IMG/VR virus record: IMGVR_UViG_3300038468_000170
Span: 32,020 to 96,019 of that record
Length of the DNA stretch: 64,000 nt
Origin: a virus
Strand: one strand, 5' to 3'
Numbering within the stretch: position 1 is the stretch's first letter; every line of letters starts with the position of its first letter. The translations under genes were made by a program, and so were the position numbers. Below are positions 1 to 64,000 of this stretch, piece after piece. The notes under the pieces were generated by a model, which made no database searches, was not told the origin of the DNA, and saw only the letters and a list, made by a program, of their open reading frames with translations.

Positions 1-443
1 CTGGCGGACCGACGGGGCCAACGGGCCCCACTGGGCCACAAGGGCCGACCGGGCCGGCGCCTACAGTAACAGCTCTAGTAGGACCGGCAGTTACGGCGGC
101 GCTTCCGGGCAACAACACCTCCTTCATGCGGTTTGGGATCCAAACAGTCACGGCAACAGAGACCAATGCTCAGTTCAACTTCGGATCTCAAAGCGTCACT
201 CTCTACGGAATTTCAATTGTCATTCCGCTCGGCACAACGACCGATAACATTACTCTCACCATTAACAAGAACTTAGTTGCCACGGCGATCACGGTGACTT
301 TGCCTGTAGGGAACATCGTAGCATCCGCTGTTTTCTCTCCTGGTGTCACTTTCTCGCCGACAGATCTCGCGTCGATTCACATCACACAAAGCGGCACGGA
401 AACCAGCGCCGTCAACATGAAATGCATGCTGTCTGTTAAGTAG
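1..443 (+). CDS. Collagen-like fibre protein, C-terminal part (5' truncated by window)
   Basis: Frame 3 is open from the window edge: [18 protein letters not shown] runs in frame into the 126..443 ORF. The beta-rich C-terminal domain resembles that of 4589..5287. Confidence 0.8.
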   Translation, partial: GGPTGPTGPTGPQGPTGPAPTVTALVGPAVTAALPGNNTSFMRFGIQTVTATETNAQFNFGSQSVTLYGISIVIPLGTTTDNITLTINKNLVATAITVTLPVGNIVASAVFSPGVTFSPTDLASIHITQSGTETSAVNMKCMLSVK

Positions 444-449
444 CGCGTC

Positions 450-1100
450 ATGGCCTACATCATCGGTCAAGGACGCCATGCGCGCGAAACCTACCCTGAG
501 CCGCACGGCCCCGGAGGAGGCAGAGTTGGACCTACTGGTCCCACTGGACCGCCCGGAACAGAGGGGCCAACCGGTCCCTTCGGCGGCCCGACGGGTCCTG
601 CTGGACCTCCAGGACCAGAGGGGCCATCCGGATCACAAGGCCCAAGTGGGCCACGCGGAAACGACGGACCCCAGGGACCCATAGGTCCTACTGGCCCAGG
701 CGGCGGCCCGCCCGGCCCGGCCGGACCAACAGGGCCGGCTGGTACAGGTGGCACCGCGATCAACGTGACGACGACCGACGGTACGCCAACGCTACTCCTC
801 GCCTTTCCTTTCGTGAACAACACAACGTACAGCTTCCAGATTGCGATCTCGGCTAGACAAACAGCCGGAGGCGTAGGACGCGCGACCTTCGTACGTTGGT
901 GGAGCGCGTATCGAGAAGGTGGCGGCGCGGCGACGCTCCTTGGTACGCCCGCAAACCCGATCACGGACAATAAGAGCGTCCTAGACGGATCCGCAGCATG
1001 GGACGTGCTCGTCGACACCGACGGCAAGCTCTACGTGCAGGGCGAAGACGGAAAAACGATCAATTGGTCAGGCACATACTTCGTAACGGCGGCAACATGA
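450..1100 (+). CDS. Collagen-like (G-P-T) fibre/spike protein
   Basis: Interrupted GPTGPP triplets followed by a beta-rich C-terminal domain; N-terminal [11 protein letters not shown] motif. Confidence 0.8.
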
Positions 1101-1369
1101 CCATCTATGTGGACGAACTCGTGTCCTGGGATACCCTCAACCGACACATCGGTTGTCGGCTTTTCACGAACCCATTCGTGGAAGATCCGGAAAGCACGGA
1201 AGAGCTCCACCGAATCGCGGCGTCGCTCGGCCTATCGCCCGACCTCCATTTCGTGCGTGGCACCTATCTTCTCGTGAAGGCGCGCCGCCAAATGGCGATC
1301 GAGCGCGGCGCCGTCGACATCGCTGAAAACTCGATCTTCAGATTCGTGGAGCCGACCGATGGCGGGTAG
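1097..1369 (+). CDS. DUF4031-like small protein
   Basis: ATGA overlap with the upstream stop; MTIYVD...C.L...EELH..A..LGL pattern. Confidence 0.6.
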
Positions 1370-4300
1370 CTGGACGCATACCTTTTCGGCACCAGCCGGG
1401 GCGGCGTTTCCTGTCGGGATAATGCTCTCGGACGGACGGATCCTGTTCGGGGATGACGCCGGGCTACCGTCAACACCCACCGTGCCGGCGGTTTTCACGG
1501 CGCCATTCAACTGGTGGATCCTGACTCCCGACTCGAACGGAAACTATCACACGGGCACGTTCGCGCGGGTGCGCACGAGCTTCGGAGCGCACCTCTACTC
1601 GCCGCTTGCGCTCGCGAACGACGGAGAGTTCTACGTGTTCGGCGGCGAGTATCAGATGTCCTCGCCGTTTTTCAATACGTGCGAGCTCTTTCGGACCCGC
1701 TCGAACGTGTGGGAACTTTTGCCGAACCCACCATGGCCTGGAAACCGAAACGGTGACGATGCGGGCCAGGTACTGAATGACGGCCGCCTCTTCGTCGTAG
1801 CGATCGGGGCCGGCTCGGCCATATTCGATCCGGCGACGGGGACCTGGACTAGCGCGGCATCTCAGCCGGTGTCGCTCGACGAAGCATCGAATGTACTCCT
1901 CCCGAACGGCGCGATGCCGTTCACGGACTGCTTCAATCCTCCGGCGACGTACCGATACGATCCGGGAACCAACACATGGTTCGCCGATGCGAACACGACC
2001 ACGGATCTCATTCGCACCCTGACCGCAGAAATCGGACCGTGGATCCTCTTACCAGACGGGCGGGCGTGGCTCATCGGGGGGAACGGCCACACGAACTACT
2101 ACACGCCGAACGCTTCGCCGCTCCTCGCTGGCACATTCGCCGCCGGTCCGGACCTCCCGATCGATCCGCTCACCGGCGCGCTCATGCAGATCAACGACGG
2201 AGACGGCCTTTTACAAGTCGACGGCACGATCTTCTTTTTCGCCGGCCCGAACGGAGACACTCCCCCGGTCGGTCCCGGCGCGGCGTTTCCGTCACCTGCC
2301 TACACTCTCGTCGGCGATCCGATCGGCAACACGGTGACGCGCGTCGCCGATGCGCCGGGAGGACTCGCGTCGAACCCATCGCTTGCGCTCCGGACGATCA
2401 TGCTGCCGACGGGCGACATTCTCGTGTTCTTTCAGGGCACGCTCGCCATCTGGAACACAGGGGCCGGACCGAACAACGCCTGGCGGCCGACGATCACGAA
2501 GTGTCCAAAAGGACTCCAGGGCGGCCAGACGTACTCACTTACCGGCACGCAATTGAACGGCATCGCCCGCTCGAACTCCGGAGGCGACGACTACTGGCAA
2601 AACCAGTTGCCGCTCATCAGAATCACGCACGTCGCAAGCGGCACAGTGACCTATTGCCGGAGTTACGGGCTCTCGACACTTGCCGTAGCAACGGGCGGCG
2701 CGCCCATCACGATGAAATTCACGGTGCCGCTCGGGATCCCGCTCGGACCGAGCACGCTCGAGGTGGTCTCGAACGGCATCGCGAATCAGACGCCGGTCGC
2801 GGTGACGGTGTTCCCGCAAACGCGGTTTGGCGTATCGGGGATCGGCATCGACTCGGATCATTCAGTGCCGGCAAATGTCGAGGTCGCGGAGCTACAGGTT
2901 GCCCGCGGAGCGATCTCGTGGCCGGCGGACGGACCCGGCCCGGCACTCACCCAGGACACGACAACCACCGGATCAGGTCGCACCGCGCAGCTTGCGCCGC
3001 AATGCTCGACGGTTGCGCAAGGGGGCGCGACAGCCGTGCCGAGCGCGCCGTTTTCGGGGGGCATCACGCCCGGAGCCCCGGTGCTCTCGATTGCAGGAGA
3101 CGGCGCTGGAAGCGGCGGGGCAGGTGGTCAGTTCCAAGCGCAAGGTGGACGAGGGTCCCCGAGCGGCACATCGGCGGGAGGCGCTGCCGCGGTAATCGGC
3201 GGTGACGGCGGATTCAATCTCGGTGCTGGCGGTACAGGCACGATCAGCGGTGGCAACAGCGCTTCGAAATCCGCGGGCGGAAACGCAGTCGCTCACGGAG
3301 GCCAGAACATCCCTGGTACCGGTAACCCCGGCATCGTGCGACTCGATCGCAGCGCAGAGATACTCATGACCGGAGTCGGTGCCGTGCCGGTGGCTCCGAT
3401 CGCTGGCTCCCATCAGGTTGCAATCTACGCAAAGAACACAAACCCATCCGAGCTCCACGTCGTGGAAGATGACGGCACGGACTTTACGATCGGTGGCACG
3501 GGAGCACGCTTACTCGGCGACTTCAACACAGCGGGCGTCTACAACGTCACGGTGCCCGCGAATGTGAGCCGCATCTGGGGCCAAATCAGAAACGGTGCCG
3601 GAGGCGGCGCGGGCGGTGGAAGCGGAGCCGGCGGACAACAAGGAGGCGCAGCTCAGACCGGTGGCGGTGGTGGTGGCCCGGGGGGCAACGGCATGAACTG
3701 CGCCTCCGAGGCCATGCCCGCGTGTCTCGTGACCCCTGGCGATAGCCTGACCATTACGGTTGGCGCGGGCGGCACGGGCGGCACGGGCGGCGCGGCCGTT
3801 GCTTTCGATACCGACGGCAACGGAGGCGCGGGAGGTAAGGCCGGTGGGATCACGAGCATATTCAACGCCACGACCGGAAAGTTTCTCATCAAGGGCGCTA
3901 ACAACACGGGCGGCGGACTCGGGCCGAATACTGCTGCGCTGTCCGGTACGCACGGCGGAAACGGTGGTCAAGTACCGTCGACGATGCGCGGCGTCTGGGG
4001 TCAGAACGCGCTACCAGGTACGGCGGTTGGAATCGTTGGCCCGGCGGGCGGGGCAGGAGGGCTCAGCGCGAACGGTACTAATTCGATCACACTCACGGCT
4101 CTCCTAAATACGTTCGCGGTCGGATCAGATCCTCACACGCCGGTCGAGCAACTGACATTCGGCGGGATCTCTGCCGGCACCACGCAGGTGCAACGTGGAA
4201 ACACGGGAGCGGGTGGTGCGGTACTCGGATTTTCGGGCGGCGGAGGCGGCGGGTGTCCAGGATTCTCGAGCGGCACAGGTGACGAAGCAACGATCGATGG

Positions 4301-4541
4301 TGTGGTCGCTCCTCTCCCAACTGACGGTCGTGGCGGAGACGGAGGCAATGGCGGCTCCCAAATCGGACCGACCTTGCCTGTCGCCGGAGGTAACGGAACC
4401 AACGGAATAGATGGCCGAGGTGGAGGCGGGGGAGGCGGAGGCGGGGGAGGTTCGGCAGGAAACCCAATCGGCCAAGGGGGCGCAGCAGGCGGAAATGGCG
4501 GCAACGGCTCGGACGGTCGCGCCGTGCTGTTTGTCGCCTAG
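1359..4541 (+). CDS. Large fibre/receptor-binding protein: Kelch/galactose-oxidase-like propeller, Ig-like domain, glycine-rich C-terminal region
   Basis: Repeated L.DG..L/F..GG and DP.TNTW Kelch-type motifs; RPTIT...G.Q.NG Ig-like segment; C-terminal GAGGGAGG...V.PG..TITVGAGG Gly-rich tail-fibre domain. Confidence 0.7.
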   Translation: MAGSWTHTFSAPAGAAFPVGIMLSDGRILFGDDAGLPSTPTVPAVFTAPFNWWILTPDSNGNYHTGTFARVRTSFGAHLYSPLALANDGEFYVFGGEYQMSSPFFNTCELFRTRSNVWELLPNPPWPGNRNGDDAGQVLNDGRLFVVAIGAGSAIFDPATGTWTSAASQPVSLDEASNVLLPNGAMPFTDCFNPPATYRYDPGTNTWFADANTTTDLIRTLTAEIGPWILLPDGRAWLIGGNGHTNYYTPNASPLLAGTFAAGPDLPIDPLTGALMQINDGDGLLQVDGTIFFFAGPNGDTPPVGPGAAFPSPAYTLVGDPIGNTVTRVADAPGGLASNPSLALRTIMLPTGDILVFFQGTLAIWNTGAGPNNAWRPTITKCPKGLQGGQTYSLTGTQLNGIARSNSGGDDYWQNQLPLIRITHVASGTVTYCRSYGLSTLAVATGGAPITMKFTVPLGIPLGPSTLEVVSNGIANQTPVAVTVFPQTRFGVSGIGIDSDHSVPANVEVAELQVARGAISWPADGPGPALTQDTTTTGSGRTAQLAPQCSTVAQGGATAVPSAPFSGGITPGAPVLSIAGDGAGSGGAGGQFQAQGGRGSPSGTSAGGAAAVIGGDGGFNLGAGGTGTISGGNSASKSAGGNAVAHGGQNIPGTGNPGIVRLDRSAEILMTGVGAVPVAPIAGSHQVAIYAKNTNPSELHVVEDDGTDFTIGGTGARLLGDFNTAGVYNVTVPANVSRIWGQIRNGAGGGAGGGSGAGGQQGGAAQTGGGGGGPGGNGMNCASEAMPACLVTPGDSLTITVGAGGTGGTGGAAVAFDTDGNGGAGGKAGGITSIFNATTGKFLIKGANNTGGGLGPNTAALSGTHGGNGGQVPSTMRGVWGQNALPGTAVGIVGPAGGAGGLSANGTNSITLTALLNTFAVGSDPHTPVEQLTFGGISAGTTQVQRGNTGAGGAVLGFSGGGGGGCPGFSSGTGDEATIDGVVAPLPTDGRGGDGGNGGSQIGPTLPVAGGNGTNGIDGRGGGGGGGGGGGSAGNPIGQGGAAGGNGGNGSDGRAVLFVA

Positions 4542-4588
4542 TGAGGCACTAAGAAGATTACAATCCCGAGACAGATACGAGACAATCA

Positions 4589-5287
4589 ATGAGCCCTTTA
4601 CGCTGCTGCGGGGTCACGGGACCTACCGGGCCCGCCGGATTTGGGCCCACCGGACCGACGGGACCGGGTGGCGGAGGGGTTGGACCCACTGGACCGACAG
4701 GACCTAGTGGCGATCCTGGCCCTATCGGACCAAGCGGTCCTGCTGGACCCACCGGGCCTCAGGGACCCACAGGACCTGGCGGACCGACGGGGCCACAAGG
4801 GCCAAGCGGTCCTTCCGGACCGACAGGACCGGGAGGAGCAGCCGGACCGACGGGGCCACAGGGACCCACCGGGCCTCAGGGACCGACGGGACCTGGCGGA
4901 CCGACGGGGCCGACGGGCCCCACTGGGCCAGCCGGACAAAGCTTTCTCTCCTTCGGAGAATCCGGTCCGACGGTCGCGAACGCTTTCCTCGGTGCGTGGA
5001 ACATCAACGGCAACGCGACCGAGAACGTGCAGAAGTACCCGGCGCCCTTCACCGGGAACCTCTCGAACACCACGGTCTACTCTACGAGCGGTAACTTCAG
5101 CGGTAACTGCACTTATACGCTCCGCGTGAACGGAGTGAACTCCGCCATCACCATCAACGTCACGAACGCCGCCTCAAGCTTCTCCGACACACATACGGTC
5201 GCGGTCACTCGAGGAAACCTGCTCTCGGTGCAAGAGAGCGCCGTCATCAACAACTCCGCCATTTGGTTCAACATGAGATACACATGA
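4589..5287 (+). CDS. Collagen-like (GPT/GPQ/GPS) fibre protein
   Basis: About 110 aa of G-X-Y repeats followed by a beta-sandwich-like C-terminus. Confidence 0.85.
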
Positions 5288-5709
5288 CCTATTACGCACA
5301 GCTCGGAGCTCGCGACCTCGTCATGAACATCATCGAGGATCACGAGGAGCGCACTCCCGCAGGGATCTGGGATCTCATTCACCGAGGCGTGCGGCTCGTC
5401 GCCCTTCCGGACGGCGTTCGGCATCCACTCCCGGGCGAGCGGTACGAAGGGGCAGTAACGTTCGTGGAAGACCACGAGTGGCTCTCGACCGACGCCATCC
5501 CGCACGCCGAGATGGCCGTCGAGCACCATCGGCGCGTTCGTGACGTTGCCCGAAGAGCGCTAAACCGGATCGCGAAAGTGCCGGACGCCTTCAACTGGGA
5601 AGAAGAGGAGGCGCAGATGAAGCTCCAAAAAAGCGAGACACAACTTGAGCGAGAAACCCGCTCGCTCGTCGCTCTGAAGGAGCGACTCGGACGCGCAAAA
5701 ACCGCCTAG
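5284..5709 (+). CDS. Hypothetical protein
   Basis: ATGA-coupled to the collagen gene (MTYYAQ...); C-terminal coiled coil. Confidence 0.6.
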
Positions 5710-5751
5710 GTCTTGACGTATCCTTTTCGTTAGCACATCATCCTCCCCACA

Positions 5752-7779
5752 ATGCCCGGCCTCCGAAAGGAAGAGGCGCTGGTTCTTCGTGTTTTCAGCG
5801 TCACAATCACAGACAGCAAGGAGAACATCATCGGCGACGCAATTCGAAGCGTTGTCGACCACGTCGATCGCGTTCTCCTCGTCGACACTGGTATCACCGA
5901 CCAGACCATCGAACGCGCCAGAGAAGTCGCCGGTGACAAGCTCATAGTCACCAAGCACAAGTGGGTCGACTTCTCGACCGCCCGCAACTTCGGCATCGAC
6001 GTCGCTCGACGTAGAGGAGCCACTTGGATCGTCATCGTCGATTCTGACGAACGGCTCAACCTCTGTTTGGATTTGCGAAGTGCGCTCGCGAATGTACGAA
6101 AAGACATAGTGCGCATCGAATCGGACGACGGGCATTACCCGAAAGAGAAGATCCTACGTGCCGCGTCCGGGGTTCATTACTTCGGGCCGACTCACGAAGT
6201 GATGATCGGAGGCGAACGCGAAACGCTCGCAGGTGCGACATTCTCCGAGCTGCCGAAGTCCGCCGAGCAGTACAGACACAAGTTCGAACGCGACGTGAAG
6301 CTCCTGACCGAATTCGTCAAGAAACACCCCGACGATCCACGCTGGTGGTACTACCTCGGCGCATCGTACGAGGGACTCGGAGAACACGTACTCGCAGCCG
6401 AGGCATTCAGGGAATGCGTCGTGCGAAGAAGGTTCGGCGATGAAGCGGCTTGGGCCGCATACAAGCAGGCCGAGCAACTCTTCATGCTCGATCGATTCGA
6501 GGAAGCCATCATGGCGGCTGCTCGAGGAATGGGCGCGAACGCCACCTTCGCCGAGTGCGCATGGATCGCCGCCGTGTCCGCGACGCGGTTGGGCCGTAAC
6601 GATCAGGCAATTGCCTGGGCGCGCATCTCTGAAGCAGTCGGTCGATACAAAGGATGCGGTACAGCCAGGGAATACTTCCGCTATATGCCAGCGCTGTACG
6701 AGCTTCCGTACGATGTCTTGAGATTCGTGCTTCCAGATGAAGCGAGCCAAGAGAAAGCAGATGCCGATTTTCACGCAGCCAAGCGCGCCCGCGTGGGGGC
6801 AACCGACGAATCCGATTTAGACCGCCTAAGCGTGTCTCGATCAGCATCCTGGCCGAGCCGAGACGAAGCGCGGTCGATGCTCAGGCCGCTGCCACTCTCG
6901 AGCATGTGCCCAAGCGCACGTGCCGTTCAGATACAGTTCACAGCCCCGGATGGGTGGCACCCTATGAACCCAAGCATCTGCTTGCACAAAGGCAAGATGA
7001 TGTGCGTGGTACGGACCGTCAACTACTCACTGAACGGCAGGCAGTACACCATCAACGACCCGGAGAACGTCGTCCGCACCGAAAACTATCTCGGAGAACT
7101 CGGTCCAAACGGAGAATTCCTCCATCCGACGCTGATGCGCGACCTAGACACGTCCCCCAGACAGCCGTCGCAAATCGTTGGGTACGAGGACATCCGCTTG
7201 GTCTCGATCAAGGGATCCGATGGCGACGACGTACTAGCGGGAAGCTCGACGGTCTGCGACCGCGATCCGGCACGACGGATGATCGCTCGGCTCGATTTCG
7301 ATCGCGACGGAAACATAGAACGAGCCGTCGTACAGCCGACCAATCAACAACACGAGAAGAACTGGATGCCCCTCTCGGTGGGTGGCGAGTTCGCTTACAT
7401 CTACTCGCTAGACCCGACGGCCATCCTACCGGGCCCCCTGCGGTCTTGTCCGTTCGCCCTCGAACACCTGCGCGGCAGCGCCGCAATCACCTTCAACGAC
7501 GAATACCTGTGCGTCATGCACGAAACCATCGAGGCGAACGAAAGCCGGATCTACCTGCACCGGTTCGTGCGACTCGATGCAAAGTTCAACGTGACGGCCG
7601 TCTCGCCGGCTTGGATTTTCTCGCACTACGGCATCGAGTTCTGCGCAGGGCTCGTGCTCGACGGCGCCACCCTCGTTCTTTCCTATGGAATCACCGATCG
7701 GGAAGCGTGGATCATGCGAGTCGATGCGAGAGAGGTCGAAGCGATGCGGTGGATCACGCCAAAAGGACCCAACACATGA
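5752..7779 (+). CDS. GT2 glycosyltransferase + TPR + C-terminal beta-propeller (GH130/GH43-like)
   Basis: VDTGITD.T, DFSTARN, VDSDE (DxD) and HE motifs; TPR-like helices; PMNPSI, GYEDIRL, EKNWMP and IEFCAGL propeller motifs. Confidence 0.85.
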   Translation: MPGLRKEEALVLRVFSVTITDSKENIIGDAIRSVVDHVDRVLLVDTGITDQTIERAREVAGDKLIVTKHKWVDFSTARNFGIDVARRRGATWIVIVDSDERLNLCLDLRSALANVRKDIVRIESDDGHYPKEKILRAASGVHYFGPTHEVMIGGERETLAGATFSELPKSAEQYRHKFERDVKLLTEFVKKHPDDPRWWYYLGASYEGLGEHVLAAEAFRECVVRRRFGDEAAWAAYKQAEQLFMLDRFEEAIMAAARGMGANATFAECAWIAAVSATRLGRNDQAIAWARISEAVGRYKGCGTAREYFRYMPALYELPYDVLRFVLPDEASQEKADADFHAAKRARVGATDESDLDRLSVSRSASWPSRDEARSMLRPLPLSSMCPSARAVQIQFTAPDGWHPMNPSICLHKGKMMCVVRTVNYSLNGRQYTINDPENVVRTENYLGELGPNGEFLHPTLMRDLDTSPRQPSQIVGYEDIRLVSIKGSDGDDVLAGSSTVCDRDPARRMIARLDFDRDGNIERAVVQPTNQQHEKNWMPLSVGGEFAYIYSLDPTAILPGPLRSCPFALEHLRGSAAITFNDEYLCVMHETIEANESRIYLHRFVRLDAKFNVTAVSPAWIFSHYGIEFCAGLVLDGATLVLSYGITDREAWIMRVDAREVEAMRWITPKGPNT

Positions 7780-9035
7780 ATCGGATAATGCTAGGAACCC
7801 CTTGTTTCGCGGAAGAGTACGAGATACTTCGCCGCGCATTGAGATCCTTCCAAGAGCCAGACGTCGACGTGGTTGCGATCGACAATGGCGGCTCGTTAGA
7901 CGTCAAGCGCGCGATCAGCGACGAATTCGAAGCAACAGGTGCCATCGAGATCATCCGTAACGAACGCAACGTGTACGTCAACCCGGCTTGGAACCAACTC
8001 GCCACACGATTTCTAGATTCGGACGCAGAGATTCTCGTCGTAGCTAACGCCGACCTAGTTGTGGCTCCCGGCTGGTCGAAGACGCTGTTAGCGAGACATC
8101 AATGGGCAGCGCTCGCTAAGCAACGAGAACTGTGGTTCGGCAGAGCGACGCCTTCGATCGAGGAAGCATCCAATGCGCATCCTAGCTCAATAGAGACAAC
8201 CGTTGAAGCTGCCGGGGATCGAAGCACGTTTGGATCATTTTTCGCTATGCCCAGAGCTGGCGTGCGGATTGCGTTCCCTATCCCGTCTGAACTTCTTATT
8301 TGGTACGGAGACGGCTGGATCCACAACATTTTGTCGGAGGCGGGCTACCATAACGTGATCTTACGAAACGTGGTCTGCTGGCACAAAGGCGGAATGAGCT
8401 CAGAACGGGTTCCCGAACGCACACAAATCACCGCTCGTGAAAAGATCGTCTGGGACAGTTACCTAGGTAACGTGTGCCGCACCATCGGCGCCAAAACAGG
8501 GAACGAGAATATGGATGAGATTGAACGGCAATTCACGGTTTTTCGCGACACCCCCGCGGACATCAACGAACACATGCAGAAGCTATGCGACTACGCGAGG
8601 GAGTGCGAACACGTCACCGAATTCGGCACCGGTCGCTCTACGTGGGCGTTTCTAAACGCTCGACCAAAAACGCTACGGTGCTACGACATCGGGGGCGGCG
8701 ATTTCTTGAGGCAGGAGCGTGTTGCCGCCGAAGCCGGCATCGATTTCCGCTTCGAACAAGCGGATACTGGCGAGTTGACCATCGAACCTACGGATCTCTT
8801 GTTCATCGATACGTATCACGTCTACCGACAACTACGAACGGAACTCGAACTACACGGCCACAAAGCGAGGAAATACATCCTCATGCATGACACGGAAATT
8901 TTCGGCGACCGTAGTGAAGATGGATCGGTTCCTGGTCTGTGGGAGGCCATAGAGGAGTTCGTCACGAACCATCCGGAGTGGCGAGTCGTCGAGAGACTTG
9001 CAAACAACAACGGGCTCACCGTTTTAAAGCGCTGA
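7776..9035 (+). CDS. GT2-like glycosyltransferase fused to a class I SAM methyltransferase (Methyltransf_24-like)
   Basis: ATGA-coupled start (MNRIML); IDNG, NPAWN, NADL and WYGD.W motifs; C-terminal EFG, DLLFID..H, HDT and NNNGL motifs. Confidence 0.8.
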   Translation: MNRIMLGTPCFAEEYEILRRALRSFQEPDVDVVAIDNGGSLDVKRAISDEFEATGAIEIIRNERNVYVNPAWNQLATRFLDSDAEILVVANADLVVAPGWSKTLLARHQWAALAKQRELWFGRATPSIEEASNAHPSSIETTVEAAGDRSTFGSFFAMPRAGVRIAFPIPSELLIWYGDGWIHNILSEAGYHNVILRNVVCWHKGGMSSERVPERTQITAREKIVWDSYLGNVCRTIGAKTGNENMDEIERQFTVFRDTPADINEHMQKLCDYARECEHVTEFGTGRSTWAFLNARPKTLRCYDIGGGDFLRQERVAAEAGIDFRFEQADTGELTIEPTDLLFIDTYHVYRQLRTELELHGHKARKYILMHDTEIFGDRSEDGSVPGLWEAIEEFVTNHPEWRVVERLANNNGLTVLKR

Positions 9036-9037
9036 AA

Positions 9038-9613
9038 ATGGACATCGAACACGTTGTTTCTACGGCGGAACAAATCCACGGGTGGATGAGCAAGGAAGAA
9101 CTACGGTGGCTCGCAGAAACGGCAGCCGAGAGAAAACTGATCGTCGAAGTAGGATCTTGGCGCGGCAGATCAACCAAAGCTCTCGCCATGACGACACCTG
9201 GCCGCGTTTTTGCGGTCGACCACTGGTCCGGCTCGGTCTCTGAGCGAGACAGTGTGCATCGTGAAGCAGTCGAGCTCGGCGCAGACGAAATATTCCGACA
9301 ATTCTGCGCGAACCTAGCCCCAGAAATTCGCAAAGGCTGCCTGGTTCCATTGCGTCAAGACAGCACCGTCGCCGCTGCCACACTTCTCCCTGTGCTGGTC
9401 CCTCCAGGCGCCGACATGATTTTCATCGACGCCGAGCACACCTTCGAGTCCGTGCGACGAGACATCGTCAGCTTTTTACCTCTTTGCGCCAACGGCGCAG
9501 TCTTGTGCGGACACGACTACGGACACGAACCAGTCACTCGCGCCGTCAGAGAAACGCTCGGCAGATTTGAGGTCCGTGTCGTCGCCGGTAGTATTTGGGC
9601 GGTCACTGTATGA
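9038..9613 (+). CDS. Class I SAM methyltransferase (Methyltransf_24-like)
   Basis: GWMS..E, VEVGSWRGRS, VDHW, DMIFIDAEH and GHDY motifs. Confidence 0.85.
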   Translation: MDIEHVVSTAEQIHGWMSKEELRWLAETAAERKLIVEVGSWRGRSTKALAMTTPGRVFAVDHWSGSVSERDSVHREAVELGADEIFRQFCANLAPEIRKGCLVPLRQDSTVAAATLLPVLVPPGADMIFIDAEHTFESVRRDIVSFLPLCANGAVLCGHDYGHEPVTRAVRETLGRFEVRVVAGSIWAVTV

Positions 9614-10494
9614 TGCAAAAAATAGCCGTAGTCTCCGGAGGTAGCCCCGACTACTTGGTCGACATCGTTGCAGACGGATTGATTCGACTCTTAGGGCGAG
9701 ACAAGGTCCATCTTCGGTTCAATCAGTTCGCACCTTGGCCGGGGTTCGCGCAAACACTACACGGATTTGAATCCGATGCATCTACTATCGACGAATGCGG
9801 AGTTCTGATCGCATCCGTTCGAAGTGATCTAGACGCACTGCTCAAATCACGAGCCGGCAAACTAGTAGCAGTAATCGACGGCGAAGACGACGCGCACCTG
9901 CGATCAAAATGGATCGAATTTTCTGATCTGTACTTCAAGCGTGAATGCCTGAGAGGGGAATCACTCCCGCCCAAAGTGAGATCTCTATCGTTCGCGGCCG
10001 TCCCCGAAGAAATAGAAAGAGCGAAGGACCGTGATGTTGAGGTCTTCTTCGCCTCGGGAGACAGTCACGAAGATCGAAAGACAGTGCGTCGAATTCTTTC
10101 GCAAGAAAAAATGTGGAACACCAGCGTCGGCCATCTTTACGAATACACGCACGAGGCATACATGACGATGCTAGGTCGTTCTCGTATCGGGGTGAACGTA
10201 AGAGGCGCTGGTTGGGACACGTACCGATATTGGGAAATCGCATGGTCCGGTGCGCTCTTGCTGTCGCAACGGTTGGGCATACAGATCGACGATGATTTCG
10301 TACCGAACGTGGAAGCGGTCTACTTCAACGGCGCTGAAGACTGTGTACGGATCGCAAAGACACTTCTCACGGATGAGGCACGTCGTACGGACATTGCTGC
10401 GCGCGGGCTAGAAGCAGTAAGAACGCGGCACTTGTCAACCCATCGCGCCACGAAAGTTCTAGACATGCTGTCATCGGTCCGATCCGGCACGTAA
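9610..10494 (+). CDS. CgeB-like / GT1-fold glycosyltransferase
   Basis: IDGED, YFKRE, GAGWDTYRYWEI and IAARG...H motifs. Confidence 0.75.
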   Translation: MMQKIAVVSGGSPDYLVDIVADGLIRLLGRDKVHLRFNQFAPWPGFAQTLHGFESDASTIDECGVLIASVRSDLDALLKSRAGKLVAVIDGEDDAHLRSKWIEFSDLYFKRECLRGESLPPKVRSLSFAAVPEEIERAKDRDVEVFFASGDSHEDRKTVRRILSQEKMWNTSVGHLYEYTHEAYMTMLGRSRIGVNVRGAGWDTYRYWEIAWSGALLLSQRLGIQIDDDFVPNVEAVYFNGAEDCVRIAKTLLTDEARRTDIAARGLEAVRTRHLSTHRATKVLDMLSSVRSGT

Positions 10495-10543
10495 ATAACC
10501 AGTGTTTTCGGGGGGTATCAACTTCGAGTAGAATGGGAGCGCG

Positions 10544-11509
10544 ATGCCGCCCCAAACCCCTCCCTGGAAAGCCGTTGCGGTCGGCGGCCTCGTTCTCGGG
10601 GGCCTTGGCGCCCTCATGCTCCTCGGACGTCGCTCCGAGGCGGCTCCGGCGACGCCTAAGCGCGTGGCGCTCATCGGCGACTCGTACGCGGTCGGACTCG
10701 GTCCGGAGCTGGCGAAACTGCTTGCTGGATTTCAGTGCCAGGGGGACGGGTTCACATGCACCGGGGCAAGCTGCGAGGGGCACGCTGGAACGAACACCGC
10801 GCAATGGTCCACGCACGCGAAGGAGTGCGGCCATTGCGGCGACTGGCTCACCGCGTTCAAGCCCGACGTCGTGCTCGTCTCCCTCGGCGTGAACGACGGC
10901 AGCGCTCCGAATCCGGCGAACTACCAGAGCATCGTGAGCGCTCTTCACGGGATCGGGGCGCGCGTGATCTGGATCGAGCCTCCGGCGGGAGTAAAGACGC
11001 CCTCACGCGCCATCATCCGGTCGCTGGGGGTGCCGACCGTGCCAGGTACAGCAACGCCGCTTGCGTCGGACGGTTTGCATCCTACGAGCTACCAGATGTG
11101 GGCGCGAGAGGTTGCACAAGCGCTTACGCAGGCGCCGAACAACGAATCCTCAAACGTGGCAAGCCTCGTCGGGCCTAACTATCCGGTGAAGTACAATGCC
11201 CAAGCGCTTCAAGTAGCCGCAGCACCAGATCCAAAGAATCCCGTTATGTTGTGTAGCTACGCCGCATTCGCGCAACTAGAGTCGCCTGATCTTGCAACGG
11301 GATGGGTAAATCTCTGGTCGCTCAAAGCCAAGTATGAGACCGCACCCGAAGCGCTCTACCGGATGATCGGAAGGCAACGGATCGTACGACTCGTGAAACG
11401 GTACTTCGATCCGAAAACATTCGCCGAACTACCGCCTGACATTCTCTACGAGAGCGATCAGAAGTTTCCGATCCCGACAGCCCCGGATCGAGGAGTGCCT
11501 TGCGGATGA
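10544..11509 (+). CDS. Membrane-anchored SGNH/GDSL hydrolase
   Basis: N-terminal TM segment; IGDS, G, LGVND and DGLHP catalytic blocks. Confidence 0.8.
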   Translation: MPPQTPPWKAVAVGGLVLGGLGALMLLGRRSEAAPATPKRVALIGDSYAVGLGPELAKLLAGFQCQGDGFTCTGASCEGHAGTNTAQWSTHAKECGHCGDWLTAFKPDVVLVSLGVNDGSAPNPANYQSIVSALHGIGARVIWIEPPAGVKTPSRAIIRSLGVPTVPGTATPLASDGLHPTSYQMWAREVAQALTQAPNNESSNVASLVGPNYPVKYNAQALQVAAAPDPKNPVMLCSYAAFAQLESPDLATGWVNLWSLKAKYETAPEALYRMIGRQRIVRLVKRYFDPKTFAELPPDILYESDQKFPIPTAPDRGVPCG

Positions 11510-12045
11510 AAACTTGCTGGATCCCCATCAATCCGGACACGTCCGGAAACTATCTCGCGACGCCGGGCAACCACTACGCCGTACTCCTCAGCGTCGACTC
11601 ACGCGCGTCAATGAAAGACGTGACCGACGAGCTCAACAAGAACGAGCTCTCGGTCATCTACGGATGGCAGAGCGGACAGCAAACCCGAAAACGGTTCGCC
11701 ATCGACCGGTGGCTGGAGATGCTTCCCCCACCGGCCGACGGAACGGTTTGGATGTACTTCGAGCTCGCCTACACAGGGTCGACGCCGAAGACGCTCGCGC
11801 GACACGTCGAGAAGTGCGTGCTGTTCATCTGCGGCAGCGTGGACATCACCTACGCCTTCGAAGCGCAGCAAAAACCGGACGACTACGCGCCGTGCAGCCC
11901 CGGGGAATCAGGCGGAGCATCGATTCCGCCTCCGTGTCCGCAGTGCCCTCGTCCAAACACAATGAAACCGTTCCTGGTTGGCGCCGGAATCGGCGGATCG
12001 GCAACGCTTGCCGCCTTCTGGCTGTGGAAGGTGTTTCATGGCTGA
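11506..12045 (+). CDS. Hypothetical protein with C-terminal TM anchor
   Basis: ATGA-coupled; PPPCPQCP linker followed by a hydrophobic tail. Confidence 0.6.
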   Translation: MKTCWIPINPDTSGNYLATPGNHYAVLLSVDSRASMKDVTDELNKNELSVIYGWQSGQQTRKRFAIDRWLEMLPPPADGTVWMYFELAYTGSTPKTLARHVEKCVLFICGSVDITYAFEAQQKPDDYAPCSPGESGGASIPPPCPQCPRPNTMKPFLVGAGIGGSATLAAFWLWKVFHG

Positions 12046-12310
12046 GACGATCCAACGTAACGGCCGTCAAGTGCCAGGTTTCGCACTCGGCGACGACGAT
12101 CCTGAACACTTCCGCGTGCTGATAGGCAAAGTCCTCGAGAAGGTCGAGAGCTTCTCTCATGGTCTGACGCATCGCGAGCTGGCCATCCTGCGGCTCGGGC
12201 TCATGGCGAGCCACATGGAAGAAAGCATCGCGCAAGGCGACTGGAAAAGAGCGGACGCGCACGCGGACAACGTCGCGCAGCTATTGCGACAGCTCGAGGC
12301 GACACGCTGA
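12038..12310 (+). CDS. Hypothetical protein
   Basis: Overlapping start (MAETIQ); carries an FALGD motif. Confidence 0.55.
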   Translation: MAETIQRNGRQVPGFALGDDDPEHFRVLIGKVLEKVESFSHGLTHRELAILRLGLMASHMEESIAQGDWKRADAHADNVAQLLRQLEATR

Positions 12311-12326
12311 TCAAGGAGCACTTACG

Positions 12327-12533
12327 ATGGAGAGAATCTATCTACATGCGCGTCCGGTGCTCGGTTTCTCGCTTGGAGCAGATGATTCAAGTCCGATGGA
12401 TCTGGTGCGTTGCTCCGACGGCAGCGTTCATCGCGCCGGGCAATGCCCGATGAGTACCGGCGCGAAAGTCGCGATCGGCGGCGGAATTGTCGCCGCAACA
12501 AGTCTGGTGATCTGGTTGGTGTCTCGTGGCTGA
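12327..12533 (+). CDS. Small membrane protein
   Basis: AAGGAG RBS; C-terminal TM segment; FSLGA motif. Confidence 0.65.
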   Translation: MERIYLHARPVLGFSLGADDSSPMDLVRCSDGSVHRAGQCPMSTGAKVAIGGGIVAATSLVIWLVSRG

Positions 12534-13140
12534 CCTAGGTGGTTCTTCGAACGCAGCCATTGCGTTCGATTTCCTCGTAAGCAAGGGACTCAGTTGCGAG
12601 CAAGCGGCTGCGGTCGTCGGAAACCTGCAAGTAGAATCCTATCTCAATCCCAAAAACGACGTCCCGGATCCAAAGAAAAACGATCCTTCGGCACGCGGAC
12701 GAGGGATCGCATCTTGGGATCCAACCCGTTGGCAAAACTTGCTTACGTTCGCGGCCGGGAGAGATCCGCTCTCGCTTGGAGTGCAGCTCGAGTTTTTGTG
12801 GCACGAGCTCCCTTCCAACGGACTGGCGCAGCTTGCCTCAACAACTCGCCTGGAAGATGCGGTAGTAGTCTTTCAAAATCTCTTCGAACGCCCGCGCGTG
12901 GCGCACACCGACAAACGCATCGCGGCAGCACAAGCCGCGCTCTATTACTGCCAGACCATCATCGTACCGAAAAAGAGCACCTCGATCTGGGTCGCAGCAG
13001 GCGCACTCGCTCTCGGCGCTCTCGCCGCAATCGGGATCTACAAGGCGAAGAAACGGCCTCCTGCCTACGAAATCGAGCGGTTCGATCGCTATCCTCCACC
13101 AGACCGATGGGAACCCGAACCGGATCGGTGGGAACCGTGA
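12526..13140 (+). CDS. Phage tail-type lysozyme (Phage_lysozyme2-like) with C-terminal TM anchor
   Basis: GLS.EQAAAVVGNLQVES, GRGIASW...RW, QLEFLWHEL and FERP motifs. Confidence 0.85.
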   Translation: MADLGGSSNAAIAFDFLVSKGLSCEQAAAVVGNLQVESYLNPKNDVPDPKKNDPSARGRGIASWDPTRWQNLLTFAAGRDPLSLGVQLEFLWHELPSNGLAQLASTTRLEDAVVVFQNLFERPRVAHTDKRIAAAQAALYYCQTIIVPKKSTSIWVAAGALALGALAAIGIYKAKKRPPAYEIERFDRYPPPDRWEPEPDRWEP

Positions 13141-13538
13141 ATCCGTTACTACGCGCCGCCGCGATCGGCGCCGGGGTCGTTGGAGTGTTCGGGGTGCTCC
13201 TCCTCTTCGAGAAGAAGGCCAAGGCTGCGCCGCTCTTGCCGCAACAACCTTCGCCAACGACTTATGGCGAAACGACGCGCGTTTCATTGCCGGTTCCGGA
13301 TGGTTGGCGCCGGGCGACGAACACCGACCTTCAGAGCGCGTCCGATCTCGCCTCACATGCGGTTGCTTTACGCAACACACCAGGCTTCACATCGATGCCG
13401 TACGGCACACTGAGCCCGTTCGTCGCGAGCGACGGCAAAACGTACGCAACGTGGGTCGAGCAACACTATCACGAACCCGGCGGACCGATGAAACCGTGGG
13501 GGCTACATCACGGCGTCACGTTGCTGGCTAAGGTTTGA
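13137..13538 (+). CDS. Membrane-anchored hypothetical protein
   Basis: GTGA-coupled start; N-terminal TM segment; C-terminal EQHYH...GLHHGVT. Confidence 0.6.
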   Translation: MNPLLRAAAIGAGVVGVFGVLLLFEKKAKAAPLLPQQPSPTTYGETTRVSLPVPDGWRRATNTDLQSASDLASHAVALRNTPGFTSMPYGTLSPFVASDGKTYATWVEQHYHEPGGPMKPWGLHHGVTLLAKV

Positions 13539-13602
13539 GATTCCGATAGGTTAGGAAACAGATCTAGCGCCCCGTGTGACAGGGCTGATAGTCTTTCCCT
13601 CG

Positions 13603-14217
13603 ATGTCCAGAATCGCCGGTACGAGAAAAGGTGAAACATATCCGGACCGTTCACCCGGTGCGGGCGGGTTCGGCGGACTCCTACAACTCGGATCTGACGC
13701 ACCCACGGAAGACGTGGCCTACTCTTCGTCGGGTCCGCTCACGATGGTGCGAGACAATTCGGGACCACCCGCGAACGAAATCTCGATCCCGATGCGGAAC
13801 TTCAAGTCTGGGAACCTGCTCGTCGTGATGTGGGCCGTCTACGCACAAGAAGATCCGGACTCGCCGGGCGCCATCACCATATTCAACGTTCAGCCGTTCC
13901 TCGACGAAACCCCTTCTGGCGGTGGTTTACAAACGATTTCGGGCGCAGACCTCACGAGCCCGGTGCAACTCATCCCCGACATCTCGCAATTCGGCAGAAG
14001 CGCAATCGTGTCGGTTCGCGTCTCGGGATTTCCGAACTTCAACGTCCGGTTCAACATAGAAAACACGTCTGGAACGAACATCATCGTTCCTTCAGCGCTG
14101 GGCGTTCTCGACGTCGAACACGGAACGACACCCGGCAATACCCACTTCGTCGCATTCGAAATCGACGCCTCGATCGTCTCGCAGTTCTCGCCGAATATTC
14201 TCGTCGACGTTCCTTGA
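13603..14217 (+). CDS. Putative virion protein (beta-rich) with N-terminal ETYP motif
   Basis: MSRIAGTRKGETYP start shared with 14228..14782. Confidence 0.65.
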   Translation: MSRIAGTRKGETYPDRSPGAGGFGGLLQLGSDAPTEDVAYSSSGPLTMVRDNSGPPANEISIPMRNFKSGNLLVVMWAVYAQEDPDSPGAITIFNVQPFLDETPSGGGLQTISGADLTSPVQLIPDISQFGRSAIVSVRVSGFPNFNVRFNIENTSGTNIIVPSALGVLDVEHGTTPGNTHFVAFEIDASIVSQFSPNILVDVP

Positions 14218-14227
14218 AGGAGATCCC

Positions 14228-14782
14228 ATGCGCATCGCGGGCACCAGAAGAGGCGAAACGTATCCAAAGCCGCCTCAGTCCGGGAATGCTCAAGGACTTT
14301 TGGAAGTGCGATCGGATGCGGTTCAAATCACTCATTTTACAGGAAATACAGATACGGCCGTCTTCGTTACTCGAAACGCGGGCGGTGACCCTCTCGAAGT
14401 CGTCTTTTCAAATTGGGCTACCGGCGACGTGCTCGAGGTTCAATACAACTTCATTCAAGACGGAGACGAAATATTCGATTCTGTGAACGTGTCAGTGTGC
14501 GCTGTCGTTTCGATAGATGGCGGTGCAACATGGAAACACCTTTCGCCAAGCGGCATACGAAACTTCTCCGATCAAGGTCCGTGCGCGGTAACGGTTTCGG
14601 CTGTTCTCAACGCTGCTCCTCGGGTGCGTTTATGGATCCAGCCCATCATTCCGGTACAAATTCGAGGAGTTGGTGAGCCCGCAACCAACGATAAAGCTGT
14701 CTACCTGCAATGCGCTCGCTATTCGGGCTCGATCTTTCCAGATGGAGCTTCCGGACAGCTTACCGAACAAGTAAGCCCATGA
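14228..14782 (+). CDS. Putative virion protein (beta-rich) with N-terminal ETYP motif
   Basis: AAGGAG RBS; MRIAGTRRGETYP start. Confidence 0.7.
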   Translation: MRIAGTRRGETYPKPPQSGNAQGLLEVRSDAVQITHFTGNTDTAVFVTRNAGGDPLEVVFSNWATGDVLEVQYNFIQDGDEIFDSVNVSVCAVVSIDGGATWKHLSPSGIRNFSDQGPCAVTVSAVLNAAPRVRLWIQPIIPVQIRGVGEPATNDKAVYLQCARYSGSIFPDGASGQLTEQVSP

Positions 14783-15207
14783 AGGTCGGAGGATACACAT
14801 ATCTAACCAACGACGGATTGCTTGCACAAGGCAGTGTACCCCCGACGAACGTGTCACTTCCGTTCGACACGATCGTGCTCGCTGCACGAGAACATCAGTT
14901 TCGAATGCCCAAGTTCACAGGCGAAGTGATCTACGCGCCGCTCGACGACAGCGGCCCGCCACCGACCTTAGCCGAACGTGAGCTCATCAAACGGACCGCG
15001 AGCCGTGTCGCCCAACGAATCCGAGCCAAGCGGCGCGTCCTTGTGACGTGCCACCAGGGGCGCAACCGTTCTGGGGTCATCGCGGGGCTTGCGCTCGTAG
15101 AGCTCGGCCTGCCTGGCCCTCGAGCGGCAGAGCGAATCAAACGGATTCGGAACGGTCTCACCAACCGCTACTTCCATGAGATGGTGGTAGGAGGACGACG
15201 ACTATGA
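14779..15207 (+). CDS. Dual-specificity/tyrosine phosphatase family protein
   Basis: ATGA-coupled start; PLDD acid loop and VLVTCHQGRNRSG (Cx5R) active site. Confidence 0.85.
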   Translation: MKVGGYTYLTNDGLLAQGSVPPTNVSLPFDTIVLAAREHQFRMPKFTGEVIYAPLDDSGPPPTLAERELIKRTASRVAQRIRAKRRVLVTCHQGRNRSGVIAGLALVELGLPGPRAAERIKRIRNGLTNRYFHEMVVGGRRL

Positions 15208-17447
15208 CCCAAGCTCACGGAACGTTCCGATATCTCGAGCACATCTTCGGCGTCGGTGACGCGAGCTCGAACCTCATCGCTGCGGCGCTCAAGGCGAGCA
15301 TGCCGAAGCAAGATCTATCGACGCCTCCGCCTGGCGCAAAGGTCTGGCCGGCGGCCGACTGGCAGAGCGGCGCAGCTCAGAAAAAGGGCGCGAAGATCGG
15401 CGACTACATTGACTGGGGGCCGAATCACACCGTGCTCACCCCATTGCCAGGCGGCGGCTACGCGAACGTACCCACGCCTCGCTACGCGCTCATCACGCCG
15501 CATCAAGAAGGGATCTTCGACAAAGTAGGTAGCACCATCGAAGGGGTCGGCCGTGCAGTAGGAAACGCCGTGACTTCGGCCGGACAAGCCGCCGGACAAG
15601 CCGCTGGCACCGTTGCGAAGATCGCCGGTAGCGCCGCGCAGGAGACACAGAAGGCCCTCACGTCAGGCGCGAAGTTCGTCGCGAAAGCCGGCGGCGACGT
15701 CGGCAAGTTCGTTGCGGAACAAGCACAGAACTTCGCAAAGGACCCGATTGGACAGCTCACGAAGGTCGCGACGACCGGAGGTCTTAGTCTCGTCGGCGTG
15801 CATCCCGAAGAAATCCTGAACAAGGCTGGCATCCCCTCGCCCGATCAAATCCTGCAACACCTCGGCCTGCCGCCGACCTCGGCGATCGTCCACGAGGTCT
15901 ACACGGACGTCACACAGCCTCAGGTACTCCTGCAAAAGATCCCTGGGATCGGAAAGCTCGCGAAGTTCATTCCTGCGATGCCGGATCCCACGCAGATCGC
16001 CGGTAACCTCGTCAATTCCGCACTCTCGGGCGACATCCAGGCGGTCAAGACGCAAGCGCTCGAAGTCGGGCACCAGATCGCCGACGCTATCACGATGGTG
16101 CCGGGCGTCGGCAACGCCATCGGGGCGCCGCTCGCCGCAGCGATCGAGCTCATCGAGACCGGCAGCGCCCTCAAGGCAGCACTCGAACTCCTGCTCTCGC
16201 AAGTGCCCGGCATCCCGCCGCCGGTCCGCGACATCCTCCGCGCAACGCTCGATGGCATCGCCGACATCATCGAACAGGAGAAGGCCGTCACCGACGTCCT
16301 CATCGCTCAGTTCAAACAGGGCGTTCTCGATCAAGTGAAGAAAACGGGAGTCCCTGACGAGGTCTCCGGACTCGTCAACAACATACTCGACGGCGCCGTG
16401 CAGGTGATCCTCCACCACAAGCCGCTCGACCGCGCTGCACTCGATCTTGCCGAAACGGGGATCAAGAAAGCCGTGAGCAAGCTCGGCGCGACTCCCGAGG
16501 TGCAGCAAGCACAGAAAGCGCTCGCGGATCTGAAGAACGTCTACAAGGGAATCGACACTATCCACGCGCTCACGCAGGGGATCGTCCAGCTCGAGAAGCA
16601 GGACGCTCAGAAGAAAGACCCCGTCGTCCAGAAGAAGATTGCCGACATCAAAGCGGCCATCGAGGGGCAGAGGCTCCTTACGCAGGCCGCCGCCAAGCAA
16701 GCCAAAAGCAAGCCCCCTGCGTTGCGCTCTGCGGCGCCTTCGAAGGTGCCCCCGGCGCTGCGGTCTGCCGCACCTGCCCCGCCCGCCGTCCCGACGCTCC
16801 CTGTGCCCCCGCCGGCCCCTCAAGCGTCGACAGGGCCGACCTACGGCCCCTATCCTCCCATGAAGCCCGGCGTCCACGGGCTTGGCGCGAGCGACGCCTG
16901 GCGTTGGTTCGCGCTCTTCTCGAACGGGGCGCTCATCGCCGAACAGGGCCCCCTGTGGCTTTCCGACACCGACGCCGAACGCACCGCGGCAGATTGGCTG
17001 GAAGCGTCTCAAGGCAGGGGCTACATCGGCACCGTGTCGCGGTGGGACTGGGATGGCAAGAGCTGGCGGCAAGCGTCCGGTGCACTCAGCGCTCCGCCGC
17101 CGCACCCACACGGCGGTGGAGGCCATCACGGAGGAGGAGGCCACCATGGCGGTGGCGGACATGGCGGAGCCCGTGTCTTCCGCGGGGGCAGAGCGATCCC
17201 CGGATGGTGGGGGCCGTGGTGGGGCACCCCCTGGTCCCCCGAAGTCGTCACGACGACCGAGACCTGCCAGACCTGGGGCGACCCCATCGAGATGCCGCCC
17301 GCGATGCAGAGGGCGGCACGCGCGGCGCTCGGCGCCTCGAAAGGAAACCCGACGGCGGTACGAGGCCCGGACAACGTCCTCTACTTGTTCGCGTTCGAGG
17401 GCAACGACGTAACGGCGCGGCCCTGCGCGGCTGTAGCGACTTCCTGA
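15204..17447 (+). CDS. Large Ala/Gly-rich helical protein, putative virion/membrane protein
   Basis: GGAGG RBS; amphipathic repeats, Pro-rich linker, His/Gly tract and WWGPWWG. Confidence 0.7.
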   Translation: MTQAHGTFRYLEHIFGVGDASSNLIAAALKASMPKQDLSTPPPGAKVWPAADWQSGAAQKKGAKIGDYIDWGPNHTVLTPLPGGGYANVPTPRYALITPHQEGIFDKVGSTIEGVGRAVGNAVTSAGQAAGQAAGTVAKIAGSAAQETQKALTSGAKFVAKAGGDVGKFVAEQAQNFAKDPIGQLTKVATTGGLSLVGVHPEEILNKAGIPSPDQILQHLGLPPTSAIVHEVYTDVTQPQVLLQKIPGIGKLAKFIPAMPDPTQIAGNLVNSALSGDIQAVKTQALEVGHQIADAITMVPGVGNAIGAPLAAAIELIETGSALKAALELLLSQVPGIPPPVRDILRATLDGIADIIEQEKAVTDVLIAQFKQGVLDQVKKTGVPDEVSGLVNNILDGAVQVILHHKPLDRAALDLAETGIKKAVSKLGATPEVQQAQKALADLKNVYKGIDTIHALTQGIVQLEKQDAQKKDPVVQKKIADIKAAIEGQRLLTQAAAKQAKSKPPALRSAAPSKVPPALRSAAPAPPAVPTLPVPPPAPQASTGPTYGPYPPMKPGVHGLGASDAWRWFALFSNGALIAEQGPLWLSDTDAERTAADWLEASQGRGYIGTVSRWDWDGKSWRQASGALSAPPPHPHGGGGHHGGGGHHGGGGHGGARVFRGGRAIPGWWGPWWGTPWSPEVVTTTETCQTWGDPIEMPPAMQRAARAALGASKGNPTAVRGPDNVLYLFAFEGNDVTARPCAAVATS

Positions 17448-17589
17448 CGAGGGCGCTCCATGGTGCGGAGCTCTACGGTGCAGCCGTCGCAATAGCCGCT
17501 GTAGGGGCGCGCGCTGTCGAAGTACCGCAACCGGTGGCAGCGCCGGCAGATCGATCGCCTTTTCGCCATCGGTCCGCTATCCTATCCCC

Positions 17590-17793
17590 ATGGCCAGGAA
17601 GAGCAAACACCACGCGCCCGGATGGCTCCCGTTCGCGTTGGCAGCGTCGGCCGTGACGGCGCTCGTTGCCGGGGCGCGCGCCGGCTGGAAGCTCTCTGGC
17701 GAGGCAAAGGCTCCGGCACCAGCATCGCCCTCGAGCACGCAGAAGGCGGGCGTCTTGCAAGACTGGGCGAGCGGCGTCGTCTATCGGGCCTGA
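17590..17793 (+). CDS. Small membrane protein
   Basis: Basic N-terminus followed by a TM segment. Confidence 0.55.
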   Translation: MARKSKHHAPGWLPFALAASAVTALVAGARAGWKLSGEAKAPAPASPSSTQKAGVLQDWASGVVYRA

Positions 17794-18316
17794 AAGCGAA
17801 ACGGCCCGGGATCTCCGAGCCGTTTCAGGGGCGAAGGACTGTCGGGCCCTTCTGCCTCCACCACGCCCCAGGAAAGGGGCGGTGGAGCCGCCGGGTAGCG
17901 AGCCCGGGTCCGCGAGATGTCCAGACGATCTTCGTTCACGTGCCGTAGCCGATGAACGTCACCGGCACCGTTGCTCGCCCCGTATCGCGGGAGACAAGCG
18001 TTCCTCGTGGCCTTCATTACCGATCGGACGACAGCCTAGCGTTATCCCAAGTGGGCGCCTTCGTACGATCCGGGCTCGTGAGGTTCGTGCCGGCGAGCTA
18101 CTCGAGCTCCTCGCTCGCCAACAGATCAGGCCGCCACGCGGACGGACGGATCGATTGCGTTGTCGTTCGCAACTGACGTTTGCCCTCGTGAAGTGAGCGG
18201 CATCCCTGGCACGCAGACCTTCCTTTCATTCCCACGTCGAATCAATTCGGCCCCGTAGGTAATTCGAAGCGTAGATCTAGCGAGTTCGTGATGCAAGTCG
18301 CGCGCAAATCCGCAGC

Positions 18317-18610
18317 TCACAGCTTCGGTTTCTCGAAACGGACGTTGCCGTCATCCTCGCCCCAAACGCGCTTGTACGTGAACAGCACTGCTTTCAGGCC
18401 CTCTTTCTTTTGCCGTTCGAAGCAGGCAGCGCAGAACACCAAGTAGTGCACCTCGCCGACGTCCGGTACGTTCAACGCCTCTGGGTAGTACAGCACGTCG
18501 TTCACGAGTATGTCGGGTCCGTGCTCGCAGCCGAGCATCACATCTCCGACTTTCGGCTGCACGTTGGACATCCGATGCTTTTGCAAAAACCCCCAGCTCA
18601 TTTTTCCCAC
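18317..18610 (-). CDS. Hypothetical protein
   Basis: Part of an overlapping minus-strand operon; CEH...CAAC. Confidence 0.55.
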   Translation of the reverse strand: MGKMSWGFLQKHRMSNVQPKVGDVMLGCEHGPDILVNDVLYYPEALNVPDVGEVHYLVFCAACFERQKKEGLKAVLFTYKRVWGEDDGNVRFEKPKL

Positions 18611-18936
18611 GGTAGCCTCACCTTCGCCGCCCTCTCGCGCATCTCCGTCTGCCGTGCCGGCGACAGTTTCGAGAACAGGTTCGCCGGCTTCTCGTCTGGT
18701 CGCTCACGCTTTCGTAGATCGACCGCGTGCCAGATGTCCTTGATCTTCGCGCGCTGTTTCTCCGAAAACTCGAGCGTGCGGTCGTGTTGCTCACGGACGC
18801 TCTTGATGAACTCACGCTCCCAGTCCGAGAAGTAGACGCCGCCACGTTCGGGCGGAACGTCGACCAGCTCTTCGAGATCGGAGAGCTCCTTCAGCGCGGC
18901 CGTGTCTTTCCGGAGTTCGAGGATGGTGTCGGTCAC
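18598..18936 (-). CDS. Hypothetical protein
   Basis: SDWEREFIKS...SEKQ motif common in phage proteins; coupled start. Confidence 0.65.
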   Translation of the reverse strand: MTDTILELRKDTAALKELSDLEELVDVPPERGGVYFSDWEREFIKSVREQHDRTLEFSEKQRAKIKDIWHAVDLRKRERPDEKPANLFSKLSPARQTEMRERAAKVRLPWEK

Positions 18937-19250
18937 GGCTTGATCTCCTCACATCCGCACTTCTCGATGCCGACGCCGCTGCTCGAGAGCCACGTGTCGA
19001 GGAACGCTTCGGCCGCCCTGAGCGCCTGAGCGAGACCTTCGTACTTGTCCCCAATGATCTTGTGCGAGTGGTTACCGAACACCGAGTCGAGCGTTGCTGG
19101 TCCGTTGTTGACGTCCGTTTCGAGAGCGACGGCGACCCACTCTAGCTTGTTCATGCGCTGCACAATCAAGCCGAGCGTTTTTCCGTCGGCGCGTATCGCC
19201 GTCTTGCGTAAAACAGCGTCCTGTTCCCAGTCCGTGATCGACATCTTCAT
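18933..19250 (-). CDS. Hypothetical protein
   Basis: GGAG RBS; coupled to the downstream gene. Confidence 0.6.
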   Translation of the reverse strand: MKMSITDWEQDAVLRKTAIRADGKTLGLIVQRMNKLEWVAVALETDVNNGPATLDSVFGNHSHKIIGDKYEGLAQALRAAEAFLDTWLSSSGVGIEKCGCEEIKP

Positions 19251-19314
19251 CTTCGCTGCTCCCTAGCGCATTGCCATATTACGCAGAGGCGATCGAACCA
19301 ACTCTCGCCCTGAT

Positions 19315-19551
19315 TCATGACGACAGCTCCACGACCATGCGCGCGATCTCCTTTTCAGTGCGAGCTCGACCACCGCTCAAGACGTTGCCGATCGTGTTCG
19401 GATCGCGCAGCGCTTCGCGAAATGCCTCGGCATGTCGCGTGCAACGACGGCCCATGACCGTTTCATGCGTTGCAGGTTCCTGACAGCGAGGGCCGCCGAG
19501 CGATGCGCCGTCACGAAGGGCCATGCAGCGGGAGCGGTCGATCTTCGTCAT
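19315..19551 (-). CDS. Hypothetical Cys-containing protein
   Basis: GGAG RBS before MTKIDR; C...C...CxxH. Confidence 0.5.
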   Translation of the reverse strand: MTKIDRSRCMALRDGASLGGPRCQEPATHETVMGRRCTRHAEAFREALRDPNTIGNVLSGGRARTEKEIARMVVELSS

Positions 19552-19555
19552 GGTG

Positions 19556-19972
19556 TTAATCTCCCGCGAACCGTTTGTATCGCTCCACCTTTTGGAAGTG
19601 TTCCTCGCAGATACGGAGCTTGTGCCCATTGGAATCGACCGTGCGTGTAGCTTGGTTCGGGCACGGCCGCCATCGCTTCGCGCCGTCCACGCCGACATGC
19701 GGCTTGTCGATCGGATCCATGCAGAGTTCGCACTTGCTGTCTTGAAACACGGCCTCCGACCCGACCTTGAGACCAAGCGCGAACGGATCATCGGTGGGGG
19801 TGCCTACGAGCGCATGCCGCGAGTCTTCCCGGTCGAGTGCGTCTCGGAGCAGCTTGCGCAATGGCGGTGAGTGGCGCATCACCAAATTGATCAGCTTCAC
19901 GCCGAAGAGCGCTGTCAGCGCAATGCCCCCGAAGAACGCGATGAGCAGCGCAAGGATTTTTTCGGCCATCAC
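19556..19972 (-). CDS. Membrane-anchored Cys-rich hypothetical protein
   Basis: GAGG RBS; N-terminal TM segment. Confidence 0.6.
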   Translation of the reverse strand: MMAEKILALLIAFFGGIALTALFGVKLINLVMRHSPPLRKLLRDALDREDSRHALVGTPTDDPFALGLKVGSEAVFQDSKCELCMDPIDKPHVGVDGAKRWRPCPNQATRTVDSNGHKLRICEEHFQKVERYKRFAGD

Positions 19973-19976
19973 TTAT

Positions 19977-21068
19977 TTACCTCTCGTTCATCCGGGCCAC
20001 GAGCCCCTTCACATTACGCATCTTCTCGAAGATCGAGTTCTTGTCTCGCTTGTCATATCGCGCGGTCGTCTCTGGCGACTCGTGCCCCATGAGTACTTGC
20101 ACCAGACGAATATCGAACCCTTCGTCGAGTAGCCGTGTCGCGAACGTTCTCCGAAAATCGTGCGGCCCAGTGACTACCTGAAGACAGCGACATCCCTTGT
20201 TACACTTCTTGCGGTCGCCAAATGCGAGATGAGACCCGTCTCGCACGAGCGCCCAGAAGCTCCATGGCGAGAGTTGCCTCTCTGGAAGTTCTGGGGAACA
20301 GAACACGGAGTCGTGCATCGGAGCGAGATCCGTACGCTTCTCGAGCCACTCCTCCATGGCCTCCTGAACCTCGGCGATGATGGGCACCTCGCGCTGCTTG
20401 TTGCCCTTGCCGATGATCGAGAGATTCTCCGGGCCAAAACCTTCGAGCGTCAGACGACCCACCTCTTCACGCCTGAGACCGGTACCGATCGACGTCGCCA
20501 CGGTGGCATCCAGAAGCGCGCCCCGATACCCGCTTAGATCACGCGCGACCTCGCGCAGACGCTTTTCCTCCGTCAGTGTGAGTGCGCGCCCTCGCGGCAC
20601 GCGAGACCCCGGGATCCGTTTCAGGACGCCCCTGGAATCGACGAGCTTGTACTGATCGCTCGTGATCATCTTCATGCCGTCCAACGTACGAATAAGTCCT
20701 CGCAAATGACTCAGCGTGAGGTTCGCTGTCCCGGGCGAGATCTCGCCGGCAAGTGTTGCGTCGTACAGCAATACTCGAATTCTGGTGGCGAGCGCGTAGT
20801 CGATGAGAGGCCACGGGAACAACTCCACGTTCCCGTTACCCCCCATCAGAAGCCGTGCGAGTCGCCGGAGCGCATCCAACGCCGTCTGCTTACTGCGAGG
20901 GGAGAGCTGCCCCCTGACGTACTCCCGAACGGCCTTTGCCCCGCGGTGAGCGGCTTCTTCTAGCGTCGACAGGTCCAAGCGCGCGTCGAAGCGTTCGACG
21001 AGTTCGATCGCCCCGCCGGGGGACAGGACGACGTCGTCGACCGGAGGTTTACCTACATCACCTGACAC
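19977..21068 (-). CDS. Tyrosine recombinase/integrase (XerC/D-like)
   Basis: Full catalytic set: GLRREE (R), GKGNK (K), HDFRRT (HxxR), MGHES (H), TTARYD (Y). Confidence 0.95.
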   Translation of the reverse strand: MSGDVGKPPVDDVVLSPGGAIELVERFDARLDLSTLEEAAHRGAKAVREYVRGQLSPRSKQTALDALRRLARLLMGGNGNVELFPWPLIDYALATRIRVLLYDATLAGEISPGTANLTLSHLRGLIRTLDGMKMITSDQYKLVDSRGVLKRIPGSRVPRGRALTLTEEKRLREVARDLSGYRGALLDATVATSIGTGLRREEVGRLTLEGFGPENLSIIGKGNKQREVPIIAEVQEAMEEWLEKRTDLAPMHDSVFCSPELPERQLSPWSFWALVRDGSHLAFGDRKKCNKGCRCLQVVTGPHDFRRTFATRLLDEGFDIRLVQVLMGHESPETTARYDKRDKNSIFEKMRNVKGLVARMNER

Positions 21069-21269
21069 GGCCCAATCTTAGTGTGCAAAGGTTGGCGGGT
21101 CAAGAGCGATCTGAGGCTCCCCCACACCCGTCGCGTGCACATCGCGACGCGCGCCATAGCCGGTTCGTCGGAGGGGTTTCGCGGGGAAAATGAGAGGTCC
21201 GCACAGGGCGAACGAAAGGACCCGTCCCTCAAGCAGACGAAGACAGGGTCCTCGGTGTACTCTTTCCCC

Positions 21270-22733
21270 ATGCCGAATCAGATCGTTCTCGCGTGGACCG
21301 TCGACACCACGAACACTCCTCTCGGCCCCGCCGGGGCAGCGACGGCCCTCGGAGCCGTACCACTCTACGTCGATACCACGACCGACCCAGTTCTCGGTCA
21401 ACTTTACGGGCTCACCGTCGCGAGCGACGTATCGGCGCCGTCCGGACCGACGCAAGCGACGCGCACGCTGACGCTCAACATAGACTCCGGACACGTTCCG
21501 GCAGCACCGCCGCCGTTTCCGTGTCACCCGCGCACTTCGACGCCGCCCGTCTTGCCGTATCCGCTTCGCGCCACGAAAACGCTCCCGGGATCGTTCTTCG
21601 TTCAAACCGGGTCGATGGTCGTAGCCGTTTCACAGACTCAGATCCCGTCGCTCTCTATCGGCGACAACATTCAGTTCCTCTCCGAGGAAGGAGTCTTCTA
21701 CGTGGTCGGGGCGGTTGGCTCGACGTCGATCGGAATCACGACGCCGTACACCGGCGTGTCGGCAAACACGAGCGCGTTCAAAGAGGTCGTTGCCCCCGCG
21801 AAGATCGCGGCAGTCTTCTCAACGTCGCCGCTCGACACCGCTGGAGTCGCGACCGTGCCAGCGATTCCGGTTGGCCCCGGTGCGCAATCAGTCACGCTGA
21901 CCTACAAAGACTCGAACGGCGTCTCCAACACGCTCGTCATTCCGCTGACCGGTAGACGCCCAGCACTTATCGCGCTCCCGACTGCTCCGGCCGCAGGCTT
22001 CGACATCGCCGAGATCGACAGCTTCACCGTCTCTGCTGCGGGTACTTTCGGAAGCAGCGTAGGACAGATCACGCTCGTTTCGCTCGAGAGCGCACTCCCG
22101 GCAATCCCGTCGAACGCAACTCCCACCGACTTCAAAGGGCCGCTCACCGACGAGGCACAGATGCTCATCGACCGAGCGCTCGTCTATTTGCCGCCGAGCT
22201 ACTTCTCGCTCGCTGGGCAACAAGCAAGCACGCCGCAACTTGCTGGAGACTTCATCGTCACGACCGGCTCGACGAGCGTGCCTACGACGGTCGACCAGAC
22301 CGGTGCACTCGCTCCAGGAGACATCATCCAGTTCGCTTCGCAACTCGACGTGTTCTACACCATCGCCACGGTGGCCCCGGGACTCGTGAAGCTCACGACG
22401 CCGTACACCGGCATCGACGACAACTTCACCGGAACAAACAATGAAGGGACCAACAGCAACCGAGGGACCATGGGTAACCTCGGAGACAAGGTCACCAAGA
22501 CGACGGGAGCGTTCCTCGTGAACCCGTCGCCGGCCGCTCCACCAAGCAACACCGAGCTCGCGGAGCCGCTCGGACAGTTCGTCGCGCTCGAGACGGCGGG
22601 ACCCCCTCCGAATCCGCCGCTCGATCCGGCGACGGTGCCGGTGCCGACATTCCTCTCCGGACTCTTCACGCGAACGCTTCAGGTCGCGCTCGCGGGGGTG
22701 CCGGTCGTGCCGCAGACCATCACGTTCGTCTGA
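21270..22733 (+). CDS. Beta-rich structural-type protein with two internal repeats
   Basis: Two copies of G.F.V.TGS...GD.IQF.S....FY....V....TTPYTG; Thr/Pro/Val-rich. Confidence 0.7.
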   Translation: MPNQIVLAWTVDTTNTPLGPAGAATALGAVPLYVDTTTDPVLGQLYGLTVASDVSAPSGPTQATRTLTLNIDSGHVPAAPPPFPCHPRTSTPPVLPYPLRATKTLPGSFFVQTGSMVVAVSQTQIPSLSIGDNIQFLSEEGVFYVVGAVGSTSIGITTPYTGVSANTSAFKEVVAPAKIAAVFSTSPLDTAGVATVPAIPVGPGAQSVTLTYKDSNGVSNTLVIPLTGRRPALIALPTAPAAGFDIAEIDSFTVSAAGTFGSSVGQITLVSLESALPAIPSNATPTDFKGPLTDEAQMLIDRALVYLPPSYFSLAGQQASTPQLAGDFIVTTGSTSVPTTVDQTGALAPGDIIQFASQLDVFYTIATVAPGLVKLTTPYTGIDDNFTGTNNEGTNSNRGTMGNLGDKVTKTTGAFLVNPSPAAPPSNTELAEPLGQFVALETAGPPPNPPLDPATVPVPTFLSGLFTRTLQVALAGVPVVPQTITFV

Positions 22734-22751
22734 CGTCTGACATACACAGGA

Positions 22752-23243
22752 CTACTTTCCTTCTCGCTCACCTAGCAGAGCTAGGATTGCATCTCGACAC
22801 GCCATCGCCATGGACTGATCTCGCGCGTACGTAGCGATCTCGTTTCGGTTGATCGCTTTCTCTCGGTCTAACTTCGCAAGCTGCGCGAAGTGATCACACA
22901 CGTTTGCGGCCGAACGAAATGCGGCATCTACTTTGGCAGCCATCGGCTCTTTCGTATGCGTGTGTGGCGCACCGATACGCTCCGACCTTCCGTCCGGCCG
23001 CGGGCCGTCGCCCTTCTCGCAAAGTTCGAAGAAGTGGCGAAGCCTCCGGACATCTAACGCCCCGCACTTTACCGCCTCTTCGAGAAGTAGTGCGACCCAG
23101 TGCTCCGCACCGGTCTGGAATTCGAGACTCGCACAAAGGTATCGGTAATCGACCTCGAGTCTGCCAGAGAACCATCGCGAGCTTTCAGACTCGCCAGGGA
23201 GGAACTGGATCCGGACCTGCGTGTGTTCTGTTCGATCGATCAT
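22752..23243 (-). CDS. Hypothetical protein
   Basis: ATGA-coupled start (MIDRTE) with GAGGAGG RBS. Confidence 0.55.
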   Translation of the reverse strand: MIDRTEHTQVRIQFLPGESESSRWFSGRLEVDYRYLCASLEFQTGAEHWVALLLEEAVKCGALDVRRLRHFFELCEKGDGPRPDGRSERIGAPHTHTKEPMAAKVDAAFRSAANVCDHFAQLAKLDREKAINRNEIATYARDQSMAMACRDAILALLGEREGK

Positions 23244-23446
23244 AGCGGATGGTCCTCCTCTCCCGGATCGGGCACTGGAAGTCCAGCTTGCAAAAGATTG
23301 TCTAGCACAGCGCCAGCCGCACCCAGACCGCCAGCGAACACGCACAACTCGATCGTGGGCGCCTCTTTGAGCACGGCTTCGGCAAGCGTATCTACTTCGG
23401 AACGAATCTTCTTGACGCAATCGTAAAACTCTTCGGCCTTTGACAT
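23240..23446 (-). CDS. Hypothetical protein
   Basis: AAGGA RBS; coupled to the downstream gene. Confidence 0.5.
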   Translation of the reverse strand: MSKAEEFYDCVKKIRSEVDTLAEAVLKEAPTIELCVFAGGLGAAGAVLDNLLQAGLPVPDPGEEDHPL

Positions 23447-23475
23447 TGGCTAGTTCCTTCCTATTTCCCTCCCGA

Positions 23476-24333
23476 TCAAGGAAGGGCATCTTGCATCCAC
23501 GGCTGCGGGAACAACCCCGGCCACCTCTCTACGCAGATCCGTTTCCACTTCCGAGCAAGCCGCAGGTACTCGAGATCGGCAGCCTCGTGATCACGCTCTC
23601 GGAACATCTTCGCAAGCGCGATCGGGTTCGTCGTCCAAATGAATGACGTCTCGCAGGCGTGCGACAGATACGGGCTCGCGCTCTCGAAGATACGTTTGCG
23701 AGCTATGCCCTTCGGCGCTTCACCGTGCATCGCGGTGTGCTCGACCGTACGGCGCGTGATGTAGTCGCGATACTCGGCGTAGTTGCGGATCATTGCACTC
23801 GCGAAACACATGAGCTCGTCTTGGTTGTCCAAGATCGCCGGATGCGCGACGTAACAGCCCGAGTGCTCCACGTACCGCGTCGACTCCTGAGACGGCGAGC
23901 CCTCTTCGGTCCGGTCGGCGCCAACGTAGTGCCGGATGAGCTCGTGCGACACACGCCGCGAGATACCGGCGATAAAGAAGCTCATCTTCGCGTGGTACAT
24001 GATGCTCGCGTGCGGGACGTCGCCTGACTGCGTGTTCGCGATGTACTCGGCGTTCGACTTCTTCCCCGCCTTGAGGCCGAAGCTGTCGTAGCACTTGCGA
24101 CCGGCGAGCTCGACGAGGAGTTCGTTATCCGTAATCACCCGCCCATTCTCTTCACGCGGATGCGGGAGAAGGGCGTCAAGACGCGCGGAAGCGAAGTCCG
24201 GCACGTACTCTTCCGGTACGCATTCGGGACGCCGAGAACGTACCCACTGAAGCATGTCGAAAACTCCGGACGGATCGATCGACATCTCCGCGATCACAGA
24301 GACAACAGGTTCTTCTTTGAGAATCTTCACCAT
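23476..24333 (-). CDS. thyX: FAD-dependent thymidylate synthase
   Basis: ELAGRKCYDSF, H.SI..H, ISRRVSHELIRH and SQESTRY motifs. Confidence 0.9.
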   Translation of the reverse strand: MVKILKEEPVVSVIAEMSIDPSGVFDMLQWVRSRRPECVPEEYVPDFASARLDALLPHPREENGRVITDNELLVELAGRKCYDSFGLKAGKKSNAEYIANTQSGDVPHASIMYHAKMSFFIAGISRRVSHELIRHYVGADRTEEGSPSQESTRYVEHSGCYVAHPAILDNQDELMCFASAMIRNYAEYRDYITRRTVEHTAMHGEAPKGIARKRIFESASPYLSHACETSFIWTTNPIALAKMFRERDHEAADLEYLRLARKWKRICVERWPGLFPQPWMQDALP

Positions 24334-24336
24334 GGT

Positions 24337-24876
24337 TCACGTTTTCCTTTCGAACTGCTTCCAGACGCGCGACGGCTGCGGTCCCCGCGAATACTCTTCG
24401 CAGTAGTTTCCGTCATAGAGCTCGACGTCACCCTGAATCGTGTGAAACCGGATCTGCGCGAACCGCATCCCTGCGTAAACCACGGTCGGGTACGTCGCGA
24501 GCACCTCGAGCGTGTACTGTCCGTCGAATCCCGGGTCTCCGTATCCGGCCGTCACGTGGACGAAGACACCGAGGCGACCAATCGAGCTTTTGCCGTCGAC
24601 GATCGGCACGAAGTGGTCCGTGCGGACGCGCTCGACCGTGTGCATCAAGTAGAGGCGTCCGGGGAACAGTACAAAGTCGTCGCTGATTTCGAATTGAGTA
24701 GTGGCTTGTGCACGAGCGCAATCGAGCCAAGGAGGTCCGCTGATCTCGTACATCACGACGGACCGACCAAGACGCAAGTCGTAGCTCGCCGGATTGACCT
24801 GAGCGTCGTCGAAGGACTCAATCAGGATGCGCCCTTCGACGAGCTGCTTTCGGATTTCCGGACCGGAGAGGATCAT
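24337..24876 (-). CDS. dcd: dCTP deaminase
   Basis: MILS, NPASYDLRL, GKSSIGRLG, TAGYGDPGFDGQYTLE and Y.G.Y motifs. Confidence 0.92.
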   Translation of the reverse strand: MILSGPEIRKQLVEGRILIESFDDAQVNPASYDLRLGRSVVMYEISGPPWLDCARAQATTQFEISDDFVLFPGRLYLMHTVERVRTDHFVPIVDGKSSIGRLGVFVHVTAGYGDPGFDGQYTLEVLATYPTVVYAGMRFAQIRFHTIQGDVELYDGNYCEEYSRGPQPSRVWKQFERKT

Positions 24877-25073
24877 GGCTTCTCTTGTTTCGGATCGTAG
24901 CGTCTGTTATTGAGCAAATTCCAGGCGGCTCTATCGTTGCTGTCTAAAAAACGCACCCAGACACGTCCATTTTTGTCCAATCCGTAAACGTTGGTGGGGG
25001 AGGTCGCAATCTGTACGAACGGAGGCGCAACCGACATATCGATCTTCGATTTCTTCTTACCGATTTTCGACAT
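24873..25073 (-). CDS. Hypothetical protein
   Basis: AAGGAG RBS; YGLDKNGRVW. Confidence 0.55.
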   Translation of the reverse strand: MSKIGKKKSKIDMSVAPPFVQIATSPTNVYGLDKNGRVWVRFLDSNDRAAWNLLNNRRYDPKQEKP

Positions 25074-25099
25074 AGAGATACTCCTTCGAATAGTGATTC

Positions 25100-25810
25100 T
25101 CAGTCTTCTTTCGTCTCCGCGACGAACGCGCGCACCTTCTGTTCGAGTTCCTCGAGCGTGCCGTTGTTCACGATGACCGCGTCGAATGCGCTGTCTAGGA
25201 TGCTCTCTTGTTCGGTCTCGCTCACGTGCCGTCCATCGATGCCGGCGCCTGAACGCACGATGCGCACGAGCTTCGCGCCGGCCCTGCGGAAAGCGTCGAC
25301 CTCATTCTTGAACCGAAGATCGGGAACGACGACGCTCCTTCCCGCGGCCATGTATAGCAGGCGCGTCAACCCGAAGTTGGCGCTATACGAGTAGTCACCT
25401 TCGGCGAGCTTCTTGGCGACACGGAGCGCGTAGTCGATCCACACGTTCGGGTAGCAGTTGCGGCCCCATTCCGTGCCAAGCTGTTGGAGCGCGTAGCGGG
25501 GCGTCAAGAAGCATACATCGCTGGCTGTACCAACGGCGGCGCTACGCATGCCGCAACACAGGCACGTGGCGTGACCATCGCCAATAGATCCCCAAGTGTG
25601 CCGACGCGGGTAACGTTCATCCGGCGCGTTCCGCATCTCACTCGGCCCCCAAAGTTGCTCCGCCGTGAAGTCGAACACGTCACGAGCCAATCTCTTGAGC
25701 GGGTCCGCGAGCGCGACTTTCACGAAGCGGTGATCGCGTACGAGAATGTCCGCGACCGTGTCCTTTCCGCTCCCGGCTACGCCGGAGATGCCTACGAGAA
25801 CGGCGTTCAT
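25100..25810 (-). CDS. Deoxynucleoside monophosphate kinase
   Basis: GISGVAGSGKDT, ADPLK, PR..LQ.LGTE.GR, DLRFKNE and H.SE motifs. Confidence 0.9.
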   Translation of the reverse strand: MNAVLVGISGVAGSGKDTVADILVRDHRFVKVALADPLKRLARDVFDFTAEQLWGPSEMRNAPDERYPRRHTWGSIGDGHATCLCCGMRSAAVGTASDVCFLTPRYALQQLGTEWGRNCYPNVWIDYALRVAKKLAEGDYSYSANFGLTRLLYMAAGRSVVVPDLRFKNEVDAFRRAGAKLVRIVRSGAGIDGRHVSETEQESILDSAFDAVIVNNGTLEELEQKVRAFVAETKED

Positions 25811-25965
25811 TGTAGCTTCCGTGCCTCCGCCACTGAGTAGTCGATCAAAGTTACGATCACGGACACAACCAGCATCACACTAACGTACTGCCAACCGTGA
25901 AAAAATGTCCACAAAGACAAGGCTGTCACAAGCTGCGCGAAGAGTATTCGAATCGCTTGTCTCAT
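25807..25965 (-). CDS. Small two-TM membrane protein
   Basis: MRQAIRIL...; hydrophobic; coupled at both ends. Confidence 0.5.
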   Translation of the reverse strand: MRQAIRILFAQLVTALSLWTFFHGWQYVSVMLVVSVIVTLIDYSVAEARKLQ

Positions 25966-26393
25966 CACCGTGGCCTCCCCGACCGCGCGAACTTCTCCTG
26001 CGCCTCGATGGCTAGGTCGAGGCACTCGAGCACGTCGAGACCGAGGTCGTCGATCCAGCGAATCGTCGAGAAGAGGACGTTGCCTAGCTCTTTCTTGAGC
26101 TCTATGGTCTGCAACGGTTCCGAACACTCACGAATGCGTCGGTAGCCCATACCCGCAGGCGGAAGCGGCCCGCTGTTCTCTCCTTCGATGATGGGCGGCC
26201 CGTACCACGGACCGTTGCCGTGGTCTCGAACGATGCGCGCGATGTTGCCGACGCTAACCATGAGCCGCACTGCGATCTCCGTTAACGACAACTCGGTGCC
26301 CCAGATTTGCCACCCTTGAACCCGAAGCGCCGAGAGCCCGGCGTGCACCTGCTCTCGAATTTGCGGGTGTATTCGCATGTCGACTTGCATCAC
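25965..26393 (-). CDS. MazG-like nucleotide pyrophosphohydrolase (divergent)
   Basis: LMVSVGNIAR...LKKELGNVLF...LGLD pattern; nucleotide-metabolism context. Confidence 0.55.
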   Translation of the reverse strand: MMQVDMRIHPQIREQVHAGLSALRVQGWQIWGTELSLTEIAVRLMVSVGNIARIVRDHGNGPWYGPPIIEGENSGPLPPAGMGYRRIRECSEPLQTIELKKELGNVLFSTIRWIDDLGLDVLECLDLAIEAQEKFARSGRPR

Positions 26394-26539
26394 TTCTGCT
26401 CCTTTTCCGGCGCGCTCTTCGTGATTCGCAACGACTCCAACGTCTTCTGCATTTCCCGAAAAGCTCGTTCAGCGGAAACTTCGAGCGCCTCGATCAGTTG
26501 TTCACGGGTCGTCTCGCCTTTGAAATACTGGTCGTTCAT
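26390..26539 (-). CDS. 49-aa internally deleted paralog of 27424..27726 (not in ORF track)
   Basis: MNDQYFKGETTREQLIEALEVSAERAFREMQKTLESLRITKSAPEKEQK; start and stop both overlap neighbouring genes. Confidence 0.6.
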   Translation of the reverse strand: MNDQYFKGETTREQLIEALEVSAERAFREMQKTLESLRITKSAPEKEQK

Positions 26540-26850
26540 TCGCGCACCTTGTTCGCATCGTGCCAGAGCTTCTTATCGAGCATGGCAGAACCGAGTTCGA
26601 CTAGTACATGTCCGAGGGCGATTGCTTGCCGACCAATTAGTTGGCCGGAAAATTCTGGATCCCCATAAGCATCGTACGAACGCGGAACCTCGAGATAGAT
26701 GACGCGCACGGCATGATCCTCCGTGTCAGCTACGCCCATCACACGGACGCCATGAAGCTCGGCGAGTTTGAAAATCTGTTTCATGTCTATCCGGTTAACT
26801 CCCAAGCCCCCAACCCCTTGGGGTCCGCCTGATTCCAGCCGGACCGTCAC
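26536..26850 (-). CDS. Hypothetical protein (start uncertain)
   Basis: Stop coupled to the next gene. Confidence 0.45.
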   Translation of the reverse strand: MTVRLESGGPQGVGGLGVNRIDMKQIFKLAELHGVRVMGVADTEDHAVRVIYLEVPRSYDAYGDPEFSGQLIGRQAIALGHVLVELGSAMLDKKLWHDANKVRE

Positions 26851-27114
26851 TTGATCCCCGGGTATATAAGGTCACGCATCTGCGCTTCCTTCTCGGCCTT
26901 TTCTCTCCGAACGGCTTCGTTCCACCGTAGTTTGAAAGCAAAGCCCCACGCAGCGAGCGCCGGAACCCCAATGAGCCCCCAGACAAGCCACCCAATGTGC
27001 TGTTCTGTCACTTTCTGAACTCCTATCCCGGCCCACGCTCCGAGAAACAGCGTGGCGCCGACTCGTCAGGGAAGAGCCGCTGGAAGTCGGGGAGGGATTC
27101 GGGGAATTCAAGTT

Positions 27115-27408
27115 TCACTGTGGATCACCGTCGTTGCGAACGTCCGCGTTTTTACCCGCCAACATCCCCTTCCACATCGTAACAGCTTTGCTCACGTTTC
27201 CCGGCGTTAGCGCGATTGCCAGTAGGCCGGCAACCCCCACGTGTGCTGCGGTGAAGTAGTGGCCGTCTTCGTCGTGGTACAAGGAGCGCATGGCGCCGCA
27301 TAGTATCCAAAAGCCGGTTCCGGCGGCGCCGCAAACCAGAACGAACAGCGTCAAGTCCGGCACGGACAAGTGTCGTCCTCTACGCATTGCCGTGCCCCAC
27401 AAGAGCAA
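27115..27408 (-). CDS. Hypothetical membrane protein (start uncertain)
   Basis: Two hydrophobic segments. Confidence 0.45.
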   Translation of the reverse strand: MLLWGTAMRRGRHLSVPDLTLFVLVCGAAGTGFWILCGAMRSLYHDEDGHYFTAAHVGVAGLLAIALTPGNVSKAVTMWKGMLAGKNADVRNDGDPQ

Positions 27409-27423
27409 TATCGACGTCTGTGT

Positions 27424-27726
27424 TCATTTTGGCTCCTTTTCCGGCGCTCTCTCGTGGTGTCGCAACGACTCCAACGTCTTCTGCATTTCCCGAAGAGCCC
27501 GTCCAGCGAGCTCGACAGCGGCGTCTCGTTCGGCGCGTAGTTTCTCTACTTCGCCTTTGAAATCGGGCGTCAGATCGGGGAACGTGAACACCTGATTGGG
27601 GCCTTCGTCAAGATACGCATCGAGCGCGTCCACGACGTCGTGCGCCTGTGCGTCTGTCATCACGGCCTTGAGCGTCTCGATCAGTTGCTCACGGGCCGTC
27701 TCGCCCCTGAAATACTGGTCGTTCAC
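27424..27726 (-). CDS. Hypothetical coiled-coil protein
   Basis: GTGA-coupled to the ParB-like gene; paralog at 26390..26539. Confidence 0.65.
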   Translation of the reverse strand: MNDQYFRGETAREQLIETLKAVMTDAQAHDVVDALDAYLDEGPNQVFTFPDLTPDFKGEVEKLRAERDAAVELAGRALREMQKTLESLRHHERAPEKEPK

Positions 27727-28580
27727 GACTTCTCCCGAACCTTCCTCCACTCCCCGGTTCGAATCTGCTTCAGTAGCGACGCAGGAACGTCGCTCCAGGC
27801 TTGGTCGATCCACGCCGCGATATCCGTAGCCACCGCGTCTTCGGCCTTCTTGCTGATGTGTCCGTTCCTCTGTCCGTTGACGATCTCGCGCGCCTTGCCC
27901 GCGTTCCCACGACGCTTCTTGCCCGGCGCCCGAGGGGCGTTCTCGACGAGCTCCGTGACCTTGCTCTTGGCTTCCTCCGGCTCGAGTTTCGAGAGCTTGT
28001 AGCCCTCGCTCGCGGTGATCTTGCCGGCCTCGACCGCGTTCCTCACCGCTGCCGGCGCATCGAGCAGCGACAGCAGGTTCTTCACCGAGGTCACACTGAT
28101 TCCGAACAGCACCGCGATCTCCGCCTCGTCCCGGCCGAGATCGAGGTAGCGCTGCGCCTTCTTCGCACGCCCGAGCGGCGTGTCGTCCTGGCGGTGCTCG
28201 TTCTCGCTGATAAGGATCCCCATCGCGCCGTGCGAATTCGTACGGCGGACCATCGCCGGGACCCTGATCGGCTCGAGACCTTTCTTCTTCAAGCGTCGGT
28301 TCGCCTCACGGGCGGCCTTCACGCGCTGCCTGCCGACGACCACCTCGATCTTGCCCGTCTCTTGGTTTCGGGCGACCGTGACAGGCTCGAGGACGCCCTG
28401 AGGCACGCCGTCAGGGGCGTGCAACATGTTCAAGACGAGCGACTCGCTCACCGGCAAGTGCACGCGCTCGTCGTAGAGCGGGGACTTCTCGTCCGTGACC
28501 AAGACGAGGTCATCAGGGTCGAACATGTAGGCGTCTCGTTTGCCCTTCGCATTGAGAGCGTCTCTGGATGCTTTCGGCAT
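27723..28580 (-). CDS. ParB-like partition/DNA-binding protein
   Basis: GVLEPV.V, VVVGRQR.KA and SENEHR motifs followed by an HTH; AAGGA RBS. Confidence 0.85.
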   Translation of the reverse strand: MPKASRDALNAKGKRDAYMFDPDDLVLVTDEKSPLYDERVHLPVSESLVLNMLHAPDGVPQGVLEPVTVARNQETGKIEVVVGRQRVKAAREANRRLKKKGLEPIRVPAMVRRTNSHGAMGILISENEHRQDDTPLGRAKKAQRYLDLGRDEAEIAVLFGISVTSVKNLLSLLDAPAAVRNAVEAGKITASEGYKLSKLEPEEAKSKVTELVENAPRAPGKKRRGNAGKAREIVNGQRNGHISKKAEDAVATDIAAWIDQAWSDVPASLLKQIRTGEWRKVREKS

Positions 28581-28693
28581 GGGGGTTTCCTTTCGATTTC
28601 CTTTCGTTCGGCCAAGCAAGGCCGGTAGCGCCTAAGGACTGGAGGGGGGATCAGTCGCGGCGCTACCGACCTTGCTGGGCCGTCGTAAAGAGG

Positions 28694-28843
28694 TCACTTT
28701 TTTGCCCATCGCGCCCGCGCAGCCTTCCGTGCGATGTCGGAGCGCTTCTTCGGCGAGAGCACTCGGGCCCGGGCCACGCCCCCCTTCGAGCCTCCGAGCT
28801 TGCCTAGAGCAACGGCGGCGGGATTCTTCTTGGGCTTGGCCAT
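28694..28843 (-). CDS. Small basic protein (KNPAAVALG.LGG.KGG family)
   Basis: MAKPKKNPAAVALGKLGGSKGG.AR...R..IARKAARARW. Confidence 0.75.
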   Translation of the reverse strand: MAKPKKNPAAVALGKLGGSKGGVARARVLSPKKRSDIARKAARARWAKK

Positions 28844-28888
28844 GGCCGGTCTATAGCAGCTCGTTCGTGCGCGGGCAAGCACTTTCAC

Positions 28889-30253
28889 TTACCTCAACAC
28901 CGTGAGCTTCTTCGACGCGCGCGTTACGGCCGTGTAGAGCCAACGCTTCCAATCTTCATTGTCCATGTAGCCGCCGCGCTCGGCGCAGACGACAAGATCG
29001 TCGAACTGCGAACCTTGCATCTTGTGCACAGTCATCGCGTAACCGAAGTCGAAGAGCGCACCCGCTTCGGAGAACGAACGAAGACCCGTCTCGCGCGAAA
29101 GTTCTTCGACGGACGAGAACGTCTTCTCGCGCCTGAATTGCTGATAAAGCATCTCGTAGGTGTGCGCTTTGATCTCGTCTTCAGGAAACGCGATCGAGCC
29201 CACGATATGTGTCTCGCTCTCTTCTCCTTTGTGGTTCTTCTTTATTTTCACATCGCTCTGGAGCACGCCGCGCATCCCATTGGCGATTGGCTGACGACCA
29301 CCCTCGGCCTTCATGTTGCGAAGACAGATGACGTGCTCGCCGGCAGAAAAAGGACCGCCTACGGTCCCTCGAGCGCGCCGTACCGCATCGTTCAAGCCGA
29401 CTCGTCGACGATTCGTGTAGCAAGCAAGACCCATCTCGAGAAGTCGTTCGGGCGATGCGTCCGCGTAGCGCTCTTCGATGAGCTCGTTGACGAATCGAAG
29501 CTGCCCGAAGCACACAGCGTCGCCACCGTCGAATATCTCCGGAAGCCGACCTTCCTCTCGGATCATCTTCGAGAGTGCGATGATCGGATTGCCTTCAGCC
29601 TGCCGATGAATCTTCTCAAGCCGCAGGTTCGGGTTCTTCATGAGCGAACCCGTGCCGCTGACGGGCGGAAGCTGTCCGTGGTCACCGACCGCAAGGATCG
29701 GCACGCCGTAACCGCGCAAGTCAGCGAGCATCCCATCGTCGACCATCGAAGCCTCGTCGACGATGATGAGTCCGTAGCTCCGATCGAGCGCTTCGCGACG
29801 GTGCCACCCTTTGCCACCGCACTCGACGCAGTTGCCGTTCTCGTCCTTCTCAGGATAGATGAACTTCTTCGTCACCTTGCCGTTCTCGTCGACGTCTTCG
29901 ACCACCTCCGGTTCGAGACACTCGCACGCCGCGTAAATGAGTTGATGGATCGTTCCACAGAAGGGTTTGTTGCTAGGCTCGCCATACATGCCGCGCTGCC
30001 GCTGCGCGAGGACGGTCTCGGTTCCTGCTGTTCGGAGTTTGCGACGAAGCACCGACGTCGCCTTGCCCGTGAAAGCGCAAAACGCCGGGAGCTCGATCTC
30101 GTTCGCAACAAGAGACACGAGCGTCGACTTGCCGCTGCCGGCGTAACCACCGAGCGAGAGCAAAGGTAGGTTAGGGTTGCTCACCCACCGCATGATGCTG
30201 TCGTAGGCGTTACGTTGATCGTTCGAGAGATTTTCGACGGTGATGTTGTTCAC
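28889..30253 (-). CDS. RecD/Dda-like SF1 helicase
   Basis: GYAGSGKST, IVDEASM, GDHGQLPP, HRQ, YAMTVHKMQGS and YTAVTRA motifs. Confidence 0.93.
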   Translation of the reverse strand: MNNITVENLSNDQRNAYDSIMRWVSNPNLPLLSLGGYAGSGKSTLVSLVANEIELPAFCAFTGKATSVLRRKLRTAGTETVLAQRQRGMYGEPSNKPFCGTIHQLIYAACECLEPEVVEDVDENGKVTKKFIYPEKDENGNCVECGGKGWHRREALDRSYGLIIVDEASMVDDGMLADLRGYGVPILAVGDHGQLPPVSGTGSLMKNPNLRLEKIHRQAEGNPIIALSKMIREEGRLPEIFDGGDAVCFGQLRFVNELIEERYADASPERLLEMGLACYTNRRRVGLNDAVRRARGTVGGPFSAGEHVICLRNMKAEGGRQPIANGMRGVLQSDVKIKKNHKGEESETHIVGSIAFPEDEIKAHTYEMLYQQFRREKTFSSVEELSRETGLRSFSEAGALFDFGYAMTVHKMQGSQFDDLVVCAERGGYMDNEDWKRWLYTAVTRASKKLTVLR

Positions 30254-30771
30254 GATGAAATCCTTCCTGCACATACTGGGCCTAAGCCACTAGAAATCGA
30301 TTCCGGCGTGGTCAGCCGACGTCCACAAGCTCCGCAGCGCCCCTCATGGTAGACGGCAAGCTCCGGGTGCATCTTGCCGCTGATGAGCGTCTTCCAGACC
30401 CACGTGAACGCGACGGCGCTCGGTGCGTCGGAAGCGATGCGGCTCTTCTTACCGTGCGAGTACGTCGAGCGACCGAAGATGCATCCGAGATAGGTGTAGT
30501 CGCCATCGTTGTTCGAACCCGTGAGGACGGATACGAAGTGAGGAGACGGCCTGGTGTCGCCCTGACGGGCCTCGGCGAGTACGACGCGATAGGTGAACCG
30601 AGCACCCGTCTTGCGGCTCTGGAAAGTCACGTGAGCGTTGCCGGCGAGCAGAAACCGGACGGTCGCGGCAGGGTCGAGGAGTTCGGCGCGGGGGCCCGGG
30701 ACCTCATCTGGATTTTCTTGGAAAGCCGTCATCATGTTTGGTTGGACGAAGGGACGGTATTTTCGATTCAA
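30250..30771 (-). CDS. DUF6011-domain protein
   Basis: C-terminal CGACGRRLTTPESISSGLGPVC. Confidence 0.8.
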   Translation of the reverse strand: MNRKYRPFVQPNMMTAFQENPDEVPGPRAELLDPAATVRFLLAGNAHVTFQSRKTGARFTYRVVLAEARQGDTRPSPHFVSVLTGSNNDGDYTYLGCIFGRSTYSHGKKSRIASDAPSAVAFTWVWKTLISGKMHPELAVYHEGRCGACGRRLTTPESISSGLGPVCAGRISS

Positions 30772-30820
30772 TTAATTCGTTAAATCAAGACTGGAACTCG
30801 TCGCGTACGACTGGAAAGAA

Positions 30821-30995
30821 GTGACGATGGTGACCCAAATGACGATGTTTCAGCCGTCAGCCCCAAAAAATCTAGGTGACGATGGTGACGATACCCCCCA
30901 TCAATTCTAAATGCGGGGAAAAATATTTTGGATGAGGGGCCCGAAAAATTCTGGGCCGACGGCTGAAACATCGTCATTTGGGTCACCATCGTCAC
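30821..30995. repeat. Perfect 38-bp inverted repeat with iteron-like TGACGATG units; putative replication origin
   Basis: GTGACGATGGTGACCCAAATGACGATGTTTCAGCCGTC at 30821-30858 and its exact reverse complement at 30958-30995; AT-rich spacer; sits immediately after the primase stop. Confidence 0.9.
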
Positions 30996-31003
30996 CTTGC
31001 TCC

Positions 31004-33394
31004 TCACCAGGAGATGCGGCTGACGAACCACGGGGTGCCGCCTCCTTGTTTGGGCTTGTGGTCGAACCGTCGGCCCCCGACGTTCTTCTTCTTATACTTC
31101 CGGAGCTGCATGCTGATGAGCTTCGTCGTGAGCTTGTCGGGCGAACATTCACAGAGCTCCGCGAGGGCTTCCTTGAGCGCGGCGTGGGCGAACGCCCCGA
31201 CATGCATCTCGGCGAGGAGGTCTGAGACGAGCATGGGCTTGCCGAGCTTCTCCCATTCAATGAGCACGCGCTCGAGGACACCTAGCTCTGAATCTCCGCT
31301 CTCGACGAGTTCTCTGCGGCCATTGATCGGGTCCGGCATGCCGGCCCATACGAGCGCGCCTCGTACGATCCGGCTCCATTGCTCGAAGGAGCCCCACGAT
31401 GTCAACCTTTGATCAGGACAGCCTGCGGCGAAATAACCTCGTAACACGGTCAGGACGGCGCTCGCGAGCTTCGGCCGTTCGCGGTGCACGTGTGGGAGGA
31501 TTGGATCGTACTTGAAACCGGTTCGGTGCTCGGGATGCTCGAATGCGGTTTCTAGACGAACATGTAGAGCTCGACCGACGAGCTCGTTCGACAGGATGAG
31601 GTTTTGCGCTGTCACGAGCCAAAGCGCACGCATCGGCATCGCCACCATTTCGGTGACTCCGAGTCGTCGATCTAAAACAGCCATGCTCGTGATCACTCCT
31701 GCGAGCGTCGATGAATCGAGAACCCCTTCGACGTTGTCGAGTAGGATGATCGGATCTCCCGAGATCGCGAGCGACAAAATCCGCTTCCTCATTTCTTCCT
31801 CGTTCGTCTTCGACGTCCTAGGAAGGGATCTGCCGGAATAGATCTCCCCGATGATGTCTGCGAGATATGTTGCGCCGACCCGGCGTGCGTTCTTGTCGAG
31901 CACGCCAAACGGCACGCAGCCGTCGATCGTCGGGCGAGCGAACGGCGTGAAGAGCAAGGCCATCCACGCAGAGAAGTGCTCCTGGCTCACGAACGGGAAG
32001 TCCTGAACAATGTCGAACAAGGTCGCGATGGCCGTCGTTGCGTCGTCCAGGGTCGGCTCGGACGGGATCGGCGGGAAGTCGACGTTCGGTTCGTAGAAAA
32101 GCCCCGTCGCACGATCGTAGCCGGGTGTGTCGAGTATCGTTCCGTCTGGACGAAGCACCGGGCACTCGGTGATGCCTTCCAAGAACTTGACCCCGGGCCA
32201 TTCTCCGCGACAATGCAGCTCCGTGAGAGGATCGTCCGGAACGCCGCACGAGACCAACGTGGATTCTCCGCTGCTTGTTGTCTTCCAGCGTTGAAACGCA
32301 CAAGCGTGCGAAATGAGCCCGCGTGTTCGTGCTCTCGACATTTCGGAGATGATCGGAGCGTTCGCTTCTCGGCGGATTGGTTCTTCGTCTTTGCTTTTGT
32401 TCGGGTCACGAAGGATCTGCACGAGCTTCCAGCCTCTGTTGAACACGTTCGGTAGGCTCGCGAGTGCCGGGAGCATCTGATCGGCGACCTCGAGTTCGTC
32501 GAAGCCGCAGATGATGATTACGCGGTCGCCTGTTGGTTCTTTTCTGGCGGGGAGCCACTTCCTCGCCCGTGACACGAGCTTCTTGCCGCCCACTCCACCG
32601 CCTAACGGACGATCGGCGATGAGTTCCGTCACGCGGTTCCAGCTTGTGATCGGCTCTCCAGCGGCGAGCTTCTCGGCCGTTCCTTTGACTGTCGCCGCGC
32701 GCGCTCTCGGATTGTCCGAGCCACCTGCCCACGCTACGAGCCCTACGAACAGTTCGGCGTTCTCGGCGGACCATCCGTCTCGCAGAAGTCCTCCGCCGAG
32801 CGCGAGGCAGAAGTCGTGACGTCCTTTCTTGGGGAAGTACCGGGCGAGGAGGCACGCTGCCGCGAGTACGCCGACGGCGGCTTCTAAGGTGGCGCGTTCT
32901 ATATGTGGGATCTGTGCCGGGTCGGCGCCGTCCTCGAAATCTATGTATTCGCCGCTGACGTGGTGGCTCCCGGGGAAGACGGTCTGGACGCCGCCCGTAC
33001 GGAGCTCGACGATCGTCTTGCCGGCTCCGTCGATGTTCGGGTCCTCGAACTTCAGGTGTTTCGGGACGTCGGAGACGTAGAGCCAGTGCGACGCGCGCTT
33101 GCTCGGGCGGCCGAAGCGCCCCGGCGTCGCGGGCAGGAGATGAGGCGCCAGGGCGAGTGCCTCGGGGCAATCGATGTCGACGTCGACGAGATTTTTGGAC
33201 GCCTCCCCGAGAATGATCCCGATGTTCTGCGGCGCACCGTTGAAATAATGTGGCGCCGTCTCGTGCGTGATCCGCAGGTTCGTCCAGTTCGGGATCGTCG
33301 GCCCCTTCTCTCGATACGGAACCGGAATCGGTTGCCACCCTAGGTTGATGTACTCGAGCGCGAGATCAAAAACCGTGATGGGTGGTAACGACAC
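31004..33394 (-). CDS. Bifunctional primase-polymerase (Prim-Pol) fused to a C-terminal helicase-like domain
   Basis: GWQPIPV..REKGP, NIGIILG, LVDVDID, SHWLY, ELR and VFPGS.H motifs; C-terminal LDN and TAQN motifs. Confidence 0.85.
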   Translation of the reverse strand: MSLPPITVFDLALEYINLGWQPIPVPYREKGPTIPNWTNLRITHETAPHYFNGAPQNIGIILGEASKNLVDVDIDCPEALALAPHLLPATPGRFGRPSKRASHWLYVSDVPKHLKFEDPNIDGAGKTIVELRTGGVQTVFPGSHHVSGEYIDFEDGADPAQIPHIERATLEAAVGVLAAACLLARYFPKKGRHDFCLALGGGLLRDGWSAENAELFVGLVAWAGGSDNPRARAATVKGTAEKLAAGEPITSWNRVTELIADRPLGGGVGGKKLVSRARKWLPARKEPTGDRVIIICGFDELEVADQMLPALASLPNVFNRGWKLVQILRDPNKSKDEEPIRREANAPIISEMSRARTRGLISHACAFQRWKTTSSGESTLVSCGVPDDPLTELHCRGEWPGVKFLEGITECPVLRPDGTILDTPGYDRATGLFYEPNVDFPPIPSEPTLDDATTAIATLFDIVQDFPFVSQEHFSAWMALLFTPFARPTIDGCVPFGVLDKNARRVGATYLADIIGEIYSGRSLPRTSKTNEEEMRKRILSLAISGDPIILLDNVEGVLDSSTLAGVITSMAVLDRRLGVTEMVAMPMRALWLVTAQNLILSNELVGRALHVRLETAFEHPEHRTGFKYDPILPHVHRERPKLASAVLTVLRGYFAAGCPDQRLTSWGSFEQWSRIVRGALVWAGMPDPINGRRELVESGDSELGVLERVLIEWEKLGKPMLVSDLLAEMHVGAFAHAALKEALAELCECSPDKLTTKLISMQLRKYKKKNVGGRRFDHKPKQGGGTPWFVSRISW

Positions 33395-33581
33395 GCGGGG
33401 CGGCCCTCCGACGACGAGAAGTTTCCCTCGGCTCCGTCACTTACCGCACGAGGTACCAGCACAGGCTCATGACGGACCGAGGGATTTACGGAGGTACACG
33501 AGAAACGAAACCGAGTCCAGAAATTCTCTGGCAACAGAGAAAAAACTTGACCGGCTCTTCGACTTGAGCGAGATTCGTCTC

Positions 33582-35036
33582 GTGGGTGCGCTCTTCGTCT
33601 CAGCGTCCGAGATCGAACTCTACGATCTCTGCCCTCGTAAGTGGGCCTTCGTCTACATCGAGAACAAGCGCCCGCCGCCGAACGACAGCGCCGCGCTCGG
33701 CACGCGCGTTCACAAGATTCTCGAGCAATGGCTGAAAGACGGGACGGCTCCCGACACGTGGACGCCTGAAGGAGAGATCGCCGCGAGTGGCCTTCATCTT
33801 TTGCCGCCACCCCGGACGCCGACGCTCGTCACCGAAGAGCAGTTCAGCTTCACGTCCAGGCGTGCGTGGTATCTGGGATACAAAGATTTCCGGTACCGTG
33901 ACGCCAACGGGCTCCTACATGTGGGGGATCACAAAACAACAAAATCGATGGTTTGGGCGAAGTCAACTGATGAAATTCTCGCTCATCCCCAAGCCTTGAT
34001 CTACGCCGTCGACGAATTTTTCAAGAACCCGAACGACGACCGCCTGGCCCTCGATTGGATCTACTACAAGACGACAGGTTCACGGAAAGCCGAGCCGCGT
34101 TTCCAGATTGTGACCAAAGACGTGGTCGCCGAGATGTTCTTCGAGCACGTCGATCCTGTCGCCGGTGAGATCACGCAGCTTCATCACGAAGTTCCGGTCG
34201 GCACGTCCGCGCTTGATTTTCGTCCAGACTTCCGAGCCTGTGATGCGTTCGGAGGCTGTGCCTTTCTTTCGATCTGCAACCCAACCCCAACACAGAGAGT
34301 GCAAGCAACAATGACCCAGGCAGGACTATCTTTGACCGACAAGCTCAAGGCCATGAAGGCCGGCCGTGCCCCGAGCCCGATCCATCCTCCGGAGGCGTAC
34401 CAGGCGCCTGTGGCTACGCCAGCGCCATCGGTGCCGGCGTTCAGTTTGCCGGTCCCTCAGGGCGCCCCAGTGTCTCAGGCGGTAGCCGCCCCGGTGTCCC
34501 AGGCTGCTTCGGTACCTGTTCCGATGCCTCAGGCCGTTCCGGCGCCCGCCCAAGTGCCCCAGGCCGTCAGCTATATCCCGGCGGCATCCCAGGACGTTCC
34601 GGTGCTCGCGCTTCAGCCGTTGGCTCAGGCACCTCAGGCCGTTCCGGTGTCAGCCGAGCCAGCCCCGGCCACCAAGAAGCCCCGCGGACGGCCGCCGAAG
34701 GCGACGTCGGTATCCGAGCCCCATATCAACGGAGCGGGCTTCACGCTCTACGTCGGCTGCGCGCCGATCGGCTGCAACGTGACGAACGCCCTCGACTACG
34801 TGAACGCCGCGCACGATCAGTTGCGGCAAGCTCGTGGCATCACCCATTATCGGGAAGTGGAATTCGGCAGGGGGCCCGGCGAGCTCTGCGCGGCGCTCGA
34901 GGTGCTTCTCGCACTCTGTGAAGGAACCGAGAACGCGCCTTCGGGTGACGTCGTGCTCGGCGGTGCTCAGATCGAGGAAGACACGGCTTCGGTTTGGTTC
35001 TCGAAGGCGGCGAAGGTCGTGAGGGCGTTTCGGTGA
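33582..35036 (+). CDS. PD-(D/E)XK Cas4/RecB-like exonuclease with Pro/Ala-rich linker and AT-hook
   Basis: SASEI..Y..CPR, G..VH..LE, GYKD, DHKT and Q..IY motifs; C-terminal C...C...C cluster; KKPRGRPPK. Confidence 0.85.
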   Translation: MGALFVSASEIELYDLCPRKWAFVYIENKRPPPNDSAALGTRVHKILEQWLKDGTAPDTWTPEGEIAASGLHLLPPPRTPTLVTEEQFSFTSRRAWYLGYKDFRYRDANGLLHVGDHKTTKSMVWAKSTDEILAHPQALIYAVDEFFKNPNDDRLALDWIYYKTTGSRKAEPRFQIVTKDVVAEMFFEHVDPVAGEITQLHHEVPVGTSALDFRPDFRACDAFGGCAFLSICNPTPTQRVQATMTQAGLSLTDKLKAMKAGRAPSPIHPPEAYQAPVATPAPSVPAFSLPVPQGAPVSQAVAAPVSQAASVPVPMPQAVPAPAQVPQAVSYIPAASQDVPVLALQPLAQAPQAVPVSAEPAPATKKPRGRPPKATSVSEPHINGAGFTLYVGCAPIGCNVTNALDYVNAAHDQLRQARGITHYREVEFGRGPGELCAALEVLLALCEGTENAPSGDVVLGGAQIEEDTASVWFSKAAKVVRAFR

Positions 35037-35109
35037 GCGAAGAATTTGTGCATGAGATCGCGCAAGAGCTCGGAGAGAGCGATTTGGAACCAGTAGAGAG
35101 CGTGAGATC

Positions 35110-35541
35110 ATGAACCGTAGGGAACGAAGAGCTCAAGCCAGTTACCAGACGGCGAACAACCGGAAAACGAACGCCGAGTCGCAAGTGTTTTTCAGAGAGG
35201 TGGTGACAGAGTTGTGTCTTGCAGCAAAGGAAGCAAGAGATCCAGATCCGAATAACGTCAAAAATTCCGATGCCGCCGACTGCATTCGTTTCATTAACAA
35301 GGAACGTCTGCCAGGAGGGGAGTTGTTCGGTACGCACCTGCTTGGCATTGCTAATGCTATGGGGTGTCTAAGTAACGGTGAGGCGTTCACGGCGGAACAG
35401 TTCGGGGAAATCATGCACACGAACCCCAGTGAAGAGCCGACGATGCCGGCTCCGCCTGGTTATGTGTATGCGTGGATGCCAGACACAGGTTCCTTCGTAC
35501 TCGTGTCGTTAAGAAAAAAGAAGAAAGAGGAGTTTTCATGA
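35110..35541 (+). CDS. Hypothetical protein
   Basis: MNRRERRA start; lower-GC segment. Confidence 0.6.
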   Translation: MNRRERRAQASYQTANNRKTNAESQVFFREVVTELCLAAKEARDPDPNNVKNSDAADCIRFINKERLPGGELFGTHLLGIANAMGCLSNGEAFTAEQFGEIMHTNPSEEPTMPAPPGYVYAWMPDTGSFVLVSLRKKKKEEFS

Positions 35542-36074
35542 CACTCGAGCAAGCCGCGAAAGTTTTGAAGGTTAGTTTGGAAGAGGTTCAAGATCTTTTC
35601 AACGCAATCGGGGGCGCTGATCCGAAAGCTGTTGGTCCTCTTGATCTTTTGGAAATGCGAGCGTTATTGGACGAGGCAGAAACCGAAATCGTAAATGCTC
35701 CGGCTAATGGGCTGTTGTCTACTGCGCAGGTCGTACAAAAAGCCGCGGTAGATGGTCCTTGTGAGGTGACCGAAGATAAAGCCCGTGAATGGGCTAAGGA
35801 CAACGGCGTCGTATGCGTTGATGGCATGTTCGTGTGGACGACGAAGGCCTTCGATAATTTTTTGGACTATTTGATCGACAACACACCTCATGTTTGTGAC
35901 GTGTGCCAAGAAGAGACGTTAGAACACCCGGCAGAGAGCGGATGGATCGATGTGCACGTTGAAAAAGACGATGACTCCCTTTCTGTTTATTTTTGTGACG
36001 AGTGTGCGAAGTCAGACGAAAAATTGAGGGCCGGTTTTGAAACGTTCTTGGTTGAGTACCGAAAGTTGATTTGA
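35538..36074 (+). CDS. Hypothetical acidic protein with HTH-like N-terminus and CxxC...CxxC
   Basis: GAGGAG RBS; ATGA-coupled (MTLEQAAK). Confidence 0.6.
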   Translation: MTLEQAAKVLKVSLEEVQDLFNAIGGADPKAVGPLDLLEMRALLDEAETEIVNAPANGLLSTAQVVQKAAVDGPCEVTEDKAREWAKDNGVVCVDGMFVWTTKAFDNFLDYLIDNTPHVCDVCQEETLEHPAESGWIDVHVEKDDDSLSVYFCDECAKSDEKLRAGFETFLVEYRKLI

Positions 36075-37858
36075 TGCCTGATCCTATCGATCTCTCCAAC
36101 ATCTTCGCCGCCGTCGCGGAGGCCACGAACGGTGCGCGGCGAGGTACCGCCCTTGGCAAGCTCCGAGAAGCCGAGGGCGTTCGGCACACGCCCGAGCTCG
36201 ATAGGATCATGATGATTCCACGGCGCGCGCCGCTCACGCCCGACGAAGAAGCCGAGCGGATCGATTTGCTCACGAACCACCTCCGTACGCCAGGCGGCAC
36301 GATGCAGCTTCGTCCGGTGCAGGCCCAGGCCCTCTTCGAAGCGCACGACTACCAGGGGCTCTTCGGTCCGATTCGCGTCTCCGGAGGAAAGACGCTCATC
36401 AGCCTTCTTGCCCCTGTCGTCCTCGAAGCCCGAGCTCCGATGCTCATCGTCCCCGCGGCGCTCATCGAAAAGACACGCACCGAAGCTCGGAAGCTCGCTC
36501 AGCACTGGAAGCTACCTACCTTCTTGCATATCGTCAGTTACCAGGCCCTCGGCCGTGTCTCCGGGGCAGGTACGCTCGAGAACCTTCGGCCAGACCTCAT
36601 CATCTGCGACGAGGCTCACAAGCTCAAAAACAAGCGAGCGGCCGTCACGAAGCGCGTCGCTCGGTACATGCACGACCATCCAGAGACGCGCATGGTCATC
36701 TTGACCGGCACGATTTCGAAGCGGTCCTTGCACGATTTCGCGCACCTGCTCGCGTGGTCCCTGAAGCTCCGTACGCCGCTCCCGAGGCAATACAACGAGC
36801 TCGAGGCGTGGGCGCTCGCGATCGATGAGCGTCCGAACGCAATCGTTCCACCTTTGCACCCTGGGGCAATCCTGAAGCTCGCGACCGAAGAAGATACCGG
36901 AGGCCCGACGCAACGTGCACGGATCGCTGTTCGTCGACGAATCAATGACACGCCCGGGGTCGTGACGGCTTCGGGAGAGGGTTGCAACGTCAGCCTGCGC
37001 GTGCAGGGGCACGTCGTCGAGACAACGGAAGTGACGACGAAAGCGTTCGAACGACTCCGTGAGAGGTGGGAGACGCCCGACGGCTGGCCCCTCAGCGACG
37101 GCTTCGCAATTTGGCGTCATGCGCGCGAGCTCTCGCTCGGTTTCTACTATCGGTGGCAACCCCGACCTCCCGACGAGTGGCTCGAGGCGCGCAAGCTCTG
37201 GTCCGCGTTCTGTCGCAAGGTTCTGAAAGACAACCGGCGGAACCTCGACTCTGAGATGCAGGTTGCGCTTGCGTGCAAGGAGCATCCTGAGTGGTACGGT
37301 GACGAAGAGTACAAAGCCTGGATCGCAATCCGTGATACGTTCAAGCCGTACACTGTCGCGGTTCCGTTCGACGATTCCGTGTTGCGTTACTGCGAGCACT
37401 GGGCCGAAAAGCACGGTGGGCTCATCTGGTGCGAGCACATCGACTTCGCCCAGCGCTTGTCGGCGAGTACGGGGTTGCCCTACTTCGCGGGTGAAGGTCT
37501 TGACGCTCAAGGAAACTCGATCGAGGACTTCGCGGGCACGTCGGCGATCCTTTCGATTGAAGCGAATCGCGAAGGACGGAACCTTCAGCGCTTCTCGAAG
37601 AACCTCGTCGTTTCCCCGCCGCAACAGGGCGACCGGTGGCAACAGCTTTTGGCTCGTACGCACCGAGACGGACAAGAAGCGGATGAGGTGATCTGCGACG
37701 TCGTGCTCTCGTGCGCCGAACACGTGGACGCGATGCGCATCATGCAGAGCGATGCGCAGTACCAAGAGGACATCACCGGGGACCGACAGAAACTTCAACT
37801 CGCAGACATCGTTATACCGGATACGACGCACTTGAAAGGAGCGGTTTGGAACAGATGA
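36074..37858 (+). CDS. SF2 (SNF2/DEAH-like) helicase
   Basis: LRPVQ, GGKT, DEAH, LTGT, EGRNLQ and Q...RTHR.GQ motifs. Confidence 0.9.
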   Translation: MPDPIDLSNIFAAVAEATNGARRGTALGKLREAEGVRHTPELDRIMMIPRRAPLTPDEEAERIDLLTNHLRTPGGTMQLRPVQAQALFEAHDYQGLFGPIRVSGGKTLISLLAPVVLEARAPMLIVPAALIEKTRTEARKLAQHWKLPTFLHIVSYQALGRVSGAGTLENLRPDLIICDEAHKLKNKRAAVTKRVARYMHDHPETRMVILTGTISKRSLHDFAHLLAWSLKLRTPLPRQYNELEAWALAIDERPNAIVPPLHPGAILKLATEEDTGGPTQRARIAVRRRINDTPGVVTASGEGCNVSLRVQGHVVETTEVTTKAFERLRERWETPDGWPLSDGFAIWRHARELSLGFYYRWQPRPPDEWLEARKLWSAFCRKVLKDNRRNLDSEMQVALACKEHPEWYGDEEYKAWIAIRDTFKPYTVAVPFDDSVLRYCEHWAEKHGGLIWCEHIDFAQRLSASTGLPYFAGEGLDAQGNSIEDFAGTSAILSIEANREGRNLQRFSKNLVVSPPQQGDRWQQLLARTHRDGQEADEVICDVVLSCAEHVDAMRIMQSDAQYQEDITGDRQKLQLADIVIPDTTHLKGAVWNR

Positions 37859-38190
37859 AAATGTTGCAGGCGTTGTTATGGGATCATTGGGAACAGATTG
37901 AAGCCTCGCTCGAGGGTTTTGCTAGTACACCCGACGAGATCAGAGAGCTTGGTATTGAGGAGCTAATCGAGCTCGTTCGGTTTCAAGATGAAATGGAGCT
38001 CACAGCGAAGGGGCTCAAACGTCTGCTTCATGCCGCAGCAAATGGGGATAGTGCTTACGATCCGAAACCTCAGAGCGATCGGCGCATCACATCACTTGAC
38101 CATCCTGTGCTCGTTAAGTTGCGAAAAAAGGCAGAAGGCTTTCGCGCGCTCGCATTGAAGATCCTTCATACTAATTGGGGAATCAATTGA
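37855..38190 (+). CDS. Hypothetical protein
   Basis: ATGA-coupled; lower GC. Confidence 0.5.
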   Translation: MKMLQALLWDHWEQIEASLEGFASTPDEIRELGIEELIELVRFQDEMELTAKGLKRLLHAAANGDSAYDPKPQSDRRITSLDHPVLVKLRKKAEGFRALALKILHTNWGIN

Positions 38191-38282
38191 GGAAACCTGA
38201 TCGCGACCTGCGCACGAACCGATCGCGCACAGGTCGCGGGAATTTTTCCCGTCTCTGAATCTCAAACAAGGAACAAGAAACA

Positions 38283-39017
38283 ATGCCCCCCATCGATTGG
38301 TCCCAAATTGGAGCTGCGCCGATTTTCGAACGTGGAAACTACTTCAACCCAGGAAGGTACAAGCTCCGCTTGCTCCGGTGCCTGAGCAAGCAGACGCAGA
38401 AATCCGGAATGGCGTTCATCGCCGAGTTCGAGGTCTTGGAGAGTGACAACCCCGCGCACCCGATCGGGAGCAAAGGGACGTTCTTCGTCAAGATGGCCCA
38501 GCAGCAGCAAGCGTTCTCCAACATCCTCGAGATGATGGCGGCGCTTCTCGGCTTCGATATCACGAACAGAGATCACGTCACGCAAATCGATCAGCAACTG
38601 CGACCCCAGCTCGCCGGGCTCATGACGGCTCTCGAGACGCAGGGCACGGCCGTGCTCGGTGGACGCGAGACCGTTTCCGTCGAGTGTCGGATCAAGCTGA
38701 CTCAGCGCGGTACGGAGTTCACGCTTCACACGTGGGCCCCGTGGACTCCCCCGCAGGGCTGGCAACCGGCTCCGACGCCGGCAACGGCCCAAATGCCCCA
38801 GAGGACGGTGGCGCAACCCGCTGCCGCTCCTCAAGGGTATCCGGCGGCGTACGCCCCACCGGCGTTCGCTCCGGCCGCTCTGCCTCAGGCGGCGCCTCCG
38901 GCCTACGCCCCGCCCGTGCAGGCACCTGCACCGGCGCCTGGCATGACACAAGCCCCCTACGGGCAACCCGGCATGCCTCCGGCTGTCGTGTTGCCGTCGT
39001 GGATGGGCCCGAAGTGA
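38283..39017 (+). CDS. Putative ssDNA-binding protein with Pro/Ala/Gln-rich tail
   Basis: YFNPGRY...FIAEFEVLES; lies between the helicase and PolA genes. Confidence 0.6.
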   Translation: MPPIDWSQIGAAPIFERGNYFNPGRYKLRLLRCLSKQTQKSGMAFIAEFEVLESDNPAHPIGSKGTFFVKMAQQQQAFSNILEMMAALLGFDITNRDHVTQIDQQLRPQLAGLMTALETQGTAVLGGRETVSVECRIKLTQRGTEFTLHTWAPWTPPQGWQPAPTPATAQMPQRTVAQPAAAPQGYPAAYAPPAFAPAALPQAAPPAYAPPVQAPAPAPGMTQAPYGQPGMPPAVVLPSWMGPK

Positions 39018-39027
39018 AATGAAAGAA

Positions 39028-39059
39028 GCCCCGCTCCGGACCGTGACCCGGAGCGGGGC
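39028..39059. terminator. GC-rich hairpin (12-bp stem)
   Basis: GCCCCGCTCCGG-8 nt-CCGGAGCGGGGC; the A-rich 5' flank gives a U-tract on the minus strand. Confidence 0.65.
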
Positions 39060-39068
39060 GAGTTTCCG

Positions 39069-40922
39069 ATGCAAGCTTTCGACACAGAAACTTTCCTAAT
39101 CGCGGACGGCAACCTCGCCCCTGATCTGGTTTGCGTTTCGTACGCCGGTCCGGATTACAGCGCCCGGCTGTATCACGCGATCGATGGGTCCCCGACGTTT
39201 CGTGCGATGGCTGACTGCGCCTTGGGTAACAACACTCCGGTGATCGGCGCGAACGTCGCCTACGACATGGGCGTCATGCTCGCGCACGATCCGTCGCTCG
39301 AGGATCGTATTTGGACGCTGTACGATCGTGGTCTCGTGCGTGACGTGATCATGCGCCAGAAGATGATCGATATCGCGATGGGCTGCTATGGCGGCTTCAG
39401 GCGTGGTGAGGACGGTAAGACGTACAAAATCGGGTACAGTCTGGCTGAGCTCGTAAAGCGACACCTCGGTCACGAGCTCGACAAAGGCGCGGACACCTGG
39501 CGCCTCAGGTACTCCGAGCTCTACGAAGTACCTTTGTACGAGTGGCCCAAGGAAGCACGTCAGTACGCTGAAGACGACGCAGTCGCGACGATGGGCGTCT
39601 ACCAGGTGCAAGAAGAGCACGCGGCGCTCCTTCTCGACGAGCCTGCACGGTGTCGCACGGCGTGGATGCTCCACCTCATGTCTTGCTATGGAATCAAGAC
39701 GGATCCGGAAGCCGTTCGGGCGTTCGTCGCAGTGACAGAGCGGAGTGTCGAGGAGGTCAAGGCGCTTCTCGAGCAACACGGGCTCGTGCGCGCAAGTGGC
39801 ACACGAGACACCAAGGCTGCGAAGGCTCGCATGGTGCAGGTTTGCCAAGAGAAAGGTTTGGAGATCGCATCGACCGATGGCGGGGACGTCGCGCTCGACG
39901 ACGCTACGTGCAAGGCGACCGGAGATCCGATCCTTTGCGCGTACGCGAACTTCTCGAGTCTTGCGAAGGTCGTCTCGACAGATTTGCCGATCCTCATGAA
40001 AGGTATCGACAAACCAATCCAGACGCGCTTCGAGCCGCTTCTCGAAACCGGGCGCACGTCATCGAGTAACCCCAACATCCAGAACATCAAACGCCTCGTT
40101 GGGATGCGTGAGTGCTTCCGTCCGCGCCCTGGGTACGTCTATGTCGACGCTGACTATGCGATGCTCGAACTTTGTACGTGGGCGCAGACTTGTCTTTGGG
40201 CCCTAGGACGCTCGAGGCTCGCGGAGGTTCTGAACGCCGGTCAGGATCCACATCTCGACTTCGCGGCCCAGATCCTCGGTATCACGTACGACGAAGCGAA
40301 GGCGCGACGCAAAGCTGGCGACAAGGAGGTCGAACAGCGCCGTCTAGTGGCCAAGGTTGGGAACTTTGGTTTTCCTGGTGGCCTCGGTGCGGACAGTTTC
40401 GTCGAATACGCCGCGAGCTCGTACAAGGTGAACCTGACTGTTGAGCAGGCCAAGGATCTGAAACGTTTCTGGTTAGCGTCGTGGCCGGAAGCTCGGGCAT
40501 ATTTCAATTGGATTGCGAGCAAAGAGGTGGACGGTAAGACGTCCCTTCAACGCTTCGTCGTAGGTTCCTGGCGTTCCGGCATGAGGTACACGGTCGCGTG
40601 CAACGACCCGTTCCAGAGTTTGGGCGCGACGGCCGCAACGTGGGCCGGGTACGACCTTGCTAGGGCTTGCTATCACGAACGAGACCACGTGCTTTTCGGC
40701 TCGAGGCCCGTCAATTTCATTCATGACCAGTACCTTGTCGAGGTACCTGATGACGAGCGTGCGCACGATCGTGCAATGGCCGTGGCGAGCATCATGGTCG
40801 CAGCCGCGAAGCGCGCAATCCCTGATGTGACACCGAAGGTCGAGCCGCTTCTGTGCAGGTACTGGAGCAAGGACGCAAAGGCCGTCTACAAGGATGGGAG
40901 GCTCGTTCCGTGGCCCTCGTAG
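39069..40922 (+). CDS. polA: Family A DNA polymerase with 3'-5' exonuclease
   Basis: FDTET, N..YD and YA..D exonuclease motifs; TGR.SS..PNIQN, DADYAMLE, R..AK..NFG and IHDQ polymerase motifs. Confidence 0.95.
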   Translation: MQAFDTETFLIADGNLAPDLVCVSYAGPDYSARLYHAIDGSPTFRAMADCALGNNTPVIGANVAYDMGVMLAHDPSLEDRIWTLYDRGLVRDVIMRQKMIDIAMGCYGGFRRGEDGKTYKIGYSLAELVKRHLGHELDKGADTWRLRYSELYEVPLYEWPKEARQYAEDDAVATMGVYQVQEEHAALLLDEPARCRTAWMLHLMSCYGIKTDPEAVRAFVAVTERSVEEVKALLEQHGLVRASGTRDTKAAKARMVQVCQEKGLEIASTDGGDVALDDATCKATGDPILCAYANFSSLAKVVSTDLPILMKGIDKPIQTRFEPLLETGRTSSSNPNIQNIKRLVGMRECFRPRPGYVYVDADYAMLELCTWAQTCLWALGRSRLAEVLNAGQDPHLDFAAQILGITYDEAKARRKAGDKEVEQRRLVAKVGNFGFPGGLGADSFVEYAASSYKVNLTVEQAKDLKRFWLASWPEARAYFNWIASKEVDGKTSLQRFVVGSWRSGMRYTVACNDPFQSLGATAATWAGYDLARACYHERDHVLFGSRPVNFIHDQYLVEVPDDERAHDRAMAVASIMVAAAKRAIPDVTPKVEPLLCRYWSKDAKAVYKDGRLVPWPS

Positions 40923-41368
40923 CGATCGACCCGGGCAAGACAACGGGTGTGGCGGTGTTCTTAGGTGACGTGCTGCACCTCGCCATGGTCTGTGACGAAG
41001 AGCAGTGCCTGATGCACATCGAGAACTACGCACCTGTTCGACAAGGAAAGCCCGCGGGAGACTGCATCATCGAGGTGCCCCAAGTTTACCCAGGCCAGCA
41101 ACAGAAGGGCGATCAGAACGACCTAATCAAGTTGGCTGTCATGGTCGGTCGATACGCCGATCGTGCAACGGCTTGTGGTTTTTGCATCAAGTTGGTCAAG
41201 CCGCGTGAGTGGAAGGGGCAGCTCCCTAAGGACGTGTGCTGGAAGCGTGTACGTGAGACGCTGACGTCTTTCGAGCTTACGAAACTCGCGAAGCTCCCAA
41301 AATCTCGTGCGCACAACATGCACGATGCGATCGGACTCGGAACGTGGTTCCAGAAAAGGTGGAGATAG
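40910..41368 (+). CDS. RuvC-like Holliday junction resolvase
   Basis: VAIDPG..TG, IIEVP, P.EWKG..PK and DAIGLG motifs. Confidence 0.85.
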   Translation: MALVAIDPGKTTGVAVFLGDVLHLAMVCDEEQCLMHIENYAPVRQGKPAGDCIIEVPQVYPGQQQKGDQNDLIKLAVMVGRYADRATACGFCIKLVKPREWKGQLPKDVCWKRVRETLTSFELTKLAKLPKSRAHNMHDAIGLGTWFQKRWR

Positions 41369-41607
41369 TGGCAACGAAAAAAAGAGGTGTCATGACGCTG
41401 AAGGCGTGGTTCGAAAGCACGCTTCCACCAGGCATGACGAAGACGGCCTACGCCAAGTTCTTGGCGGAAAAGTCCGGTGGCAAGATCGGAATGTCGACGA
41501 TCCTGAACACGCTCAAGGGCCAGAGGCTCACCGGATACGCCAAAGGGCGTGCTTTGAGTGATTTGACGGGTGGCAAGGTTCCGCTCACGGAGATCGTGGA
41601 CACATGA
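41368..41607 (+). CDS. Small Cro-like HTH protein
   Basis: MTLKAW...A.....TGGKV pattern. Confidence 0.55.
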   Translation: MATKKRGVMTLKAWFESTLPPGMTKTAYAKFLAEKSGGKIGMSTILNTLKGQRLTGYAKGRALSDLTGGKVPLTEIVDT

Positions 41608-42197
41608 CTGAGTCAGTTGCCGTAGCAGACAGTGTTTGGGTGAAGCGCCCGCAAGACCTTGAGAGCAAGGAGGCACTCGCGGAGCTCTCCGCGTCTCTTC
41701 AGGATCTTCCGTGCGATGCTGTCACGTATCCGGGGATCTGCGATGCCCTGATCGACGTGAAGGCACGTGTGAAGAGTCTTACGGCGCAGCGTGAGACGGT
41801 GCTCGGGCCACTTCGGGAGGCCGAACGGGCGGTGCGAGAGTGGTTCCGAGCCCCGCTCGAGACGTACCAGACGATCGAAACGGTTCTCAAGGCCCGCGTG
41901 GCCGCCTACCAGGAGACGCTCCGTCAGGAGAAGCACGCGGCCATTGTCGCTGCGGGGCAGGCCCCTACGCCGTCGGCAATGGCCCAGTTGACGGCACTTG
42001 CCGTGCCCCCGACCCCTGCGGCCATCTCGTTTCGGAAGGTCTGGAAGGTCGAAATCACGGACCCGAATCTTGTGCCGCGGGAGTACCTGTTGATCGATAC
42101 GTCGGCGCTCCGGAAGGTTTGCCAGGCCACGGATGGCAAGGCTCAGATCCCGGGCGTTCGGTTCGTTCAGGAGCAGAGCGTGGCGGTTGGATCATGA
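41604..42197 (+). CDS. Mu Gam-like / Gp157-like coiled-coil protein
   Basis: Coiled coil followed by WKVEITD..LVPREYL..D...IPGV. Confidence 0.7.
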   Translation: MTESVAVADSVWVKRPQDLESKEALAELSASLQDLPCDAVTYPGICDALIDVKARVKSLTAQRETVLGPLREAERAVREWFRAPLETYQTIETVLKARVAAYQETLRQEKHAAIVAAGQAPTPSAMAQLTALAVPPTPAAISFRKVWKVEITDPNLVPREYLLIDTSALRKVCQATDGKAQIPGVRFVQEQSVAVGS

Positions 42198-42198
42198 A

Positions 42199-42229
42199 TC
42201 GCGGCATCGTAGGCTCCGCGTTGCCTTGG
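42199..42229 (+). repeat. 31-bp repeat, copy 1 (inverted copy at 46851-46881)
   Basis: TCGCGGCATCGTAGGCTCCGCGTTGCCTTGG; 29/31 identical to copy 2. Confidence 0.85.
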
Positions 42230-42502
42230 TCTGGAAAGCTGTACGTCTTTGCGTCTCTCGCAGAGGTTCCGGGGGCTCCCCGCGGCCTTGGGGCGTGCAG
42301 GCAGACGACGTGCTCGGGTCTCATCTGTACCCGACCTGTCTCGCGATCTTTCGAAGCTGCCTCTGGTTGCGCCCCCGCCCCGCGCGCGGCGGGTGGTTGG
42401 GGATTTCTATCCCACGAGAGAGCCGCTGGAACCGCCATGTGGCGTTCAGCATGGCCTCTTTGGTCATGATTTGCAGAAGCAAGAGTGAGCGTTGCGAAGC
42501 CA

Positions 42503-42784
42503 TCAGTGGATCCCTTTCATGCGCCAAAGAATGAACGCTACAATCGCAGCGATCAGCAAGACCACCCATCGGTGCCGCCACGGAGGGCTCTCAGCCTCGT
42601 CGCCCTCGACGATCTCCGAGTAGTCGCACACCCAAACCCTCCCCGAGAGCATGGCGCGCTTGCCTGACTCCGTTTGCCCGAACACCTCAGCCTCGTGCGG
42701 TGTGAAAGGGCCAGCCTCGATCTCTTCGAGCTCGGGCGGGTCGGAGATCCCGCGGAATCTGAAGAGGTACCTGGACTTCTTCAC
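42503..42784 (-). CDS. Hypothetical protein with C-terminal TM segment
   Basis: GTGA-coupled start (VKKSRY). Confidence 0.55.
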   Translation of the reverse strand: MKKSRYLFRFRGISDPPELEEIEAGPFTPHEAEVFGQTESGKRAMLSGRVWVCDYSEIVEGDEAESPPWRHRWVVLLIAAIVAFILWRMKGIH

Positions 42785-43092
42785 GAGATCCCCACCTTCT
42801 GTTTGCCGAAGATGCGGTCGTAGCCGTCCCGATACGCCGGTGTCGTGACCTGCGCCGGGCCGCTTCTCTCGCCGCAGACGGACTCGAGTTTTCGCCAGTG
42901 TCCGCACTCGCAGCTCGAGTCACCGACGATTACGAGTTCCGATCCGGGTTGGATGGGTTTTCCGTCTTGCGCGAGTCGCACCAGAACGCGCTGGACTTCA
43001 CCGTTGCGTCGGCGAAGAGCGGCGTACACGCCGGGGGAGATTTCGGGGCCGATGGCGATCTCGTCTGGTGGTGCAGGTTTCTTCGGTGTCAC
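42781..43092 (-). CDS. Hypothetical protein
   Basis: C-terminal GPAQVTTPAYRDGYDRIFG motif. Confidence 0.6.
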   Translation of the reverse strand: MTPKKPAPPDEIAIGPEISPGVYAALRRRNGEVQRVLVRLAQDGKPIQPGSELVIVGDSSCECGHWRKLESVCGERSGPAQVTTPAYRDGYDRIFGKQKVGIS

Positions 43093-43439
43093 GGCGCGCC
43101 ACCATCGAGAGGCGGCGGCACGAACTCAGAGCAATCGCAACAGAAATTGCCGCCGTCTGGTCTCGGCCCAAACAGAACCATGCAGCCCGCGTTGTGCATG
43201 TGCCGAGGGTGACCGCAGTTTGCGCAAGACCACATCGGCACGTGGACCTTTGCGAAGCACTCGGGGCATAGCCCGATGCTGTTTTGCGAACGGAACGGGA
43301 ACCGGTCGCCACTGGCGTGAAGAACAACGGTTTGCAGACTTTCCTCACGTGAGATCAGTCTGCCGCATCCGTCGCATCGCTCTCGATCTTCGACGGCGTT
43401 TACGGCGCCGCAGTTGCGGCAGTGTCGCTCGTAGCTCAT
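43089..43439 (-). CDS. Cys-rich zinc-finger protein
   Basis: Multiple CxxC and C..CGH...H motifs. Confidence 0.6.
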   Translation of the reverse strand: MSYERHCRNCGAVNAVEDRERCDGCGRLISREESLQTVVLHASGDRFPFRSQNSIGLCPECFAKVHVPMWSCANCGHPRHMHNAGCMVLFGPRPDGGNFCCDCSEFVPPPLDGGAP

Positions 43440-43678
43440 CAGTTCGCCATTTTCTGAGACGATTTCTGCTTCGTCTGAAAGTAGGCTCGATCGTTCATCT
43501 GCCGGATCAGGTTCCGTTGTATGTTATTCTCTTCCTTTAGAGCTTCGATGAGAGCTTCGAGAGCCTTGACGTACGCGCGACGGCTCCGGTCAAGGGCGAC
43601 GGTTAACATGTATGCCAACTTGACACCGAGCATGGCGCTACAAAAGCAGGCGATATTGAGCAGGACGTTATGCATCAC
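43439..43678 (-). CDS. Small membrane/coiled-coil protein
   Basis: GTGA-coupled; N-terminal TM segment. Confidence 0.5.
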   Translation of the reverse strand: MMHNVLLNIACFCSAMLGVKLAYMLTVALDRSRRAYVKALEALIEALKEENNIQRNLIRQMNDRAYFQTKQKSSQKMAN

Positions 43679-44004
43679 GGCGCGTGCGTCCCCTCGACCT
43701 CTCGCTCTTCGCGATCGGCCGTGCGCTTCTCGAGCCAGAGGAGCGCCGTCTCGAGGTGCGTGAGCGCGATGGCGTTTTCGCGGCACGAAAACTTGCCTCC
43801 CGCCGCCTTCTGGTAGAACTGGAGGCGGCCGATTGCTGCTTGCACGACGCCCTCGACGAAGGCGCCGTTCGGTTCCTTGCGGTCTGCACCGCGCCCGAGC
43901 GGGCCGTCTTGCCACTCGATACCGATGCCGGTACCGGTGGTTGAGCCGCCAGCGGGGTTACTGTTCTGATCGAGTACGTGTTTCTCTTCGAGTTTCTGTT
44001 TCAT
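43675..44004 (-). CDS. Tad1/Acb2-family cyclic-nucleotide sponge (anti-Thoeris/anti-CBASS)
   Basis: WQDGP...NG...RLQFYQ...FSCRENAIALTHLETALLWLEKRTADREEREVEGT matches the Tad1 pattern (FQ.G...RL..FQ...FS.REN..ALTH.E.AL.W...R..DR..R.V.GT). Confidence 0.85.
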   Translation of the reverse strand: MKQKLEEKHVLDQNSNPAGGSTTGTGIGIEWQDGPLGRGADRKEPNGAFVEGVVQAAIGRLQFYQKAAGGKFSCRENAIALTHLETALLWLEKRTADREEREVEGTHAP

Positions 44005-44020
44005 GGTTCGGTTCCTTTCA

Positions 44021-44509
44021 TCACCGAGACACCTCCGAGACCGCCGGCACCGAGAGCTTCCGTGCCGCCGCGATCACCGCCTCGATCGTGCGCTTGCGTC
44101 CTCGACCTCCTTCACGCTCGAGTTCTCGGACGAGCGCGCCGACGACGACTTGGGAATTGAGCAAACGCTGGTGCGCATCCTTGTCGAGCTCCGCGGCTTG
44201 GAGTTCTGATCGACGCGCCTCCCATGCGTTTGCGTCGCTCGCTCGAAACAGACGCGAGGTGAGAACTTCGTGCTGCCGTCCGGTATGCGGAGCCCGAACG
44301 AATGCGGACTCACCACGGAGGTGCCAACGCACGAACACGACCGGCACGCGACCGCGTTTCCCGCACGTCCACCAGAGCCAGGTACCGGGTTTCAGTAGCG
44401 AGACTACGTCTCCCAAAGGCCTCCTATGTTTCGACGGTTGAGGGACCGATGCTAGACCCGGGCAGCCGGCGCCGTCAAGAATCTTGTCAGACAACGTGAC
44501 GAGGGGCAT
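44021..44509 (-). CDS. Hypothetical protein (start uncertain)
   Basis: Operon context only. Confidence 0.4.
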   Translation of the reverse strand: MPLVTLSDKILDGAGCPGLASVPQPSKHRRPLGDVVSLLKPGTWLWWTCGKRGRVPVVFVRWHLRGESAFVRAPHTGRQHEVLTSRLFRASDANAWEARRSELQAAELDKDAHQRLLNSQVVVGALVRELEREGGRGRKRTIEAVIAAARKLSVPAVSEVSR

Positions 44510-44522
44510 ACTGGAGGCCGGA

Positions 44523-44696
44523 ATGACTCAAGACGCCATCATCTATGCCCGAGTACCTCGTGAGCTACGCAAGGCGCTCGAACGCGAGCGGCAGCGAATG
44601 AGTCGCGCGTCGGGCGTCGAGGTGAAGACGAGCGCGGTCATCCGCTCGATCCTCGAACGAGCGTTGCGGAAGACGTCCCGTAGAGCGGTCGCATGA
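44523..44696 (+). CDS. Ribbon-helix-helix DNA-binding protein
   Basis: GGAGG RBS; IYARVPRELRKALE...SAVIRSIL. Confidence 0.7.
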   Translation: MTQDAIIYARVPRELRKALERERQRMSRASGVEVKTSAVIRSILERALRKTSRRAVA

Positions 44697-45019
44697 GCTA
44701 TCCAAGGCAGCGCGAAGCCTACAATGTCGCGACGAAGGGCAGTGGCCGGATTTCGATTTCCAGCCGCGGAGGAACCATGCGCGCCGCCGTGAAACGGAAT
44801 GAATTGGCGGAGTTCATCATCGACTACGTGCGGGGGCATCCCGGCGTGAGTGCGTACGCGGTGGCGCAGGCACACGAGGGGAGTTACGCGGCGACCTACC
44901 GCGCCGTCGATCGATTGGTGCGGGATGGGCGGTTGGTAGTGACCCTGCCGCCCGGTTTCTTCGCCGCTGGATCCCGACGATCTTATCGGTACAGGGTGAA
45001 CGAAGAAGAAGAGCAGTAA
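44693..45019 (+). CDS. Winged-helix-like protein
   Basis: IIDYVRGHPG.S...YRAVDRLVRDG. Confidence 0.55.
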   Translation: MSYPRQREAYNVATKGSGRISISSRGGTMRAAVKRNELAEFIIDYVRGHPGVSAYAVAQAHEGSYAATYRAVDRLVRDGRLVVTLPPGFFAAGSRRSYRYRVNEEEEQ

Positions 45020-45899
45020 CGGCGTTACAAGCGTCACGCTCGGAAAGCGAAGACAGAATGGCAAATCAACGATTGCTGCCTCGTAGTGGGTGCAAAGAAA
45101 TGGAGCGGCCAGCACGGACGCCGCTCACGTGGCCGGCATCCGCTGAGATTCAACGCCGAGCGTTGCTGCGACAACTTGAACGGCGACATCAATCCAGCGA
45201 TCGTCTGCGCATTATCGGACTACGTCCGGAGCCTCCGAAGAAGCGCCCGAGCGGGGCGGTCACCAGGAGGAAATAACGAACAATTTCACGGCTACTCTCC
45301 CGCGTACGCCATTGAGTATTGCCCCGACCTTCGGCGTACGGTAGCCTGTCCCCTGTTCGTTCCGTTTGAGTTGAACAGGGGTCCAGACCTTCCCGGTCGG
45401 GACCTAGACCGGCCCCCGCTCCAACGGGGGTCGAGTCGTTTTGGGGTTACTCGGTGGGTTTCGTGTGGACGATCTCCCATTTGCCGGGGGCAGGGTTCCT
45501 GGCACGTCCCTGGCGCTTCAAGGACCAGAGGATGGCTCGAATCCGATGGGTCGCGTCCGCGGCCTTCTCCTCGTTCGGGTAGACGAGTCTCGTCAGGTCA
45601 AGGATCGACATGCGTGGATGCGCTTCCAGAGCTTCGACCACTGCGTTGGTCTTGTTGACACGCAGAACGTATCGTGTGCGTCCATTTGCCGGTTTTTCTA
45701 GACTTCCAGAACCCGACGAAGAGGCTCTTCACATGATTTCCGCAACGTGGCTCGTCGATCTTGCCGAGCGAAAACTCGGTCCTGGTGCGATCATTCGCGT
45801 GACTGCCGAGGGGTGGGTTGCCGTACTCGGTGCCACGCGCGTTACGGCGAAGACGCGGGACACGTTGGTGTGGTTCCTCGAACAAATGCCAGATCGAAG

Positions 45900-45928
45900 T
45901 TGACAACTTCCGGGCGGCGTCGCATCTT
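45900..45928 (+). promoter_or_regulatory. Sigma70-type promoter
   Basis: TTGACA-17 bp-CATCTT upstream of the 45955 gene, which has an AAGGAG RBS. Confidence 0.5.
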
Positions 45929-45954
45929 GGCGCGCGGACTCAGAAAGGAGAACT

Positions 45955-46176
45955 GTGATGGCGAAGGTATCGGAGAAGACGAAAGAGCTGTGGGCGGGCT
46001 GGACGCGGGACGCGCTGAAAGGCTACTCGCCCCCCGACGACGCGAACAACGACGAGATCGTCGACGACATGGTCGAGATCTCGATCAAGTACGCCGACGA
46101 CATGCTCGAGGAGTACGAGGGGCGATTCGAGGGCGGAGACGGACGACGGCGGCGCAAGCCCGCCGACGATGACTGA
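45955..46176 (+). CDS. Small acidic protein
   Basis: Strong RBS; D/E-rich. Confidence 0.7.
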   Translation: MMAKVSEKTKELWAGWTRDALKGYSPPDDANNDEIVDDMVEISIKYADDMLEEYEGRFEGGDGRRRRKPADDD

Positions 46177-46190
46177 GAAAGGAAGGAAAG

Positions 46191-46403
46191 ATGGCAAAGA
46201 AGAAGATCCAGCGAGTCGTGGTGGACAAGACGTACCTCGAACTCCTCGAGAAGAAGGCGGAGCTGCTCGACGGCGTGTTCGTCGAGGGTGCCGTTTCGTT
46301 CTCCGTGGAGACCATCAAAGAGTACGCGCGAATCGAGAAAGCGTGGAACAAGGGTGACTTTCTCTGTACCGTCGAGCCGTACGAAGAGCCGAAGGAGAAG
46401 TGA
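46191..46403 (+). CDS. Hypothetical protein
   Basis: AAGGA RBS. Confidence 0.65.
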   Translation: MAKKKIQRVVVDKTYLELLEKKAELLDGVFVEGAVSFSVETIKEYARIEKAWNKGDFLCTVEPYEEPKEK

Positions 46404-46406
46404 AGC

Positions 46407-46496
46407 GTGGCAACCAAGAAGAAGCCCAAGAAAGTCGTGCACCGCAAGTGCGGCGTGTGCGGCAAGCGCGGCCACAACCGGCGAAGTCACGGATGA
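46407..46496 (+). CDS. 29-aa basic zinc-knuckle peptide (not in ORF track)
   Basis: MATKKKPKKVVHRKCGVCGKRGHNRRSHG; AAGGAG RBS; stop coupled to the next ATG. Confidence 0.55.
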   Translation: MATKKKPKKVVHRKCGVCGKRGHNRRSHG

Positions 46497-46816
46497 CCCG
46501 GCGAACATCCCGGCGGTCCGAACGCACCACTCGAGGGGCCGAAGACCCTCGAGCGAAGGCGAAGAAGCTCATCGAGCTCGCCGTCGACAAGGAGACGCCG
46601 GAAAAAGAGGCGTTAAGCGCGGCGTGTAAGGCCGTCGACATCATCCACCGGTACGATCTACTCTCGAACCCCCTCGACGTCTTCGCCGAGAACAAGACGG
46701 TGAAGGCGGCGAAGAACGTCGTCGATACTCTCTCCGATCCGGGCCTGGTCGACAGCTTGAAGACGATCGGGGGGAGTTTGAGGGAGATCCGAGATCAGTT
46801 TTCGCGGCGTTCGTAA
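46493..46816 (+). CDS. DUF2786-like protein
   Basis: KAKKLIELA...TPEKEALSA...I.RY.L. Confidence 0.55.
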   Translation: MTRRTSRRSERTTRGAEDPRAKAKKLIELAVDKETPEKEALSAACKAVDIIHRYDLLSNPLDVFAENKTVKAAKNVVDTLSDPGLVDSLKTIGGSLREIRDQFSRRS

Positions 46817-46850
46817 GGTTCTGGTGGACTCTACTGGGTGGCTGGCCTCG

Positions 46851-46881
46851 CCAAGGCAGCGCGGAGCCTATGATGCCGCGA
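46851..46881 (-). repeat. 31-bp repeat, copy 2
   Basis: Reverse complement reads TCGCGGCATCATAGGCTCCGCGCTGCCTTGG. Confidence 0.85.
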
Positions 46882-46888
46882 CGATGTT

Positions 46889-47650
46889 CTACGTTGAGAC
46901 CTTTCTTGCAGCCTGTCGTTCGTAGTATCCGACCTTCTTCCGCCACTTCGTGAGCGCTCTCTGGGCTGCCTTCGCTCGCTTCTCGGCGCGGACGAGCATC
47001 TTAGCGGCGTGTTCGGCGCGCTTCTCGACGACTTTCGCCGTGAGTTCGGCGCGAGAAGGCTTCTCCGAGGGAGCCTTCGGGAACAGGTTGACCTCGCCAC
47101 GCGAGATTTTCTCCTTCAGCGCGGCGGTCGCGATCTGTCCCATGCCGTATGCGATGACTCCGCCGCTCGGGGGCGCATCGAGCGGCACATCGATATCCCA
47201 GAGCACTAGGCACGCCTTCCTGAACGTCAGCCGGAACCGCTCTCCGTGAGCGACGTCGCTCGGTACGGCGAGATGGCACATCTCGTGGACGAGCACCTCG
47301 AGCACCCGTTCGGGGGTCGCGTCGGGTCCGGCGGCGATGCGGAGTTTCCTCCGGACGGTGAACGCTGTCCCGCGCGTTCCGAGTTCGAGGCGATGGGCGA
47401 CCACGAGCTGGATCTTCCCGAGGTTCCCGATGAACGGCGGGAGCTTCCGGTATGCGGCAAACGCCTGGTCGAGGTCGACACCAGCGACGACGTGGCCGAG
47501 AGCCCGACGTCGGGCAACGTCGCGGCGCTGGGCAGGGCGGACGACGCACACGTAGCAGTCTGCGGGCTCCCAGGGGGACTCAGGGTCAGGTCGGTGAGCA
47601 CCGACGGACCGGCCGCAGTCGTTGCAGCGGAAGTCAGGGGCGTCGTTCAC
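46889..47650 (-). CDS. SprT-like zinc metalloprotease domain protein
   Basis: VLVHEMCH...HGERF; N-terminal CxxC; basic C-terminal helix. Confidence 0.8.
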   Translation of the reverse strand: MNDAPDFRCNDCGRSVGAHRPDPESPWEPADCYVCVVRPAQRRDVARRRALGHVVAGVDLDQAFAAYRKLPPFIGNLGKIQLVVAHRLELGTRGTAFTVRRKLRIAAGPDATPERVLEVLVHEMCHLAVPSDVAHGERFRLTFRKACLVLWDIDVPLDAPPSGGVIAYGMGQIATAALKEKISRGEVNLFPKAPSEKPSRAELTAKVVEKRAEHAAKMLVRAEKRAKAAQRALTKWRKKVGYYERQAARKVST

Positions 47651-48036
47651 GGTTGCTTCTCCTGTGCCGCCACGAGCCCGAGCCGGAGCAGCCACGTGCT
47701 CAAGCCGAGCCCCTCTCGAGCAGCGGCAGCGTCGAGCGCGGCCTTCTGCTTCGTCGTGAGGCGTATGTTGATGCTCTCTTCCTTTGGTAACCGTATGTTT
47801 TCCTTCTTTCTCCTGGGAGATATTTCCGGGTGGAGCCTCAAGGCACGCTGCTCCAGCTCGTATATGGCAGCAGGTAGATCGTCGCGCCACTCGCTCGGCA
47901 GCCGATCGTTTTTGCTTGAGTTACACCTTCGACACGCCTGAAAAATGTTTTCGGGAATGTCGCGACCGCCTCGTTTACTGGGGATGAGATGTTCTGTTCC
48001 AAGGTTCTCGGTGTCACCACAGTACAGGCACGTCAT
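47647..48036 (-). CDS. HNH endonuclease fused to a C-terminal RHH domain
   Basis: CLYCG, EHLIP...GG and N...CRRCNSSK motifs; INIRLT..QKAALD.AA...GL.LSTW. Confidence 0.8.
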   Translation of the reverse strand: MTCLYCGDTENLGTEHLIPSKRGGRDIPENIFQACRRCNSSKNDRLPSEWRDDLPAAIYELEQRALRLHPEISPRRKKENIRLPKEESINIRLTTKQKAALDAAAAREGLGLSTWLLRLGLVAAQEKQP

Positions 48037-48218
48037 CGCTTCTTCCTTCTTGCTTCAAGTACGGTGATGCCCTCGATTGCGGCAAGCCTTAACACTTCGG
48101 CGCGCGTGATACGCACCCCCATCTGCGACATGAACTTGGCGTGTGTGTCGAGCCGTTTCAAGAGCGGTGCGGGAAGCCGGATTGCCGTCTGGATCTGCTG
48201 GTCTTGCTTGGCGGTCAC
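48033..48218 (-). CDS. RHH/CopG-like regulator
   Basis: GGAG RBS; TAIRLP..LLKRLD...TRAEVLR. Confidence 0.65.
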   Translation of the reverse strand: MTAKQDQQIQTAIRLPAPLLKRLDTHAKFMSQMGVRITRAEVLRLAAIEGITVLEARRKKR

Positions 48219-48240
48219 AGTGTATCTCCATCGAATGGGC

Positions 48241-48639
48241 CTACTTTTGTACGCCGTTGGTTCTTTCGATTCCGAGTTCTTCGATACGCTTGCGCGCTTC
48301 TGCGAACCGATGTTGCGAGGAGGACGTGTACCCACCGTGGTCGGCGCACATGTCTCGTCCGATGACTGCGGTTCGCCAACACTGCGGGGCCGTGCACGGA
48401 GGAAGTGAATCGAGTAGTGCACGCACCGCAGCAGTGATCGCAGGGAGCTTTTTGTGGGCTGATTGCTCGGCATCGAGCTTCGGCATGAACGTGATCGCCC
48501 CAGAGAGTCGAAGCACGAGTCGGCACGCGAGGTCGGCGAAGGCGTCTTCGGGGTTATCCACGAGGTACGACTCGGGGGCTTCCCGGATGACGTCTCGGAG
48601 CCCGGCCGCGAGTTCGTCGAGCATTTCGTCGGGGGTCAT
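48241..48639 (-). CDS. Hypothetical protein
   Basis: CT...C......MCADH motif. Confidence 0.55.
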   Translation of the reverse strand: MTPDEMLDELAAGLRDVIREAPESYLVDNPEDAFADLACRLVLRLSGAITFMPKLDAEQSAHKKLPAITAAVRALLDSLPPCTAPQCWRTAVIGRDMCADHGGYTSSSQHRFAEARKRIEELGIERTNGVQK

Positions 48640-48823
48640 CGTACTTCCAGGCCGTCTTCGAGGGCCTGCCCTAGGGCTTCTGTCTCACGCGCTGCCGCAG
48701 AGACGGTTGCTTCTCGGGCAAGAGCGCGAAACTCGATAGCGCTTACGTGGCGGCGCGAGCGGACGGTGAGGGCTTTTGAGGGTTTTCGGGGCATGGGGTT
48801 CCTTTCAGGTGTTTTTGCAGAGA

Positions 48824-49381
48824 CTAAGTGGCCTCCAAGGCTTCGCTACCGACCGCTCGAAGACCCATGGCGACGCAAGATCCGAAGGCGAAGCCGCCGA
48901 GGTGCGCCCCGAATGAAACGTCCCCGCCGGTGCTCGAGATCGCGTGCCAGATTTCGATCCCGATGAAGACGCCAACGAACCCGAGGAGGCGCGGTCGGAG
49001 AACCGCTCCTACGGCGAAGAGGCCGCAGATTGCGCCCGAGGCCCCCACGAGAGGGTCGGTCGCCGCGGGGTTCACTGCGACATGAAGAAGCCCTCCGGCG
49101 GCCCCGGCCGCGAAGTAGACGGCCAGGAAGGGCAGGCTTCCGATGGCGCCCTCGACCAGGGCCCCGAAAAGGACCAAAAAAGCCATGTTTCCAGCGATAT
49201 GAGAAATCCCGGCCGGGTCGTGCAAGAAGAGGCTCGTGAAGAGGGGCTCGAGGCTTCCCGACCGAACGAACCGAGCCGGAACCAACCCCCAGGTGTTGCA
49301 GGCCGTCTGCCCACCGGCCCCGAGCTCGAGAAAATAGGCGATGATGTTCAGCGTCACGATAATGAGGGTTATGGGCCGCAT
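48824..49381 (-). CDS. Rhomboid family intramembrane serine protease
   Basis: TSLFLH...HIAGNM..L..FG...E, GASG catalytic Ser and AHLGG catalytic His. Confidence 0.93.
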   Translation of the reverse strand: MRPITLIIVTLNIIAYFLELGAGGQTACNTWGLVPARFVRSGSLEPLFTSLFLHDPAGISHIAGNMAFLVLFGALVEGAIGSLPFLAVYFAAGAAGGLLHVAVNPAATDPLVGASGAICGLFAVGAVLRPRLLGFVGVFIGIEIWHAISSTGGDVSFGAHLGGFAFGSCVAMGLRAVGSEALEAT

Positions 49382-49440
49382 GTTAGGACAGACGAGAGCC
49401 TAGCACAAGGTATTCAACGGGGACCAGAAAGAAACGATGG

Positions 49441-49468
49441 TTGACTGTGAATACCGGTGGGGTACGAT
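49441..49468 (+). promoter_or_regulatory. Sigma70-type promoter
   Basis: TTGACT-16 bp-TACGAT before the 49483 operon. Confidence 0.5.
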
Positions 49469-49482
49469 GCGTCTGACCCGCC

Positions 49483-49740
49483 ATGGAAACTACGCTGATG
49501 GCTGATTTCTGTCAGAAGACGAACCTGACGGTCGAAGGGATGCGCCGCGACCTCGAAAACATCTCGAGCGAGTGCCGGGCGCAAGCGAAGGCGTCGAGCG
49601 GCGAGGAAGCCCGGCTTCTGGAGGAGATCGCCGTGTGCGCCGGCACGGCGAGGGAGAAACTGCTCGACATGGCGGTCGCGATGACGCGGTACGTAACGTA
49701 TTGCCTCGAGCAAGAGGAGAATTTCCGTGTCGATGACTGA
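49483..49740 (+). CDS. Hypothetical helical protein
   Basis: First gene of a coupled operon. Confidence 0.6.
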   Translation: METTLMADFCQKTNLTVEGMRRDLENISSECRAQAKASSGEEARLLEEIAVCAGTAREKLLDMAVAMTRYVTYCLEQEENFRVDD

Positions 49741-49942
49741 ACATCTTCGCGCCCCGGGTGCCCCCTCCGCCCTCGATCGCGCCCTCAAGAAGAATGCCCC
49801 TCAGGCTTCCGCGAAGAAGGGCTACGACCTCGACGCCGAGGCCATCGCGAAAGTGCTCGTCAGGCACTACGGCGACGAGGCGGAGGCGGTGCTCGACCGA
49901 ACAAGGTTGCTGCTCGACAACGTGCGGAGGACGAAGCGATGA
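49727..49942 (+). CDS. Hypothetical protein
   Basis: GAGGAG RBS. Confidence 0.55.
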   Translation: MSMTEHLRAPGAPSALDRALKKNAPQASAKKGYDLDAEAIAKVLVRHYGDEAEAVLDRTRLLLDNVRRTKR

Positions 49943-49979
49943 TCTTGTGCGCCGAGAAAGTGCGCAGGGCGAGGCAAAA

Positions 49980-50228
49980 ATGACGGCAGCAATCAAAGGC
50001 GGCTGGAAGAAGTGCTACCGAGGTCACGAGGGATACTCGGTCGAACCTCATCTCGACTTCTGCTTCGAGCACGCGCCGCCGGAGTACAAGGCGGCTTGGC
50101 TCAAGCATAACGGAGAGATTCGAGCGAAGGAGCAAGAACTCATCGACTACTTCGGGAAGGAGACTTTCGAGTGGGCGATGAAAAACTTGCGAGGGAGCCT
50201 TCGTTTACCGACGTCGGAAGAGAGGTGA
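49980..50228 (+). CDS. Hypothetical protein
   Basis: GAGG RBS before MTAAIK. Confidence 0.5.
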   Translation: MTAAIKGGWKKCYRGHEGYSVEPHLDFCFEHAPPEYKAAWLKHNGEIRAKEQELIDYFGKETFEWAMKNLRGSLRLPTSEER

Positions 50229-50231
50229 ATC

Positions 50232-50435
50232 ATGTCTTTCGAGATGCGCCTTGTCCTCGCATGCAATTGTAAGTGCTGGCTCTGCGGCCAGAGTTACGAA
50301 CCCGACGAGGTAGACGAACGGCGCATCACCGCGGCCCTCTTCGGGCTCTCGGAGGACTGGTGCCCGGTGTGCATTCAGGCGATGACGTCGAAGCAACATG
50401 CGAAGGCGTGTCGAAAGTTAGGAAGGATCCGATGA
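50232..50435 (+). CDS. Small zinc-finger protein
   Basis: GAGGTG RBS; CWLC...CPVC. Confidence 0.55.
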   Translation: MSFEMRLVLACNCKCWLCGQSYEPDEVDERRITAALFGLSEDWCPVCIQAMTSKQHAKACRKLGRIR

Positions 50436-50644
50436 AGAAGCATGTGATCTACACCATCGAAGGCTCGCACCTCGAGAGCCTCGAAGCCGTCGCTAGACGT
50501 CTCTACACCGGCGACCACATGACCGAGGGCGACATGCGCAACGCCGCGCACACCATCATGGTCGTCATCAAGTACGCCGAAGCGATCGAGGCGTTGCGGG
50601 GGCCAGGAGAGCCGTACGTGCACCTGACCCAGAAAGAAAAGTGA
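50432..50644 (+). CDS. Hypothetical protein
   Basis: ATGA-coupled (MKKHVI). Confidence 0.55.
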   Translation: MKKHVIYTIEGSHLESLEAVARRLYTGDHMTEGDMRNAAHTIMVVIKYAEAIEALRGPGEPYVHLTQKEK

Positions 50645-50904
50645 TGGACGACGACTACAATCAGGTGAAGAACGCAGCGCTTCGCATCGCGACGTTTATT
50701 GATCAGCGTATTCGTCCGGATGGAATCGGTCCGGCAGCTACCGTACTCGCGCTCATCGATGTGATTGTGCGCATCGGAGTAATCACGACGGACAGACCTA
50801 GGTCACATTTGCTTAGAGATCTTGCGGACGCTATTCGGGGCATGGCTGATGACGAAGAAGCGATCGAAAATCAAGAGAAGCTGAGATTGGTTCCGAGAGA
50901 GTAG
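50641..50904 (+). CDS. Hypothetical protein
   Basis: GTGA-coupled. Confidence 0.55.
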   Translation: MMDDDYNQVKNAALRIATFIDQRIRPDGIGPAATVLALIDVIVRIGVITTDRPRSHLLRDLADAIRGMADDEEAIENQEKLRLVPRE

Positions 50905-50948
50905 AATCGGTTGCCTTGAGCCCTCGAATCATGCTCAGCTTGGAACCC

Positions 50949-51470
50949 ATGACCCGTACAGAAATCATCCTTCGCCTCTTGCTCTCGCTCACGCCCTACC
51001 GCGGCGACGTCGCCGAAGATCCGGCGGAACGTACCGCCCGGCTCACCGTCCTCGCCGAGGACATCGCGGATGCGACCCGCGACGACCATGAAGCGGCCCG
51101 TCTCGTAGCGCTCGGTGTCCACGAGACCCACTTCGCGCGGAACGTCCAGACCGGGCATTGCGAACTCATGCCGGCTGGCGAGCGCTGCGACCACGGGCGA
51201 GCCCGGGGCGTGTGGCAGTTCCACGCTCGGGCCTGTCCGACCTCCTACCAGTTCGCCGCCGGCACCCCCGAATCGTGGCGTGCGGAGGCCCTCTGCGCGG
51301 CACGGCTCATGCGTGGGTACGCCGCCGACGGGCGCGAGCTCTCCCTCACCCCAGATCATGCCGCTTTTGCCGGCATGGCCGCGCGCGCCTGGAACTGGCA
51401 AGGTGCCGAGACACGAGTGAAAACCCTCGTCACAATCGAGCGGCAGCTCGCCGCGCTCCGCGGGCAGTAG
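50949..51470 (+). CDS. Lytic transglycosylase/lysozyme-like protein
   Basis: LVALGVHETHF...D.G.ARG.WQ resembles SLT motifs I and II. Confidence 0.55.
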   Translation: MTRTEIILRLLLSLTPYRGDVAEDPAERTARLTVLAEDIADATRDDHEAARLVALGVHETHFARNVQTGHCELMPAGERCDHGRARGVWQFHARACPTSYQFAAGTPESWRAEALCAARLMRGYAADGRELSLTPDHAAFAGMAARAWNWQGAETRVKTLVTIERQLAALRGQ

Positions 51471-51486
51471 TAGACTCCCTCCCGGT

Positions 51487-51768
51487 GTGGACCGGCTGAC
51501 CCTCAACGAGAAAATCGCCCAAGTGCGGGGGATCCTGATCGACGCTCTCGATCAGTTCGATCGTGACCCTCGGCGCGTGCGGCCGTATCTTGCCCAAGCC
51601 GAGCGGATCCTCGGTGAGGTGCTCGACGTCACCCCTGTGCGACCTCCGTCTCGGACGGATATGCGTGCCGCGCGCGACAATGCCGATGCGTTCAGCGCCG
51701 AGAAGGTGCGCGAGATCCTCGAAGCAGGAAAGAAGGGCTCAGGGGAACCCGGCAGTGGTTCCGGTTGA
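51487..51768 (+). CDS. Hypothetical protein
   Basis: Plausible ORF composition. Confidence 0.5.
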   Translation: MDRLTLNEKIAQVRGILIDALDQFDRDPRRVRPYLAQAERILGEVLDVTPVRPPSRTDMRAARDNADAFSAEKVREILEAGKKGSGEPGSGSG

Positions 51769-52026
51769 GGTTTCGGCTTGGCGGGCCTTCCATGCGGCCC
51801 ACACGAGCACGAAGGCTTCGATGCCGAGTGCCCCGGCGATGGCGTTCCTGATGAGGTGCTCGCGTTCGCCACCGATGGCCATGCCAGTGCCGACGAGGAC
51901 GGACCGACCGAGCGTGTGCCCGATGACGCCGACGATGCCGCTCGGATCTCCGGTCATTAGGCGGTAGGCGCTCGTGCCCGACGGTAGTGCGGGGCAGACG
52001 ATCTGTTCGCCGAGGCCGATGTGCAT
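51739..52026 (-). CDS. Small hydrophobic membrane protein
   Basis: MHIGLG start; hydrophobic segments. Confidence 0.55.
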   Translation of the reverse strand: MHIGLGEQIVCPALPSGTSAYRLMTGDPSGIVGVIGHTLGRSVLVGTGMAIGGEREHLIRNAIAGALGIEAFVLVWAAWKARQAETSTGTTAGFP

Positions 52027-52149
52027 GGGGGTTAGCCTAGCCTAGCATGGCGTGCCCGGCCGCCGTCGTCTTCCATACCGTCGACGCCCCGGGCTTCGAG
52101 CGCCGATCTTCCTCGCCGAAGGCTTCGAGGAGTTTGAGGTCGAGGTCGG

Positions 52150-54009
52150 TCAGCGGCGTCGTTTCGCTGACCGCACGGCTTTTGGGCGGCGACGAGGTTT
52201 CATCGATCCGGGAGCCGATTCCAGTTCCCAGTCGTAGAGCGAGTTACCGAACTGCTCGCCCGTAGCCTCGATCGCGAGGTCGTAGAGCGCGCTACCGCCC
52301 TCTGGATCGAATCCGGGGTGGTAGCCTTGCGGCTGCCCGCGCGAGAAGAACTCGCCGGACGGCATGTAAGCTGTCGAGACGTGCGTGACTTTGAACACGA
52401 TGCCCTGCCAGCGGTCGCCGTAGTTCTCAAGGGCGTCCGGAGACATGACGACGCGAGAGCCGACCCGGAAACGTTGTGTGAGTTTGGTTGCCTCCGAAAC
52501 GCGCTTCGACGGCACGAACTCGACCGTGCCACCGTTCCGGTCAGCTTCCTGCCTTGCGTCGCCGTAGCTCTTGAAGGGGCCGCCGAGAGTCCTTCCGCGG
52601 CGGTCGACGGCGATGTAGTCGCGGACGATTCCTTCCTTGATTTTGTACCCACGAGCGGCCCCGACTACTTCGACGACCGTGTATCCGTCGCGTGCGGCGA
52701 GAGATTTCGCTTGTTCGATCGCTCCTGCTTTGTCTCCTGATGGCGCCTGCACTCGATACTGTACCTGATGACGAAGAGACGGCCTTTCGGGCGACGTTAC
52801 CATGAGCGAAATTTGCCACACGTACGTGTGCTGTTCACGTGGAGCCTCCGTGTAGTCGCGGACGTGCTGACTGCGAGAGCGTTCGATGGTTCTACGTTCT
52901 CCCCCAATCGCCTGCGCACTCTCCGGCGGCCTCCTCACGATGACCCGCGACCCCGGCCCCTGCGTGTGCCAGTAGCCGTCTTTCTGCCAGACCTCGGACT
53001 TCTCGTACTGTCCGTCCCGGCGCTTGAAGTAGAGGTGCACCTCGTCGTCGATGCGGAGTACGTGCGTCGCGCCTTCTTGCCGTGCGTGCTCGATGAGGTC
53101 GTCGAGGGTATTGAAATCGGCGACGTGGTGAGCTTCCGAAACCGTTCCGTCCCCGCTCAGTCGGTCCCATTCGTAGGGGCCTCCTGGAATCGAGTCTCGG
53201 TGCCGATTCAGGAACGCTTTGACTGCGGCCTGATCCTCGGTGGACATGCTCCCCCACCATCCCGGAGACCCGAGCCAGATCCATCCTTTCGTGTTTCCTG
53301 CGCGCCACAAATCGCCCGGCTGCTGTCCGGGGCGCATTTCGTAGGGCACGCCGTAGAGCCCCATCGTGTCAGGGGCACGAAATAGAATTTTGATGTTGGC
53401 GAGCTCCCCTGAGATTTCGTCGAGTGACTCGCGTACGCCCGTGCCCTGCGGGTACGGCAGCACCTCGAACGTGTCGTCAGGGTTCAGCTCGCGCCATTTT
53501 CCCGCTTCGATGTCCGCCTTCGTTCTCGACTTGTACCTGGCGGGACTCTTGTCGACGGGGCTCTTCAACGGATCGGGGAGCCACGATTGTCGGGTGTGAT
53601 CCCAGATCCCCCAGGTGCTTACGCTGGGTTCGTGTACGCCGAGATGCTTGCGTAGCGCCTCGTAGTCCTCTGGCGTTTGTTTCTGCGGGCGGCTGCCTGA
53701 GCGCACCGCTTCAGCGTCGGCCAGAAGTCGACGCAGCTCGGCGGTCTTGTGCTCCATCCAACGTCGAGCTTGGCCGCGAGGTGCCGGAGACTGACTTTCG
53801 AAGTCCGCGAGCACTTTTCGGCCTCGCTCGAGGTACTGGTCGGCTTTTTCTGGCGACACCATGCGCCACTCGTGACCCGGAAGCTCGGGCGAGACCCCGG
53901 CGACACCGTCTAGGATGATTCCGACGAGCGCGTTGTGCACGCTGTTGTACTGGCGTTCGTTGAAGTCGGTGCCTTGCCACGGGCGTTGACCGGGTTTGCG
54001 AGCCATCAT
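52150..54009 (-). CDS. Large mosaic multi-module protein with MARKPGQRPWQGTD leader
   Basis: AAGGAGG RBS and ATGA-coupled start at 54009; modules separated by V-x-E/D motifs; basic tail. Confidence 0.75.
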   Translation of the reverse strand: MMARKPGQRPWQGTDFNERQYNSVHNALVGIILDGVAGVSPELPGHEWRMVSPEKADQYLERGRKVLADFESQSPAPRGQARRWMEHKTAELRRLLADAEAVRSGSRPQKQTPEDYEALRKHLGVHEPSVSTWGIWDHTRQSWLPDPLKSPVDKSPARYKSRTKADIEAGKWRELNPDDTFEVLPYPQGTGVRESLDEISGELANIKILFRAPDTMGLYGVPYEMRPGQQPGDLWRAGNTKGWIWLGSPGWWGSMSTEDQAAVKAFLNRHRDSIPGGPYEWDRLSGDGTVSEAHHVADFNTLDDLIEHARQEGATHVLRIDDEVHLYFKRRDGQYEKSEVWQKDGYWHTQGPGSRVIVRRPPESAQAIGGERRTIERSRSQHVRDYTEAPREQHTYVWQISLMVTSPERPSLRHQVQYRVQAPSGDKAGAIEQAKSLAARDGYTVVEVVGAARGYKIKEGIVRDYIAVDRRGRTLGGPFKSYGDARQEADRNGGTVEFVPSKRVSEATKLTQRFRVGSRVVMSPDALENYGDRWQGIVFKVTHVSTAYMPSGEFFSRGQPQGYHPGFDPEGGSALYDLAIEATGEQFGNSLYDWELESAPGSMKPRRRPKAVRSAKRRR

Positions 54010-54018
54010 CGCCTCCTT
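53965..54018 (-). repeat. 54-bp direct repeat, copy 1 (RBS + leader peptide)
   Basis: 52/54 identical to 54450-54503. Confidence 0.9.
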
Positions 54019-54491
54019 CGAAGGCCGCGGGGGCCTCGAGCTTCTAACCTCGGACGCCGCCGGGCTTCTTCGAGACTCGACCAATCCGGCTCGATACCCT
54101 CGGCATCGATCTGCTGCCTGACGTCGCGTTCCATTGCCGCGAACGCGAGCGCCGCCCAGTTGAGCGAGTCGCCTTCCGCCGGCACCGAGCTGAAGTCCTC
54201 CATGTAGGCGTCGTGGTTGTCCGAGCACATGAGCACCTGGAAGTTCGCGTGCGTATAGATGACCCAGTACGAACCGTCGACCGACTCGTGGATCGCTTGT
54301 TCGAAGCCGTCCTGGTCGGTGATCTCGCCGTCCTTCACGCGGTTGACGAGCTCTTCGGCGATGCCTCGCACGTCTTGGTAGTATTCGGCGCGCAAGACGC
54401 GCATCGCGTCGTCATGTTGCTGCTCGGTGATGCGACCGTCGTTGCGGGGGTCGGTGCCTTGCCACGGGCGCTGACCGGGTTTGCGAGCCAT
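54006..54491 (-). CDS. Ocr (T7 gp0.3)-like acidic DNA-mimic protein
   Basis: DQDGFEQAIHESVDGSYWVIYTHANFQVL aligns by eye with Ocr [28 protein letters not shown]; acidic. Confidence 0.6.
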   Translation of the reverse strand: MARKPGQRPWQGTDPRNDGRITEQQHDDAMRVLRAEYYQDVRGIAEELVNRVKDGEITDQDGFEQAIHESVDGSYWVIYTHANFQVLMCSDNHDAYMEDFSSVPAEGDSLNWAALAFAAMERDVRQQIDAEGIEPDWSSLEEARRRPRLEARGPRGLRRRR

Positions 54492-54503
54492 TATCGCCTC
54501 CTT
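54450..54503 (-). repeat. 54-bp direct repeat, copy 2
   Basis: Encodes the RBS and MARKPGQRPWQGTD. Confidence 0.9.
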
Positions 54504-55069
54504 TGTGCCATTGAGCGATGGCGACGAGCTTCTTCGAGGTTCTCTCCAGCCCACTCATCGATCGGCTCGCCGTTCTGAAACAACGTGACGGATTCGCCGG
54601 CCGCTCGACCCGTACCGGACTTCGATTGTTCCTTGTACTCTTTGAACGTGGCGCGGGCCTCGGGGCCTTCGGTGCCGCGGTAGACCGTCCCGATGTTGCC
54701 TACCACGACCTCGAACTCACCCTCGTCTTCGTCGGCGAGAAGCCCACGGATGAGGTCTTCGACGTCATCCTTGCCCTCGATGGCAGTAAGCATCCGACCG
54801 AGCTGGTCGGCCTCTTGCCATCCTAGGTTGAAAGGTTCGTACCCCATGTCTGCCGCCTCGTCGCCGTACGGCAAGCTCGCGAGGATGCGCCACACGAGCG
54901 TGGGGTAGTCGGCGGGGCCGTGGTCGTAGTTCGGGAGCCAGCTCCGTAGTTCGGCGATCATGTCGGCGATCGGAGGACGAGGGACACGCGCCCGAGGCGG
55001 TGGTTCTACTTCACGGCGTGGCTGGACCTTTGGGGCGCTGCGTCGTCTTGCGTTCATGTGTGCCATCAT
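54491..55069 (-). CDS. Hypothetical two-module protein (C-terminal VGNIGTVY domain)
   Basis: AAGGAG RBS; basic N- and C-termini around an acidic core. Confidence 0.7.
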   Translation of the reverse strand: MMAHMNARRRSAPKVQPRREVEPPPRARVPRPPIADMIAELRSWLPNYDHGPADYPTLVWRILASLPYGDEAADMGYEPFNLGWQEADQLGRMLTAIEGKDDVEDLIRGLLADEDEGEFEVVVGNIGTVYRGTEGPEARATFKEYKEQSKSGTGRAAGESVTLFQNGEPIDEWAGENLEEARRHRSMAQRRR

Positions 55070-55494
55070 CGTCTCCTTGTGCTTGCGCGTAAATTCGTTC
55101 TTGTCGGCATGCGGGATTCTTGCGCTGGCATCCGGCGGTGAGATTCTCGTTCATATGGCGCCTCGAAGTAGGCAATCCAGTCGTCGATGTTACGCATTGC
55201 ACTGGCGAGTGGAACGTCTTCGATTTCCATACCGATCAATCGATCGAGGCCGTGACCGTACTCTTGCATGGCAGAGATCCATCGCACCGCCGACACTGCT
55301 CTGACGTCCCAACGCAGATGAAGCACCGAATGCAAACGCCCTTCAGAACTCATGCCGCCGCCAAACAGCTTGTCAGCCTGGCGCATGCCCACCTCCAACG
55401 AGAACGCGCTTCGTGAGTATTCGGGTTGGAGATTGAACCGCCAGTAGTCTCCGGCGGCGGACGTAGGAACAAGCTCGAACACCAGATCCGCCAT
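55066..55494 (-). CDS. Hypothetical protein
   Basis: AAGGAGG RBS; basic tail. Confidence 0.6.
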   Translation of the reverse strand: MADLVFELVPTSAAGDYWRFNLQPEYSRSAFSLEVGMRQADKLFGGGMSSEGRLHSVLHLRWDVRAVSAVRWISAMQEYGHGLDRLIGMEIEDVPLASAMRNIDDWIAYFEAPYERESHRRMPAQESRMPTRTNLRASTRRR

Positions 55495-55535
55495 TGTTCA
55501 TCGCCTCCTTCGCGGCGCGCGACGCGCTTCTTCGG

Positions 55536-55880
55536 TCACGGTACTCTCCCTGCATTGTTCACGGTGATGTTGTAGCGCTCGTAGACGCTCGCCTCAGGGT
55601 CCTCATTGTAGTAATCGACGGCATCGGATCCGCCGTACCATTCGGCGCCCTCTTCGCTCCAGATGAGCACGTCGAGGTCCGCCTCGCCGCGCGCTATCGC
55701 CTTGCCGAGCGCGAAGGCGGCGGCCTCGTCGAAGGTCTTGAAGATGCGCTCGTTGCCTTGGAAGTCATCGACCGCATATTCGACGTCGGGGTGCTTCTTT
55801 TCGTCTTCGGCGGTCTCGCTCAGATGATGGGGACGTTCCTTGCGTTGCCTGCGGCTCATTGCTTTTCGAGTTGCCATCAC
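55536..55880 (-). CDS. Acidic hypothetical protein with basic leader
   Basis: GTGA-coupled (MATRKAMSRR). Confidence 0.65.
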   Translation of the reverse strand: MMATRKAMSRRQRKERPHHLSETAEDEKKHPDVEYAVDDFQGNERIFKTFDEAAAFALGKAIARGEADLDVLIWSEEGAEWYGGSDAVDYYNEDPEASVYERYNITVNNAGRVP

Positions 55881-56503
55881 ACCCTCGACTTGATCACGTT
55901 GCCGTCCATGTCGAGTAGATCGACATTTCCGTGATCGTTGACGTAGTAGATGTTGGGATAGAAGTTTTCGCGCTTCATCTCGGCCTCGATGGCCTCGAGC
56001 GCTTCGTCCATGTCCGCGTAGTGCCCGACGTGCTTGTGTTCGTGCCCGACGTCGTAGCCGCCTCGGCGCGCATCCGAGATCACGAAGCCTTCTTGCATTT
56101 CTTCGTCCGAGAAGACGTCGTCCTCGTCCTCGTCTTCGGGCTCTTCGTCCTCTTCGACGTCGGCTTCGATCTTGGCCCAATCTTCTTGAGCCTCTTTCAA
56201 ATCGTCGTACCAAGTCGCTTCGACGATGCCGTCACTGCGCTCGAAGAAAATGATCGCTTTACTCTCGTCGAGCAAGTCTTGCTCTTCGTCGGTGAGCTGA
56301 TCGCGATGTTCTTTCGCGATCTCGTGGACGCGATCTGCGAACGCTTCGTCGATCTCCATGAATCCGTACCAACCGTTTCCTTCTCCGAGGCTCACTTCTT
56401 CGTCGGCGCCACCATCGAGAGTAATCTCGTAGGCGTAGCTGTCGATGATATCGAAGAACTTGCCGGGCCCGTACGAACGAATTCCTTCTTCGGTTGCCAT
56501 CAC
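55877..56503 (-). CDS. Highly acidic protein, DNA-mimic candidate
   Basis: GGAGG RBS; D/E-rich throughout with an EEDEEPEDEDEDD tract. Confidence 0.7.
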   Translation of the reverse strand: MMATEEGIRSYGPGKFFDIIDSYAYEITLDGGADEEVSLGEGNGWYGFMEIDEAFADRVHEIAKEHRDQLTDEEQDLLDESKAIIFFERSDGIVEATWYDDLKEAQEDWAKIEADVEEDEEPEDEDEDDVFSDEEMQEGFVISDARRGGYDVGHEHKHVGHYADMDEALEAIEAEMKRENFYPNIYYVNDHGNVDLLDMDGNVIKSRV

Positions 56504-56886
56504 ATCCTCCACTCTATCCATTCCCGCTCGACCTCGAGCGGTAACTCTGCCGTAGGTACGCCCACCGTCGTGAGCACCTTCCTGAGCACGCCCCACTCAT
56601 GCGCTGCAACTTGTTCGATGTACTCGTCGGCGTCGCTTTCGATCCCCCACGTGCCGCGACTCTCGAGCACCTGGATGGTGTCCTCGATCGCGACCTCGGC
56701 CTCGGCGTGGACGCCGACGAACTGAAATTCTCCGCGCTCGTACGCGGCGAGCCCTTCTTCGTGCAGGTAAGAGGTGTCCGGGTCGAGGTCCGGCTCGCAG
56801 ACCACGCGCACCGATCGGAGCTCGGCGGGTGGCTTGCGCGGGGTGGCCTCGACGACGCGACGGCGCGCTCGTACGGGGTCGGTCAT
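56500..56886 (-). CDS. Acidic hypothetical protein (WGIESD family)
   Basis: First gene of the operon; D.SYL...G.F.FVGV...TWGIESD. Confidence 0.65.
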   Translation of the reverse strand: MTDPVRARRRVVEATPRKPPAELRSVRVVCEPDLDPDTSYLHEEGLAAYERGEFQFVGVHAEAEVAIEDTIQVLESRGTWGIESDADEYIEQVAAHEWGVLRKVLTTVGVPTAELPLEVEREWIEWRM

Positions 56887-56899
56887 TCTTGTGAAGAGT

Positions 56900-56928
56900 A
56901 GTGTCGCGCGGGCGGGCGGGGGTGTCAA
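56900..56928 (-). promoter_or_regulatory. Sigma70-type promoter for the 52-57 kb operon
   Basis: TTGACA-17 bp-GACACT, 13 bp before the ATG at 56886. Confidence 0.45.
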
Positions 56929-57052
56929 GGCCGAAGAAACGCCCTGGGTAGAGGGCTCGGCGAGGGTCCTCGACGGGGGCTTGCATGCCAGCAACGGAAG
57001 GTGTACAGACAGTGAATCCCACGATCCCCGAAGAAAGGAATTTTGATACCCC

Positions 57053-57589
57053 ATGGACATCTTCGATCCCGAGCGAACCACGCTCACGACACACGACCGC
57101 GGACGTCTGGAGTCCGCGATCACGGAAATCACGCCCTCCATCTGGACGCTCTATCACAGCGGCGGCTCCCCCTGCGACCTACGGATCCTCGAGCGGCGAA
57201 ACGAAGAGCTTACGCCCCCCGAACGCTTTTCGATCGAGCTCATCGATACCCTGGCGCATGCGCTTGTCCTCTCTTCGACGCCTGCCGAGGACGAGCACGG
57301 CCAACATTGGCTCACCGAGGTCGCGAGCGCGGTCAAGACTCCGCCGCTCACGCGGCGCGAGCGAGCGCGAGTCGACGCCTTCCTTCGTATCGCCTGGAGC
57401 GAATTTCTATTCGCGATCGACGGGATCCGGCCTTCTGAAGCGCATGCCTCGATCGAAACGATCTGGATGACGTACCGCGCCGGATACCAAGCGTGCATTG
57501 GCTCTGCGTCGCCAACGGCCTCTGCGGCGATTTTGCGTGTCGCCGGACTTGCCGGCCACGCCATGGTCGATTTACGGAGCTCGAAATGA
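57053..57589 (+). CDS. Hypothetical protein
   Basis: AAGGA upstream; divergent from the acidic operon. Confidence 0.6.
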   Translation: MDIFDPERTTLTTHDRGRLESAITEITPSIWTLYHSGGSPCDLRILERRNEELTPPERFSIELIDTLAHALVLSSTPAEDEHGQHWLTEVASAVKTPPLTRRERARVDAFLRIAWSEFLFAIDGIRPSEAHASIETIWMTYRAGYQACIGSASPTASAAILRVAGLAGHAMVDLRSSK

Positions 57590-57649
57590 AGCCGGACGCT
57601 ACTGAGGAGCTGGTTCCCGTGGAGCAGGTTCTTCAGGAGGCCAGAGAGT

Positions 57650-58063
57650 TTGTCCCTGAGCTTCGGGGAGTGCGGCCAGGCCGGGTGCCACGCCCGCGCG
57701 GACGTGGACGGCTGGTGCGACGAGCACTCAAACCAATTCAAACGGTTCGGAACCCATAATCCTGTTGGCCCGTATGGGCCAGGAAAACCTTGGCGAAACA
57801 TGAAACGCTCCTTCACCAAGTTCGTAGCGCGTCTCGATTCGATCGGGCTCCGCCCCGACGTCGAGAAGCGCTCGCTCTCGCATCACGTGTCGCTGCAAGA
57901 TCTCTACGAGGGCACCGACCGTGCGCCGTCGATCGTCGCCGCTAGGCGCGACGTCTACACGTGGCTCATGAAAAAGGGCAAGGGCAACAACGAGATCGCA
58001 CGGCTCTTCGACAGGGCGCCGAGCGGTGTGCAGAGGTTGACGCGGGGGAGAAACGGGGCGTGA
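57650..58063 (+). CDS. Protein with DnaA C-terminal-like HTH (start uncertain)
   Basis: IVAARR...W.....G...EIARLFDR..S.V. Confidence 0.55.
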   Translation: MSLSFGECGQAGCHARADVDGWCDEHSNQFKRFGTHNPVGPYGPGKPWRNMKRSFTKFVARLDSIGLRPDVEKRSLSHHVSLQDLYEGTDRAPSIVAARRDVYTWLMKKGKGNNEIARLFDRAPSGVQRLTRGRNGA

Positions 58064-58287
58064 CCGATCTGTTCGTCATGGTTCGCGACGACCCCCGCGT
58101 CTGGCGGCTGGTGTCGTACGACGATCTCAACTTGCGGCTCAGGTCGCTCGACGGACTCGAGCTCGAGACACCGAAGAGTCTATGCTGCGTGGGCGAAGTG
58201 AAGCACTGGTGCGGCTCACGGCGCTTCGGGGCCGCGTGGTTGGCGGGCGGCGGAGAACTGTTCATGAGAAACGCAGGTGCGGCGTGA
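58060..58287 (+). CDS. Hypothetical protein
   Basis: GTGA-coupled on both sides. Confidence 0.5.
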   Translation: MTDLFVMVRDDPRVWRLVSYDDLNLRLRSLDGLELETPKSLCCVGEVKHWCGSRRFGAAWLAGGGELFMRNAGAA

Positions 58288-59135
58288 TCGCGCGTCCGTG
58301 TCTCAAATGGGCTGGCGGGAAGACCAAGCTCTTGTCGGAGATACTTCCTAGGCTTCCGAAGAAGATCGGCACCTATTACGAACCGTTCCTGGGCGGTGGC
58401 GCTGTTTTCTTTGCGCTCGTGGCGGAGGGGCACCGTGCCACTAACGGTCCAGACGCAATCACACGGTTCGAACGAGCCGTAGTTGGCGACACGAACGAAG
58501 AGCTCATGAACGTCTACGCACAGATTCGTGATGCCGCAGGTACGCTGTTGGTCTATCTAGATCACGACATCAAGCAAGACGAAAAGACGTACTACCAGAT
58601 CCGAGCGCAAGATCCGAGGTCATTGCCGCCTACAATGCGCGCAGCACGGACGATCTACTTGAACAAGGTCGGTTTCAACGGCATTTATCGTGTGAATCGT
58701 AAGGGGGCGTTCAACGTACCATGGGGCAAGCAAGAGGGGCGAGCGCTCTTCGACGAGGCGAATTTTCTGGGTTGCTCGCTTGCTCTCCAGTGCGCAACAC
58801 TCGTCTCGTTCGACTTCGAGAAAACGGTCGCTTCCGCGAAGAAGGGTGACGCGGTCTACTTCGACTCTCCATACGTTCCCGCGTCGGAGACGGCGAACTT
58901 CGTCGCCTACACCGCCGGAGGTTTCAGCGAGAACGATCAGATCCGACTCCGTAACGTCGCGAAGCGTCTCGTGGACCGCGGCGTCCACGTCCTTCTATCG
59001 AACAGCGACACGCCGCTCGTGCGGAAGCTCTACACGGGTTTCAAGGTTGATCGGGTAGAGGCGCCTCGACGGGTGAACTCGAAGGGCGACAAGCGCGGGA
59101 ACGTGGGAGAGCTACTTATCTCAGGGAGAGAATGA
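58284..59135 (+). CDS. dam: D12-class N6-adenine DNA methyltransferase (Dam-like)
   Basis: LKWAGGK, EPFLGGGAV, FNGIYRVN..G.FNVP and LSNSD motifs; motif IV reads DSPY. Confidence 0.92.
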   Translation: MIARPCLKWAGGKTKLLSEILPRLPKKIGTYYEPFLGGGAVFFALVAEGHRATNGPDAITRFERAVVGDTNEELMNVYAQIRDAAGTLLVYLDHDIKQDEKTYYQIRAQDPRSLPPTMRAARTIYLNKVGFNGIYRVNRKGAFNVPWGKQEGRALFDEANFLGCSLALQCATLVSFDFEKTVASAKKGDAVYFDSPYVPASETANFVAYTAGGFSENDQIRLRNVAKRLVDRGVHVLLSNSDTPLVRKLYTGFKVDRVEAPRRVNSKGDKRGNVGELLISGRE

Positions 59136-59138
59136 CAA

Positions 59139-61607
59139 ATGAAAGCAATCCGTAATTTCTTGTGCATGATCGTGGCCGTCGTGGCCGCCTGCGCGCCCAT
59201 CGCGAGCGATAGCGACGGGGCGAAGATCCATACCGAGACGGCGCGCCAAAGGCTCACGCCCGTCTATCCGCTGAAGCGGGCTCCGGGCGCGCGCTACATC
59301 ACGGACCAGGGCGGGACGCCCTTCTTGGTGAACGCCTGGACCGAGCACACCATCGTCACGAACATCCCCCCGAGCGCGTACGGGCAGATCATGTCGACGC
59401 GCGCCGCGCAGGGCTTCAACGCCGTGCAGGTGCAAGTGCTCGTGAACAACTACATCCACAACCCGAGCGCGTGTACGGACGACGGGATCTGTCCGTTCAC
59501 GACAGGAGGCTCCCAGCCCCAGCCTGCCGACCTATCGACTCCGAACGAGGCGTATTTCGCGCGGCTAGACCAGGTGATCTCGGCGGCCGCCGCCTCGAAC
59601 GTCGTCGTCTTCCTCACTCCGCTCGATGAGGGCGGCTGGGCGGATCCGGGTCAGAACAACACTCTCCACGCGAACAGTGCAGGCGGCGCGGGACATACGA
59701 AGCTCTACGGGTACGGGCAATACCTCAGTAACCGCTACAAGAACTCCCCGAATATCGTCTGGCAATTCGGCAACGACTTTCAGAACTGGTGCTCCTCTTC
59801 GACCACGAATGGCCTCACGGACGACCAGCTCGTCCTTGAGATCGGAAACGGCATTCGGAGCGCGGACACGATCCTCCCGAAGCCCGCGACGATCGAGCTT
59901 GCGTACCTCATCTCGAGCACAATCGATGACACGGCGATCTGGGGACCATTCTCCGACTTCAACGCGGTCTACACGTACGCGCCGATCTACTCGCGCGTGC
60001 ACCACGACTACGGCGCGGATAGCCGGCCGAGCCTCATGATCGAGAGCTTCTATAATGGCGAAGGGAATCCTCCAGCGAACTGGACGACCGCCGCGCACGA
60101 CGCAAGGAAGGAGGCTTGGTGGTCGATACTCGGCGGGGCGGCGGGCACGTTCTTCGGGAACAACGGCGACTACGATCCGAGCCATTCTCCGTCCTTCGAC
60201 CCGGTCGCGGCGCTCACCGATCCGAGCGCCGCGGAGGTCGGCTACATGAGCGGCTTTTTCGCGGCGCTTCCGTGGTGGACGCTCGTCCCGGATCGCAACG
60301 CGAATACGATCGTGACGGCCGGCTTCTGCCCGAGCGGCACGACCTGCTACGACACCACGGAAGACGGCTGCGACAACGGATGCGCCTCATGCGTCTTCGC
60401 GTCGCACTCTGCCCAGGTGAACTACTACGCAACAACCGCCAGGACGAGCGACGGCGCGTACATCGTCTCGTACATGCCATCGCCGCGTACGATCACGGTC
60501 GACCTCACGAAGATGAGCGTCTCGCCCTTCCAAGCGCGCTGGTTCAATCCGGCGGCGAACACGTACACGACAATCGGGACCTTCACGAACGTCGGGAGCC
60601 AGCAATTCACTCCGCCAGCGGCGACGCCCGAGCAGACCGCAAACTGTAACGACAGCGATCATTCGAAGTGCGCCGACTGGGTGCTCATTCTTTCGCCGCT
60701 CCCGGGCGATGGCGGCACCGGGACGGGAGGAGCCCCGGGGACCGGCGGGGCGCCCGCGACGGGTGGAGTGACTTCGACCGGAGGCGCGCCGAGCACGGGT
60801 GGAGTGACTTCGACCGGAGGCGTCACGTCTACGGGCGGCGACACGTCGACTGGAGGGACAACGGGAACGGGTGGCGACACATCGACCGGAGGGACAAGCT
60901 CGACCGGAGGGACAAGCTCGACCGGAGGAACGACGAGCACCGGCGGTACGACGGGCACGGGCGGCTCGACGGGCGGCACGACGCCGATCTTGTTCGTACA
61001 GGAGAACAACGCCGTGCCGCAATCGTCGCCGACCAGCGTCGCGGTGAAGTACACGCTCGCGCAAGCGGCGGGAGACCTCGACGTCATCGTGGTCGGCTGG
61101 AACGATTCGACGAGGCACGTCTCGAGCGTCGTCGACACGCAAGGGAACCCGTACGCGCTCGCGGTAGGTCCGACGGTCGTGAGCGGCACGCTTTCGCAGT
61201 CGATCTACTACGCCCCGAACATCGTCGCCGCTGCCGCGAACGCAAACACCGTGACCGTCACGTGGAACGGAGGGGCAGCGTTTCCGGACATCCGGATCCT
61301 AGAGTACAGTGGCATAGCGCCCGTCGCTCCCGTCGACGTGACGAAGGCGGCGACAGGCACCGGCACGAACTCGAACAGTGGGAGCGTCACCACTATGAAC
61401 GGCCACGACCTCCTCTTCGCTGCGAACACGATCACGACCACGACGAACGGCCCCGGATCTGGCTACACGAAGCGCGTCATCACGTGGCCGGACGGCGACG
61501 TCGCCGAGGATCGCGTAGTCTCGGCGACGGGGAGCTACAGCGCGACGGCGCCGATGAGCTCCGGCAAGTGGATCATGCAGCTCGTAGCCTTCAAAGGTGT
61601 GAATTGA
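59139..61607 (+). CDS. Lipoprotein: DUF4038/apiosidase-like glycosidase + collagen-binding-like domain + Thr/Gly linker + C-terminal beta domain
   Basis: VVAAC lipobox; GTPFL, QGFN, PNEAYFARLD, RYKN.PNIVW..GND, WFNP and DWVL motifs; STGG repeats. Confidence 0.8.
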   Translation: MKAIRNFLCMIVAVVAACAPIASDSDGAKIHTETARQRLTPVYPLKRAPGARYITDQGGTPFLVNAWTEHTIVTNIPPSAYGQIMSTRAAQGFNAVQVQVLVNNYIHNPSACTDDGICPFTTGGSQPQPADLSTPNEAYFARLDQVISAAAASNVVVFLTPLDEGGWADPGQNNTLHANSAGGAGHTKLYGYGQYLSNRYKNSPNIVWQFGNDFQNWCSSSTTNGLTDDQLVLEIGNGIRSADTILPKPATIELAYLISSTIDDTAIWGPFSDFNAVYTYAPIYSRVHHDYGADSRPSLMIESFYNGEGNPPANWTTAAHDARKEAWWSILGGAAGTFFGNNGDYDPSHSPSFDPVAALTDPSAAEVGYMSGFFAALPWWTLVPDRNANTIVTAGFCPSGTTCYDTTEDGCDNGCASCVFASHSAQVNYYATTARTSDGAYIVSYMPSPRTITVDLTKMSVSPFQARWFNPAANTYTTIGTFTNVGSQQFTPPAATPEQTANCNDSDHSKCADWVLILSPLPGDGGTGTGGAPGTGGAPATGGVTSTGGAPSTGGVTSTGGVTSTGGDTSTGGTTGTGGDTSTGGTSSTGGTSSTGGTTSTGGTTGTGGSTGGTTPILFVQENNAVPQSSPTSVAVKYTLAQAAGDLDVIVVGWNDSTRHVSSVVDTQGNPYALAVGPTVVSGTLSQSIYYAPNIVAAAANANTVTVTWNGGAAFPDIRILEYSGIAPVAPVDVTKAATGTGTNSNSGSVTTMNGHDLLFAANTITTTTNGPGSGYTKRVITWPDGDVAEDRVVSATGSYSATAPMSSGKWIMQLVAFKGVN
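60715..60980 (+). repeat. Coding (T/S)TGG linker repeats
   Basis: 18-bp-period units such as TCGACCGGAGGGACAAGC. Confidence 0.7.
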
Positions 61608-61665
61608 TGAGATGTCCACACCTCAAGATTGGAGCGGACGCTACGGAATCACGAAGGAGCAGAAC

Positions 61666-62013
61666 ATGAGCGAGCGCAACCCGGAGCCGGCGAATCTTTC
61701 GGCGAGTGTGCCACCTGATTCTCAGAGCGCACGGATGGACGTCCGGTGTCGCGAATCGACGTGGCGCATGTTGATGGAGGAGACGGTGACGATCGTGGGC
61801 CTCCACATTGTGGCGCCCACGCTGCCGCCGTGGACTGAAGTGAAATTGCGCCACAGCGCAGAGGAGTGGGTAGACTCCTCGCTCTCGAAGTGGGCGGCTG
61901 GTCTGGACCCGCGCTTGCGGGTGTGCGAGCGCAACGAAGTGATCGTCATGGTCGGCGGACTAGCTCAAAGCGTGACGTTAATGGTGGTTCGCGAAAAAGG
62001 GCCGCGCGAATGA
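61666..62013 (+). CDS. Hypothetical protein, first unit of the cassette array
   Basis: AAGGAG RBS; stop lies inside the first ATGAAGCAC. Confidence 0.55.
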   Translation: MSERNPEPANLSASVPPDSQSARMDVRCRESTWRMLMEETVTIVGLHIVAPTLPPWTEVKLRHSAEEWVDSSLSKWAAGLDPRLRVCERNEVIVMVGGLAQSVTLMVVREKGPRE

Positions 62014-62228
62014 AGCACGGATGTACGGCAGACCGCGCGGAGCGGGGCACGGGACCTATGAAGAAAGACGTAAGCACCAGCGCGCTAGCACTGTCTGTTG
62101 TACTGGCGATATTCGGTTTTTGCCTTACGAGTCACACGCAGTTCGGGCACGCGATCGATTTCGTGCTCGTGTTCGAGGCTGGCTTCTTGGGCGCATTCCT
62201 GGTTCAGCGAATCATGGCGCGAAGATGA
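62010..62228 (+). CDS. Cassette gene: small two-TM protein
   Basis: MKHGCTA start; two hydrophobic segments. Confidence 0.6.
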   Translation: MKHGCTADRAERGTGPMKKDVSTSALALSVVLAIFGFCLTSHTQFGHAIDFVLVFEAGFLGAFLVQRIMARR

Positions 62229-62506
62229 AGCACGAGACTCAATCCGTCCTCGGGGCGACTCCGCCGGTCGATTCTGAGTTCTGCATCCGGTGCGGCTCCG
62301 ATCTGGAATGGGTCGACTGCTGGCAATGTGGTGGAGAGGGTGCGACGTTGCCGGGTGATCTATACGAAGAAGATCCGCTCTGGTATGCGCCCGATGACAC
62401 GGAACCTTGTCATATCTGCCTGGGCCGTGGTGGCTGGCAACTTTGCGCGAACCGCTGTGACGAGAAGCCGGCTGGAATCAGCGACGAGACTGGGGAGCAA
62501 AAATGA
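62225..62506 (+). CDS. Cassette gene: DnaJ-type zinc-finger protein
   Basis: MKHETQSV start; CWQCGGEG...CHICLGRGG. Confidence 0.7.
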   Translation: MKHETQSVLGATPPVDSEFCIRCGSDLEWVDCWQCGGEGATLPGDLYEEDPLWYAPDDTEPCHICLGRGGWQLCANRCDEKPAGISDETGEQK

Positions 62507-63099
62507 AGCAGGATGCCTCCGGGTCCCGGCGCCGTAATTCTGCGGAGTCCGTCTCGCGGACGGCGGTGCTGGTCGATTCTGTGCTCCGTGCCTGCGCGTA
62601 CTGGCGGTACGCGGAGAGCGGGAAGTTTGACGTCGATGGCGTTCGACTCGTGCGTGGGCACTACTCCCGCCGCAAGCCGGACTCGCCTCAATTCATGCCG
62701 CCAGGTGAGACCATCGTGCTCGTGACGGCAGACAAGACGGCCGTGTGGGGATGGTGGCGGCCTCATCCGGACAGCGGCATCGTCGCCATGAATGGGCGCG
62801 ACGGCTGGACGTGCAGCGTCTTCGCGAACCATGGCGGCGCGTTGTCGAGCGAGCTCGTACTGGACGCGGAGCGCGCTCTCGCGGCGCTCGACTCGGCCGG
62901 GCTCACCGCGGGCCCATGCGGCCCGGACGGTATGATGACCTACGTTTGGCGCTCGAAGGTGAAGAGCCCTAATCCTGGCTACTGCTACAAGGTCGCCGGC
63001 TGGGCGAAGATCGGGACGTGCGCGCGAGGCACCAAAGACCTGCTCGCGAAGCCGCTTTCGGTGGCCGGAATCAAACCCACACTCAAGAGGGCAAGATGA
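62503..63099 (+). CDS. Cassette gene: Mom-like / GNAT-fold DNA-modification protein
   Basis: HYSR...PPGE..VL, CSVF.N...SSEL, TYV and NPGYCY..AGW motifs. Confidence 0.65.
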   Translation: MKQDASGSRRRNSAESVSRTAVLVDSVLRACAYWRYAESGKFDVDGVRLVRGHYSRRKPDSPQFMPPGETIVLVTADKTAVWGWWRPHPDSGIVAMNGRDGWTCSVFANHGGALSSELVLDAERALAALDSAGLTAGPCGPDGMMTYVWRSKVKSPNPGYCYKVAGWAKIGTCARGTKDLLAKPLSVAGIKPTLKRAR

Positions 63100-63299
63100 A
63101 GCACGGATGTACGGCAGTCTCTTTGACGTGCGTGCCACCTAGCGAACGCTGTCCGGAGTGCATGGGAGATGGGTTCGAGATGGGACGCGACGGTCCATAT
63201 CCGTGCGTCGTTTGCAATTGGACCGGCTCTGTCTCACCCGAACGGCGCGAGTGGTGGGAGACGACAATTCAAGCTGAACGAATTGGAGCGCGCAAATGA
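63096..63299 (+). CDS. Cassette gene: small zinc-finger protein
   Basis: MKHGCTA start; CPECMGDG...CVVCNWTG. Confidence 0.65.
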   Translation: MKHGCTAVSLTCVPPSERCPECMGDGFEMGRDGPYPCVVCNWTGSVSPERREWWETTIQAERIGARK

Positions 63300-63568
63300 A
63301 GCACGAGACTCAGTCCGTTCCAAGCGCGAGCGCGCCGGTCGATTCTGACCATGATGGTCATGTGCGAAAGTACCAGCGACAGCGTGCTATGCGGCACTCG
63401 GACATGATGCGCCCTAGGAAGTGCGATGCCTGTCACGGAGTAATCTGTTGCTATTACGGAGAAAAGACGGTCGAGAGTCCCGAGGCGCCATGCGGGGTTT
63501 GGATTCTGCATCCACTGTGTTCTCCTCCGAAGGTGGGCGTAATTATCGCCGAAGACTGGAGCGCCTAG
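63296..63568 (+). CDS. Cassette gene: Cys/His-containing protein
   Basis: MKHETQSV start; CDAC...HPLC. Confidence 0.6.
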   Translation: MKHETQSVPSASAPVDSDHDGHVRKYQRQRAMRHSDMMRPRKCDACHGVICCYYGEKTVESPEAPCGVWILHPLCSPPKVGVIIAEDWSA

Positions 63569-63621
63569 ATGAAGCACCGTTGCCGAGTGAATAATTCGCC
63601 ACCGTGCTCCGTCCACCGGAC

Positions 63622-64000
63622 ATGTCGAATCGCAGTCTCGAAGACGCTTGTCACGCCTACGCCCAACACTCCCGCGCGCCGGGCACGCGCGCCTCGTACC
63701 TCCAGAAGATGGTTCCGTTCCGAGCGTTCTGCGCGGAGCGCGGCGTCAAAGCCGTGCCCGCCGATCCCGAGACGGTCCGTCTCTACCTCGCCAAGCTCGC
63801 GGAGGACGGCTTGAGCGTCTCGACCGTGAACCAGTTCCTCTCCGCCATCGGGGAGGCGCACGAGGCCGAGGGGCACCTCTCGCCGCGGTTCCACCCCGCC
63901 GTGCAGCAAGTCTGGCGCGGGATCCGTCGGACGAAGAAGGTCCGCGCCATCGGGATGAAGCCGCTCCTCGCCGAGCACATTCGGAAGATGCTCGCAGCGA
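63622..64000 (+). CDS. Cre-like tyrosine recombinase, N-terminal core-binding domain (3' truncated by window; not in ORF track)
   Basis: Manual translation: MSNRSLEDACHAYAQHSRAPGTRASY...FRAFCAERG...PADPETVRLYLAKLAEDGLSVSTVNQFLSAIGEAH...HPAVQQVWRGIRR...KPLLAEHIRKML. Confidence 0.85.
   Translation, partial: MSNRSLEDACHAYAQHSRAPGTRASYLQKMVPFRAFCAERGVKAVPADPETVRLYLAKLAEDGLSVSTVNQFLSAIGEAHEAEGHLSPRFHPAVQQVWRGIRRTKKVRAIGMKPLLAEHIRKMLAA

Follow-up and report, generated by a model that had tools for sequence, protein, structure and literature searches.

Stop-start linkers between small genes of uncultured wetland and sediment viruses, and their possible role as seams of gene exchange

Results

We analysed a 64,000-nt stretch of DNA (the window) from an uncultured 96-kb wetland virus, IMGVR_UViG_3300038468_000170 (record positions 32,020 to 96,019). 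Towards the end of the window, six small + strand genes (g1 to g6) precede a recombinase gene, and an 8-nt core, ATGAAGCA, is common to six junctions, at 62010, 62225, 62503, 63096, 63296 and 63569. ATGAAGCAC is present at 62010, 62225, 63096, 63296 and 63569, and ATGAAGCAG at 62503. A sequence-only reading had described the first five sites as places where ATGA supplies both the TGA stop of the previous ORF and the ATG of the next gene, and we found this arrangement at all five; at the sixth, a TAG stop lies immediately 5' of the ATG, without overlap. Allowing at most one mismatch, the 9-mer has 22 matches, against 10.4 ± 3.2 in shuffles, and the six exact or near-exact ones fall within 1.6 kb. 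The + strand of the 96-kb contig holds only one further exact copy, at a region with long ORFs on the opposite strand.

The genes and linkers interlock along the + strand. According to the ORF list, g1 (61612-62013) encodes a 133-aa cargo protein, and its last codons hold the 5' half of linker 1, an SD-like run; we detected no Pfam or PHROG family in g1 and no DNA or protein match to it in any related array. Linker 1 (type A, 61992-62057) has its core ATGAAGCA at 62010-62017 and a leader, MKHGCTA..., that runs in frame up to a second ATG at 62058; its blastn matches to other arrays are limited to 61992-62055. This linker is homologous to a mini-ORF class (...ACGGCAG-NCCGCG-GGAGCGG...CCTATGA), and its leader is a length variant of that class, the length here setting the second ATG in frame. 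The body of g2 (62010-62228, 72 aa, hydrophobic) probably starts at this ATG. Linker 2 (type B, 62210-62277), with blastn matches at 62217-62277 only, has its core at 62225-62232, a leader reading MKHETQSV..PPVDSE and the tail motif GGTCGATTCTGA at 62266-62277. It leads into g3 (62225-62506), a 93-aa Cys-rich, zinc-ribbon-like cargo with a sub-threshold match to DZR. Linker 3 (62488-62582) combines a type C head, in which the core ATGAAGCA at 62503-62510 is followed by G and which gave a blastn match at 62488-62516, with a displaced B-type tail (TCCGT-N18-GGTCGATTCTG, motif at 62571-62581, offset +68). The gene that follows, g4 (62503-63099), encodes a 198-aa cargo belonging to PHROG 24928.

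Linker 4 (type A, 63060-63126, core 63096-63103) and linker 5 (type B, 63276-63351, core 63296-63303, tail motif 63337-63348) have blastn matches only within these limits. Between them, g5 (63096-63299) encodes a 67-aa CxxC zinc-ribbon cargo whose homology to PHROG 26056 begins at residue 17, and for which we found no match among cultured phages. After the TAG-terminated g6 (63296-63568, 90 aa) comes linker 6 (type D, 63554-63621), in which TAG is followed by ATG and the core occupies 63569-63576. The resulting frame of 81 codons overlaps, out of frame, the start of the integrase gene. The integrase is a 314-aa Xer/Cre-like tyrosine recombinase; the 5' part of its gene lies on the + strand at 63622-64000 and, because the contig ends overlap, the gene continues at the contig start (L001, to 791). 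The arrangement of linker 6 and integrase recurs in G004, with DNA 89% identical over 63561-64567. All six leaders of the window continue in frame. No known RNA family was detected at E <= 1 in 61400-64000.

The sub-types reported for these junctions are borne out by alignment. The two type A sites are identical at 22/22 nt (62010-62031 and 63096-63117), the two type B sites are 79% identical over 70 nt (62208-62277 and 63279-63348), and TCCGT-N18-GGTCGATTCTG occurs with the same spacing at 62266, 62571 and 63337. The order A-B-C-A-B-D is present in the window, but it is peculiar to this genome, since other arrays order the same types differently. The junctions had also been called palindromic, a description that the folding results contradict: as ssDNA, no site folds better than its shuffles (z = +0.09, +1.11, -1.54, +0.94, -0.48 and +0.73 for the six sites), and 128 linkers are marginally, non-significantly less structured than controls (mean z +0.21 vs -0.04; p = 0.08). 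The position profile shows no dyad symmetry around the core, and the array contains no reverse complement of it.

To describe the family, we collected 136 unique junctions (96 headed by ATG, 40 by GTG) from 6 IMG/VR records and about 35 metagenome contigs, the carriers being uncultured wetland and sediment viruses. Cargo genes of these arrays include many unknown small genes and DNA methyltransferases. Across the 136 junctions we recognised an SD-like run, (A/G)TGA, AGCA and a leader, and conservation in the position profile extends from about -25 to +45. A linker starts with an SD-like purine run within the last codons of the upstream gene, followed by (A/G)TGA, in which TGA is the upstream stop and ATG or GTG the next start, and by AGCA. 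A sub-type-specific leader head comes next (A, MKHGCTA; B, MK[HQ]ETQS; C, MKQDAT; E, MKQGT[QH]), and there are several kinds of 3' end: the leader may be fused in frame to the cargo, often via GGTCGATTCTGA, or form a closed mini-cistron of 8-25 codons with a second SD and a stop overlapping the cargo start (NTGA).

We examined 187 core occurrences, of which 148 are NTGA overlaps. At -15 to -5, 76% of leader starts have an SD-like 4-mer, as do 72% of the cargo starts behind mini-ORFs, compared with 17% of control windows. The 135 leaders divide into 82 fused ones and 53 mini-ORFs, whose lengths peak at 14, 15, 19 and 24-25 codons; the leader stop and the cargo start overlap in 36 of 48 mini-ORF leaders. 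The leader had been described as an N-terminal peptide, which does not hold for the 53 that are free-standing. A common core unites the window's ATG-headed sites and the GTG-headed linkers past the integrase in one family. One downstream module can be found behind either head (L185 653 vs L191 293; L192 1579 vs 2682), and the linker at L192 1290 is an ATG version of a GTG linker of the window's own genome.

Alignment of the cargo proteins with homologues elsewhere, a check put forward with the sequence-only reading, indicates that the leaders are add-ons. Homology between g4 and its paralogue g4' leaves out both leader and tail, and the g4 homologues of phage Lily and Salinibacter phages begin 22-33 residues later; in all, about 28 leader codons and 13 tail codons of g4 lie outside the homology to the paralogue and the cultured-phage homologues. 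Likewise, PHROG or Pfam domains start directly after the leader in g4, in g5, in a 134-aa protein of L170 and in a 299-aa protein of L176. The same leader is found on unrelated cargos, where homology stops either immediately behind CACCTATGA (+48/49) or at the end of the tail motif (+53/54).

Comparing the window array with all related loci by blastn, we obtained matches at linkers only, plus site 6 with the integrase; by tblastn, leaders alone matched, and no homologues of the cargo bodies of g1-g6 were found in other arrays. We then asked where homology ends when only one side of a junction is shared. For pairs with a homologous upstream gene but unrelated sequence on the downstream side, homology is lost at +8 in 17 of 26, and in the reverse pairs, with only the downstream side homologous, it begins at -1 or 0 in 11 of 17; neither set of pairs is phylogenetically independent, and related samples supplied many of the contigs. 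Two or more different downstream modules are found behind about 15 upstream clusters, and the reverse holds for about 11. Two single-cassette indels, of 401 and 377 nt, have flanks 99.5-100% identical, and both are bounded by ATGAAGCA. The proposal that the junctions are discrete units apart from the cargo genes is upheld, and these indels and breakpoints support the view that genes act as core-bounded cassettes.

We searched more widely for further arrays. An IMG/VR query with the 15-mer CGCGCGAATGAAGCA returned 38 loci, among which, beyond the records already collected, only L025 and L044 contain arrays; a query with the 14-nt tail motif gave more than 119 matches, overwhelmingly chance. The genome-contig search returned two lone 20-mer matches, in a Butyrivibrio MAG and a Solirubrobacteraceae MAG, with no surrounding array; this number is close to chance expectation, and hence the host cannot be inferred from them. 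None of the sequencing runs listed as containing the stretch is an RNA run. In contigs from four wetland runs, one run has the same array as a single 2.3-kb piece with one difference. Contigs of the remaining runs end at linkers, and their apparent joints have sides of 20-24 nt and are linker chimeras of other viruses. No excision or circle junctions were seen in the Logan contigs of these four runs, in which contigs break at linkers.

Discussion

The joints of mosaic phage genomes have been the subject of a decades-long debate: they may arise at conserved linkers, or by random illegitimate recombination followed by selection. The linker family described here offers an explicit, countable natural case, in which an 8-base seam serves one gene as its stop and the following gene as its start, and in which recent gain or loss of a single gene between almost identical genomes ends exactly on the core. 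We consider it likely, with a probability of roughly 0.7, that the junctions are modular stop-start adaptors for small accessory genes, predicted to provide translational coupling and also acting as recombination seams, with exchange probably not catalysed by the integrase.

Ribosomes ending one gene would start again at the adaptor, where a leader of standard sequence and weak structure would make initiation independent of the cargo sequence, as in synthetic bicistronic designs. Huber et al. 2019 (PMC6728339) found strict coupling of ATGA and TGATG gene pairs in 13 of 14 tested cases. The earlier idea of a promoterless, self-expressing array is supported in part: the SD-like run, the NTGA overlap and the leader make up the architecture that termination-reinitiation needs, and we saw no sigma-70-like promoter or + strand terminator in 57.5-64 kb, although this was a simple scan and carries little weight. 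What does not hold is the integron model implied alongside it, which fails on the type of integrase and on the absence of an integrase from most arrays. The adaptors suggest a route by which a virus may take in foreign ORFs that are expressed immediately and need no promoter.

Comparison of the arrays shows the adaptors to be seams of gene exchange. Cassettes extend from one core to the next, and leaders can also be exchanged at their 3' edge. Exchange most likely occurs by short homology or microhomology, whether through the general recombination of phage or host or through slippage in replication, with selection acting on the products. Ordinary RecA-type recombination, however, requires more than an 8-nt core, which counts against exchange of this kind. 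The neighbouring integrase probably does not catalyse the exchange and behaves as one more cargo.

If instead the adjacent Xer/Cre-like integrase, or some other dedicated recombinase, cut and rejoined DNA at the 7-8-nt core and moved cassettes as circles, this would be a virus-borne integron-like system; single genes would then travel in circular form from one co-infecting virus to another and be coupled to translation as soon as they arrived. We regard such a system as unlikely. Near-identical genomes do differ by precise core-bounded indels, breakpoints gather on 8 nt, about the size of a tyrosine-recombinase overlap region, and every cassette is co-oriented; a recombinase gene lies within the array in the window genome and in G004, and in the complete genome G001 a Phage_integrase domain is found about 2.5 kb from the array. 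However, the integrase is not of the integron type, scoring 15.6 bits with TIGR02249 against a cut-off of 265, and its best matches are generic Xer models, far under their cut-offs. Folding of the six sites and the 128 linkers rules out an attC-like structure, and neither dyad symmetry at the core nor an inverse core nearby was found. Moreover, we did not find the platform expected of an integron, in which intI is divergent and attI and Pc stand at the head of the array: the integrase gene runs in the same direction as the cassettes, lies mid-array and is preceded by a linker (that of site 6), as a cargo gene would be. Most arrays lack the recombinase; no integrase homologue was found in the examined stretches of G001-G003, L166, L167, L169, L192 and others, where ATG and GTG blocks adjoin.

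The leaders could also be mainly functional peptides, such as N-terminal targeting or processing tags or regulatory nascent peptides, with the DNA similarity and the breakpoints as by-products. Head differences within sub-types fall at wobble positions in 41 of 59 cases (p = 6e-6), and those of type A are synonymous in 11 cases and non-synonymous in 4. Given this bias, the leader frame appears to be translated, and the comparison of DNA-level with protein-level conservation that had been proposed indicates that the heads are constrained as translated sequence too, and not as DNA alone. This implies a peptide- or codon-level constraint on the predicted leaders, for which a model of pure adaptors or seams has no need. 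In the frame in use, the tail motif is read as (P)VDS(D/E) in 22 of 24 copies. Its pattern is nevertheless opposite to that of the heads, with wobble T's invariant, codon positions 1-2 varying and another frame used in two copies. More than a third of the leaders (53/135) never join a cargo, the same head (for example MKHGCTA) occurs both fused and free, and there are at least five unrelated head peptides. Mini-ORF 3' halves are kept as SD, spacer and start while their peptides vary, and no Pfam, PHROG or NCBIfam family spans the leaders. We regard a chiefly peptide function, too, as unlikely. Least credible of all, to the point of being negligible, is that an A-B gene pair was duplicated in tandem and then diverged, or that ordinary ATGA-coupled starts are alike by chance. 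Types A and B do recur in the same order with similar spacing (1086 and 1071 nt), but the duplication does not reach the gene bodies: BLASTP of g2 against g5 and of g3 against g6 aligns the leaders only (7 and 19 residues). Unrelated bodies behind the repeated leaders, together with blastn matches confined to linkers, rule out simple tandem duplication; the same leaders precede unrelated genes in dozens of other contigs, and the motif is clustered, far above shuffles, which argues against chance similarity.

The adaptor reading places the linkers, at best reading, as a variant of a known principle, that of Botstein linkers and PeSLs. The promoter-early stem-loop (PeSL) cassettes of T4-type phages (Arbiol et al. 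2010, PMC2839356; Comeau et al. 2014, PMC4122927) are short conserved regulatory elements between non-essential ORFans in hyperplastic regions; recombination between them accounts for insertions, deletions and replacements among close relatives, and the element supplies the expression signals of the incoming gene. We likewise observe an element between ORFans in which the indels and replacements of relatives end. However, PeSLs are transcriptional, consisting of intergenic DNA with a sigma-70-like promoter and a terminator hairpin, whereas the linkers are putatively translational (SD, stop/start overlap, translated leader) and overlap both neighbouring coding sequences. The linkers have no promoter-like site, in a simple scan, and no hairpin, and the two have no sequence in common. 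Extrachromosomal mini-circles have been demonstrated for PeSLs; the Logan contigs examined here showed no circle junctions.

In the modular theory (Susskind and Botstein 1978; Botstein 1980), as summarised in PMC2839356, linker or boundary sequences are flanking conserved sequences that direct module exchange to suitable places and preserve correct expression, as proposed here. What differs is that the linker is explicit, with an 8-nt core to which breakpoints and single-gene indels are mapped. To our knowledge, the concept has few clean natural examples.

Start-Associated Sequences (SAS/ESAS) of Cluster K mycobacteriophages, for which a role in translation initiation has been proposed (Pope et al. 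2011, PMC3203893), are also asymmetric SD-containing repeats a few bases 5' of the starts of many unrelated non-structural genes, in one orientation, and the upstream stop sometimes lies inside the repeat. Whereas an SAS is a 13-bp element located upstream of the start, the linker unit takes in the start/stop overlap and 14-25 presumably translated codons, has exchangeable sub-types and acts as a recombination seam. The two resemble each other in function but not in sequence, and in place of a 13-bp GGGATAGGAGCCC-like motif 3-8 bp 5' of the start, the -40 to -1 profile shows a looser GGAG-like run.

With integron cassettes, the arrays share promoterless, co-oriented single genes, precise gain and loss at a short core and a tyrosine recombinase gene at the array. 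They differ in having no IntI-type integrase, attC fold or divergent intI/Pc/attI layout, in a core that doubles as stop and start codon, and in lacking the recombinase in most cases.

Finally, the linker is a natural counterpart of the synthetic bicistronic adaptor that makes expression independent of the gene of interest. As outlined in PMC5995908, citing Mutalik 2013, a bicistronic design (BCD) has a short first cistron, with the second cistron's SD lying inside its 3' end, and overlapping stop and start codons. In the linker family, it is the mini-ORF members (53 of 135) that mostly take this form. BCDs, however, are engineered and placed behind a promoter, whereas the linkers are natural elements chained behind each preceding gene, and the leaders of the window are fused in frame, not closed.

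Gene order around the array

The contig is 96,019 bp long, the window being its final 64 kb, and its last ~225 bases (window 63776-64000) repeat its first ~225 (1-225 of L001, the start of the same contig) with 8 mismatches, so the genome is circular or terminally redundant, with the map running from window 64000 into L001. The 8 differences point to an assembly drawn from a mixed population. On the plus strand, a Dam-type methyltransferase gene (58182-59135) is followed by a gene for an 822-aa apiosidase-like glycosidase (59139-61607), six small genes, g1-g6 (61612-63568), a tyrosine recombinase (integrase) gene (63622 to L001:791) that is split between the two contig ends, and then a g4 paralogue, g4', and a second small-gene array. 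Because the Dam gene of relatives is followed directly by the array, the 822-aa glycosidase gene seems to have been inserted recently, as probably was g1. The 822-aa protein is apiosidase/GH5-like and secreted-looking; it contains a long linker of (T/S)GG repeats, and its C-terminal domain is beta-rich.

Stop/start junctions in the window

The sequence-only reading described six junctions, in the order A-B-C-A-B-D, that serve at once as stop codon, start codon and N-terminal peptide. A sequence check found all of them on the plus strand, as ATGAAGCAC at 62010, 62225, 63096, 63296 and 63569 and as ATGAAGCAG at 62503, and the 9-mer is both commoner than in shuffles and clustered. At sites 1-5 the upstream ORF ends on the TGA within ATGA; at site 6 the ATG is immediately preceded by TAG. 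The reported repeats are likewise present: type A copies are identical over 22 nt, type B copies are 79% identical over 70 nt, including ~17 nt 5' of the ATG, and TCCGT-N18-GGTCGATTCTG occurs three times with equal spacing. The A-B duplication does not enter the gene bodies, since the g2/g5 and g3/g6 protein alignments are confined to 7 and 19 leader residues. All six leaders continue in frame; site 1 is built like the mini-ORF class described below, but its length puts the canonical second ATG (62058) in frame. What did not survive was the description of the sites as palindromes: folded as single-stranded DNA, the six gave z scores of -1.54 to +1.11. Linkers showed no excess structure relative to shuffles or control windows (z +0.21 versus -0.04), and an Rfam search returned zero family matches.

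Most ATG-headed leaders begin M-K-H (in the window, at 62010, 62225, 63096, 63296 and 63569). A retained Met with His at position 3 would make an ATCUN-type Cu/Ni-binding N-terminus; M-K-Q heads are equally common, so the fit is probably incidental.

A single linker family

Linkers in the array behind the integrase carry the core CCGTGAAGCA. The 8-nt sequence (A/G)TGAAGCA is common to these and the window sites, a given downstream module in related contigs can stand behind an ATG or a GTG head, and position 1290 of related contig L192 has an ATG-headed form of this genome's GTG linker; both arrays therefore use a single linker family. Searching for exact copies of the type A and B heads recovered arrays from four IMG/VR records, and searching with the 5' flank recovered two more. 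A type A 20-mer search yielded 35 metagenome contigs, nearly all multi-linker, while two matches in bacterial MAGs were isolated and at chance level. In total we collected 136 unique junctions (96 ATG, 40 GTG), conserved over roughly -25 to +45 relative to the core; 148 of 187 core occurrences examined have an NTGA overlap. Every array examined (this genome, related viruses G001-G004, and contigs L166, L167 and L192) is polar, with ATG-headed linkers first and GTG-headed linkers after. In both this genome and G004, the integrase lies at the ATG/GTG boundary.

The last codons of the preceding gene include an SD-like purine run, at roughly -16 to -9; an SD-like 4-mer precedes the core in 76% of sites versus 17% of control windows. 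After the core come the heads MKHGCTA (A), MK[HQ]ETQS (B), MKQDAT (C), MKQGT[QH] (E) and others. The leader 3' end takes two forms, 82 being fused to a long ORF and 53 being mini-ORFs whose lengths span 3-29 codons and peak at 14, 15, 19 and 24-25. Where a mini-ORF has an identifiable cargo gene, its stop and the cargo start share an NTGA in 36 of 48 cases, and 72% of mini-ORF cargo starts have an SD-like run 5-15 nt upstream. This layout matches that of synthetic bicistronic designs (PMC5995908, citing Mutalik 2013). ATGA and TGATG overlaps are known to cause strict termination-reinitiation coupling (PMC6728339).

Linkers as seams of gene exchange

We compared 59000-65400 (window numbering carried over the contig join) with all related loci by blastn. 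Matches were limited to the end of the Dam gene, five linkers (61992-62055, 62217-62277, 62488-62516, 63060-63126 and 63276-63351), and site 6 with the integrase (89% to G004); the cargo bodies had no match in the related loci at the DNA or protein level. Among junction pairs with homologous upstream and unrelated downstream sequence, homology stops at +8 in 17 of 26, and in the reverse class it starts at -1 or 0 in 11 of 17; the pairs were drawn from ~15 upstream and ~11 downstream sequence clusters. Assembly chimeras cannot explain these joints, since the sequence shared there is only 8 nt. Several gene arrangements were seen again in separate contigs. Contig L186 has a 401-nt single-gene cassette missing from L169, and L173 a 377-nt cassette missing from L175 and L182; flank identity is 99.5-100%, and ATGAAGCA stands at both ends of each cassette. 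A second seam is the leader 3' edge, where unrelated cargos follow identical leaders and homology stops right behind CACCTATGA or right behind the tail motif GGTCGATTCTGA. These comparisons show that the linkers are seams of gene exchange.

The leaders are also add-ons to the cargo proteins. Homology between g4 and g4' (right behind the integrase; ~80% DNA identity) begins directly behind GGTCGATTCTG and ends ~40 nt short of the next ATGA, leaving ~28 leader codons and 13 tail codons outside. In Paenibacillus phage Lily and Salinibacter phages, the g4 homologues start 22-33 residues later, and PHROG profiles start at residue 41 in g4 and residue 17 in g5. In related contigs, a YAcAr domain from residue 19 and a D12 methyltransferase domain from residue 26 each lie immediately behind the leader.

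Conservation is at the DNA level in some parts of the leader and at the protein level in others. Among the 59 differences that copies of a sub-type show in codons 3-7, 41 fall at wobble positions (22.7 expected; p = 6e-6), and type A has 11 synonymous versus 4 non-synonymous differences. The wobble excess argues that the head frame is translated and under constraint at the codon or peptide level. The tail motif behaves in the opposite way: in GGTCGATTCTGA, found at 24 of the 136 sites and usually at +41, GAT and TCT always keep their wobble T's, codon positions 1-2 vary, and two copies lie in another frame. In mini-ORF 3' halves, SD, spacer and start are conserved and the peptides differ. The invariance of these T's across 24 copies (in the window, 62266-62277, 62571-62581 and 63337-63348) holds despite GC-rich genomes; the motif marks the leader 3' edge, with no partner or fold detected.

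The recombinase and related systems

The 314-aa recombinase is Xer/Cre-like. It scores 15.6 bits against the integron integrase model (cut-off 265). The integron/palindrome framing of the sites fails. The central inference of the sequence-only reading, that standard junctions plug cassettes into an array with translational coupling, is borne out by the architecture and by the comparisons. Of the stretches retrieved, G004 alone has a recombinase homologue (93% aa), which likewise follows the type D linker at the ATG/GTG boundary; in G001-G003, L166, L167, L192 and others the two blocks directly adjoin, without a recombinase in between. The complete genome G001 has a Phage_integrase domain ~2.5 kb away. 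The recombinase gene is co-directional and lies among the cassettes. We read it as cargo whose product most likely serves the virus for integration, but action at the cores is conceivable.

The closest known systems are Botstein-type linkers, the PeSLs of T4-type phages (PMC2839356) and, as regards translation, the SAS of Cluster K mycobacteriophages (PMC3203893). Unlike these, the linkers here form a translated stop-start adaptor with exchangeable sub-types and an 8-nt seam.

The type D linker opens a frame of 81 codons (63569-63814), which runs across the integrase start (63622) in a different reading frame, and G004 has an equivalent 87-codon frame over its integrase start; such a frame may be a leader remnant, or an overlapping ORF whose effect is to damp translation of the integrase. 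The genes g4 and g4' (62589-63056; L001 ~880-1350) form ~470-nt direct repeats, ~80% identical, around g5, g6 and the integrase, and homologous exchange between them would remove the whole integrase module. DNA methyltransferases of the C5 and D12 classes are recurrent cargo in or beside arrays (L010 7653-8564, in G004; L176 686-1582; window 58182-59135). In phage Lily, the g4 homologue lies immediately 5' of an N6-adenine methyltransferase gene, and a functional tie between the g4 family (PHROG 24928) and DNA modification is possible.
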